A stretch of 64,000 bases of DNA, taken from assembly GCF_902652985.1 (NCBI RefSeq), contig NC_047026.1, forward strand, positions 35,402,001 to 35,466,000. Reading direction: 5' to 3'. Every line of letters begins with the position of its first letter. The stretch's first letter is position 1. The stretch comes from Pecten maximus. Its lineage: Eukaryota. The position numbers were made by a program, and so were the translations under genes. Below are positions 1-64,000 of the stretch, one piece after another. Under the pieces are notes generated by a model. The model ran no database searches. It was not told the DNA's origin and was given only the letters and a program-made list of their open reading frames with translations.

Positions 1-571
1 TATGACCTAATTAAACAATAGAAAACATCCTAATAATTTTTCGTACGCTGAGACCATGCTTTAATGCTGAAGGCATTATATCTATAAAAACATTTATGCT
101 TAGGACTATTTTATTACTGAATAGCTGGTTATTACATTTCCATATCCCAAAATGAATCTAACACAAATATTCAGATAGGCTCCAAATCTTTTGTTTTATT
201 CATAAGACGTGAAATTGCTGTAAATCCGTATTTGGCATATTAACGGTTGTCTATTAAAATACTACAGTTATATAAATCATATACATAAATACATTGTCAC
301 AGCCATCGACGAGTGATGGAACAATTGACACATACAGGCTTAAAGAGTCATTTCATATATAAAACACATACGCATGTATCCTGAACTGAATATAGGAACA
401 AATTTATTAATCTTCTTATCTTTGATTAACAATATAAGATTTCATCCAAATTTTCGAATCTGCACTTTTAACACCAATGCGTAAAACAGCATTTGTTGAA
501 GTCTGACTGATTCTGATTAACGTATGGAATCTACGATATTTCCTCACAACACATAGTCTCTTTAATTGATA

Positions 572-2336
572 CAGAGACATATATACAGAGAGATTGGCAG
601 CTCTCTATTTGCCCTTGTGTTTACATAGTGGCACCTGACCTTCCCACAATCCTTTGCGGTCGCTCGGTTCAGTCTTCACTAGACGCCATATTGGGGAAAA
701 CTTGAAAACCAGACACATAATTATCGATAATTTCTATTTGAAATCATCACCAAGATCCAATTATGTGCTTTAATTTTATTAATATCAAAGTGCAGAAGTG
801 TCATCAATATGAAATATATCACAATTTGCTGTCCAAGTGTTTGTATTTTGAGTATGAAAGTCAAGCACAACGCAGGAAAGATCGGCGGGAATCTCCATTT
901 TTCGAAAAGTCCCTATGGGGTTTTCGAGATTACGGATAAATGACAACAATGTGCATGATAATCAAGACCACATTCCATAAGTATGATAGTTTTTGGTTAA
1001 TGTGGTAACTTTTGTAGTGGCTTAGATAAAACAATGTGCTTTTCGTGTGCGTTTAAAATTGACGATGTTTTGGTCTGACGTAATGGCGGCTTAATTACAA
1101 ACTTGGACATGTCGAATAGGACCCAATGGATTTTCGAAAATACGGATAAATGACAACAATATGCATGATCAATAAGACTATATCCCATAAGTTTGATAGT
1201 TTTTGGTTAATGTGGTAACTTTTGTAGTGGCCAAAATAAAACGATGTGCTTTTTGTGTGCGTTTAAAATTGACGATGTTTTGGTCTGACGTAATGGCGGC
1301 TATTTACAAACTTGGACATGTCGAATAGGACCCAATGGATTTTTCGAAAATACGGATAAATGGCAACAATGTGCATGATCAATAAGACTATATCCCATAA
1401 GTATGATAGTTTTTGGTTAATGTGGTAACTTTTGTAGTGGCCAAAATAAAACGATGTGCTTTTTGTGTGCGTTTAAAATTGACGATGTTTTGGTCTGACG
1501 TAATGGCGGCTATTTACAAACTTGGACATGTCGAATAGGACCCGATGGATTTTTCGAAAATACGGATAAATGGCAACAATGTGCATGATCAATAAGACTA
1601 TATCCCATAAGTATGATAGTTTTTGGTTAATGTGGTAACTTTTGTAGTGGCCTAAATAAAACGATGTGCTTTTTGTGTGCGTTTAAAATTGACGATGTTT
1701 TGGTCTGACGTAATGGCGGCTTAATTACAAACTTGGACATGTCGAATAGGACCCAATGGATTTTCGAAAATACGGATAAATGACAACAATATGCATGATC
1801 AATAAGACTATATCCCATAAGTTTGATAGTTTTTGGTTAATGTGGTAACTTTTGTAGTGGCCAAAATAAAACGATGTGCTTTTTGTGTGCGTTTAAAATT
1901 GACGATGTTTTGGTCTGACGTAATGGCGGCTATTTACAAACTTGGACATGTCGAATAGGACCCAATGGATTTTCGAAAATACGGATAAATGACAACAATA
2001 TGCATGATCAATAAGACTATATCCCATAAGTTTGATAGTTTTTGGTTAATGTGGTAACTTTTGTAGTGGCCAAAATAAAACGATGTGCCTTCTGTGTGTA
2101 TTTAAAATGACGATGTTTTGGTCTGACGTAATGGCGGATTAACCAGAACATGTCGAATAAGTTCCAATACTACGATACACACATGCGCATAGCCCGATTT
2201 ACCTGCGCTCGCGTGTGTTTGATAGGAGACAGGACGCTCTCGATAAGGGATATGCTTGAGTGGTCACGAATAAAGGGAGCCACTATGTGTACGGGGAAAT
2301 AGCGATGTTACTAATCTCTCTGTATATATGTCTCTG
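572..2336. mobile_element. Non-autonomous TIR DNA transposon (P-element-like), carrying an internal 210-bp tandem array
   Basis: Perfect 24-bp TIR CAGAGACATATATACAGAGAGATT (572-595) with its reverse complement at 2313-2336, extending imperfectly to ~60 bp; 7-bp TSD ATTGATA (565-571 and 2337-2343). P-like assignment is inferred from the CA terminus and 7-bp TSD. Confidence 0.88.
918..2160. repeat. 210-bp tandem repeat, ~6 copies
   Basis: TACGGATAAATG recurs at 931, 1141, 1351, 1561, 1771 and 1980; copies are near-identical. Confidence 0.97.
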
Positions 2337-2705
2337 ATTGATATAGCTATATACTGTTTGATGTGTAGGAAACAGGTGAATCACTAGCTCCTCCCCTCAA
2401 TATCCAGTAGTTATTCGTAGTTATATTCTACAATTGTATTTTCAATTTTTTTTTATAATTTTGTTACAGCTTATAATGTTTTTATACTGTGGTGAATCAT
2501 AAAATTTTTCTTGATATTATATTATATTGATCCTTACTACTTTGCTTTGAAATTGAATGGCGCTGATTTTATCGCGTATTGCTTTACACGGAGATAAGTG
2601 CCTTTACTATGTAGCTAGATTTACAAGTATTTTGTATTTCAGTAATCAATTTAATTTCAGCATACAAAAATCAATACACTGACAGTTTCTGAATGCTTGT
2701 AAACA

Positions 2706-3050
2706 AATCCTCCTAAACACTTGAGTACTGGTCAGAATTTGGCCGATTACACTGACACTACAGTCGTAACTTGAGGTATACCATGTACTTTATATTACTG
2801 CCATGTTTAACACCTTCCCTGAAGCTGTGGATCATACCCTGACTTTGTAAATATGCTGTACAAAGCTTTTCACCTGTAATGTGTATCGTATTTCGTAATT
2901 GTCTTTAAAACCACCCTTTCGCTGTAGATATTGAAAGTAAACAAGATCCTGAACATTCTTCTTCATTTTCCGCTTTAACGATTCTAAGCCAGGGTTGTTT
3001 ATTTTTAGTACACCACAACGTCCAAAGTTAATGACCAAGAACTGATTTAA
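2706..3050 (+). repeat. Dispersed repeat, copy A (paralogue at ~10001-10990)
   Basis: AAATCCTCCTAAA.ACTTGAGTACTG.TCAGAA.TTGGCCGATTACACTGACA ... GATCCTGAACATT ... ACCACAACGTCCA shared with 10001-10990. Confidence 0.85.
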
Positions 3051-6000
3051 AGTGTACCCTGAACGAAAAACGATAATCAAATATGTTATTCTTTGTAACC
3101 ACCAAAGAAGAATGTCGCAAACCGCATCAAAATCGGTTGGCCGAGTGCCGAGATATCGCACATCGAAGTACGCGATTTTCACCTATCGGTCGACTGCTAA
3201 TCAGCGTATCGGTCATGATCAGTCACGCTGATTTGGAACTCTTCAGTCTATGACGTCACAGGTTGAACGGAGTGACTGTTATGGTGGCCAGTAGCATAGA
3301 GGACAGTGTGAACAGAAGCAGCACAAACATGTCTGAATACGATCTGGACGTGAGATATTGCCGACAAGAAGTCGGAATCCAACAATATAAGTTTGAGTTT
3401 AAAAAAAAAAGAAAAAAAATAGTGAAATTGACTCTGAAAATGACCGCTTGGTTAACACAGACTGGTGTAATAATCGGTCGATCACCAATAAATGTATATT
3501 AGTTATGTGTTTACCATTTCTTACTCATTACCAAAGAAAGGAACACAGTATCAACATTTTTAACTAAAATAATGTGCCATTTCATTCGCAAATTAATATT
3601 CAAATAAACATACCAACAATACAACAGTTCTGGATACTCTGGTTTGTGAGAAAAGACGAACACACGTACAGTAAATTTATGTGTTATATAGTCTATATTC
3701 TATACAAAACCCGCTTCTAGTCATGAAGGACACTTAATTTAGAAAGTGATATATTATAATCATCATGATCTTCAATAGACTAAATCTCTCCCGTATGAAT
3801 ACCAGTGTTGAAGTCTACAACAAACTTCTACATATACCGATTTTATCCTTTTTTTTACATGCCATGGTCTCAGGGATTAAGGACGATTAAATGCCTGAGA
3901 AAGATATAATTTACATGTACATGTATATACGATCGTTGTCATTGAAATTAGATATAATTGATACTTTCTGCACAGGTATAAAGCATAGGTACTTATTAAA
4001 ACCATCATTTTAGCTCCGTTTTTTATGATAAAACACATACAACTTATTTCATCGTGACTAATCATTATTAATACTAAAACTTATAAACTCGCAATGATTT
4101 TCGTGTATGATTTTTTTCAAATTTTATGTAGTTTTTGCTATTATTTTTTTAATTGTGTCATTATTATGAAGTGATCGAGATCCTTGTGGTTTTGCTTTCC
4201 ATTCGTGTCGCAAGTCATATCTTCACTTAAAAAGGGACTTTTAAAAGATGTATAAACATGTTTGAATGGGTTAGTATACCACTAAACAATTACCAGGTGT
4301 GAAATTACGGTCCACAAGCTCGTCACACCTGTCACTGCACCACAGGTGTCTGTGATTTCTGGTGTTCTAATCGACACACGCCGATAATTGCTTCTGAGTT
4401 CACGTGTTTGGTTTCTGTGCACTTCAAAAAAGTTCCGAAGACATGCTTTTACAGGTTGTACATAAATTGAGCTTGAATTTTATTAAAAATTGCGTTTATG
4501 CTATAGTGAATACATTTTCAAGTTTTTGAAATCAAACATGTTATTGTTGGAATGCAGTGAGTTTCGTTTTCCTTACAAACGAAAAAATTCATATCTCAAA
4601 GGTTTGTCTATAGAATAATTAACCTAAGTTACCTCATTCATATATATACCCATGATGTTGAAAATTTACTCTACGATTCTTGTCTGGGAGTTAATAATCT
4701 TTCATGGACACGTTTTATCAATTGCGGACAATTACCCAAAAATCACAAATAACGGTATCATTGCTGTTTTGGCTAATAAAAAATTCAAAATGATAAGCAT
4801 TTATTTCACATCTTGTATGAATTGCATATTAAACTTGCAGTGGCGTAGGAAGCGGGGGGGCAGGGGGGGGCAATTGCCCCCCCCCACTTTTTTCAGTGGG
4901 GGGTCAAACATATCTTTTTGCCCCCCCACTTTTTGACATCCAAAATCTAAAAAAAGGGGATAAAACGCGAATTTATATATTCATTTCGATAAATATCTGT
5001 ATATTTCCGAACTGATAATGTTTTCTTGAAGGCAACGATAAAAACTTTATCTTGTACATCCGGAACATTCCGACTTTTATACTAGTATATCAATCCTCAG
5101 ACCTGTGCAACAGCCTGGTAAGTCAATATTTATATCTTTATAAGAAATTTTGCTCAACTTCATCACATAGATTCAATAAGTTGATGATAATTTGTGAAGT
5201 TAATTGAGTTCATAATGAGAAAAAAGACAGAAACACAACATGAAGAAGAATGCGCGGTTTTAACGTGAATAGAGTGATACTTATTACCGACAGGTACGAG
5301 GAAATACAAAAAAAAAAATCGACTCGCGCCTACGGCGCTCGCTTTATCACTAAATTACTGACCCCCCTTTCGATTGCAGATCTACAGGGGGGCTTCGCCA
5401 CCCTGTGACCCGCTGGGCGGCCCCCAGACCTATCGCAAAAAGGAAAAAAAATCGGCTCGCGCCTACGGCGCTCGCATGATCACTTAATTACTGGACCCCC
5501 CTTTCGAAAACTCCTGGATCCGCGCCTGATCCCGAATTATTGGAAATGTACTATATTCATTTTCCGCGGAGGGCTTAGACCCCCTTGACCCCATATCAGG
5601 GCGCTGCCCTGGACCCGCTGGGCGGCCCCTCGGACCCCGCAAAAAAAACATTGTCTCGCGCCTACGGCGCTCGCATTATTACTAAATTACTGGACCCCCA
5701 CGCCCTGGGCGGGCCTGGTGATTCATGTTTTGCTATATTTAATATATATATTCTGATTTGCGTAAATAACTTATTTTGTACTACATAAATTATCAAAACT
5801 ATCATGGGATGTTGAAATGATAATTATTGGCTAATTTTGCGGAGATGGCATACGATTTGTTTAGTGTGTAAAATTTAAGGTTAAAAAAAAATTTGCCCCC
5901 CCACTTTTTGACGACTTCCTACGCCACTGACTTGTATTACTTGAAGTATTATAACCGAAATCAATACTGGTACATTTGTATGTAACAAACCGGTCATGCC

Positions 6001-6605
6001 CTCATAATAAAGGCTATATGATCGATGTAAGTCATTTTAAACGGCCCGTTATTCAAATGTCATACCTGTTACAACGACTCGTTAAAATAAAAAAAATAAA
6101 AAATAATTAAATATACATGTTATATTCGACCTGTTATAATATATACGACCAGCTGATATATAGAAAATAAATAAGATGATACACGTTGTATTTGGCCCGT
6201 TAGAATAGAAAATTAGTAAGATGTTACATGTTGTATATGGCTCGTTATGAGAGAAAATGGCCCGTTTAAAAAGAAAATTATATGTCCTTGGTTTCGGTAG
6301 CACTTGTTATAAACTAATTCACAAATATACCTCAGAGAGTTTATTCAGCACTTTCATTTTTGTTGTCTTATTCGCATTAATTACAGGCACGTGTTCACGT
6401 TTGTTTCTATATATTTCCTATATGGCCGCTCCGATCGTGTTCAACCTGTGACGTCACAGGTCAGAGGTCACCAAAACGAGGTATTCGAGAAAAATCGCAA
6501 TTACTCGGTAATGGGTCGGCCGATTTTGATGCGGTTTTCTGCATTCTTGTTTATTAATCAATACCAATAATATATTAAAATATAATTTTTCGTTCAGGGT
6601 ACACT
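3051..6605. mobile_element. Non-autonomous Kolobok-like (TTAA-specific) DNA transposon
   Basis: 20-bp TIR AGTGTACCCTGAACGAAAAA (3051-3070 and 6586-6605); TTAA on both sides (3047-3050, 6606-6609); subterminal inverted motif ACCGCATCAAAATCGG / CCGATTTTGATGCGGT; no transposase ORF. Confidence 0.85.
4838..5929. mobile_element. Nested non-autonomous DNA transposon (CAGTGG termini, 5-bp TSD; hAT-like?)
   Basis: 15-bp TIR CAGTGGCGTAGGAAG / CTTCCTACGCCACTG; TSD ACTTG (4833-4837, 5930-5934); repeated TTGCCCCCCCACTTTTT subterminal motifs; three internal CTCGCGCCTACGGCGCTCGC repeats (~5323, ~5456, ~5655). Confidence 0.85.
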
Positions 6606-6651
6606 TTAATGTTAAGCGAATTATACCAATTTGATATTTGAGACTTGGTTA

Positions 6652-7555
6652 GCTAGTGATTAATGTAAGGAACGCTAGTGATTTATGATAGGAACGCTAG
6701 TGATTAATGTAAGGACCGCTAGTGATTAATGAGAGGAACAATAATGATTAACGATAGGAACAATAGTGATTAACGATAGGAACAATAGTGATTAACGACA
6801 GGAACGCTAGTGATTAATGATAGGAACGCCAGTGATTAACGATAGGAACGCTAGTGATTAATGATAGGAACGCTAGTGATTAACGATAGGAACGCTAGTG
6901 ATTAATGATTGGAACGCCAGTGATTAATGATAGGAACGCTAGTGATTAATGATTCCAATGCTAGTGATTGGTGTTAGGAACGCTAGTGATTAATGATAGG
7001 AACGCTAGTGGTTAATGATTGGAACGCCAGTGATTAATGATAGGAACGGTAGTGATTAATGATAGGAACGCTAGTGGTTAATGATTGGAACGCCAGTGAT
7101 TAATGTTAGGAACGCTAGTGATTAATGATAGGAACGCTAGTGATTAATGTTAGGAACGCTAGTGATTAATGATAGGAACGCTAGTGGTTAATGTTAGGAA
7201 CGCTAGTGATTAATGATAGGAACGCTAGTGATTAACGATAGGAACGTTAGTGATTAATGTTAGGAACGCTAGTGATTAATGTTAGGAACGCTAGTGATTA
7301 ACGATAGGAACGCTAGTGATTAATGATACTAACGCTAGTGATTAACGATAGGAACGCTAGTGATTATTGATAGGAACGCTAGTGATGAATGATCGGAACG
7401 CTAGTGATTAATGATATGAACGCTAGTGATTAACGATAGGAACGCTAGTGATTATTGATAGGAACGCTAGTGATGAATGATCGGAACGCTAGTGATAAAT
7501 GATCGGAACGCTAGTGATTTATGATTGGTATACTAGTGGTTAATGATAGGAACGT
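6652..7555. repeat. 22-bp minisatellite (GCTAGTGATTAATGATAGGAAC)n
   Basis: About 40 tandem copies; same family as 25970-27140. Confidence 0.97.
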
Positions 7556-7789
7556 TCCTAATATTATCTCAGAATCTGTGCTGGTGGTCCATAAGCGAAA
7601 GATTTCTGGCCCATTATCAAAATATTTTTATCAAAAAAATGCACAACCGGTTTTGATAATGTTAGTTTAATGGAAAGTGAGACAATTAAATATGATTAAA
7701 TGGATGTTTCTTAACAATTAACAAATGTAAATGTTGCCTCTGATATTTGTACAGGAGAGTTTGATGAGGAGACTGTGTTACATATGATA

Positions 7790-8470
7790 AGGGAGCGTAC
7801 ACACGTTCCATCAAAGTTCAGCTTAAGTTGTGTTTCTCCTTTAATTGTCGATAAGGCTATCTGTGAGGTCAAAGTCATGAAGGCCACTGTTGTTGATAAC
7901 ATTCTAAATTCCTTACAGACTGTTGTACAGACATCAGTGCACCTTTGAGCGGCATGATAAATCACTCTTTTGGTGTATCAGAGTTCCCTAGCCGGTTAAA
8001 GGATGCTCAGGTACATACACATATGTAGTTCCTATTTTAAAGAAAAAACAATATTTTAGAAAAAAAACTACCGATCAGTCATTATTTTACCCTGTATCTC
8101 TAAGATCTTTAAAAGAGCCATGTGTGATCAACTGACCGGGTTTTTTTAACTAATATTTTTCATCCTTTCCTTGTAGCCTTTCATTGCAACCAGGATTTGG
8201 ATGTCAATCAACCCTGTTGTGACTTGTGGAGGATTGACGAAAGGCATTGTACAACCACGAGTATGTCGCCGCCATACGAATGGACCTGTCCAAGGCTTTC
8301 GACTGCCTACCTCATAATCTGCTGGTCAGGAAGCTGGAATCCTACGGTCTGAGTAGAGGTTCTGTTGACCTGGTGTACTGCTACCTAAGCAGCAGGAAGC
8401 AGCAGGTAAAGATTGGTACTAGTACTATATTCAGTGACTGGTTGGATGTGCCCAAGGGAGTGTTCTATAT
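7790..8470 (+). mobile_element. Degenerate CR1-group LINE reverse-transcriptase fragment
   Basis: ORF 8247-8537 has MDLSKAFDCLPHNLLVRKLESYG...YLSSRKQQVKIG...VPKGV; upstream part is broken by stops and frameshifts. Confidence 0.8.
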
Positions 8471-8524
8471 TAGGCCCTACGATATGTGTGAACAACATTT
8501 GATTTTGACACAGAAATTCTTTAT

Positions 8525-8930
8525 TCAATGTTGCTGAAAAAGAGTGAATAAAACACATCATTGTGTAAAACCTACACGAGTCAATTTTGAGCAAGCCTAT
8601 GACTAGATGGACCACCAAGTCTAACGGGGATATTCCCCTGTTGAATTTTAAAACCGTTGAATCTCGACAGTGACACGTGATATTTTATGCTTGGAGTGTC
8701 AAAGGATATGCAGATGAAATGTCGATGTATCAATATCCATGTCCCTATATATGTATAACATTATTTAATAGAATTATGTAGTTGTTGTTTACTTGTACGA
8801 ATTGTTATATGCAAAACCATTAATTTCTGTTTGTGATTTGTCGTTCCCTGTGTTATCAAGTAGGGACAGATTATAATTGTTCTCATATTCCTGTTTCGAC
8901 TTGCAAGTGCTATCATGCAAATTATAAAGT
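8525..8930 (+). repeat. ~400-bp dispersed repeat (second copy ~30733-31170)
   Basis: Shared blocks AATGTTGCTG..TACACGAGTCAATTTTGAG.AAGCCTA, TGACACGTGA, AATTATGTAGTTGT.GTTTACTTGTACGA, TTTGTCGTTCCCT, GTAGGGACAGAT, TCATGCAAATT. Confidence 0.85.
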
Positions 8931-9165
8931 AAAAGAATGAATTAACTCAGAATGGAAATGTATAAGAGAATTTGTGGTAAAGAAGCCAAACTTCCGAAGT
9001 AAGTCCTTCTACCAATTACCCATTGTACCCTGGTCTTCCTGGTCTTTCTTCCAAATGATTACGTTTATGCCCATAACTACTCAGAGAAACGATATTCCAG
9101 GTAGCTACATGTACGGAACTACCCTCAGAGATTGCTGCCTATCACCCGGGCCATTACCCTAGTCT

Positions 9166-9426
9166 GTTTGTTAGGTATGTTGGCCCCGTGAACAACCAGG
9201 GTCATATTGGAGCGAGGTCTCATTATAGTAGCTGGTGACTACCTCACTTAAAACGTACAGGGGGCCCGTCGCATGCCATCCAGTAAGGTTCGGGTAAAGT
9301 GATTCGCCCAATTACATAATAGTACAGACCGGTCCGTTTCTCAGCTTCCAGGGAAACACAAGCCGAACCACGCACCTCGGGTAATCTAAGGTTACGCAAA
9401 CTCTTACCAAGTGCTATCACAGCCCC
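9166..9426 (-). mobile_element. Degenerate tRNA-derived CORE-type SINE
   Basis: Minus strand: tRNA-like head GGGGCTGTGATAGCACTTGGTAAGAG...GGTTCGG, CORE-like TTGGGCGAATCACTTTACCC, and 3' tail ATGACCCTGGTTGTT shared with other SINEs in the window. Confidence 0.6.
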
Positions 9427-10000
9427 CTCTCCCTAGCCCGCAAACATACAATGTCATTTACCAGAAAACATCAAAGATATATCCAATACCATAAGAGGCA
9501 TGCTTACATGAGAAATATCGAGTTTAATATAAAAACATGGCATCCCAATGAACGAACGAGATGTTTAGAATTTTAAAATATGTATAGAACATGGTGTAGA
9601 AAACCGGCTAAATTAATAGCTTTTCCCTAGCTTTATTATTTTTTGACATCGTCTTATGTTTCTCCACGGTGGTGAACCATTGAACTTACCATATGTATAT
9701 TGATGTATAGACCGTGCTGCTTTACTACGTACAGCAATTGAATAGTGCTATATGTTTGTAACTTTATCACTAAAACCCGTCTTATGTGAACTGGTTATTT
9801 TTGTACACAGATCGGTCCTTATTATGTGTATGATATTACGTAATGCATGGACCTGATGATTATTTGTCTCACCGTGTCTGTATCGGTTTGTATCACGTGA
9901 GGTCGTGTAATACCTTTGAGTAAGCAGCTAGATTAAATTTTAATTTAGGAATAGTATGCAAAATAAATGTGCTATCATAGTACGTGTGTGTGCATGTACC

Positions 10001-10990
10001 AAATCCTCCTAAAACTTGAGTACTGATCAGAAGTTGGCCGATTACACTGACATTACAGTCGTAAAAGTATACCCTGTACTTTATGTTACTGGGATGGCTT
10101 TTGTACACATTACCTTACGTTGTAGATCATTCCCTGACTTTGTCCCTGTCTTTGTCCCTGGCTTTGTCCCTGACTTTGTCCCTGACCCTGGCTTAATTGT
10201 CCCTGACCCTAGCTTAATTGTCCCTGACCCTGAATTTGTCACTGACCCTGACTTTGTCCCTGACCCTGGCTTAATTGTCCCTGACCATAGCTTAATTGTC
10301 CCTGACCCTGACTTTGTCCATGTCTCTGACTTTGTCCTTGACCCTGACTTTGTCCTTGACCCTGACTTTGTCTCTGACCCTGACTTTGTCTCTGACCCTG
10401 ACTTTGTTCCTGACTTTGTTCCTGACTTTGTTCCTGACTTTGTTTATGGCTTTGTCTATTACTTTGTCCCTGAATTTGTCCCTGACTTTGTTCCTGACTT
10501 TGTCCCTGACTTTGTCCATTATTTGTCCATGACTTTGCATATGCTAAAGCTTTTCCTCTATCACGTGTATCGCATTACTTATTTGTCTTTTAAAGCTACT
10601 CTTTCTCTGTGATATTGAAAGCAACCGAGATCCTGAACATTTCTCTTCATTTTCTTATTTAACTTTCCTTAACCAAGATTATAACAAATTATTTCTGAAA
10701 TATAATTTAATTTATCATATGAAGACCGGCTTATTAATTCTGTAGCTAGTTTGATAACCATTTAGAATTTTCCTTTTTCTAGCATGCACAGGAATTATAC
10801 GACTCTACGCAGTATTCTCTATTCATTTCTTTGTGCAGTGTACCAAGTTACCTCCCTTAATTTTTGAGTTACCCCCCTTTGCACAGTATATCCGGTAGAC
10901 ATTTGGAAAAGCTACTGATAAAGGCAAACATTAGTGAACCACAACGTCCAGAGTTTATTACCAAAACTGATTTGATTTTAAATGAATTAC
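10001..10990 (+). repeat. Dispersed repeat, copy B, with expanded internal minisatellite
   Basis: Colinear with 2706-3050 plus the sequence just after 6609; carries a minisatellite at 10131-10540 and an extra segment at ~10660-10935. Confidence 0.8.
10131..10540. repeat. 12/18/21-bp minisatellite (CCTGACTTTGTC core)
   Basis: Tandem CCTGACTTTGTC, CCTGACCCTGACTTTGTC and CCTGACCCTGGCTTAATTGTC units. Confidence 0.95.
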
Positions 10991-11019
10991 ATCAATATGA
11001 TTTTCCATAATTCACGGAG

Positions 11020-11970
11020 AGTTGGTTATAACGGAACACAGAAAGTGAGCGTTTTGAATCTAAATTTCAGTACCCATTCATAAAACCATTTGTGGAGATA
11101 TTGCTGTGTACGTTAAGAAATATCACTGCGATTCGACTTTCAGAATCTGAAATGAATAATCTTAAATACATTTTGGTTGAAATGAAAATCGTTAATAAAT
11201 TTTTCATGGTGGACACTTTTTATAGACCACCAAAACTCTGGAGATAAATCTTAAACTGAATATATGATTATTATTGATCATTATATTTTATATTGGGCTG
11301 ATAATGAATCTTTATTCTAATTACAGATGATTTTCAATAAAGTCAGTGAGTTATCTACCCTAGTCGTACATGTATTGTTATCAATATAATGTATGGATAT
11401 AATTGTATGTCAACTTGTTGACGACCCTACTCATTTTACAGAACACTCATCCTGTCGTTGAGATGGAATCATGACTGATAATTCGATGGATGTCCTGGAC
11501 TTGATGCCGACATGAAATGATTGATAATTCGATGGAAATCCTGGACGTGATGCCGACATGAATATTTTTAACCTTCCTGGAGATGACTCAGAGATTTATT
11601 AATGACGCTGGACGTTTCTAATATACTTCCAATAAACATGGGCCATCGCTTTTTCATTGATCTTATTAAAAAGGATGGATGTCTTTACAGAACAATTAAT
11701 GGACATACAGTCCACCTAACTACATTGTACGAGAAACTAGCTGACGTTTTTTTACACTATCCTGTCATTTTCCCTTCTGTTATTGGTGTGTACTAGTCAT
11801 AATAACAATATTTATTACTCCGTATATAATATATTTCCCGTTTGATTGATCATTTATATTGTAATTTGAATGTATACTGCTTATCACTGTGAGGAGAGAG
11901 AGGGCTTGCCGGTTACCCAATTCCCTTTGTATCTAAGATCTGAAATATTAAATTATTCTGAAATAAACAA
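11020..11970 (+). mobile_element. Degenerate CR1-like LINE remnant (endonuclease fragment plus probable 3' end)
   Basis: Translatable remnants F-YRPP (~11218) and QLVDDPTHFTEHSS (~11411) typical of the APE domain; putative 3' end GAGAGGGCTT...CCCAATTCCCTTTG...AATAAA near 11895-11966. Confidence 0.55.
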
Positions 11971-12375
11971 GACGGGTTTTACTCAAAGACTAACAATATA
12001 GGCACCACGAAGCATATGTCTACACTAAATTCTTTTCACCAGATGTGTATGTGTAAATGTTTATTTGAAATGTTAAATTGATATTGATTCATTTCCCTTT
12101 CTATGTACTATTGGTATAAATTAATATAAACTCTGAGCTTATGTTCCCATCCCATATGAATATATGGATGTGGAACATTGTTGAATACTGAATAAAAAAA
12201 ATTTAAACCGATGATATTAACAGAAAGTATTGATCTTTCTTTCTTTAATTCCAATTTTATTTTTGATAACATATAATTTAGTATATAGTTTATGTATATA
12301 GCACACCTGTCGCATCAAAATCCGTATAAATATAGGATGTCATTGTTAATATTCCAGTATAGACAGAGGTAGAGT

Positions 12376-15300
12376 ATGGAATTGCACATAGAATTTGAAA
12401 ATAACGCCATGAGCAGCAATATGCGAAGAATGGACGACACAGAAAATGTTAAGTTTCTGCAACTTTCATCAAGAAGTAATATAGTGGATTCGGAGAAGGA
12501 AACAAACTTTACATCTGTCAATACTGATCAACAAAAGGAAGATACACTAGAAATTGAAACTGCTGTCAAACATTCAACACTTATTTACGGGATTAGCGAT
12601 AACCCGCCATTAGGTCTAACGGTAGTGCTGGCTTTCCAGGTAAGATGATTTCTCACTTATATAGCGTCGATGTAAATTATACACAGACATAGTACCAAGA
12701 AATCAATGTAATTGTCATTCAAATATTCATTTATACTTTTGATGATTGTTATTTCTATTTTAGTATGACACTTTTTTTTCGTTTGTCTACGGCTTCTGTT
12801 GTTTTCCATTTCGTTGCTGTGTGTCTCTGTTTTCTGAAATGTTGTTCCTACTTTGATGTTCTCGGATTCTGGTCTCGGAGTTTCCTTTTTTTTTTCATTG
12901 AGTTTTTTTTATGTCTTTGGTATCTGTCATTGTCGTTCAGTTGTTGTATTTCCAGTTATGTTTTAAATTCAGTTTTGATGTCTTCAGTTATTATTCTTGT
13001 TGTTGTCCGATTGTTTTGAATGTCCTCGATTTCAAAGACTTTTTTGAAGCCGATTCTCATCCGCTCCTGTTGTTGCCATCCCAGTTGTTTCGTATCTCCT
13101 CGGCTCCTGTTGTTGTCATTCCTGATATTATTTCGTATGTCCTCGGCTCCCATTGTTGTTATTCTTGATATTATTTCGTATGTTCTCGGCTGCTATTGTT
13201 GTCATTCCTGATATTATTTCGTATGCCCTCGGTTCCCATTGTTGTTATTCCTGATATTGTTTCGTATGCCCTCGGCTCCCATTGTTGCTATTCCTGATAA
13301 TGTTTTGCATGCCCTCGGTTTCTGTTGGTGTCATTCCTGATATATGTTTTGTATGTCCTCGGCTCCCATTGTTGTCATTCCTGATATATTTTTTGTATCC
13401 CCTCGGCTGCTATTGTTGTCATTCCTGATATATTTTTTGTATCCCCTCGGCTCCCATTGTTGTTATTCCTGATAATGTTTTGTATGTCCTCGGCTCCCAT
13501 TGTTGTCATTCCTGATATATTTTTTGTATCCCTTCGGCTGCTATTGTTTTCATTCCTGATATATATTTTGTATCCCCTCGGCTCCCATTGTTGTTATTCC
13601 TGATAATGTTTTGTATGTCCTCGGCTCCCATTGTTGTCATTCCTGATATATTTTTTGTATCCCTTCGGCTGCTATTGTTGTCATTCCTGATATATTTTTT
13701 GTATCCCCTCGGCTCCCATTGTTGTTATTCCTGATAATGTTTTGTATGTCCTCGGCTCCCATTGTTGTCATTCCTGATATATTTTTTGTATCCCTTCGGC
13801 TGCTATTGTTGTCATTCCTGATATATTTTTTGTATCCCCTCGGCTCCCATTGTTGTCATTCCTGATAATGTTTTGTATGTCCTCGGCTCCTGTTGGTGTC
13901 GTTCTGGATGTTGTGTTGTACGTCTTCTGTTACTGTTGTTTATGTCTCTGTGCTTTTCTTTCCTATAGCATCTTCCCGGCAGTCCTATATTATTGATGCA
14001 TTTCTGATTTTATATTTGACTCTCCGTAGTTGCTGACACTCCCTTTAATGTTCTCTTGACGTTTCTTTTATTTTGTCCTTGAAGATTAACTATATAACAT
14101 TGAATTCCTTTTTCTCTATATCTCTATCAAAAATTTAATCTTATAGCATTAAGTGTGCAATATTTGAATTACTGTGAAGACTTTTAACCAATTTGGATGA
14201 CATATGGCCTGTCAAAGGCGTATAATTCGCCAGTTGTTGATGAGTTACATTTATCATACAGCTGCATATTGCTCCTCATATAATATTGCGGTAATAAAAC
14301 TGTAACTGAGCAGACTTTAATACCCTTGACAGAGCAGCAATATGTGCTGATGTAAAAAGATCAATGGGCATTTAAAGACGTTACATCACCAACAGCATAA
14401 TCAATACACTTACAATGCCGTTTTAAAACTGAATGTTCCATTCAAAATACAGAGGCGGGGAACGGTAGAAATTCGTCTAGATGAAATTATTAATGTGTTC
14501 ACTTAAAAAAGAGAGAGAGAATAAACAGCTTAAAAGGTTTTAGGGTGGGGATAACATTAAGTATGTATCTTGTATGTATCTTTTTCAGTCGGTTATGTTT
14601 TAATTAGTTTTTGTCGGCGATGCTGCATCATCTTTGAGAAAATGTATCTATATTTCAGCAAACTATTTCCTCTGTTCCAAAATGTCTGTTCGTCGTCGCC
14701 CTCTTGGCAGAGGTTGTATGTGCTACAAACACGGAGAACTTCAAAATACAAATGTTTTCGTCAACGATCCTTCTGTCTGGACTGTGCACGTTTGTTCAGA
14801 GTACATTTGGTATAAGGTAAGCGTCGTAAACGGTTGTGTGTGTTAAAGCAATACACTAAGTTACACAGGGGTGAAAGATGTATTATTTGTGGTGGTTTGG
14901 TTAGTTGGATGGAACTTTTAAAAACAAATTCTAAGCTTCGTATGCATCTCCTAAAATGTATCGTCAATGCTAAACATGAAATTATTTTGCAGATTGCCAC
15001 TGTATCAGGGACCAATCACATACTACATACTACCATTGATTGCGCTTTCTTCATTGCCGGAGTGGAAATGTCCAGATTCCTTTATCGGGATTGCTAGTAT
15101 GTTTATAGATTATATAAACATTAGTGATTCCATCTTCTTAATTTTAAGGCAATATTTGGAAATGCATATTACATAAACTTCACAGAACATGAATTTATCA
15201 AATTAAATATCTCATTACTGATATAGAATGTCTTCATATGTTATTACCTGTTATATAGGTCTATCTGAAATGGTCAGAATTAATAAAAAAAAGATATGCA

Positions 15301-18300
15301 CATATGAAAATTGTATCAATTGCAATTTTAAGGAATCAATGGAATATCAGTCACAAAACTATATCTTATCATGTACAGACTCCGATAGATAAACACTCTG
15401 TGCATATGAGTAATGCACGTGCAGTTTTGTAACGTAATGTGCGGTTGAGTAATAGGAGATTCAGAAATGTCCATAGTTCTCGAGATGTCAGAAATAATCG
15501 TTAATTTTATTTGTTTATGAGGTCATAGTCAAATTAGCACAGCCACTTTTCAGGATACTATTTATACATTCGCAAATCCAAACAATCAATATTTGCCCAA
15601 ACTACTTCAAGCTACTTCTTATACTTATAACCGCTAATTGGAATTGAAGATAATTTAAGTGGAAACATCCTCAGGTAGATAGGAAATGGCGGAGCTGCCC
15701 GACCGCTGGGCTGGAAAAAGCAATTTGGCTATATTGATATTTACGATTTCTCAAGAACAATGCGCTGAATATAAGTCATATATGTACGGAAACAGAAAAA
15801 TATATATGCAAAAATATAACCCATATCACAAATGATAAAGTAAATAAAGAAATATATATGATTTTACAGCACTTGAGGAACTTATTGAAGCCTAACCAAT
15901 CGAAATTTAAAAAAAAAAACCCATATTACTAAAATAGAAATGAAACTTTTACTCGATGGTTTTCAGTATGCATTGATTATATGGATGTTTTAATACAGTT
16001 TCTCGTTTTTATATCACTATAAACTGTAAATTATTTCTTCCCTTATAATAAGTGTTTTGGCATACACATTAATTTAAATTGATAATAATTTAAATGACGA
16101 GAAAATCGTCAAAGTAGTGCTCAGACATGACTAAAACCAACAAATGAATTATGCTTTTTCTCTGTGTGTTTTCAATACCACCTCAAACTTTTGTATTTTG
16201 AATTGCATAGCAACCGTATGTCTACTTGTACGTACACGGGGCCGCGGTGGCCGAGTGGTTAAGGTGTCCCGACACTTTATCACTAGCCCTCCACCACTGG
16301 GTTGCGAGTTCGAAACCTACGTGGGGCAGTTGCCAGGTACTGACCGTAGGCCGGTGGTTTTTCTCCGGGTACTCCGGCTTTCCTCCACCTCCAAAACCTG
16401 GCACGTCCTTAAATGACCCTGGCTGTTAATAGGACGTTAAACAAAAACAAATCAAACCAATGTACGTACAGCAGATGAAAATATGAGACCAAATAGTCGA
16501 AAGTATGCATGAATTATTGAAATAATACCTGCCTTTTGTTGTGGCCATCCTGAGTTTTCAACCGCTTGTTATATCACTCAAATGCACATTACACCTCAAA
16601 ACCACAAGTGTATTACTCTTTTGCACATCATGATGAAGGAGAACTCCATAACTGCGGATCTGTATAACAGAACCTGACCTGACTAGAACCCCTGGATTTG
16701 AAGTTGTTCTTATATCACATTGTAACTAAACCGTCACGACAGAAGTTCTTAGATTATAGAAAGTATTGCTCAGTAATACCATTAAGTTCAATTTTACAAT
16801 TTCCCTGGCGAATATTAAAACATACACGATTTGTTAATAATGTTGATAAATCCTGAGGAAATGGATCTGATTTATATACAATATTACATTATTAGATAAG
16901 TTTAATTTACATTTGTACAGAAGATTCCTCTCCGTTTAACACGACGATCCACACGAATATATCGGATGATGACTTCATGGAGAAACAACATTTATTTGAA
17001 CAGACGTATGTGTTCCCCAAACTGAAAGTGGTAGGGATCAATTATATCAACACATCAATTTCGTTTTAAATATCTAGTGTTTTTTGTTTTTTTTTTTTTA
17101 AATTCTTTTCTATGCATTTTTACATTCATATGTTTGAAGGGCTAGAAGTTAAACGCGCTTAAGAGTAATGATTTATAACAGTTACGCTTCTGTTAAGAAG
17201 TAACATTATATAAGGCTATTGCATTTTTACTTTCAATGTTGAACATTAATCAACAATATGGCAAACCAAGTTGTCATTTATTCATCAGATATTTCACTAT
17301 ATAATTTGGTAGATTACTGCGTCAACATTGTTCCATGTATACATGATAAGTTGGCTTGCCATACATTACCGACTATCCTTATTCGAGGCATCAGAGACAT
17401 ATCTATTTTAAATGATTAATTTGTTGTTCTTAGCTAGCAGGCAGTCTAATGCTGGCCGGCATAGTCCACATGCTCGTTGGGATGACGGGAGTCGTCGGGA
17501 TTCTAATACGATATATCGGACCACTTACCATCGTCCCCACTCTTATACTGGTGTCCATTCCCCAGGCATTCATACTGGTCAAGTTCTGTGAACCATCCTG
17601 GGCAGTGGCGGCCGTGTGAGTTATGTAACTAATTGAACTAGTATTTTTGCTCTACAATCAGAACAAGAAAACTCGAACAACAGGTTTTGAATGAAATGGC
17701 CAATAAAATGGTGACATTAAAATTTATTATATACAATAGTCATCCTCATGACTAAAAAACATTTCAGAGCGAATATCAGACAGTCTTCCCTACTCACATA
17801 TAATGTATAGCAACGTTTGATGGAAGAACGCAACACCCTGAAAAGAACGTAACGTCAGATACTAAAAGTGTTATTATACTTGCTGAATGATTTGAAAGAA
17901 TAGCAATATTGCATCACAAATTGACACTTATATCAAAATCAATAGTATGTAAAGATTGATACATAGCAAATAAAACTATAAAATGTTGAGATTTAACCGG
18001 TACTCCTTAACGAAATGACGATAAAGTGTCATCAATAAGTTCAACCAAGCTTCCAACGACACCAAGACTGGGATTAAAGAAAGAAGAATTTATATGGATG
18101 CATATTTATATTTGAATTGTATTTAAAAGATTAAAGTCTTTTCTGGATATTTATAGAACAGCGTTGTCCACCTTGGTGCTGTCAATGTACCTGGACAGAA
18201 GAAACATGCCCGTACCGATTTGTCGAAAAGGCAGAGGCTTTTATGTAGTACGTTACCCTCTACATAAAGTACTCTCGGTAAGTTAATTATATTACATTAC

Positions 18301-21300
18301 CCTCTGCATAAGGTACTCTCGGTAAGTTAATTATATTACATTACCCTCTACATACGGTACTCTCGGTAAGTTAATTATATTACATTACCTTCTACATAAG
18401 GTACTCTCGGTAAGTTAATTATATTATATTACCCTCTACATAAGGTACTCTCGGTAAGTTTATTATATTACATTATCCTCTACATAAGGTACTCTCGGTA
18501 AGTCCATTATATTACATTACCTCTACATAAGGTACTCTCGGTAAGTTAATTATATTACATTACCCTCTACATAAGGTACTCTCGGTAAGTTAATTACGTT
18601 ACGTTACCCTCTGCACATGGTCCTCTCAGTTAGTTTATTATATACAACACTGTCTGAAAGATTGTTCGTTAATTGTATTACATTACCCTTTAAACTTTAA
18701 AAAGGTCTACTCTGTAAGTTCATGATGTTTTACTACCCTCTACAGTTATTAATTAGATTCTTTGCAATTTTATTTCATTCAGTACATAAGATATATTGAT
18801 TTTGATTTTGATACTGATTTGATACGAAAACAAAATGTCAAATGTTAAACTTGTAAACATTTTCTCTCAGATTTTATAGTTTCGGGATGGATCTCTTTAT
18901 TTCTGTACATTACATTAATCTGTTGTTGTTTTAAAGGTTCTAATGGGTATAATTATTGGCTTGTGTCTGTCTGCCATACTGACAGCAGCAAATGTCTTCA
19001 GTGTTGAGGTCACTAGCGTTGACTATCGCGCCAGGATTGACTCTGCCGTCAGTGGTATATCGTCCTCTCCCTGGTTCTACCTGCCGTACCCAGGTAATGT
19101 GTCGTCATGTGATATTTAGTTCTTAAATGAGATTGGCCTTTTGATTTTGATAATAATATCATATTTGTAATTTTTGCAAGCGGTGTCATTCATGTGTTTG
19201 CAAATTTTCTTTCTTTTCAAACTCGTTAAATAAAAACAATATTGAAGAACTATGTTATTGTCCTACCATGAAAAACTACCGATTTTAATATATATTTTAA
19301 TATTGAGCCACATTGATATTGTGTACTGTAGGTAAATTCATTGTCTGTAGTAATTTTATCTATTAATCAATTAATTGATTGATTTATTTATCTATATCAG
19401 GACAGTTTGGCACTCCTACATTTAGTGTCGGTATTTTCGTTACCTATCTGATACCGACATTGGTTTCAATTTTGGATTCGATTGCTGATTATTACGCATG
19501 CGCCAGGGTAGTTCAAGTGCCACCTCCTCCTCTCCATGCTGTAAGCAGAGGGCTTGCAACAGAAGGTTTCTTCAGCTTTTTGGCCGGATGTCTCGGTGTG
19601 GGCCATGCTACTACAACATATGGTCCAAATATTGGGATCATTGGAATGACTAAGGTACAGTTTAAGGACATAAACCAATATGTATGAACCTAATAGAATC
19701 TCAGGCACAAGTGCAATACCATGATATACCTGTAGCTAAGAATAATACATTATACCGTAGACTATACCCGTAAGTAAGGATAATATCATATGATACCGGT
19801 GAAACACCCGACAATTGATGGGAACGTTTTATTGTCAACACCACGATCTGATTTAGAAATGTTTTGTTCCCTTCCCTGCCTACATATTGTCCGGGGTCTC
19901 TACAAATGACATAATGCACAATCACAACCATTCTTCAGTGATGTAATCTTTCAAAAAACGGAAAGTACGAAAGAGGGAAATCTACTTCGTTTATAATGGA
20001 TTGCTGACATTTATAAAGATCCTTATGAACATCGGTTTAACCTGTAACTAAGGATATTAAATGTAAATGATACCGGTAAAATACAAGAATATACCTGTAA
20101 CTATGGATACTATATGATACTGGTAAAATACCAGAATATACCTGTAACTATGGATACTATATGATACTGGTTAAATACCAGAATATACCTGTAACTATGG
20201 ATACTATATAATACTGATAAAATACAAGAATATACCTGTAACCAAGGATACTATATGATACTTGTAACATACAAGAATATACCTGTAACTATGGATACTA
20301 TATGATACTGGTAAAATACCAGGATATACCTGTAACCAGGAATACTATATGATACTTGTAACATACAAGAATATACCTGTAATTATGGATACTATATGAT
20401 ACCGGTAAAATACCAGAATATATCTGTAACTCAGGATACTATATGATACTTGTAAAATACCAGGATATACCTGTAACTATGGATACTATATGATACCGGT
20501 AAAATACCAGAATATACCTGTAACTATGGATACTATATGATACTGGTAAAATACAAGAATATACCTGTAACTATGGATACTATATGATACTGGTAAAATA
20601 CCAGAATATATCTGTAACTCAGGATACTATATGATACTGGTAAAATACAAGAATATACCTGTAACTATGCGTACTATATGATTCTGGTAACATACAAGAA
20701 TATACCTGTAACCAAGGATACTATATGATACTGGTAAAATACAAGAATATACCTGTAACTATGCATACTACAGTAAAACCAGTAAAAACTGAAACGGCCG
20801 TTCAATGTGTTGAAACGTTACGCAGATATATTTGTCAGACAGAAAACACTTCGCAAGAACTATTCAGCAACTTATCAGCATTCGAAGCATACTTTTAAAA
20901 AGTCTCAGTAAAAAAACAAGTCAAAATTACAGATTGGTTTAAAAAGATGTAAGCTTAAGAAATAAAATGAGTTAGAAAAAAAACGATGTCTATTTATGAA
21001 ATAAAATATTTGTAACGTGCAGTCGTCTTTGGTTGTGTTTATGGACTAACATACGTGGAATCGGGATGGAACTAAGCTTACATATGTATAATGTAGGCCT
21101 ATATGACGTTAACGTTTAGTTTCAGAAACTCTATAACGAATTTCTGTTATAACGAATTATTTCTCCTGGTCCCATGGAATTCGTTATAGCAAGGTTTTAC
21201 TGTATATGATACTGGTAACATACAAGAATATACCTGTAACTATTGATACTATATGATACTGGTAAAATACAAGAATATACCTGTAACTATGGATACTATA

Positions 21301-24300
21301 TGATACTGGTAAAATACCAGAATATACCTGTAACTATGGATACTATATGATACTGGTAAAATACCAGAATATACCTGTAACTATTGATACTATATGATAC
21401 TGGTAAAATACAAGAATATACCTGTAACTATGGATACTATATGATACTGGTAAAATACCAGAATATACCTGTAACTATGGATACTATATGATACCGGTAA
21501 AATACAAGAATATACCTGTAACTATTGATACTATATGATACCGGTAAAATACAAGAATATACCTGTAACTATGGATACTATATGATACTGGTAAAATACC
21601 AGAATATACCTGTAACTATGAATACTATATGATACCGGTTAGATACCAGAATACATTTGTAACTATGGATACTATATGATACTGGTAAAATACAAGAATA
21701 TACCTGTAACTATTGATACTATATGATACCGGTAAAATACCAGAATATACCTGTAACTATGGGTTCTATATGATACCGGTAAAATACCAAAATATGTATT
21801 TAAATCAAAATAACATAAGATATTGGAAGTGAAAAAGACATTATTTTACAGGTTGGCAGTCTACGAGTTTTCCAGATGTTTGGACTGCAGCTTGTACTTG
21901 TAGCCATTATTGCGAAGCTGTCGGCTTGTTTCGTTGCCATCCCGTACCCTGTAATTGGTGGCATAACCTTTATATTAACGGGGTCGTTCTTCGGTATTAT
22001 TTTCTCAAACCTCAACCATGTTAATCTAAGTTCAACTCGGAACCTAGTGGTTATTGGGATGTCGCTTGTATGTGGTCTGATGATTCCACATTGGGCGAAA
22101 CAAAACATCGACAAATTTGAAACAGGTATGTCTTGGATAAGAAACTATTTTCTAAAACATATTTGTATGTGGTCTGATGATTCCACATTAGGCGAAACAA
22201 AACATCGACAAATTTGAAACAGGTATGTCTTGGATAAAAAACTATTTTCTAAAACATATAACTGTATATACAGGTATGTCTAATATACAATTCCACCCCT
22301 TCATGATAAATCTTTCTACAGGAAAGTCTAAGATTCCACTCCATCTAGTCATACTAAATGATATATATACAGGTGTCTTAGATATTGCCTAGGTATGGCT
22401 TTGGGTTCTGACCCCTGACCGATACATACCAGAGTCTTTAAAATGGTTCATGCAGTTTCTTCACCTGCTTAGCGATCAGCATTTTATGAGTGAGACAACT
22501 GGTTTCCCTGTTGTCAGTATAATATGACTGGGTTGGGTGATCTGGTGTCGATTTGAGTTGTTGGCTTTCACAATCGCAATAGAGAAGTCTATGGTTAAGA
22601 CATCGGTCTGTTTACCCTTGTCTAGTTTGGAACTTACATCATCAATCACATAGGTTAGCTGACTCTCACATGAGTAGGACCTTCAAAACTCACATTGAAG
22701 AAGTTCGATGTTGTTGTTTTGGTATGCATTATTCATAACTTTGTTGACTTCCACGTGTTATTATCATCTCCGGCAGATACATGTCAGAAATATTGGTCTA
22801 TAACTTGTCAGGTTGGTCTTTTGAGCCTGTTTTGAATACAGGAGAGGCGTATCTTAGTGTCCATTGATAAGGAACACAGTAAAGAGAGGGTTTAATGTAT
22901 TGTAAGTATTAAATTTATTTATTTTACAACAATTGCGAAACAAGTTATATCAACTTATACTAATCACGCTTTTTGGCCAGGATGGAAGCGCGCGAGGGGT
23001 CTTACTGTAGGAGGAAACTTGAGTACCTGGGTTGTGGGGAAGGTGACCCAATACCATTTCACGTCCGATCGGAGCATCGAAACCCGGCCGCCTAGGTGAA
23101 GTGTGTTACCACTGTGCAACCCGACCCAAGTTATTGTACAAAAGACACCTAAGATATTAATACCTTTCAAAACAAATTTAGAGTTAGTTACAGAAGAGCC
23201 AAGATTACAGAAAACTTCTACTTTTATGCAGGTTCTTTTGGGATTTTTAGTTCCAGTAAATCGAGACCAGCACCTGTAGAAGGACCTAAATATTGTGTAC
23301 TAGTTCTTAGATTATTCTTCTGTAATTTCCAATGGTGTTTTAGGTACCCACCTTTTTATGCCTTATATAGGAACATAATATTTTTGATGCAATTTGTAGT
23401 TTGTATCGTTTTCTTGTGGGGTCAAGGTACCGTTTACATATTTCCAGTAAGACATACGAAAAGCACACCCTATACCGTGCTTCAGAGCGTTGTAGCTTGC
23501 ACTCCTATTTTAATCCTCAGATTAAAAAATAATAATGAATGACCTACAGGTTTGGGTTTGTCTCGGAGCTTTGTTTTGAAAAGATCCGCTACTATCCACC
23601 GACTCACTAATGGTAGTACTGTATGGAAGAGTAAGTCATTCATTCATTGTATCGCATTTGTCTTGCTTGTAGATATGATTCAGACGTGGCACGAAAATAA
23701 TTTGTGAAAACAAGGGTTTAGCGCAACAAGGATAAGGTCCTGGTACGGTATACCAGGCATGACTTGAGACCTAATGACCTGGTTATGCATATGGGTTGTT
23801 TCAAGGTCAAGTTCATTGTCATATCCTAAATACTCGTCAGAGTAGGTTGTGAAACTCGTATTTTTATTTGACGTTGTTCATGAGAGCAGGTTGTTGACAC
23901 TGGCTTTTAGATATTATCTTGCAAATATCTAACCGAATGCATGAAATACTCGCCAAAACAAATTAGCGGAAAGTGTAGACGTTGTGGTTTTACATAAATT
24001 ATACAACAGCCTTGTCTTGTTTTCGAGCGACATTGATTGCTCTTTGTAAGAGATGTAGAATCTTTTAATATTTTGGACCCAGTTGTTTAAAAGATAATTA
24101 GCTTAAACATTAAGTTACCGAAAATCTCATACCTCCTTTACTTCGAAACCTTCGTTTGTGTTTTCCTTATTAAAGGTGTGTGGGAAGAGACATGCGAGTG
24201 CTATAGTTTCATAAAAGTTAGCATTACCAGAGATATTTTTGGGGGGATTTTGGAATTGTTGTTAAAGCAACACGACACTTAGGCTAACATTGAATGTGTT

Positions 24301-24896
24301 TGATGGGTAGTTACGAACTTCGTTTTATTGCTCATTGTTAATATATTTAAAGAAGTCAGGTTGTTCAATAACGAAATCTCCGATGTCTTGCTTTTTTCTG
24401 TTATTTGTTATTCTCTTCCTGAAAGGTACACGGCAACTTACTGACCTGGTGAGAATACTGCTGACAAACTCAAACTTTATTGGCGGGTTGGTGGCGTGCC
24501 TACTGGACAACACCTTACCGGGTAAGTATGTGAAATGGGATTTCGTTCTCAATACGACTTCATGTTTTGGAAAACTGATCTTTTATGTAAATCAACATTT
24601 GATGTAAGAAAATATCCTCATCGCCTATGTTTACATGTACATTCCGATATCTGCAAAGGAGAAGGTTGTAATTAGTAGATGTTCATTATATCGCGTTAGT
24701 CTTTTATTTGAAAGGTACTCGCGAGGACCGAGGATTGCTGACCTGGGCGAAAGATGGAGATGAAGAAAGTAACGAATCGTCCGACTTCGAGGAAAGCGTG
24801 GATGTATATAGCATACCAATCATAACAAACCTACTCCAGAAGTGTAGACTATCTTCGTACATCCCAATCTCCCCTACATTTCGACAAAAATACTAA
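12376..24896 (+). CDS. SLC23A: Solute carrier family 23 (NAT/NCS2, SVCT-like ascorbate/nucleobase transporter), 11 coding exons, ~633 aa
   Basis: Exons 12376-12639, 14659-14816, 14993-15096, 16921-17030, 17434-17615, 18157-18277, 18937-19093, 19401-19654, 21852-22125, 24426-24521, 24715-24896; all GT-AG, phases compatible, total 1902 nt. Family motifs: LIYGISDNPP, QSTFGIRLPLYQGP, IGPLTIVP, SPWFYLPYPGQFG, SIADYYACAR, NAT signature PNIGIIGMTKVGS, STRNL, LLDNTLPGTREDRG. An acceptor at ~12357 suggests an upstream non-coding exon. Confidence 0.95.
13095..13900. repeat. 43-44-bp minisatellite in SLC23 intron 1 with a ~131-bp three-unit higher-order repeat
   Basis: CTCGG.. recurs at 13099, 13142, 13185 and 13228; unit CCTCGGCTCCCATTGTTGTCATTCCTGATAT..TTT.GTAT; three variant units recur as a block from ~13445. 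Confidence 0.93.
16237..16460 (+). mobile_element. Full-length tRNA-derived V-domain SINE
   Basis: A box GGTGGCCGAGTGG, B box GAGTTCGAAAC, V-domain GGTTTTTCTCCGGGTACTCCGGCTTTCCTCC, tail CCTTAAATGACCCTGGCTGTTAATAGGACGTTAAAC, AAAC repeats; 10-bp TSD TGTACGTACA (16227-16236, 16461-16470). Confidence 0.92.
18249..18640 (+). repeat. 44-bp tandem repeat made from the SLC23 exon 6 3' end plus its splice donor
   Basis: Unit TTACCCTCTACATAAGGTACTCTCG|GTAAGTTAATTATATTACA; 8 donor copies at 18278, 18322, 18366, 18410, 18454, 18498, 18541 and 18585. Confidence 0.95.
20060..21800. repeat. 47-bp minisatellite in SLC23 intron 8, split by a MITE
   Basis: Unit TATATGATACTGGTAAAATACAAGAATATACCTGTAACTATGGATAC on both sides of 20771-21202. 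Confidence 0.96.
20771..21202. mobile_element. Tc1/mariner-pogo-type MITE (TA TSD)
   Basis: TA|CAGTAAAACC ... GGTTTTACTG|TA; subterminal TATAACGAATT repeats; inserted at a TA within a 47-bp unit, which resumes in register. Confidence 0.85.
22066..22258 (+). repeat. 97-bp direct duplication of the SLC23 exon 9 3' end plus donor
   Basis: TTGTATGTGGTCTGATGATTCCACATT...GAAACAG|GTATGTCTTGGATAA at 22066 and 22163. Confidence 0.93.
22395..22545 (+). mobile_element. Partial Meta-type SINE
   Basis: GGCTTTGGGTTCTGACCCCTGACCGATACATACCAGAGTCTTTAAA...CAGCATTTT...ACTGGTT aligns with the SINE at 36458-36847. Confidence 0.75.
22550..22900 (-). mobile_element. Highly decayed LINE RT fragment
   Basis: Minus-strand translation SKLDKGKQTDVLTIDFS resembles the RT region preceding DFSKAFD. 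Confidence 0.45.
22965..23127 (-). mobile_element. Degenerate tRNA-SINE (second V-like family)
   Basis: Minus strand CACAGTGGTAACACAC...GGCGGCCGGGTTTCGAT...GATCGGACGTGAAA...GTTTCCTCCTACAGTAAGACCCC matches 36291-36410 plus 36853-36925. Confidence 0.7.
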
Positions 24897-25969
24897 ATGC
24901 AATAATGGATATCGCCATTAACATAATTTGGTGATACGTTTGATGGACCAATCACAATGCTATATAAACTTATACGGATGTTTGATATCTTAAGTTGATG
25001 AAATAATCAAGTATAAATTAAGCAATGAACAAGTGGAACTGCATTGCTTATTGCTAGCCGTATGTCCTCTATATCGAAATCTATTTTGATTTGTATATAT
25101 GTGCTGCTAAGGAACTTGTCCTAATTGTCATTTCGGAATAGTGACAACCATGCCCTAAATGTCAGTTCGGAACATCTTTTGTTTATCGTGCTGTTTGACC
25201 AACACTGTACAACCTTCATTAAGCAACACTCGAGTACACATTTATCAGTTTTATTTTTGCTTTGGAACAGTTCGTTCATAATGGTCATATTTAACATCCT
25301 TTGCACATTGTAACAGTGTAGACATTTATTGATAAATACATTAATTTCTTTGGGATTTTTATATTTGAATTAATATTTGTTCATGTTTCAGACATATTGT
25401 TGAATTATTTTTTCAAAATAAACTGATATTGATAAAACTTTGGGAGTCTGATTACCATCATCATTATTTATAATAACCTGTCTATAATTGTCCTTTGTTT
25501 ATTCTTATTTATTTTGCACCCTTCTATAAGTTTTGATGGTCTATGGATAAATATGCCAGCCAGGTATAACAGTTATACTAAATTTGTTGACGTAAGGGTA
25601 AGGCTGTTTTGTGCTCTAAGGAGTAGGAAAATGTATGGCGCACAAAAAAGGAGCTACACTGTAGCGATATTCTTAAAGCTTTAATGTGTGAAATAATACT
25701 GAATAATTACTTTAACTGTCAAAGGTTTCAAAAACAATAATAGTTACGATATCACTGACTAATGAGTCTAAATTTCTTAATGAGTTTGTATGTGGATATT
25801 TTGCATTTGATAAACCATTGTATGAAAACTCTTGTTCCGGAATTAGTTAATTAAAAAGGTCAAATACACAGTTAACTCTATTTTTTCAAGTATATCTCTT
25901 GACAGGGATGTCTCGTTCTGTAATAGCCGCCCTAAAAAGCCCATTGGTATTGTAAGGTTAACGCCTCGC

Positions 25970-27140
25970 CAATAGTAAATGATCGGAACGCTAGGGATAA
26001 ATGTTAGGAACGCTAGGGATTAATGTTAGGAACGCTAGGGATTAATGTTAGGAACGCTAGTGATTAATGTTAGGAACGCTAGTGATTAATGTTAGAACTC
26101 TACCTAGTGATTAATGATAGAACGCTAGTGATTAATGTTAGGAACTCTACCTAGTGATAAATGTTAGAACTCTACCTAGTGATTAATGTTAGGAACTCTA
26201 CCTAGTGATTAATGTTAGGAACTCTACCTAGTGATTAATGTTAGGAACTCTACCTAGTGATTAATGTTAGGAACTCTACCTAGTGATTAATGTTAGGAAT
26301 ACTAGTGATTAATGTTAGGAACTCTACCTAGTGATTAATGTTAGGAACTCTACCTAGTGATTAATGTTAGGAACTCTACCTAGTGATTAATGTTAGAACT
26401 CTACCTAGTGATTAATGTTTAGAACTCTACCTAGTGATTAATGTTAGAACTCTACCTAGTGATTAATGTTAGGAAATCTACCTAGTGATTAATGATAGGA
26501 ACTCTACCTAGTGATTAATGTTAGAACTATACCTAGTGATTAATGTTAGGAACTCTACCTAGTGATTAATGTTAGGAACTCTACCTAGTGATTAATGTTA
26601 GGAACTCTACCTAGTGATTAATGTTAGGAACTCTACCTAGTGATTGATGATTGGAACTCTACCTAGTGATTAATGTTAAGAATACTAGTGATTAATGTTA
26701 GAACTCTACCTAGTGATTAATGTTAGAACTCTACCTAGTGATTAATGTTAGAACTCTACCTAGTGATTAATGTTAGGAACTCTACCTAGTGATTAATGTT
26801 AGGAACTCTACCTAGTGATTAATGTTAGAACTCCACCTAGTGATTAATGTAAGGAACGCTAGTGATTAATGTTAGGAATACTGGTGATTAATGTTAGGAA
26901 CTCTACCTAGTGATTAATGTTAGGAACGCTAGTGATTAATGTTAGGAACGCTAGTGATTAATGTTAGGAATACTGGTGATTAATGTTAGAACTCTACCTA
27001 GTGATTAATGTTAGGAACTCTACCTAGTGATTAATGTTAGGAACTCTACCTAGTGATTAATGTTAGGAACTCTACCTAGTGATTAATGTTAGGAACGCTA
27101 GTGATTAATGTTAGGAACGCTAGTGATTGATCGGAACGCA
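25970..27140. repeat. 22/26-bp minisatellite (CTAGTGATTAATGTTAGGAAC[G|TCTAC])n
   Basis: Same core as 6652-7555; central copies carry a CTCTAC variant, edge copies are the 22-mer. Confidence 0.96.
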
Positions 27141-28674
27141 AACAAACTATGTGGTTTTCACAGTAATATTAGTGCCCACTCGAAATGGGGTGCCCTATAT
27201 ATCTGATGCTGTTCCACTGTGATGTGAGGGGGATGGGGTGGGCGATGATAAATGGGGTTCATAATGTGTAAGGGTCGCTTTTATTCAATTTGGGTGAGCA
27301 TCGTTCAAGGTTAAAAGTTCAAAAGTTACACTTAAACAATTAAAACATTTTGTGTACATGAAACCTGATACACTCCTCAATCTATTTAGTTCACAACAGA
27401 TTCCTAATATAAAACCTATACATTGGACCAAAAAGTAGTAATTCAATGTTGCACTCGGGTAAGTTAAGGATAACAGACACATCACGGGGTCCTCTCTGAT
27501 TTATTCAATAAGGGTTATTTAAAACTACAGACACAGTTAACTTTATCATTGACAGAAACTTACTGGCTGGTGTGTTCTGTAATATAAAATGGAAGTCTGC
27601 ATACTGGTTCTAAATTCCTCTTTTAGGATATTCAATATACAGTGTACATTAGTGATTGAATTATTGGGTTAAAACAATTCATTCTATATTTTAACATTTT
27701 TTTCAATTAAGACAATATTCAAATTAATTCCTACTTGATCATAAATTATTAAGAGTATGCTTGTTTATGGCTAAATGAACCCATATTTACATGTGTAGGT
27801 CGTCCTCATTGTTTCATTGCAAAATAATCCAAAATACTATATAGTAGTTTTATATAAGCATGCTTTATTCCCGCGTGAAATAATGAGATACCAATTGTGT
27901 CGATGAACACAACGTATTCAGTAAAACCAAAAATACTATCGAAGAGGACTGCGTCATATCATAATGTAATGTCTACCGGTAAATCCGCACAGTTATAACA
28001 CAGTTAAGGGAAAAAGTCGTTGAGGAGAAATAAAATTTGGTTTTGATTTCATGGAGCGTTTTCGTTTCAAGGCTATAAATTCTTGTGGTTATACATGTAT
28101 ACATATTATGGGTGTGCATACTGCTACCTGAACATATGATATCAAACACCTATAGATAATCGATAAACTGCTCGTTTTAAATCCAATTTAACGCCAATTG
28201 CCTCTTTAAAATGGACACAAAGACTTGATTATGCGTCCAGCAATTTGCATTCGGCGGTATATCACCTAACGTCAGCAATAAAGCTTCTGCTCTTCTCAGC
28301 ACAGAATATAGGCCTAAGCCGTTTGTCACATTTAAAATATTTGATCTAATAAACAGCCTCGATCACATTACATGTACTTCCTGGTGCAATATCAAAATAA
28401 TAACTTTAATATAGGTTCGTATCTGATGAGATTAAATTCGCACCATGCCCTTCAAACATGACCAGGTAATTATACAATTCACAATAACCGTAACACAAAG
28501 CAGTTTACATAACTGTTTTACATCCACCAAAATGTTTTGTTTTTTATGTGTTTAATAACCACCCCTATGCAGCATAAGAAACAAAATAACAAAATTGATT
28601 TAAGAATGTTTTTTATAGTCAAAAAAGACATAAATTTTATGTACATAACAGTTGTTTTGATTTTACGTGAAATA

Positions 28675-31600
28675 TTACATCTTGATTACATTTAGCGTTG
28701 TTAAGGCATCATCATAATCAACATGCGTTGGTTTTTGGAATACTCTGCCGATATATGGCGTTGCGTTTACAGCAAGAACTATAGGGATAAGCAAATTGCA
28801 ACCAAATACGAAAATCTCAGCTACCTCATCATTGTAAACTGAATAATAGATGTATATAAAAGGTCTGAAAACTAACATTATTAGGGTGTAAAACAAGAAG
28901 GAATCCCTCAGTAGTCCATTGGCGCCACAACAAACAGCACAATGAGAGCCGTCATTTGTCAAACAATGCTTGAATATCGTACATTCCAATTGAGATTCCG
29001 GCTGTCCTAAAATTAAAAAAGAAAGTAATTGTTAATTCAATATGATTGAAATCGATACAAATGACAGTGATATCATTTACCGGAACCTATTTATTTTAAC
29101 AGTGATTTTTATTGGGATTTTTGCACTGAATTTTTAGGCTTAATTATAAATGCGCTAATAGTTTCATCATATCATATTTAACACATAAGCTGAACACATG
29201 TATGGAGTATATGAAGTACTTATATAGAGTCTATGAAGTAAATATATAGAGTCTATGTAGTACACATATATAGTCTATGTAGTACACTTATATAGAGTCT
29301 ATGTGGTACTATATAAAGTCTATGTAGAACATATATATAGTCTATAAAGTACATATATTGAGTCTATGTAGTATAGAGTCTATGAAGTACATATAGAGTC
29401 TATGAAGTACATATATAGAGTCTATGAAGTACATATATAGAGTCCATGTAGTACACATATAGAGTCTATGTAGTACATATATAGAGTCCATGTAGTACAC
29501 ATATAGAGTCTATGTAGTACATATATAGAGTCTATGAAGTATATATATAGAGAGTCTATGAAGTACATATATAGAGTCTATGTAGTACATACATGTGTAT
29601 ATAGAGTCTATGTAGTACATATATAGAGTCCATGTAGTACACATATAGAGTCTATGTAGTACATATATAGAGTCTATGTAGTATATATATAGAGTCCATG
29701 TAGTACACATATAGAGTCTATGTAGTACATATATAGAGTCTATGTAGTACATATATAGAGTCTATGTAGTACATATATATAGAGTCTATGTAGTACATAT
29801 ATAGAGTCTATGTAGTACATATATAGAGTCTATGTAGTACATATATAGAGTCTATGTAGTACATATATAGAGTCTATGTAGTACATATATAGAGTCTATG
29901 TAGTACATATATAGAGTCTATGTAGTACATATATAGAGTCTATGAAGTACATATATAGAGTCTATGAAGTACATATATAGAGTCTATGTAGTACATATAT
30001 AGAGTCTATGTAGTACATATATATAGAGTCTATGTAGTACATATATATAGAGTCTATGTAGTACATATATATTATGAGTCATAGACTGAAGTAATATTAT
30101 AGAGTCTATGTAGTACATATATAGAGTCTATGAAGTATATATATAGAGTCTATGAAGTACATATATAGAGCCTATGAAGTACATACATGTATATAGAGTC
30201 TATGTAGTATATATATAGAGTCTATGTAGTACATATATATAGTCTATGTAGTACATATATAGAGTCTATGAAGTATATATATAGAGTCTATGTAGTACAT
30301 ATATATAGTATATGAAGTACATATATAGAGTCTATGAAGTACATATATAGAGTCTATGTTTCAATCGTATAATGATCTAAAATCTCATGATGCTTTGTAT
30401 ATAAATAGTATGTAAGAGACATAACTCCGTGTAAAACATAATGGACACAATATGTCTGACATAAAACAATACCACTAAGTCACATAGGAAATACAGAGAA
30501 ACTGATGAGACCATAAAGCAGGTAGATATTACATCCATCGTCTGATTATCTGTATGTCAAACTGAAGGTTATAACAGTTTATACATGTACAACTGTATGT
30601 ATGTATAAATGACATACAAAGTCTAGTAAAATTATCCTCGTGGACGAAACCATTCATTGTATAGTGTATACACATACAAAATGTATGCGTAACATTTGGT
30701 TTGACGCAGTTCTAATATCAATATTCCTTATTTAATGTTGCTGTAAAATAGTACATAAAACACATGAGTGTGCAAGAATATACACGAGTCAATTTTGAGT
30801 AAGCCTAGGGCTACATACATAGAAGGCAGTGGCAACCTAGTATAACGGGGTAGTTTCTGTTCAATTTAAACCAAATTATTAAATCTCGAAATGACACGTG
30901 ACTTTAACCCCTCTCTGAGGTCTCTTTAATATGCTTGGTGTGTAAATGGATGTGTATATGCGATGTAGAGGTTTCACTATTCACTATTTTACGTCACTAT
31001 GAAATATCATTTATTTTATAAAATTATGTAGTTGTGGTTTACTTGTACGATTGGCAATTTTAAACAAAATAATTTCTGGTTGAAATTTGTCGTTCCCTAT
31101 GTTTCCATGTAGGGACAGATCAATTGCTTTCATATTTCGTGTTTTAAGTTGCACGTGCGATCATGCAAATTGACAAAAAAGAAAAGAAAAAAGAAAAGAA
31201 AGACGTTTATAATATTTGATAATAGTAATCTCAAGAATATATTCATTTAAAACTTTCAAACAGGAAAAGCGTCACTCGGAGCAGAAAGGGAAAGTAAGAT
31301 GAGTTGTCGTCCGTTTGTAATTAATGATAGGTCAAACCATCTATTGTGACGAAGGTATTTAGTGTTTTTTACTGTTCGTCTGATCTTAAATCGGTTCAGA
31401 AACAGTAAGAGGCGGATTTACAGTACAAATCTTAAAAATGTTAACTGTTTTGCTGTAACTGAAACGAGGCCAGGCAATATCTGCCAAATACAAATCCTGG
31501 CCTTAGATCAATTAAAATGCATATTGCTGCAAACATGAAATTATTGTGAGTCGTTCCTTCTCCTGCAAAAATCACCCTTATTAGGCGTTGTCTAAAAGCG

Positions 31601-33161
31601 AACACACAAATGTAAACATAACTACATGAACAATCTTGAGTGGCTTTCTGTTAATCAAGTTTGAGCAGCCATGCGTATTAATGTGTATATGAAAGCTTTT
31701 TTTACATATAAAATTGATATGTTCTGATCAATTTCCTATTTTCCTGGTGTTTTTCGATTTCCTAAATGATTTGGTTACACTCGGATGATTTTAGATACAA
31801 TACAAAATTTGCTGATAAAAATATTTACAGACAGAGATCCAGTTAAATGTGCTGCTCTAGCTCTGTTCCCCATTTATTAACAAGACTGCTTTTAATATGT
31901 TACACTAACTTGTGTCCGATCTCTTTGTGTCATTACTTGACAAAAATATGCTTAAACTACAACTATTAATAAGCAATTACCTTGTGCGCCGGTAGCATTT
32001 CACCACTCGTAAGGAAGTATCATTTTCCCAAGAAAAATAAAGTGCTGTAATCGTACATATCTTAGCGGTAATCATATTTTAGCGATTTTCGATCTTGAAG
32101 CCATCAGCTAAATTGTAATTGAGCTTATAACATGATCTCTGTGTGCTTATCCTACAGAAAATAAGATAATGCGCTTATTCTTCATTACGCTAATTGGTTA
32201 AAACTTAGGAATGCGCGAAAAGATGAGTGCGCCAAAAATAATACGTTAACAGTAATTTTATAACATTTCCCATGAAATATGAAGTGTATGTCTACACCAC
32301 AATATGTATGAATAGCTCCACTTAGTATTAAACTGTAGATAATCAATAAGGGATAGGTCTTGTCAGTAAAAGTTGAAGTCAAATACAATATAAGTATTAT
32401 ATAATAATTGTCTGTTTCCAATTTTATTGAGTCGTTTACGTTTCATAATATAAGGTATTCCCATCATGTGCTGCATATGCATTCATTTTTGAGAAAAACT
32501 CGGTACACTCACCGTTTGGCTGGTTTCTTGGTATCAATAACATATATAACGCAGGTCCGTAGATGAACAAGGTCTCCACTAGAACCGGAAGGACATGAAC
32601 ACGGGCAGCATGCGGACAGGTCGGTAGTGAAACGGTGCTGAGGGATCTCACGAAAGTGGAGAGTGTTACATCACGGCCGGGGGTCCAATAAATCCATCCC
32701 ATAACACAGGTAATGACAGAAAAGTATAAAATAGCACTGAAAAGCACCCTTCTTTGTTTATTATTGGGAAGGCTGTTCACTGATTTCTGATGAAGTAAAG
32801 CGATAAAAATTATCACTGATAAGACAACTGATGATAACCGAAAGTCTCCACAACACTTCATATATTCTGAATTTTTCTCCAGACCGTGTTGGTATATATA
32901 ATTAAAAAGGAAGGTATTGTTGACGTAACGTTCATCCACACGATATCTGCACCCGGTAATACCCTTATATAGAGCAATAACCAATAGGCTTTGAATAAAC
33001 AGTCCCACTGCTGATATCGTAATAATTGTACGTAAATTCTTACACCTGGCCAGTAATGCTAAAATCATAAATATTATCTGTATCACAAACACAGCTAGAA
33101 CAACAACCGCAACAACTGCGACAAGTAGTACACAACACACATCCGTCCAGGTGGCAGCCAT
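28675..33161 (-). CDS. Divergent 7-transmembrane GPCR-like orphan protein, 2 coding exons (~326 aa; 336 aa if the ATG at 33191 is used)
   Basis: Exon 1 33161-32513 ends AACG|GTGAGT (phase 1); exon 2 29006-28675 follows TTTTTTAATTTTAG and joins in frame with ORF 28675-28989. Seven hydrophobic segments; Cys before TM3 (KCCGD) and in the TM4-TM5 loop (LPTCP); Pro in TM5 and TM6. Confidence 0.75.
29200..30360. repeat. ~22-bp AT-rich minisatellite (ATATATAGAGTCTATGTAGTAC)n in the 7-TM intron
   Basis: About 50 tandem copies with variable (AT)n length. Confidence 0.96.
30733..31170 (+). repeat. ~400-bp dispersed repeat (copy of 8525-8930)
   Basis: Shares the blocks listed for 8525-8930. Confidence 0.85.
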
Positions 33162-33767
33162 GTTTGTTTTTGTCAACTGGTCTGTATACATGTACCTACG
33201 ACTTTAACGGGTATAGATGTAATATATTAGCATACTGAAACGTGACCGTCTGTCATTTCTTTGTTAGTTTCCACTTCCAGGTCTCGCACACAACAGCTGA
33301 ATAAATGTCTTTTCGGTATGCTTTGTTACGCATCATCTACCTCGATTCGAGTTAATAATGTCGATAGTAAGAGAGTAGACAGTAAAGCTTGTTCCTTCCT
33401 GATGTTTATTACACACATGTGTATAGAGGTGTGACTCGTATGTAGTTATGCCGAGTACGACAACACATGTGTCACTGGCTTATCTCCATCATTGCAGCGG
33501 AAGCACAAACTGAGTAAGTAGAACATTTGTAAAAAGAACGGGTCGGCGTGGCTTGTTAAATTCAATTCATTTTTATTTCATTTTGCATCCAAATAGAACA
33601 CATCAAGGATTGTATTGCAAACAATGTAACCGAATAGAGAAACAAACAAATATACTATGAGCGATGTACATGTATATTAGACATTATTGTATACATAGCA
33701 ACACATTGTAAATACGGTCTCTGTCACACAACTGACGGAGCATGGTTATTTGGGTACCTGTAAAGTG

Positions 33768-33890
33768 CGAAACGAAAGCAAAACGAAACGGAACAAAACA
33801 AAAACAAACAAAACGAAAATAAATCAAACACAACGAAACAAAATAAAACGAAACGAAACGAAATCAAAAGAAACGAAAAATGAAACATTG
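33768..33890. repeat. (AAACG/AAAAC)n simple repeat
   Basis: GAAACGAAAGCAAAACGAAACGGAACAAAAC... pentamer run. Confidence 0.8.
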
Positions 33891-34244
33891 AACAAATTGA
33901 AAAAAAAAATTAGACTGTATTTAGGCCTAAGTGTCCTATTCTCATCAGTGTAAAAACAACACACAGGTAAAATAGAGTACATAGCTAGCTGAGGGTCGGT
34001 GTTCTGACCTCTGAAATCAGCTCACTACCCAAAATAGGCCGAGTTGGTGAAAATAGCTGTCAAATTCGTAGCGAGACATTTCGTCTAAATGCACTCTAAT
34101 ACTGTTATTCCTAATGTCTTAGTCATAGTATGAAACATTTGTATAGCAATCAAAACAGCTGACACGCACAGGGATACCAGATGATTTATGTCTACGGAAG
34201 ATTTCGGATATATGTCAACATTGTACAATATTTGGTGTACTACT

Positions 34245-36275
34245 CTTTATTGACTGTAGGCCATACGGCCCATAAGTACATATTATAAACAAAACAATAC
34301 ATGATAATGGCATAGAACAGCAATGCTACAGTAAATACAAAGTGGAGTACGGATTAAAGATATAAAGATCGGATTTTGTTTGCTTCAAATATAAATTTGC
34401 CTAAGCGACTTAATTAATTCTTTGATATTTTGTACACTTAATAACTGTATTAATTTGAACATTGAAGGCTTTTGCCAATAGTATTTCTTAATGAGGCGTC
34501 TTCTTAAATTGGTATACTTATTACATATTAATACAAAATGGTATTCATCTTCTATCTCAGTCTTTGATTAACAAATTAAACAGTGTCTCAAATTTCGATC
34601 AATATTGTTAAAGCGGCCAGTTTCGATTGCTAAGGAATGCGCAGAAATGCGTAGTTTTGATAAACATATTCTGAATTTCATATGTATATATTTAGTTAAA
34701 TAAAACTGAATAGAAAAAATATCCACAATATGTTTATATAAAACACATTTCGAGGACTTTTCTAATGCATCTCTCAAATACTGTTGGGCTTGGTCAAAAA
34801 TTCTTTGTCGTATACAAGGTAAAATAGTTTCAGAGTTATTTGGTGATTGACAGAACCATATTTCGCCGAAACCTAAAGAGCATAATAACTCCTTTACACC
34901 GTGTACCCAATTAAAACATAAACCAGTGTTTTTACTTAATAAAAATCATATGCAGTATTCAAAATACAGTTTTTTATGTCGAGTAGTTTGAACCAATATT
35001 TAATAATTCTATATCTGCGTGTATATTCTAAGGGAAAACGACCAAGTTCCCAGTAAACTGTTACATTATTTGTTGATTTTTTAACCTTAAGTAATTTCTT
35101 ACAAAAAAGAACATGTAAATTTTCAATATCTGGTCCTTTGGTCGAGCCCCACACTTCACAAGCATAAAACAGAATACTACTTACATAAGTATCAAACAAA
35201 CTCACCATGGTTTTACAATTTAAACTCATATTTGAACATTTAGAAAATAAAGCAAACATGGCTTTACGTCCTTGGTCCGCCAATTTTTTTTTTTTTTTTT
35301 TTTTTTGTAAATTCGTGAATTTATTGTTGTATCTAAGGTTTACACCAAGGTAAGAAAATTCGTCAACACTATCAAGTTTTTTCCCGTGGTAAGTCCACGA
35401 TTCATTATTTCGAATTTTACCGCCTTTACGGAAAACCACAACCTTTGTTTTTTCACTATTCACAGTTAATTTCCATTGTGAGCAATACTCGTCCAGGTTA
35501 TCTAGTAGGTTCTGTAGACCTTCGACAGATTCCGAAAACAGGACTAAATCATCAGCATATAACATAAGAAATAAACTTAACTCTTCAAAATCATATTTGC
35601 TGTTGCATTTAGAGATGAAAAAAACTCAAAATCATTAACGTACATAGAGAAAAGTATTGGAGACAAAATTTCGCCTTGTAATAAACCGATATTGTTTTCA
35701 AAAAATTCAGATAAGTATCCTTTGAATTTTACACAGGATTTAACATTACTATAAATTGATTTAATAACATGTAGAAGCTTGCCTCTGACTCCTAATTTTG
35801 ACAGTTTATACCACAGGTTTATTCTGTCTACACTATCAAACGCTTTACGAAAATCAACAAAACAACAATACAAGCGTTTATTTTCACTAAAAGTTTTTGT
35901 TATAATTGAATGTAGAGCAAAAATCGCATCTACCGTACTGAGACCACTGCGAAATCCAAACTGAGCATCCATGATAACATCATACGATTCAGACCACTTC
36001 AGAAGTCTCGTATTTAAAATAGACGTGAACAATTTACCAAGACAACTCAACAGGCTAATGCCTCTAAAATTATTAGGGTTTGTTTTTACATCTTTTTTAT
36101 AAACCGGAGTTATAATAGCGACGGACCAGTCAGTAGGGAAGCATCCGGAGTCCAAAATGTTATTAGATAATGTACATCAGGCAGGCAGTAATAATTTTTT
36201 ACCAACTAAAAAACATTCATTCAAAATTCCATCAACTCCATGTGATTTTCCCCGATTCAAACGAATATCTAAGGT
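34245..36275 (-). mobile_element. 5'-truncated, inactivated LINE (RT plus C-terminal Cys/His domain), same group as 54437-59851
   Basis: ORFs 35577-36155 (RLYCCFVDFRKAFD, GLLQGEILSP), 34936-35565 (LYADD) and 34568-34777 (LRISAHSLAIETGR..CLIC) separated by frameshift and stops; poly-A run at ~35285-35306; 3' hairpin GGCC-GTAT-GGCC followed by AATAAA. Confidence 0.92.
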
Positions 36276-36290
36276 GAACACACTTGTAAC

Positions 36291-36925
36291 CGGGTGTTCG
36301 ATGGCAGAGTGGTAACGCACTTGCCTTCCACCTCGGCGGCCGGGGTTCGATTTTTCGATCGGACGTGAAAAGGGCACCTACCCGGTCACGTGGAGTTTCC
36401 TCCTTTTACTCTTCTTTCTGAACAACTTTCTTAATGTCTCCATTGACAATGCCTCACTTTTGGTCTTCAGTTGAGCGTTCGCCCCTGTAAGGAAGGCTTT
36501 GGGTTCTGTCCCCTGGCCGAGACATACCAGAGTCATTAAAATGGTAGTTGCTACTCCTGCCTAGCGCTCAGCATTTTGGGAGTGGGACGACTGGTTGGCC
36601 CTTTGTCATTATAATGTGACCAGGTGGGGTGTCCTGCTGGGCGTCTTCGGCAGTATGCCTCAGTGAGGTAGCACTATAAATTGGCAAAATTTTCGACCTA
36701 TCACAAGGAGACTTAACACGTAAATACCACAGCCTCCCACAACACACATACGCACTCACCACACGCATGCATATCGCAATCACGGGAGGCCGTCCTTAAA
36801 TGACCTTAGCTGTTAAAAGGACGTTAAACAAACTAAACCAAACCAAACCTCACACACAGTAAGACACCCTTGCGGGCTTCTATCCAGGCCAACAAGAGTG
36901 ATTGATATAAGTCGATATAACTTTT
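36291..36925 (+). mobile_element. tRNA-derived V-like SINE interrupted by a Meta-type SINE
   Basis: Head GATGGCAGAGTGGTAAC...GGGGTTCGATT and GTTTCCTCC at ~36405; resumes with CACAGTAAGACACCC at ~36855, as in the uninterrupted copy at 22965-23127. Confidence 0.7.
36458..36847 (+). mobile_element. Near full-length Meta-type tRNA-SINE
   Basis: tRNA-like head; central CATACCAGAGTCATTAAAATGGTAGTTGCTACTCCTGCCTAGCGCTCAGCATT..GGGAGTGGGACGACTGGTTGGCCC..GTCA..ATAATGTGAC; tail CCTTAAATGACCTTAGCTGTTAAAAGGACGTTAAAC with AAACC repeats; possible TSD CCTCAC. Confidence 0.85.
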
Positions 36926-39900
36926 TTCACAATTGTTGTAAAAAAGTAAATAAATAAATTTACCTACTTGAGCTAGTTTTTGGTGGTCAATACCAGAATA
37001 AACATCTAATCATCAAAGAAACCTACAACACATACTTCCTGACCATACATCAATGACAGTCACAAACGGAAAATTATAATGCGAGAATCAAAAGCGACAT
37101 ATGTCATATTTATTTACGGATTGTGACCACATTATCGATGAATATACAAAGACTCAGCCTTACCAGGGCTGATATCATGCGTATCCACAATAAGAGCGAG
37201 TCGAATGAGACATGCTCACCATATGATGGCTTGGTGGAGTATGAAATGGGAACAGGGAAGGAATGATACCTGCAGGACGGAAAGCCCATGCAACGTCCTC
37301 ATTAAATCAAGCCACGATGACGTTTAGATACTTTTGTTACATTGGTGGGTTTCTTTTTCACATGTCGCTCTTCGCATGGCATACTAGAAGAGCAACAGTA
37401 TGCCAAAGGAAGAGCCGCAGTATTTATGCGCAAATCGAAGTTTAGCTGTGCACTATGCGAAGAGCGACAATGCGCCTAGGAAAGAGTAGTTCTGCCTTCT
37501 ATAACTACATTCGTTTCAATATCTCTGACGACTTAAACTATCTGATTGATTTGGCAGACTGTAACTATTTATTTTTCTTCTGTGCCGATTTTTGGCCTGG
37601 ATATTTATAATAGCCTTTTTGCGACCTTGTCCACGACTTTGATCTTGACCCTGACCTTGTCCATGACCTTTCTTACGAGGTCTATGACTATCAAGATTTT
37701 CGAAGATTTTATCAAACTTGGAATCCATTTGGGATACAATCTTCTCGAAGTTTTAATTTCGTATCAAAATCCCCTCTAGTATTACGTACTTGTACAACTC
37801 GTTCTGTTGTGATAATTCACCGTGGGAACATATGGATTTATCGATTAAGTCTATAATATGCCGTGAACAGCAAATGGAGTCTACGGTCAAACTGACCCAA
37901 CGTGAAACCTGTACGTAGCAACTTGGAAGTGTAGACTACGCTGATGACGGTCACGCTCTACAGCAGTTCATCTCTGAGACAATATGTCTTCTGATATCTC
38001 AATGATCTTACTAAGGGAAGTCAACTCGTCTCATGCATTCATAACACTCCAAAACATGTATTGTAATCAACAAGAACAAATTAAACTGAGCGGAGCGTTG
38101 ACCCATGTCAGCAACAATTGAGCCTACGAACGAAGCATATCGCCGTAACTTGGATAGCGTCCCCAAACCGCCGGCCCACAACTCGTTCGAAATCTATGTA
38201 TCTGCAGAGCAGGGGAAACTGGCGGGGCGACCTAGGAATGCAGACCATCCGACAGCATTTCCCAGCAGGAGAGCTTCTCCCCAATTCACTATACATTGTA
38301 GGACCACTATCACTGGTGCTGCCTCCAGCATCAGCGGGCTCCAACACAACACACTTCGCCGAGAGACGAACATCATCCCCAATGCGCCTGACAAGACCGT
38401 GGCCATCGTGGGACACACAACCCTAAGGTAAAGCATGGTTAACGACGCATTCAACCGTCCCAAAACTATCTAGGGTCAGCAACAACCATGGACCACCTGG
38501 ATAGGGACTGCTGGTGGAGCCTCAAGGACGCCAGCCGGCATGCGGGGCAGTCTATGAGGAATGAGCATCCCTACGCAAGAGGGCGCCGCAGAGAACTGAC
38601 CTTCGTTTGAAGCTTAACCTCGGACTGCTGTCTGATAATGACTCATAAACAATAACGACTACGGGACAACATTATCTTTACGCAATCATTCAGTGAATGT
38701 TCCCTCACAATAGACTGAAACAACCTGTAATTAGCCTGGAAGACCCGTGCCTCAACACAGACCAACAGGCAAATCACAAAGCTACAGCTGCTGTAGCGAG
38801 ACCTACTACCCCCAACATCAAAACGTATAGAAGTTTCCCCTTCCAATTGTTTATTAAAATAACTTGCTCCTGACAGTTTGTCATGACTTTATTAGTTGTT
38901 ATAAGGGAACAAGGGCCACCCACCAAACAAGATAGGATTAATATCTACTCCAGAATCATCTTGGGATTACATACATATCATGATCATTTGTTTCCAATCC
39001 CAGAACTGGCAACGGAAATGTTGCTTGTCCATATAAGTCTTAAATGTCTGGCGCACAATTGCCTTCAATACCTCCCAATGACCACTCTAACAATCCGTTG
39101 TCCCTCAATCACTTAATTGGCCAAGGGATTGAGAACACGGATTGGGTGCGTTGAATGCGTCAACATCCAATCCCCTCATGCATAAAGGCAGCATAAAGCA
39201 GCGTGTTGACAGCTATCACATGGACCTCCTCACAGAAGGAACTTGTCACCATTGCCTCCTCCGACATAAATTCCCATCAAAGGTCCTCTCACAACAGGAT
39301 TACCCCTCTATGCCCCCTTGGAACCTGGAGCCAAATCGGGGGCTTCTTTAGAATAGGGACCCCACCCAGGATTCCATCACAACAGGAAGCCCCTATCAAA
39401 GGCCTCGTCACTCCTGGTTCCCAAACCAAGGACTTCTGTTGTATCGACATCCACACCCAGTGTTTCTTCCCCACATAAAAACTCCAACCTGGGCTTCCCA
39501 ACATGAACCCCCGGGGCATCATCATATGCGAAGCCCCTCTCCGGTGCCACTTTCGGGCTCCTTCGGGAGCCTTTTTAAAACAGATATCGCCTTCTTTGTC
39601 TTTATTCTGAAATATGGTCCTCTCTGGGGCCTCTTTACAACAGAAACTCTCCTCTGGGGTCTCCTCAAAATATCGAGCCCCTTCGGAATCTTTATCATGA
39701 TGGAAAGCTTCCCCCGAACAATCCAAACTACAGGGCATTTGCCGAGGATTCTTCTGAGTAACAGAATCATTTGATGTAGGAGAGATACGCAGAAAGTTTA
39801 AGTCATCACGTGCATTCCTTTAATTTCGACTCTAATACCAGAAAAGGCATCCTTCATACGCTTAATGTTACCAAACGTACGAAGCATATTTGTATTAGAG

Positions 39901-40299
39901 AAATACCTAGTACAGGGCTTGCTATTGTACAGGTAAAGCTACCTGTATGTATGGCTATACATATCTATCAATACCCGTACATTTATCGAAAAACCAATTT
40001 CACTTCTTGCCACCAATGTTGTGAAGGATGCCCGATTATAATGTACAACAGGGTATAATTTGACGACAATAGCAAGTGCAGACTACGATCACGCAAGCAG
40101 GTACAAATGTACGTAAATACATCCGTACGCCGATGGCTGCCGCGCTCTACAGCACATCACCTCTGGGACGAGAGTCTTCTGATATGTATCTTACCAAGGG
40201 AAGTCAACTCGTCATATACTCAACAGTACCACTAGTGTTTACAAGCAGCCATATAGATTTCCTTTTCAGTGGTTTTAAGCTACCTTAACACTCTCCCGT

Positions 40300-42300
40300 A
40301 ACTAGTGATATCTATAAAGTGCTTGGTTCTTAATTTTATCAGAATGTAATGGGGTCCATAATGTATGCCTCATCAAGTTGTTTTAACTATTTAATGTAGT
40401 AAACCGTTATCTATTGCAGTCTGCAGCAGACTTTATAGTCTACAGCCAAAACTGGTCACTGTCTCATCAGATCATTGTTTTGAGCTAAATTACTCTTGAA
40501 TAGCCATCCTGTGGGTGGATACATCCCCAAAACAACGCATTAAGCCAGGCTAAAATGTCCGTGTGTGTAACCCTATCGCCCATGGTCACCAATACACATT
40601 GAGCCACACCACTGAATGATCACCTTCGGGCCTGGAGTACTGATCCATTGGTACCTTGTAAGCTGTCTGTTGCTCATGAGACAGCAAACCTCATACCTCC
40701 AGTAAACAAACAGGACATCACCCTTCATGAGAGGTTCCTTAACAGGGAACGAGGATAATTTGGGAATGCTATGAGGTCGAGCATAAAAACACATTAAAGG
40801 TATGGTCGTCAGGCGTAAGGTAACTAACCGTTGTCCTGGTACATAGTTGGCAATACGTTTGAGTGGTTGGACTAGTCGCTCTTCTTACAAATTGAGCCTA
40901 GAGGCTTGATTACCATCCATTAATGGTGGAAGTAAATCCAATCCCTTATCCGACACCTCAAGCTTTCCTGCCACTGGTAAGAATAAGGCTAGCTAGTAAA
41001 TAAATAACCGACACCTCAAGCTTTCTTGCCACTGGTAAGAATAAGGCTAGCTAGTAAATAAATAACCGACACCTCAAGCTTTCTTGCCACTGGTAAGAAT
41101 AAGGCTAGCTAGTAAATAAATAACCGACACCTCATGCTTTCTTGCCACTGGTAAGAATAAGGCTAGCTAGTAAATAAATAACCGACACCTCAAGCTTTCT
41201 TGCCACTGGTAAGAATAAGGCTAGCTAGTAAATAAATAACCGACACCTCATGCTTTCTTGCCACTGTTAAGAATAAGGCTAGCTAGTAAATAAATAACCG
41301 ACACCTCAAGCTTTCTTGCCACTGTTAAGAATAAGGCTAGCTAGTAAATAAATAACCGACACCTCAAGCTTTCTTGCCACTGTTAAGAATAAGGCTAGCT
41401 AGTGTATAAATAACCGACACCTCATGCTTTCTTGCCACTGTTAAGAATAAGGCTAGCTAGTGTATAAATAACCGACACCTCAAGCTTTCTTGCTACTGTT
41501 AAGAATAAGGCTAGCTAGTGTATAGATAACTGACAATCCTCAAACATCTTCAGGGTCGGGCGCTTCCTCAAATACCTAGCTGATAGCTCGGTTGGATGGA
41601 CGCCGTCCTTGAATAATTCAGACGCTTGCGTCTATGTGAATTTCTTATAGAGGTAACACTAGCTGCCTTGTTCACCTGATCCAGGTAAGAGCTATAGAAC
41701 TCTATCCGACCTTCCAAAATCTTGTCTTGTTCCGCAAATTGGGTTGTGTTAGGATGACCCCTGGACTGCACAATGCTGTAAGGTAGAATCCATAGAAATA
41801 TTAAAGGTATGTTGGAGATATTTGCCAGTGAAATCCCTTACCAACATTGCATTAGTACATGTACATGTATGCATGTACACGGTGCATTACTCATCTGATA
41901 ATTGGTATAAATATATGGAGTTTTCTGTTTTACGTGTCAAGTCACGGTTACCTAACAGACATACAAAACAACTCTTCCGAACTGAATTTGGTAACTTCTG
42001 TCCGACAGTAGCGAACAAAGCTGGATATGCCTCCAGTCTGATACCAGAATTCTAGGTTATGTCCTAGTCCTCTAGTCCTGACTAGCAGAGTAAAATTAAA
42101 TCTTGGACCAGCTAAGTTGGCTATTGTCCATGTTGTCAAGGTATCTTGCATTGTTAAATACCTTCAGGGAACTATTTCTGCCTTTTGTTATTGTTTCCTG
42201 CACTTCATTTCTGAGACAATACAAAGGAGACTTCAGTACCCGGATTGTACAATCACTTGTCTGGATCATTATGTTGTAAATGTCATTAGAGCAGATTTAA
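40300..42300 (-). mobile_element. Possible highly degenerate LTR-retrotransposon (Gypsy-like) pol remnant
   Basis: Minus-strand EIHIDAS (RNase H DAS-like, ~41627-41647) downstream of an RT-like DTL..AG.RF stretch; no long ORF survives. Confidence 0.35.
40950..41535. repeat. 58-bp minisatellite, ~10 copies
   Basis: Unit CCGACACCTCAAGCTTTCTTGCCACTGGTAAGAATAAGGCTAGCTAGTAAATAAATAA; near-identical copies. Confidence 0.97.
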
Positions 42301-43514
42301 TAATTTGGTAAACTTGTTTCGGAAATTTCTTTGAATGCGAATTTTTGATGTGAATGTGAATGATTGTATAGTAATTAAATACTATGTAAAGTTATTTGAT
42401 GATATGCTATAACAACATCTTTTCACATATATCTTAGAGACCCCGAAAAAAATTGGTACATAATACACATCCCGCCGGTTGAAATAAGTATAACAGATAA
42501 ATGTCGGCCTGTTATGTCCCCCTGTTTAACAGAAATAGTTGCCGTCTTTCACAATGTCAACACATGTATACACAGTGTGTAAACATCAGCGATAACATCC
42601 CCGCCTGTATCACGTGGTTTGTAGGTCATTCACACCATAAGGTTTAGCCTGTCCTGATTCGGTAAGTTTTATAAATAGCGTCATATTTTGTGTTCAATCG
42701 CATAACCACCGGTTCCATCTTTAACCCACCCCTCTGACTCCCATCCCCACTAACCGAGCTTGGTTACATTGTAACTGGCGAGTGACGGTATGATACCGTT
42801 GGTGTGTGTAGCACACACCCATTATGGTGATGTGTGTATCACACACACGCTACATGTGTAAGGTAAAATGAAGTCAGTCCATGTGATTTAACTACTTGCA
42901 ATACTGGAAACCGAAACAAGGAATGGGGTTAAGTTCAACATGTTTCAACTCCACAGCATTCGTTCAACTTAAAATATTTGTGTACATATTAATTTCATTA
43001 TAGCCATTTTTTGAAAAAAAGCTATAGAAATTGCAGGTTCACGTCAAGTAACTGAGATTAATTTAAATGCTCACGTGAAATTATTTGGAAACACAAGCAG
43101 TCCAAGTATAAATAACAGGCCGCATACAAGTGTGCATGTGTGTGTGCGTTTTATTGATGCCTCTATACAAATCAGAAAACCACGCACATGGTAGAAAATA
43201 TATTACATAACCATACCTTGACACCACAGGCTACCTCTCATTCAGCGAATGGAATCAATAACCTCTTGTCGGGCACAATATAAAGTGGGCATGAGTGAAA
43301 TAAATTAAAATAACCTAGCTACGGTTTCCGTGTCTATTGTTATACGTGGCTTAATTACCTGTACCTCTACCTGTACATTGTACATGTCAATGTTGAGAGG
43401 ATTTGCTGGAATGATAGCACCGCCCCTCGAACAAAAGGGAGCCGATAATCTGTTAAAATATCATGAACCAATAATACAACATAGCTCATTGGATATTTAG
43501 AGAGGGAGTCATAG

Positions 43515-43670
43515 AATCTAACATGGGTCTGTTACGTGGACAGTGATATCTAAACCCGAGTGTAAGAGTTTAGCTGGCTCCAGTCAGCACGAGGCTTGTC
43601 GAGTGCTGGCCAGTCATAGCCTAACACGAGGGTTGAGATATCTTGTTTGCGAAACAGACCATGTTTGATT
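43515..43670. repeat. ~155-bp imperfect palindrome (foldback)
   Basis: Left arm AATCTAACATGGGTCTGTT..GATATCTAAACCCGAGTGT pairs with right arm ACACGAGGGTTGAGATATC..AACAGACCATGTTTGATT; inner CAGCAC...GTGCTG stem. Confidence 0.8.
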
Positions 43671-44117
43671 ATTTTTCTCACTTACTTGCAAGCAAATGTA
43701 AGCTTTAACAATGCTCTTTGGAAAGTGCGTGTCAAAAACTTACACGAAGGTTGTGTTATCACCCTGGGAGGAGGTGGGGATGGAATGGGGTTAAAAGAAG
43801 CTAGAATGCGCTGTGTGACACTGCTCACAATAACGTAATGACATCATTTTAGGATTGATTGTCAATTTTGTTTCTTGCATGGGCTGTTCGTAAATGGAAG
43901 TGAATCTCTTGCAACTGGTACACACTTCCCTTCATTAGTCTATGCATTACGTTAATTAACCAAATTAAAATCACCGCCGTCAGATAGCAAAAATCGGCCC
44001 CAATGGTATGACGTACGTGCGTCACTTTATACTTATAAATCGTACATGTGTGTACAGTAGTGGAACAGCAGTCAGTCAGCTACTCTCGTCGCCAAGGCAA
44101 CACAGGAGTAATGAAAA

Positions 44118-44204
44118 AATATCCTGCCCGTGCCGGGCTTCGAACTATGTCGACCTTCGCTCTCAAGGCAAACATTCACGCTAGTCTGAGCTAGTAAGGT
44201 GACC
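44118..44204 (-). mobile_element. tRNA-like SINE head fragment
   Basis: Minus strand TAGCTCAGACTAGCG...AGTTCGAAGCCCGG (A- and B-box-like); no complete cloverleaf. Confidence 0.4.
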
Positions 44205-46240
44205 TTATACTCTCTTCTTTTACACATAGATACAATACTTTCAAGATAAAATATTTATTTAAAACAAATATCTATGATATTGTATAATAAAACTTAACCA
44301 TACCCATATAAAACGAATTTAAAGTGCAGTGTTGACAGTATAGTATGTGTGTGATTTAGTCACTCGAGACACGGGGACTCGGTTAATAAATTGAGCACCA
44401 GGTTAGCATGACGACAACAGTGAAATATCACAACAATAAAAAAGTGTTAATATACATGTACACTCTTAAAACTTTGTAAAATTCAATTTTGTAAGTTTTA
44501 TTATGTGAATGAATGTTGGATTTCCAGTCTTGCGATTATTTATAGATGTCATATGTTATTCAAAATCTAAAACCGAAGCCCTGTGACCGTATGCATGCGA
44601 TGCAGTCTAATAGCCGGGATGTTCAGAGCTCGAGTTAAAAATGAAACATTGTGGATTTAAGTCGCAGATTAGCGGAGGATTTATATGGTGTTCTTGAAAT
44701 ATCGGATTTCATTCGTTCACTGACATTTTGGGATGTATATTCTGATAAGAGTGAACTAGAGAAACATTGATTTGAAAATTGGCGGTTTTCGACGGCCCCG
44801 AAACTTGCGTTCTCCATATGTTTAGATTATGAGTCAAATTACTTCTGCGCACGATATAGCATATTGCTGATACCAGTCTATTTTGTGTTGTTAAACAGTG
44901 GTAAAATTTAGGTTTATTTTCTGTGACCACTAAAATGATATCAAGTATCGCATTCGAGATACATTTCATGATCTCGGTGCTATCGGGAGTGTCAGTTTTT
45001 TTATCAGATCCTGTTTTCTAAACTGGCACATAACACGACTCTTCCACTTGTGTTTATATGTTTATAACAATGTTACACAATTCACAAAATGAAAATACAT
45101 TCATGTCTGAGGCGGTACAAAAATAGATCGCCAATGTAAACAGTGAATGTATGTAATATTCACACGCCGGCAAGAAAGAGATTCGTCACACAGAAGAGAA
45201 GCACGCGACCGAAAATCTTCAACGGGAAATGAAGTAGGCCTAATCTGACTTTACTAGTTTCATTTTTGGCTTTACCTAGGATTGCCCATGAAAGCCGGAG
45301 TGCAGCTTATAATGATAATTCAAGGGGGTCCTCGATTAAAAAGAATCTAATTTTAAAAATTCTTTTAAATTTTACATATTAGACTGTGATGTCCCGCTTG
45401 AATAGAAAATATGAATTAAATAAAAAGTTGATGTAGTGTTTACATTAACAGTTGTAGACGCGGGCATTATATTGAAATATCTAATTGCCTTTACCAATAT
45501 AAGGTTGATAGATATTTTACACATTTTATCATAATATTTAAATTATAGATCATTTATGTTTTTCATGGCCGACATTAAGTTATTTTGCTATAGATTTACT
45601 GTACAAAATTGCATTATAATATACATCGTGACGTAATACAAAACACATTTCATTGTTTGACACCATCTTACATATGTTATCGTGCGTGAAACTTAAGTTG
45701 TAATAATACGACGTAATACAAAATTTAGTTGATATGTCACGGTTCGATGTTAAATGTTTATTTAATGAACGATTTAGTACATATATATGTATATAAGGTG
45801 ATATGTTAAATAAGTGTTCTCATACAAGTTTATTAAATGCTGGATCGACATTAGTCTGTGAATAAATGCCATAAACAGGTTTTTCGGATATGTTTTCAAC
45901 AATAGTACATGTATACCAATCTTTTCTTTCAGAATGACATCATACCAATTCGTGCCTTGATAGTAAGTCACATGGTAAAACTTATAAACAAGTTCGGTAT
46001 ATTTCCGAAATAATGATTTCACTTCCATTTCCAGACAATTTACGATCACATTTTAATTGCATTCAGTCGTGGTTTTCAAAATAGATTTTAACATACAGAT
46101 TTGCTGTAGGTAAATAACCTCTAAACTTGATTGATTGATTATTTGATTGATTTGAACATACAGATTTGCTGTAGGTAAATAGCCTCTATACTTGATTAAC
46201 TGATTCTTTGATAGATTGGATGGTTTTATTTCAGAACAAA

Positions 46241-49200
46241 ATGGACAATAACAACGAAGGTACTAAACCGGAAGTGCTGTTGCAGGAGAAAGGGGAGATC
46301 ATCAAACCCATGATCCCTGACGGTGCTGTGGAGGATCTGGTAAGAAACTTATACGGCTTAGATGTCATCAGCTCTAAAGAACTAAACAGCTATGACGATA
46401 GGAACTACCACGTGACTGTACACAACCAATCAAGCAATCCTCACATACCGGAAGTGTGGAAACATGGCTACATTTTGAAGATACTGAATAGCATGGACTC
46501 TAAGCGTCCAACTATCGTTGGTAAGTGGTTGGTACCATCATATAAAGGTATTGGTATGATTTGATACTAGTGTGTACCTAATTTATACACGAGTGACTTG
46601 GTTAGTTTGATGAAAGGCACCACTTTCTTAAACCTTTACAAGTTTATATCAGAGATTTTAACCGATGTTATATTGATAAATGAAAGGTTTATGGTATTTA
46701 TATGCTACAAGGATTTAACATTTTAACTCCAAATTAACGTTTTAATATGATTTTCAGAGGCACAGATCAGTCTTCTAGACCATCTTCGAAAAAAGAACAT
46801 ATCAGTGCCAGAAAACGTTCTCACGATTTCAGGCCAGACAATGTCTCTAGAGAAGGTTTTTGCGGAGAAAGATCCTAAAGGTATGGCATGCTCGTTTATC
46901 CACATCCATGTATTATGATATTCCTTCCAGTATGTTCTCGGGTTAAAGATTGCTTGGCGTCTATTATGAACTGATTTGCCTAATTTTGATGTGATTTACT
47001 GTCGCCAAATACTGCAAACCGTGTCGCATACTCGACAGTTCTATCGCAGTATGTCCATTAAACGGAAGTTTTTCTGTCGGCCTAATCAAATACAGTGTCG
47101 TATACATGTACTCGACAGTTCTATCGCAGTATGTCCATTAAACGGATGTTTTTCTGTCGCCTTATCAAACACAGTGTCGTATACTCGACAGTTCTACCGC
47201 AGTATGTCCATCAAACGGAAGTTTTTCTGTCGCCTAATCAAACACAGTGTCGTATACTCGACAGTTCTATCGCAGTATGTCCATTAAACGGATGTTTTTC
47301 TGTCGCCTAATCAAACACAGTGTCGTATACTCGACAGTTCTACCGCAGTATGTCCATTAAACGGAAGTTTGTCTGTCGCCTAATCAAACACAGTGTCGTA
47401 TACTCGACAGTTCTATCGCAGTATGTCCATTAAACGGAAGTTTTTCTGTCGCCTAATCAAACACAGTGTCGTATACTCGACAGTTCTACCGCAGTATGTC
47501 CATTAAACGGAAGTTGTTCTGTCGCCTAATCAAACACAGTGTCGTATACTCGACAGTTCTATCGCAGTATGTCCATTAAACGGAAGTTTTTCTGTCGCCT
47601 AATCAAACACAGTGTCGTATATTCGACAGTTCTATCGCAGTATGTCCATTAAACGGAAGTTTTTCTGTCGCCTAATCAAACACAGTGTCGTATACTCGAC
47701 AGTTCTATCGCAGTATGTCCATTAAACGGAAGTTTTTCTGTCGCCTAATCAAACACAGTGTCGTATACTCGACAGTTCTATCGCAGTATGTCCATTAAAC
47801 GGAAGTTTTTCTGTCGCCTAATCAAACACAGTGTCGTATACTCGACAGTTCTATCGCAGTATGTCCATTAAACGGAAGTTTTTTCTGTCGCCTAATCAAA
47901 CAGTGTCGTTCGTATACTCGACAGCTCTATCGCAGTATGTCCATTAAACGGAAGTTTTTCTGTCGCCTAATCAAACACAGTGTCGTATACTCGACAGTTC
48001 TATCGCAGTATGTCCATTAAACGGAAGTTTTTCTGTCGCCAAATCAAACACAGTGTCGTATACTCGACCAGGAACCGATTGGTTAAGGTGTCGCGACACT
48101 TTATCACTAGCCCTCCACCTCTGGGTTGCGAGTTCGAAACCTACGTGGGGCAGTTGCCAGGCACTGACCGTAGGCCGGTGGTTTTTCTCCGGGTACTCCG
48201 GCTTTCCTCCACCTCCAAAACCTGACACTGGCTGTTAATAGGACGTTAAACAAAAACAAACAAACAAAAAACAAACAAACTCGACCAGTTCTATCGCAGT
48301 ATGGCCATTATACGGTAGTTTTTCTGTCGCCAAATACATGTACTATAAACACAGTGTCGCATACTCGACAGTTCTATCGCATGTCCATTTTACGGATGTT
48401 TTACTATATTAATTTTGTCTGATACACAGTAATACATTCCAGCAATCAATATATGCTCCAATTCGCATTACTAATTTTGATCCAAATATTCATTTTCCTT
48501 CAGAAAAATAGATAAATAAAATGAATAGTGAAATCGATTAATGATGCGTTCTATATTGTTTCTTATTGATAAAATGTATCGAATGAAAACATGTACGATC
48601 TGTTTGTAAATCTACGTATTCTTTCCCAGATCGAAACAGCGCCCCCTATGGTACATATATTGTGCGCTTACTGAAGTACATCCCCGGCGATATCCTGGTC
48701 AGTAAACCCTGTACACCTGGACTTTTATACAATGTCGGCAAATTTACGGGAGAATTTTCAAACGCAACAAAGGTGAGTTTCCACACATGAAGCAAAAGTG
48801 ACATTTAATGATATTATGACATTAAGTATATTATTTTTCAGTAAAATCCGGATTGGAATATTTCAATCACATTTAAGCATCATGAAATTGTTACCTTCCT
48901 TTCATTTGATATCTACACAGTGTCATACGTGTAATATGACACGGGTAGAATCATTAGCCAAACGGACACGTGTACTTGTGCTATTTTGTACAAGTTTATA
49001 ACTAGGAGTAATCTTAATACATTTGTATGTTGCATGATGTTATAAGACATGTAGCTATACAGATAAAGTACCGTGAGACCATGGTTTAACACCAGTTCAC
49101 TAGAATGTATTATCCTCTATCTTTAACAAAATGCGCTCTGATCATCCCAACAATATATTGAATCTTCCCTGATGATATTCATTTTCGTTTAATTATAATA

Positions 49201-51858
49201 CAATAATACTGTGCCTTCCGTTATGATCGGTCTTTTTCAGGGCTTTCATCACTCATTTTACGACACCCATTCCTTAGTGTGGAGCCTGTTAGAATTCTCC
49301 AAACTGAAGGAATTCGTATTCGCGGTAAAAGATGAAAACAACAAACGTGTAGTTGACGAGGTCGTATCAGCGTTTGAATCCGATGTTCTCCCTAAGCTTG
49401 GGGAACTCCAAAGAGGTAGGTTGGTACGAACAGGTGTATAACTCACGCACTGTCCGTAAATTTTAGTATGATGTTTTTTCCCTCAGAACAACGTCTGCAT
49501 CCGAAACGATTTCCTCTCTGGGAAAAAGGGATTGTTTTCTCTTTTATGAAAGATATGGTTTGTTACCGACCTACTGTGGAATCATATACAGGGCCAGTAA
49601 AATTCATACGGGGTGAGGCCGAACATCCTATACATGTTACTGGCCTTCTAGGGTTTCCATAGTTCCATATTGCTGATTAATTGTTACAGTTCATCGGCTT
49701 CTCTACGTGAATCTTCTTCCTTTTTTCATCAATTTGTATTCGATTGTCTTCCGAAACAGTACCTGACGTCCTGTCAAGCGGGTGGTCAACAATTTTTTAC
49801 CGGCGTAGGGGAGGCAACACTTTCAAAGGTTTTAACCAATACGCAGGAAGATGTTCGTTCAGGGATGATTGTGAATGCTTATTCTAGTCTTTATTTGTTT
49901 TAATAAGGGCCGCCATATTGCCATCTAAGAAAGTTTACTGGTCTTATTGGGGTCACATGGTGAACCGATTTTAACCACCAATTCTGTCCAAAGGTGAGAT
50001 CAATTATCAGTTACATGTATATGGTTTGATACTAACCTCTTATGGAACCATAGAAGGCAAGTAAAATTCAAAGAGGATACGGCCGAGGAGTAACCATATT
50101 GCTCCTAAGAAATTTTACTAACCCTCTATAGTCTCATAGGGGTCACCAGGGGAACGATTGTAACCAGTGAAATGCAACAATTCTGTCCACTGTGCGATGA
50201 ATATCAATTAATCGCACCATTGTTTTCCTATCAACTCCCCCGACAATACCCCACGTTTCATCTTTAGCCGAGTGTTTGTCCTTGTGAGGAAGGTTTGTGT
50301 CCAGTCCCTCTGCCTTTAGTGGAGTGTTTGCCCCTATAAAGGTATTTGGTTCGGTCTCCTGGCCTTTAGATGAGTGCGTGACCGTGTGAGTTAGTTAGAA
50401 GTTCTTTTCCCTGGTCTTTAGTTGAGTGTTTGGCACTATGAGGAAGGTTTGTGTCCAGTCCCTCTGCCTTTAGTTGAGTATTTGGCCCTATAAAGGTATT
50501 TGGTTTGGTCTCCTGGCCTTTAGTGGAGTGTTTGTCCCTATAATGGTATTTGGTTCGGTCTCCTGGCCTTTAGTTGAGTGTTCGCCGCTGTGATGGAGGT
50601 TTGGACTGTGTCTCTTGGCCTAAGTGGAGTGTTTGGCCCTATGAGGAAGGTTATTTGTTCGGTATTCTGGTCTTTAGTAGTGCTTGATCGTGTGAGTTAG
50701 CTAGAAGTTCTGTTCCCTGGCCTTTAGTTGAGTGTTCGCCCCTATAAGGAAGGTTTGGGTTCTGGCTCCTGACCTTTAGCTGAGCGTTTGCCCCTGTGGG
50801 CCTTTAGTTGAGTATTCGTCCTTGTAAGGAAGGTTTGGATTCTGTCTCCTGACCTTCAGCTGAGCATTTGCCCCTTTGGGCCTTCAGTTGTGTGTTCGCC
50901 CCTGTAAGGAAGGTTTGGGTTCTGTGCCCGGCCTTTAGTTGAGCGTTTGCCCCTGTGAGGATGGTAATGTGTTCTGTCACCTGGCCTTTAGTTGAGTGCT
51001 TGACCCTGTGAGGAAGGTTATGAGTTCTGTGTCCGGCCTTTAGTTCAGCTTTTGCCCTCTGTGAGTTAGTATTAGTGCAGCTTTTGCACCTATGAGTTAG
51101 TTATGGGTTCTGGCCCCTAGCGCTAGTTGAGTGCTTGACCGTGTAAGTTATTAGTTCTGTCCCCTGGCCTTTATTTAAGTGTTTAACCTGTGAATAAGGT
51201 AATGGGTTCTATCCCTGGTCGAGACAAATCAAATTGCTGCTCTCAGATTGACGGTCACCTTTAAACTTAATTTACTCTGGTGTGAATAAGCGAGTTTTGC
51301 CGTTATATTGATATTGGTTTGTCTTGTATTAATTTTCCTGATGTTTTTTTACCTGGTGATTTATGTCAATCTGTCCTTTTCCTGTCAGGTGTGATACACG
51401 GCGACCTGAACGAGCAGAACATCCTTGTCACAGAGGTTCCGGGTCAGGATGATGTCCCACCTGAATCACGTGTTTATGACGTCAATGGCCTACTGGATTT
51501 CATGGACGTCACTGATTCCTACCCAATATTTGATATTGCTATAAATATCGCGTACATGTCAATTATATGCGAACCTTCTGAACAACTTGACGCCGGCGGT
51601 CACATATTAGCAGGCTTGATACCCATCTTCCCTTTAAATGATGTCGAGTTGGACATCTTGCAGACGTCTGTATGTGCTCGATTGTGTCAATCACTTGTGA
51701 TGGGAGCCTATGCTCACTACCAAGACCCGTCCAATATGTACGTACTGACGACAGCTGAGAAAGGCTGGCCGCTCCTACACAAAGTCTGGAGTACACCCAA
51801 ACAGGTACTAAAGGATAGGTGGTTGTATCTGATAGGCCAACACCAGGAAGCATCGTGA
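46241..51858 (+). CDS. HYKK: Hydroxylysine kinase-like (APH/choline-kinase fold), copy 1, 5 coding exons, ~396 aa
   Basis: Exons 46241-46520, 46758-46880, 48630-48772, 49241-49415, 51389-51858; GT-AG, total 1191 nt, in frame. Motifs ELNSYDDRNY, YILKILN, VRLLKYIPG, IHGDLNEQNI, LLDFMD, ARLCQSLV..AY..DPSN.Y.LTT...GW. Confidence 0.93.
47020..48400. repeat. 73-bp tandem repeat in HYKK intron 2, ~15 copies
   Basis: Unit CAGTGTCGTATACTCGACAGTTCTATCGCAGTATGTCCATTAAACGGAAGTTTTTCTGTCGCCTAATCAAACA (47172, 47245 and onward). Confidence 0.97.
48072..48278 (+). mobile_element. V-domain SINE (slightly 5'-truncated, internally deleted) inserted in the 73-bp array
   Basis: Near-identical to 16237-16460; TSD ACTCGACCAG (48062-48071, 48279-48288). 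Confidence 0.92.
50262..51226 (+). repeat. ~52-bp tandem array derived from the tRNA head of the Meta-type SINE
   Basis: Unit TTTAGTTGAGTGTTCGCCCCTGTAAGGAAGGTTTGGGTTCTGTCCCCTGGCC matches the SINE head at 36465-36520; the array ends in CCCTGGTCGAGACA like the SINE continuation. Confidence 0.88.
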
Positions 51859-52273
51859 TTTATCTTGCAATAATGGCATGACATTTAGTGTTGCTGATGT
51901 CGTTTGATTCTGTCGCATACATATTTTCAGTAAGTTCCTTGTTGTGATTGAGAATATATTTCATGCGACATTTGACATGTACAATCAATTGTCAAAATCC
52001 TTCTTACTAGTATGCAATACAGTTGTACGTTTATTATCACAAGTATAATAAACAGTATAATATTCTGTTAATTCTGTTTTGTTTTAATCTTAAAATCATT
52101 ACCACGAATTCATTAAAAGCTTACGTGAACTTATATAGCCGTGTATTTGGTATGGAAACGACAAAACTATTTTTCGAAGCCGGCACCACATATTGTACCT
52201 AGGAACGTGGTTGAATGTGTACAAAGAAATATGGCGTTTATGTTATTTATTTAGTCAATTGGTACTACATTTG

Positions 52274-52442
52274 CTGACCTTGACCGTGACCTTTCACTTT
52301 GAAAAAATACTTTAACCTTGGCCACAGTATGTACCGAAAGAGATAGTGCTTTCATATTTACACATGTTTCTTGTGATAAGACTTTTCTATTGGTATTGCA
52401 TTCGCGTATTTGAAGGCCTTCACTGTGACCTTTGACCTATTT
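52274..52442. repeat. Single ~165-bp monomer with TGACCTTGACC motifs (bivalve satellite / Helitron-associated repeat type)
   Basis: TGACCTTGACCGTGACCTTT...AACCTTGGCCA...GCTTTCATATTT...TGTGACCTTTGACCT. Confidence 0.5.
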
Positions 52443-52499
52443 AGAAAAAAAATAAAAAACCAATTTCGGCCTCAGTTTGTTGACCGTATGAGAAAGGCG

Positions 52500-53205
52500 T
52501 TGATATTTGACATGTGTTGACATTTGATGTGTGACATTTGACATGTGTTGACATTTGACATGTGTTGATATTTGACATGTGTTTATATTTGAAATGTGTT
52601 GACATTTGACATGTGTTGATATTTGACATGTGTTGACATTTGACATGAGTTGACATTTGTTGATATTTGACATGTGTTGATATTTGACATGTGTTGACAT
52701 TTGACATGTGTTGACATTTGACATGTGTTGACATTTGATGTGTGACATTTGACATGTGTTGACATTTGACATGTGTTGATATTTGACATGTGTTGACATT
52801 TGATGTGTGACATTTGACATGTGTTGACATTTGACATGAGTTGACATTTGTTGATATTTGACATGTGTTGATATTTGACATGTGTTGATATTTGACATGT
52901 GTTTACATTTGACATGTGTTGACATTTGATGTGTGACATTTGACATGTGTTGACATTTGACATGTGTTGATATTTGACATGTGTTGACATTTGACATGTG
53001 TTGATATTTGACATGTGTTGACATTTGACATGTGTTGATATTTAACATGTGTTTACATTTGACATGTGTTGACATTTGATGTGTGACATTTGACATGTGT
53101 TGACATTTGACGTGCTGATATTTGACATGTGTTGACATTTGACATGTGTTGACATTTGACATGTGTTTATATTTGACATGTGTTGACATTTGACATGTGT
53201 TGACG
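52500..53205. repeat. 17-bp minisatellite (TGACATGTGTTGACATT)n
   Basis: About 40 copies with TGATATT and TGATGTG variants. Confidence 0.96.
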
Positions 53206-54444
53206 AATTTAAACCCACTCGTCGAGATATGTTGTCTTCTCACAAATCTTGTGACGGTTAATATGTTCCACAGGTTATTCTTAAACAACGAGATGAATCA
53301 ATGATAGATCCCCGTTGAAGTATTGGTCAGTAGGACCTATAGTCCGGAATCGCCATTGTGCAGTATTTGCTTCTTAGTCACGATCTCTCCTCCATTTCGT
53401 CACACAAAGTGACAACATGCCAAAGATTACAATGTTTGTTGGACTAATCATGAGAATAAGAGGATAGTAAAACATGGAGATTCAATAAATCAACTTAGAA
53501 AAATGATAATTATGGATTAAAACGTATGCTCTACGTTATATATATAAGATATGTAGGGATACTACAAAACATCGAGGGGTCATACGAAGGGTAAAACAAA
53601 ATATCAAGGGGTCATAAGAAGGGTAAAACAAAACGTCGAGGGGTCGTACGAAGGGTGATAAACCTTGGAGGGGTCGTACGAAGGGTGATAAAAATGGGAG
53701 GTGTCGTACAAAGGGTGAACAAAACATCGAGGGGTCGTACGAAGGATGATAAACCTGGGAGGGGTCGTACAAAGGGTGAACAAAACGTCGAGGGGTCGTA
53801 CAAAGGGTGAACAAAACGTCGAGGGGTCGTACGAAGAGTGAACAAAACGTCGAGGGGTCGTACGAAGGGTGAGCAAAATATCAAGGGGTCGTGCGAATAG
53901 TGAGCAAAACATCGGGGGGTCGTACGAAGAGTGAACAAAACGTCGAGGGGTCGTACGAAGAGTGAACAAAATATCGAGGGGTCGTACGAACGGTAAAACA
54001 AAATATCGAGGGGTCGTACGAACGGTAAAACAAAATATCGAGGGGTCGTACGAAGGGTGAACAAAACATCTAGGTGTCGTACGAAGAGTAAAACAAAACA
54101 TCGAGGGGTCGTACAAAGAGTGAAAAAAACATCGAGGGGTCATACGAAGAGTGAACAAAACATCGAGGGGTCGTTCGAGGGGTGAACAAAATATCGAGGG
54201 GTCGTTCGAAGAGTGAACAAAACATCGAGGGGTCGTACGAAGGGTGAACAAAACGTCGAGGGGTCATACGAAGAGTGAACAAAACATCTAGGGGTCGTTC
54301 GAAGAGTGAACAAAACGTCGAGGGGTCGTACGAAGAGTGAACAAAACGTCGAGGGGTCGTACGAAGAGTGAACAAAACATCGAGGGGTCGTACGAAGAGT
54401 GAACAAAACATCGAGGGGTCGTACGAAGAGTGAACAGGACTTGA

Positions 54445-54456
54445 CAAGATGGCGGC
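54445..54456 (+). promoter_or_regulatory. YY1-like site in the LINE internal promoter
   Basis: CAAGATGGCGGC within the first 20 nt of the element matches the YY1 consensus. Confidence 0.6.
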
Positions 54457-54852
54457 GCCCTATGATGACCGGGTATGGCGAGCTCCGTAGTTTTTGACAT
54501 TTTTTGTGCATTTCCAAGATGAACTCGGATGTGAAGTCCTGAGCGAGGACGGAGGCAAGTCGCTGCAATGTAAGCATCTCGCTGTTTTGCTTATCCGTGA
54601 TATACTTTGTGACTTCTGCAACGTTTACCGTATTGTGAGTTGTGTGTTTATACTATTATTGAATGCATTGTACCATGACCCCGAGTGCTCACCTGTATTG
54701 AAGGTACATGTATATGGACGCACGCACAAAACACGACCGAAAATTCGTCACGCTCCATTGACACTCTACTACTCTGAGGATTTATATCGGCCTCATGTGG
54801 ACTTCTAAAGGAGAATTATTATAGTATTTCTTGCGATAACCGTTTCACAACC

Positions 54853-56115
54853 ATGGGTAAAAGCAAAAAAAGGAAGAAGAAGGATTTAGATGAAGGAGAT
54901 GAAAGCGTGAGCAGTAACAATTCTTCAAGTACTATGAGTAGTATACTGAACGCTGTCAGTGGCGTACTGTACGGCAGCCCTACCAAGCTCACACCCATTC
55001 CCCCATCGTCCACTCCGAAACCGACATTTAGAGCCACGGATAAAGTTGATGAACAGCGCTTCGACGAAACCAACCGTAAACTCGACTTTATTCTCAGTAA
55101 AATAGAGAAGCTAGACAAGCTAGACGTGATTGAGGAACATCTCTCCCATCTATCTACTCGAGTTAGTGAAGTCGAAAGACGGGTGTTGGACGCTGAGCGG
55201 AGATGTGGTGAATTTGAAACCACGGCTAGTTTTGTATCGGGAAAATACGACGAAATCAACGCCAAGTGGGTTAACAACAGTGATTTGACAGCGGCAGTCA
55301 AAAAGCATGAAGCAACCATTACTGAACTTTCAAGACAGTTAGAAACTCTCCGATTAGATCGCGATGACACCAAGCAGACGGTACTAGACCTACAGTGCAG
55401 GTCTATGAAGTACAACCTTGTGTTCACTGGACTAGGTGGAGAATCCCGGATTGAGGACACCTTAGCTCTCATTAGAGACTTCGTGTATATTGAACTCGGC
55501 ATAGAACGCAAAATAGAATTTGGAAATGTCCACCGGTTTGGAAGGTACATGCGTGGTAAGCCCCGGCCGATTGTTGCCAGATTTGTATACCACCAAGATC
55601 TCCAGTTGGTCAAGGGCAGATCATTTCATCTAAAAGGGACCCCGTTTGGCATACACGAGCAGTATCCCGTGGAAATAGAAGAGAGACGAAAGAAGCTGTA
55701 TCCGGTCCTCCGAAGCCACAAGAACGCGGGTCAGACCGTGAAGCTGGTCAGAGACCGACTTTACATAAACGGCATCCAGTATGAGGAAGGTCAGAATGCT
55801 GGCGATAGCTACGCAGCCAACCGCGCCCATCAACACACCGGAAGGACAAGAGAACCAACTTCAGGCCCAGAGGACAGGCAGCCCGTCCCCACCTCTGGTG
55901 GCGGTCAGCAGCGGCCTCCCATTGCTCCGCGGCGGAGAGTTCCGCATGGGACTCCGTCCCGCGCTTCGAACGGACGCGCTTCTAACACCAACACGGCGAG
56001 AACGAGGCCGACCGGTGCTCCCAACCATTACAATCAGCCACCCAACACCAGAGGTTCACAGCGAACTTGGGATTCCAACGCTATTCCGCGTGATTCTCGG
56101 CTGAACGACAGGTAG
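54853..56115 (+). CDS. LINE ORF1 protein (coiled coil, L1-type RRM/CTD, basic disordered tail), 420 aa
   Basis: Heptad-rich segment followed by LQCRSMKYNLVFTGL, VHRFG, KPRPIVARF, IHEQYP.EIEERRKKL, KLVRDRLYING. Confidence 0.9.
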   Translation: MGKSKKRKKKDLDEGDESVSSNNSSSTMSSILNAVSGVLYGSPTKLTPIPPSSTPKPTFRATDKVDEQRFDETNRKLDFILSKIEKLDKLDVIEEHLSHLSTRVSEVERRVLDAERRCGEFETTASFVSGKYDEINAKWVNNSDLTAAVKKHEATITELSRQLETLRLDRDDTKQTVLDLQCRSMKYNLVFTGLGGESRIEDTLALIRDFVYIELGIERKIEFGNVHRFGRYMRGKPRPIVARFVYHQDLQLVKGRSFHLKGTPFGIHEQYPVEIEERRKKLYPVLRSHKNAGQTVKLVRDRLYINGIQYEEGQNAGDSYAANRAHQHTGRTREPTSGPEDRQPVPTSGGGQQRPPIAPRRRVPHGTPSRASNGRASNTNTARTRPTGAPNHYNQPPNTRGSQRTWDSNAIPRDSRLNDR

Positions 56116-59100
56116 GACAGTGAGGAGGGTGATCTGTCAATCCTATCGTGGAACATAGGCAAAGGACTTGTCAACAAGCTCAATGACCCTGACTTTTTAG
56201 AAATTGTTAATAAGCATGACATTATATTTCTCTCAAATGTTGGATCTCCAACACAGATGAAGCAGATTTACCTGGGTATTGTACATACGTTTTCCCAAGA
56301 ACTACTGGTAAAGGAGGCGGTATAGTGATTTTTTATAAAAGTAATTGCGCCAATTATGTTCGGCTTGTTGAAAATATATATGAGTGTATATACTGGGTAG
56401 AAGTTAGTACATGTAATTTATTAGAACCTTTATTTCTATGTTTTTGTTACTTTCCACCGGAAAATAGTGTGTTTTATCATAATCGTGATATCGATATTTT
56501 TCAAAATCTTGAAGATTCTATTATCCGTTATAAAACGAACGGAAACATCTATGTTACCGGTGACCTTAATGCTAGAACAGGAACTAGGGACGATTTTATT
56601 GCAAATGATGGTCTTAACAGGTCAGATATCAATAATGTTTTTAACTATAATAACGATTCAACTACTTCTAAACGTACGAACATGGACAAAAACGTAAACA
56701 CTTATGGAAGAAAATTATTATCCGTATGTAAATCTACCAGCATACGTATTGTAAACGGGCGTCATGCAGATGATAAGCAAGGGAGTTTTACTTTTTATAG
56801 CACAAATGGCACAAGCCTAATTGATTATCTGCTTGTGGACTGTGAATATATGTCACGTGTTCGACATTTTTCTTCCGGCGAGTTTAATACTCTGTCTGAT
56901 CATTCACCATTGTCTTTTACTCTTGAATGTAGTTATTTGAATGAAAATGTAAACCATGATGATAAATCATGTACAGGTAGTACTCTACCAAATGTCCGAT
57001 GGAATGGAGATAATGTTGATAATATATCTAATGGTCTTAACGAAATGGCGGAAGTACTTATGAATACCTGTGGTATGCCTTTTAATACTAAAGAAGATGT
57101 TGATGTATGTATAGCCAACTTTTGTGGCATTGTAAATGATATAGTATTACCTAATTGTGATATTAAAACTTCGAACTATCAATCGAAATGTAGTGCATCA
57201 AATAAGGCGAAAACAAAGACAGAGGACAAACCATGGTTTTCAGAAGAGTGTAAAAGAAAATACGGGGAATATAAAAAGGCCTTATTTGACTATAATATAT
57301 GCAAGTCTGTTTCAAATCACACTATTCTCATAAGAAAAAAGGCTGCGTACAAAAAATTAGAATTTAGATTAAAAAGGCAATATATGCGTCAAGAAGGTAA
57401 TATGGTTGAGTTTCTCAGAAAGTCTAACCCCAAACAATTTTACAAATATTTCTCAAAACGTCGAAATAACGCCTCAAATTCTAATATTAATATGGAGGAA
57501 TTCGTAGAACACTTCAAAAACTTGGGCGGAGACAGTAATTCTATTTTAGACAATATTCCTCTAGATATGTCAAATGAAAACACAGATTTCGCTGTGTTTG
57601 AAGAACTAGATCAACCATTTACTGAAGATGAGGTACATATCGCCATTCGAAATCTAAAAAGAGATCAAAGTTGTAGCGAAGATTGTATCTTTAATGAGTT
57701 ATTTTTAGAATTTGAGGAAATTATGCTTCCGTGTATTACGAAATTATACTCTAGTTTATTTGAATTTGGTTATTTCCCGGAAATTTGGTCACGTGGTTGT
57801 ATAGTACCGATTCATAAAAAGGGGGATGTTAACGACACAGGAAATTATAGAGGCATAACCCTGGTTAGCTGTATGGGGAAACTATTTACATCGGTCCTGA
57901 ATAGAAGACTTTTAAAATGGGATAAAGACAATAACGTTATTTCTGATGCCCAATTTGGTTTTAAAGAGGGTAGTTCAACTGTCGACGCAATATTTGCGCT
58001 CCAATCTCTGGTTAACAAAACATTAAAAAATAAAAAGAGATTGTATTGCTGTTTTGTAGACTACAAAAAAGCATTTGATCTTATTGACAGAAGTAGTCTT
58101 TGGTGTAAACTTGTAAAGCAGGGAGTCCAGGGGAAATTATTAAAGATTATAAAATCTTTGTACGATAATGTAAAATCTTGTGTTAAGTACAATGGTCATA
58201 TTTCAGATTATTTCAATAACCAAATCGGTCTCTTTCAAGGGGAAGTCCTCTCGCCGATTTTATATAGTCTTTTTGTCAATGATTGTGAAATGAATTTTAT
58301 TACTGAAAACAGTCCATCTGTTGAAATAGGTTTGATTACAATATTTTTGCTTATGTACGCGGATGACTCGGTTTTATTAGCAGAATCACCAGGTGATTTG
58401 CAATCTATGTTAAATGCACTGCTCCTGTACAACAACAAATGGAAACTTACACTTAATGTAAATAAAACGAAAATATTGATTTTTAGAAATGGTGGACGGG
58501 TAAGAGAAGATGAAAAATGGTTTTATAATAACATTGAAATTGAAGCTGTAAATGAGTTTAATTATTTGGGTATGCTTTTTAATTTTAACGGCAAATTCAA
58601 CAAAACACAGCAACATGCGGCAGAAAAGGGAAGAAAATCATATTTTTCATTATTAAATAAGATGAAAAATCATAACTTTAATGTTGAAACTTTATGTTCA
58701 GTTTTTGACACATATGTAAGTAGTGTATTAGGGTATGCAAGTGAAATATGGGGTTTTCACAGAGCTGTAGAAGTTGAGAGAGTGCATACACGCTTCTGTA
58801 AATATGTCTTAGGTGTTGCCAAAAATACATGTAATGACCTAGTTTATTTTGAATTAGGTAGACTGCCAATGTATATTGTTAGAAAATTAAAAATATTGAA
58901 ATATTGGATCAAAGTTAAAGATACAGATAATTGTGTGGTGAAAGCATGCTATAAGCAAAGGTTGTTAGATAATGATGAATGGACTGTAAATATCAGATTA
59001 GAATTGGATAAGTTAGGGTTGGGATACCTATGGAACAGTAATTACGAAGGGAAAACAATGTATAAATTGATTGAAAACAAATTCCATGAAATTCACACAC

Positions 59101-59522
59101 ATGAAATGTTGTCAAATATTAGAAACTCTCCGAAAGGTGTTTTGTATCAACATTTGATAGATAATGACGGTCTGCAATTTTATTTAAGAAAACCTATTGA
59201 TAAATTATATAAGAAAGGTATTTCAAGAATACGATTGTCCTCACATCAGCTTAATATAGAAAGTGGAAGATATACGAATATCGCTAGATCAGATAGATTG
59301 TGTACGGTATGTAATAACCGTGATATTGAGGACGAGTTTCATTTTATTCTTAAATGTCCTTTTTATTCAAATCTACGTGCTAAATACCTAAAGCCATACT
59401 ATTTTCGTAAACCTAGTGTATTTAAACTTGTCCAACTACTTAGCGTAAATAATGTCAAGGAGTTGAATAATCTGGGGAAATTTATACATTTTGCATTTAA
59501 GCAACGCTCTGATGCATCATAA
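56116..59522 (+). CDS. LINE ORF2 (endonuclease-reverse transcriptase); 1-bp frameshift near 56235, main open part 56325-59522
   Basis: APE motifs ILSWNI, DIIFLS[E]CW, GGG, YFPP, TGDLNAR, SLIDY, LSDHSP; RT motifs YRGITL, QFGF, FVDYKKAFD, GLFQGEVLSP, YADD, YLG; C-terminal RLCTVC..EDEFHFILKCP. Confidence 0.92.
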
Positions 59523-61907
59523 TTTAGGTAAATTTATTTATGAAAATCTTGAAAAATATTATCTATGTACATCTTAATATCTATAATATTAGGACAATGA
59601 ATAGCCATGTACTGTTTGGTATAATGTATGTGTATTGGTGTACATGGGCGAGGATGCGTGCGCATGCGTACCCGTGAGGATGTGATCATGTGTGAGTAAC
59701 TGTGTAGGTATCCTTGTAAGGGTGCGTTTATATATATTTGTCACTCTCCTGTTAATTGCTGCATCAATTGTGTACTATTATTATCATGTTATATGTCATG
59801 AATCTCATAAGCCGTAAGGCTTACTGAATAAACAAATTGAGAAATTGAAATTGAACAAAACATCGAGGGGTCGTACGAAGAGTGAACAAAACGTCGAGGG
59901 GTCGTACGAAGAGTGAACAAAACGTCGAGGGGTCGTACGAAGAGTGAACAAAACGTCGAGGGGTCATACGAACGGTGAACAAAACATCGAGGGGTCGTTC
60001 GAAGAGTGGACAAAACATCGAGGGGTCGTACGAAGAGTGAACAAAACGTCGAGGGGTCATACGAACGGTGAACAAAACATCGAGGGGTCGTACAAAGAGT
60101 TAACAAAACGTCGAGGGGTCGTTCGAAGAGTGGACAAAACATCGAGGGGTCGTTCGAGGGATGAACAAAACATCGAGGGGTCGTACGAACGGTGAACAAA
60201 ACATCGAGGGGTCGTACGAAGGGTGAACAAAATATCGAGTGACCGTACTTGTACATTGTATCTCACTGCTATAGAACACCATGTATACATTAGAGTGACA
60301 AAATCGCCATTTTATTATTACGTTTGTTTTATGATTCTAGGTTACTTAGTATAACAGATGCAGTAGTTATGACACCTCTAACAAATATTTCCGTCTCTTG
60401 TCAGGTATTTTTCATGTCTGCTATGCTAAACAGTGGTTAAAAGCACAGACGTCTGCTTTTGTTTAGAATTAATAGGAACAAATATTAGCCCCACTCATAC
60501 AATATATTTATATATATATGTTTCTATTAATACTACCAGTAACCGACGCCTGTGGTGAAAGCGCGGTTTCCGTGCTCCATAGAATTCATATATTCTAATA
60601 TCGTTATCCGAGCGGAACCTGACACAGTATCATCGGTAAAAATAGAATGTAGGAACACGAGATTGAATCATGATCACTGAAGCATGACAACACTTTTATC
60701 AATAAAATATCCCTTCAGAGTTAGAGCACATCAACAAAATTCCCCTTTCTTACAAGAATAATTGAATGTGGTTGCCATCCAGAAGATTGCACGATCTACG
60801 AGCGCGAGGTGTGTATCTTCGTTCTCGTTCTCGGTCTTGAATCCTGCATCCTTACAGGAAAAGGTAAGTTCATACTTGAAAACACGTATGGAGGGAAAGC
60901 GTTTGTGTATAATATCAGTGGGGAAACCGGAAATCAGGAGATTTCCTCCATATTTTTCTCGGATATTTCCTCGGTATTTTCAAAATGATTAATATTTACC
61001 TTTTTACTATCAAATAAGACAGTGATGGTGTTTCTTGCTTTATCAATTGTCCAAGTGAATCACATTTATATCTACAACAGATCCAAGGCGTTGTAAAAGA
61101 GAATATCTATAATACCATTGGTCACCTATGTGTTTTGGATATGGATAAGTAGCTCGATATGGCATTTAGATGTTGAATGTTTTGTAGCACGACAATTGAC
61201 ATTCAAATTTTGAATGTTGTGCAGCTCGACATTCGACATCCAACATTTTAATGTATTCACTGGACAATGATGGAACATTTGAATGTGATGCAAAACGACA
61301 TACGACATTTCGTATTTTATGGCTATGGGGGCCATAAATAGCTGATATTTTCGTGCTCTAGTAACATTTCGTTAAATATGACCCACTTATAACATGGAGG
61401 GTTATGAATTTAAGGTCATTCATGTTCAACTTGGTTGTAATCACGTGATCAAGCTTTCGCGGTAGTTTGAATTTGAATCGAAATTTACACGTGCTTTATG
61501 CTCCACTCGGTGTGACGCACGTGATCACACATCATTGATTTAGTTTGGGCCGTGCGATACAGCATTTTCCTGTATATGCATTGCCATTTGTTGAAGCATT
61601 TTTCTGATATCAGATACATGCGATGTAATAGGTTTCTTTTATATCAAAACATTAGTTTTTTAGAGTGGCGGCCATTGCCTAGCCTCTGGTTGGTCGAAAT
61701 TTAGAAATGAAAATATATAAAGGAGACAGGGACACTATTTGAAAGGGAAATACTTGTTCTAAGCTGCTATTAAAAACAACAGCAAAGAACAAAGACGTGC
61801 AAACGAAACCATAACCCTAAATCGAAATCAAAATATAAGCAAGTAATTGGCGCCGTCGTGTTAAACGATCAATAATGCTTGTATTGAATGGTTTTATTTA
61901 AGAAACA

Positions 61908-63814
61908 ATGGACAGTAACCTCGAAGATATTAAAGCGGGAGCGTTGTTTCAGAAGAAAGGGGAGATAATCAAACCAGTGATCCCTGAAGGTGCTGTTGAG
62001 GAAATTGTTAGAAACATATATGGCCTAGATGTTGTCAGCTTTGTAGAACTTATCAGTTATAACGACAGGAACTACCACGTGATTGTACACGACCAATCAA
62101 AAAACTCTTATATACCAGAAGTGTGGAAGCATGGCTATGTTTTGAAGATACTGAACAGCATGGACTCTAAGTGTCCAAGTATCGTTGGTAAGTGGATGTC
62201 ACCATCTGATTAGATATTTGATAGTAAAACAGGCCTACAATACGTAATAAAAACAAATGAACCTATATAGAGTGCATATCAAACATTAAAAGTTTATTTT
62301 CGATAATTAACATGTTCGATGAACAATTATAGAAAATGTGTTGCGTAACATATAGGCCTAAACAAATAATGAAGAAACTTAAAAAGTAAAAGCTTACACA
62401 TTTCCTCTGAAAACGACGATTGTAAATATTGTAAATGACCGTAAGACCTGTACTGGCGACAAAAAGCAAGGATTACACAAGTGGGCAAAATTATCGTTTA
62501 TTTCTTCCCAAATGTCGTATAGAGTAAATGAATGCCATATACAAGAACGACCTAGCGTGGAAAGTAATTGTTTATCATTGCATTACTTTGCTTCCCATTT
62601 GAATGTATAGGCTATTGTTCTATCATTCGTTTTGAATTTCCGAGATAGACCTCTTACTTTTCATTGTCAATCCGGTATCGTTATCAACATGCAAAAAAAA
62701 AAAAAAAGACAAAACAAAATGTAAATAGACTAGAAAGAGTAAAAAAGAAATCAGAAATCCGTCAGCGAATTTGTTCACTTATCGATGTCTAAATAATGAC
62801 TCCCAGCAAGTTATGATCTATCAGACCAAAGAGCGATACTCCCTGAGAGGGGGCCACTAAAGTAAATATAGTCGTGTCCCTAGGCTACGATCTATACATC
62901 GAGCTAAAACAAAAACAAATACAAAACAGTTTATTTATTGCATGCTTACAGGTACCTGATCTGCAAAGAACATATGTTCTTAAGATAATACTGACTATCA
63001 GTATAAGTTGTTGATAATTATTCAAAGAGGACGCGGTATCAAAGAGACAAAGAATGACCACGTAAAAGCTACTGTATTTGCCTTTGCAGAAGCTCATGAC
63101 CGACTTCTATGAGTCTCATTTGATTTTGCAGAAGCGCAGAACAGTCTTCTAAGTCATCTTCGAAAACAATTAAGCACACCGCTGCCAGAACATGTTCTCA
63201 CAACTTCCGGAGAGTCGATGTCCCTAGAAACGGTTTCTATGGAGAAAGATCCCAAAGGTATTCTTTTGTGTTATATCGTCGATCTAATGTTTCCGATTTT
63301 ATTACATTTCTCTACAAATACATTCTTTGTATGTCGTGTAGCATTTCAAAGTTACCACGTTGACGTACTGGTACAATATTACATGATCAATTGAAATCAT
63401 TTTTGATTGAGTAATTTAACTTACAATGTATGATACAAACATTTAATACATGAAGTAGAATTACAATTTACCGCGGACGTTGATTGAAGCTAACTAAAAA
63501 TTGTATATGCTCCTTTCTGTCAAGTATATGTTCTTTCTGTCTGTGTTTTGTCTTTTTGTTGCGAAGACGTTAATTAATAATTAGTTCTGTCCTGTACATA
63601 TGTATCTCTATAGTCAGTAAAGAACCGTAAAATGTATTTATATAAATCATATCCTCCTTAACCTTCCTCAGATCGGGATAGCGCCCCCTGTGGTACGTAT
63701 ATTGTGCGCTTGCTGAAATACATTCCTGGTGATATGCTGGACAATAATCCCTGTACACCCGGATTGTTATACAATGTCGGCAAATTTATCGGTACATTAT
63801 CGAACGCAACAAAG
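61908..63814 (+). CDS. HYKK: Hydroxylysine kinase-like, copy 2 (tandem paralogue), exons 1-3; continues beyond the window
   Basis: Exons 61908-62187, 63132-63257, 63672-63814; same intron phases as copy 1 and same lengths except exon 2 (+3 nt); no stops. Confidence 0.9.
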
Positions 63815-64000
63815 GTGAGTATTCCAGTCTGCTTTTTCACTCAAGTTGCCTGATGAGCTCTATTGAAATTGTGAACGTGTACTACTAGCTTCATTTTGAA
63901 GTATTATGATACAGTTTATTGCGTACACTTTAGTACCTGATATAAAGTGGTTAAACTGTTATATTCTAGCATTACTGATAATGTTCATATAGGAATTAAA

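Follow-up and report, generated by a model that had tools for sequence, protein, structure and literature searches.

An in-frame UAG and a predicted long-range helix to the 3' end suggest read-through synthesis of the reverse transcriptase in RTE-X LINEs of bivalves

The way in which LINEs make their second protein has long been debated and is worked out for few elements, and a full-length LINE of Pecten maximus raises the question again. In the window, the stretch of 64,000 nucleotides analysed here (contig NC_047026.1, positions 35,402,001 to 35,466,000 of the forward strand), ORF1 ends at a TAG (56113-56115), after which the same frame continues directly as DSEEGDLSILSWNIGKGL...DIIFLS and lacks both an ATG and a spacer. 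An earlier note on this DNA had described this junction, and we saw it again. The note had also proposed that ORF2 is made by read-through of the stop, which it placed in a potential local hairpin, or by AUG-independent reinitiation; the read-through idea is strongly supported by comparison of related elements, in which the stop is only UAG, in frame, mostly followed by G at +1 and without a conserved start behind it, and the hairpin is not. From these comparisons, we consider it likely that RTE-X ORF2 is made by programmed UAG read-through. It is also probable that this read-through yields an ORF1-ORF2 fusion and is stimulated by pairing of positions +7 to +21 after the stop with a site near the 3' end. 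The features of the element are collected in Table 1.

Table 1. Features of the RTE-X element and its surroundings, in positions of the window
Feature	Position	Strand	Remarks
Full-length RTE-X clade LINE	54437..59855	+	Ends read from sequence; sits in 31-bp minisatellite
31-bp minisatellite arrays flanking the LINE	53564-54436 and 59852-60239		
ORF1, 420 aa	54853..56115	+	ATG 54853, TAG 56113-56115; coiled coil, RRM and C-terminal domain of L1 ORF1p type
UAG-G, ORF1 stop and candidate read-through codon	56113..56116	+	TAG in 43/43 and G at +1 in 38/43 family representatives
ORF2 (APE endonuclease, reverse transcriptase, Cys/His-rich C-terminus)	56116..59522	+	Without own start codon; frameshifted near 56235 in the window copy
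Proximal pairing element AGGAGGGTGAT	56123..56133	+	+8 to +18 after the stop; 7-nt spacer before it
Distal pairing element GTCACTCTCCT, 3' UTR	59740..59750	+	Complementary to 56123-56133 over 11 pairs
LINE 3' end	59808..59855	+	Small hairpin, AATAAA 59827-59832, short GAAATT-type tail repeats

The empty site of the insertion is seen in one contig, which joins 54433 to 59855 directly, and 3' ends like that of the window LINE were found in most families. Compared with its sister copies, the window LINE is one base shorter near 56235, so that its ORF2 shifts frame there, a point that the earlier note had missed. The sisters L052 and L080 have an open frame of 1135 codons directly behind the TAG. 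In an intact sister, Pfam detects Exo_endo_phos (residues 10-263) and RVT_1 (566-820), both above cut-offs, and no protease domain. This ORF2 thus holds the APE endonuclease and reverse transcriptase expected of RTE-X. The clade label itself comes from a curated bivalve library, one entry of which matches the junction of the sister family L055 letter for letter; the library is classified by trees, and the part of its description at hand notes some discordance between Proto2 and RTE-X (PMC10294476). L055 and the window family fall in one supported subtree of a quick ORF2 tree, which was built without a reference RTEX or Proto2 protein.

By sequence, ORF1 has no match in Pfam or PDB beyond coiled-coil noise. 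AlphaFold models residues 67-316 with a pLDDT of 88.8, and the top structural match of this model is the human LINE-1 ORF1p trimer (E 3e-08). On its predicted fold, ORF1p is L1-like and not Gag, and the element has the separate coiled-coil ORF1, of esterase or RRM type, that is known from RTE-X. The Pro/Arg-rich tail of ORF1 is likely disordered.

We searched the same genome for other copies of the junction. A DNA search returned 18 loci: eight close full-length copies with TAG, two truncated copies, seven diverged copies with TAG and one without. The junction of the window recurs in each of the eight close copies (L001-L008). Four protein searches were added, in each of which 150 of 370-751 candidates were scored, so that the survey of this genome is a sample. 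The 198 fetched records gave 160 distinct junction regions, in which the nearest in-frame stop ahead of the endonuclease is TAG in 148, TAA in seven and TGA in five. The 12 non-TAG regions, together with four chance TAGs (L035, L076, L302, L338), look 5'-truncated or decayed, and three of these regions still hold the TAG-G motif. Among the 160 regions, a sense codon stands at the stop in two, CAG and AAG, both in decayed copies. Of 31 cluster representatives, 18 resemble the window ORF1 in the frame of the stop, four do so in a shifted frame and nine lack the similarity.

From the copies with an intact junction we chose 43 family representatives, some closely related, with endonuclease identities down to about 25%. 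The earlier note had proposed aligning family copies for a conserved TAG and frame, and every representative (43/43) carries a single in-frame TAG, 5-28 codons ahead of the first endonuclease motif. Open frames of 1129-1196 codons directly follow the TAG in the families where ORF2 is intact. ORF2's own stops are mostly TAA (TAA 17, TAG 5, TGA 3 in 25 families; TAA 7, TGA 3 in 10 further families). A TAG in these elements is thus an ordinary stop, and junctions with UAG only point to selection. A UAG followed by G at a single in-frame junction is what is expected of type III read-through signals. Of the hexamers listed in the available part of a review (UAGGGV, UAGGUA, UAGGAU; PMC13517186), one is found in 20/43 representatives, and the UAGGAC of the window is off this list; the exact MoMLV motif given there, UAG GGR NGU CAG, occurs in 4/43 families. 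As judged by comparison of these copies, the UAG junction is real and a trait of the clade.

The junction is also found in other hosts. A metagenome scan gave four loci in all: two contigs from another host with ORF1-TAG-G in frame, one locus that is the Pecten family L088, and one broken, fused locus (L181) with TGG at the stop position. In the bivalve library, of which the first ~400 nt of each entry were at hand, we judged 48 of the 84 RTE-X entries by eye, and eight of these show the junction (PMC10294476). Five of the eight have an in-frame TAG ahead of the endonuclease start (three from razor clam, one from mussel and one identical to L055); among the other three, one is off by one base, one has an ORF1 ending in TAG-GAC, where its visible part stops, and one starts at AG. 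These entries suggest that the layout is old in bivalves. Eight pattern matches in viral contigs included no relatives, and none of 58 matches to the junction pattern in prokaryote genomes encoded the endonuclease.

A potential local hairpin at the stop, with the arms TAGGA..TCCTA and GACAG..CTGTC, had been put forward in the earlier note. The short complementary arms do exist, but a stable fold is not supported, since all four folded windows were weaker than their own shuffles (z +0.55 to +0.98). Over 25 families we found no local fold that was common to them or of unusual stability, with z from +1.3 to -3.8 and most values within 2 of zero; this holds for folds without pseudoknots, such as the local H-type one (within ~60 nt) of a gammaretrovirus-type stimulator. 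The local hairpin was therefore rejected.

Instead, a pairing with the other end of the RNA is predicted. A search for the best partner of +4 to +24 along each element pointed to the 3' UTR. In 25 families, the duplexes of +4 to +24 with the 3' UTR of the same element have a mean of -18.8 kcal/mol, and permuted pairs -14.9 +/- 0.5 kcal/mol; 0 of 100,000 permutations did as well, a count that is not an exact probability because the families are related. The excess persists when the UTR is set to 450 nt throughout. In 6/25 families the cognate UTR is the best of all, and in 13/25 it is among the top three. For the next two tests L164 was left out because its 3' end is missing, leaving 24 families. 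Twenty-eight query windows from -89 to +141 were compared in these, and an excess is present only at +1 to +24 (z -3.6, -6.7, -7.5, -5.1), with the strongest pairing at +7 to +21; the other 24 windows lie within 2.2 of zero, the next largest z being -2.2. The best downstream site falls in the UTR, which makes up 9% of the length searched, in 16/24 families, compared with 4/24 and 1/24 for two control windows. In the other 8/24 close families it lies outside the UTR.

The partner lies 3.2-3.9 kb downstream of the stop across families. In L052 and L080, the GTCACTCTCCT site is the best downstream partner (-18.2 kcal/mol), and a co-fold of junction and UTR gives pair probabilities of 0.76-0.99 for the window helix. 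Taken alone, the helix of the window family is not above shuffles (5/30 as good), and in the window there are sites upstream in ORF1 that pair equally well or better. A pair table, drawn from energy-optimal duplexes, contains A-U, U-A and C-G pairs at +8, and the type of pair also varies at +13, +15 and +16. Position +9 is G in 22/25 families and +10 is G in 24/25. Because +9 is the third position of ten different codons, its constancy suggests a signal at the RNA level.

Some families depart from this scheme. A weak partner or none was found in the close families L159, L123, L125 and L172 and in the distant families L306, L312, L324, L303 and L304. Three of 15 distant families (L308, L311, L318) pair just ahead of AATAAA. 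In a distant subclade of 10 families, the same window pairs with the codons for ETGRY, ~290 nt upstream of where ORF2 stops (z -4.5, 0/20,000 permutations); the target was picked after the top matches had been seen in 4/10 of these families, and L331 was left out because no GRY anchor was found. This pairing is specific on both sides, as 11 shifted targets lie within 2.3 of zero. From these energies, the conserved structure is the predicted helix to the 3' end and not a local hairpin. The predicted complementarity would also supply the structure ~8 nt after the stop that belongs to type III read-through.

On balance, we favor a model in which the RTE-X clade, at least in bivalves, relies on programmed read-through of the UAG for its reverse transcriptase, with a helix that links the stop to the 3' end over 3.2-3.9 kb as the switch. 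This would give an ORF1p-ORF2p fusion and a check that the 3' end is intact. The majority of ribosomes would terminate at the UAG and free ORF1p. A few percent, with the helix placed at the mRNA entry channel, would insert an amino acid at the UAG, and the product would be a minor ORF1-ORF2 fusion protein. The low read-through would set a high ratio of ORF1p to ORF2p. With no protease encoded, the fusion would tether the endonuclease and reverse transcriptase to an ORF1p subunit via the flexible tail, and synthesis of the reverse transcriptase would depend on an RNA that still carries its own 3' end. Contigs of four runs, presumed to be RNA, cover mostly the 3' half of the element, and none of the pieces listed spans the stop; this gap in cover speaks neither for the model nor against it.

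The helix might have another task. Read-through could be real and driven by the UAG-G context or by a host factor, with the helix serving RNP assembly, recognition of the 3' end in TPRT or protection from NMD. Several families with a perfect UAG and no good partner would fit this explanation, as would the position of the partner near the 3' end, which the reverse transcriptase must bind. We nonetheless regard it as unlikely, since the pairing begins at about +7 to +9 regardless of the length or residues of the linker and is found nowhere else between -89 and +141. According to the available part of the review, the MoMLV stimulator starts there too, and type III read-through generally needs a downstream structure (PMC13517186).

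Termination at the UAG followed by reinitiation on a near-cognate codon, or on no start codon, would leave ORF2p as a separate protein, and the helix would then hold the ribosome. This is a known route in LINEs: in the available text of PMC5972666 it is a proposal for mammalian L1, and for SART1, which uses a downstream structure, it has been demonstrated. Codon 7 of the window family is an in-frame CTG, the linkers of many families contain a near-cognate start, and 3/43 representatives have an in-frame ATG there. Reinitiation needs neither one type of stop nor one frame, yet an in-frame UAG is retained in all 43 representatives, whose linkers range from 5 to 28 codons. In 8/43, neither ATG nor any of CTG, GTG, TTG, ACG and ATH is present ahead of the first endonuclease motif, and the 43 have no start position in common. 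An ORF2 start that overlaps the ORF1 stop or lies close to it, as in L1 and SART1, is thus no common feature of the 43. Reinitiation is thus less likely than read-through, and we hold it to be improbable.

Conversion of the UAG to a Trp codon by A-to-I editing would account for the strict UAG, and the outside locus L181 does have TGG. UAG is a preferred ADAR triplet, and the amber/W site of hepatitis delta is a precedent for such editing. Reverse transcription would, however, carry the edited base back into the genome, and TGG is absent from the stop position of all 160 regions; in the windows that hold the stop (-8 to +6 and -5 to +9), cognate pairing is absent (z +0.8 and +0.5). With neither cognate pairing around the A nor TGG in the progeny copies of this genome, where an amber/W site should have the edited A in a duplex and TGG in such copies, we consider editing very improbable. 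Still more remote is splicing, by which the stop would be lost or ORF2 would gain a start. The CAG-GTAGG of the window family resembles a donor, and TAG-G an acceptor, but the base before the TAG is G in only 10/43 representatives, so that the donor GT is not kept. No pyrimidine tract is present (upstream pyrimidine content 0.24-0.68), four contig sets, which cover mostly the 3' half, have no splice-like joint, and spliced copies would have piled up in the genome. A single-ORF element with a private nonsense mutation, an explanation for which nothing in the Pecten genome speaks and outside it only the fused locus L181, is ruled out for practical purposes by the TAG of 43/43 families, ahead of intact frames of 1129-1196 codons. 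None of the ways out that the earlier note had named, a private mutation, an ATG or a splice, is thus borne out by the 43 representatives, with TAG in 43/43, ATG in 3/43 and no splice mark.

Read-through of the UAG with the long-range helix therefore remains our preferred reading. If true, a whole clade of LINEs would express ORF2 as MLV and tombusviruses express their polymerases, by a recoding signal of plant-virus type that consists of two stretches of ~11 nt, and animal cells would offer such a long-range signal in dozens of natural versions. Synthesis of the reverse transcriptase would be linked to full-length RNA, and an ORF1-ORF2 fusion would alter the view of how this enzyme enters the RNP. 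RTE-X ORF2 annotations that begin at an internal methionine would miss the start of the endonuclease.

As far as we found, the combination of read-through and a long-range helix is new for RTE-X. The available parts of PMC11203168, PMC10294476, PMC9115989, PMC5753468 and PMC3905857 contain no report of it, and those on bivalve RTE-X LINEs give no mechanism for the expression of ORF2. In the literature that we searched, we found neither read-through in RTE-X nor a long-range stimulator in any LINE; the in-frame TAG may be remarked upon in older descriptions or Repbase notes. Paramecium, the host of another group of LINEs with ORF1 and ORF2 in one frame, has a variant genetic code. Read-through in a LINE has a precedent in these Group 3 non-LTR elements, for which alone, in the literature that we searched, it was proposed before, from consensus sequences; they form a separate ciliate clade, and the proposal, in the part of the article at hand, is an inference and describes no stimulator (PMC5405496).

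Like other bivalve RTE-X LINEs, the present elements have an APE-RT ORF2, a short tandem 3' tail and an L1-type ORF1. With mammalian L1 and SART1 they have in common a bicistronic LINE RNA and, in the model, a low output of ORF2, and SART1 likewise needs a structure downstream of the junction, as stated in the available text (PMC5972666). In L1 there is a spacer of 63 nt and ORF2 has an AUG, and in SART1 stop and start overlap; RTE-X, in contrast, has no spacer and no common start. Closer in layout is the gag-pol junction of MoMLV, which in the available part of the review has a single in-frame UAG between a structural ORF and the reverse transcriptase, a purine-rich spacer, of 8 nt in MLV, and a structure that starts at G9 (PMC13517186). 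RTE-X differs from it in that no common local fold was found (pseudoknots being outside the folding model), in having no protease and no LTR, and in an ORF1p that is L1-like rather than Gag. The closest parallel in the arrangement of the signal is in the tombusviruses. RTE-X differs from these as an animal retrotransposon in which no conserved local stem-loop was found, and whose distal site, predicted from sequence, lies in the UTR or late in ORF2 depending on the subclade. In the tombusvirus CIRV the read-through structure spans more than 3.5 kb, and, as in the model proposed here, a segment just 3' of a UAG-G pairs with this distant site and the polymerase is the read-through product (PMC13517186, available part).

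The insertion target of the window LINE is a minisatellite with a 31-bp unit, and the tail ends of the element match the TGAACA of the minisatellite repeat. Insertion of this LINE does not look site-specific, because the flanking sequences of its sister copies are unrelated.

Tandem repeats in the window
Feature	Window position	Remark
17-bp tandem array	52499-53204	minus-strand frames long and stop-free
31-bp minisatellite	53564-54436 and 59852-60239	flanks the LINE on both sides

Both the sister copy L052 and one of the RNA-guessed contigs of run X3 carry a 26-nt segment of the 3' UTR that is missing from the window copy at window position 59608. This segment is predicted to be a second, weaker partner of the bases that follow the ORF1 TAG. 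In the family L318, these bases are predicted to pair with the terminal 3' hairpin itself; therefore, the long-range helix and the hairpin would compete.

Families of the distant subclade (L340, L303, L304, L309, L310, L325) have in common the UTR motif GTGTCTC...AGCCA...TGGCTGG, followed by GTGACAC ahead of AATAAA, and the whole resembles a conserved stem by which the 3' end is closed. L304 and L079, two unrelated families, have long inverted repeats in their 3' UTRs that resemble each other (core GGTAGGGG.A...CAACCACTCTCG) and may be a captured small element.

In a metagenome collection, L179 (contig NSIT01000254.1) is essentially a copy of the own-genome family L088, and the contig is likely host DNA inside a microbial assembly. 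L181 is a broken copy from outside the own genome with TGG at the expected TAG position (L181:2067-2075), through which ORF1 and ORF2 are fused; this TGG may come from decay of the copy, from a naturally occurring fusion of the two ORFs or from an editing event that became fixed.
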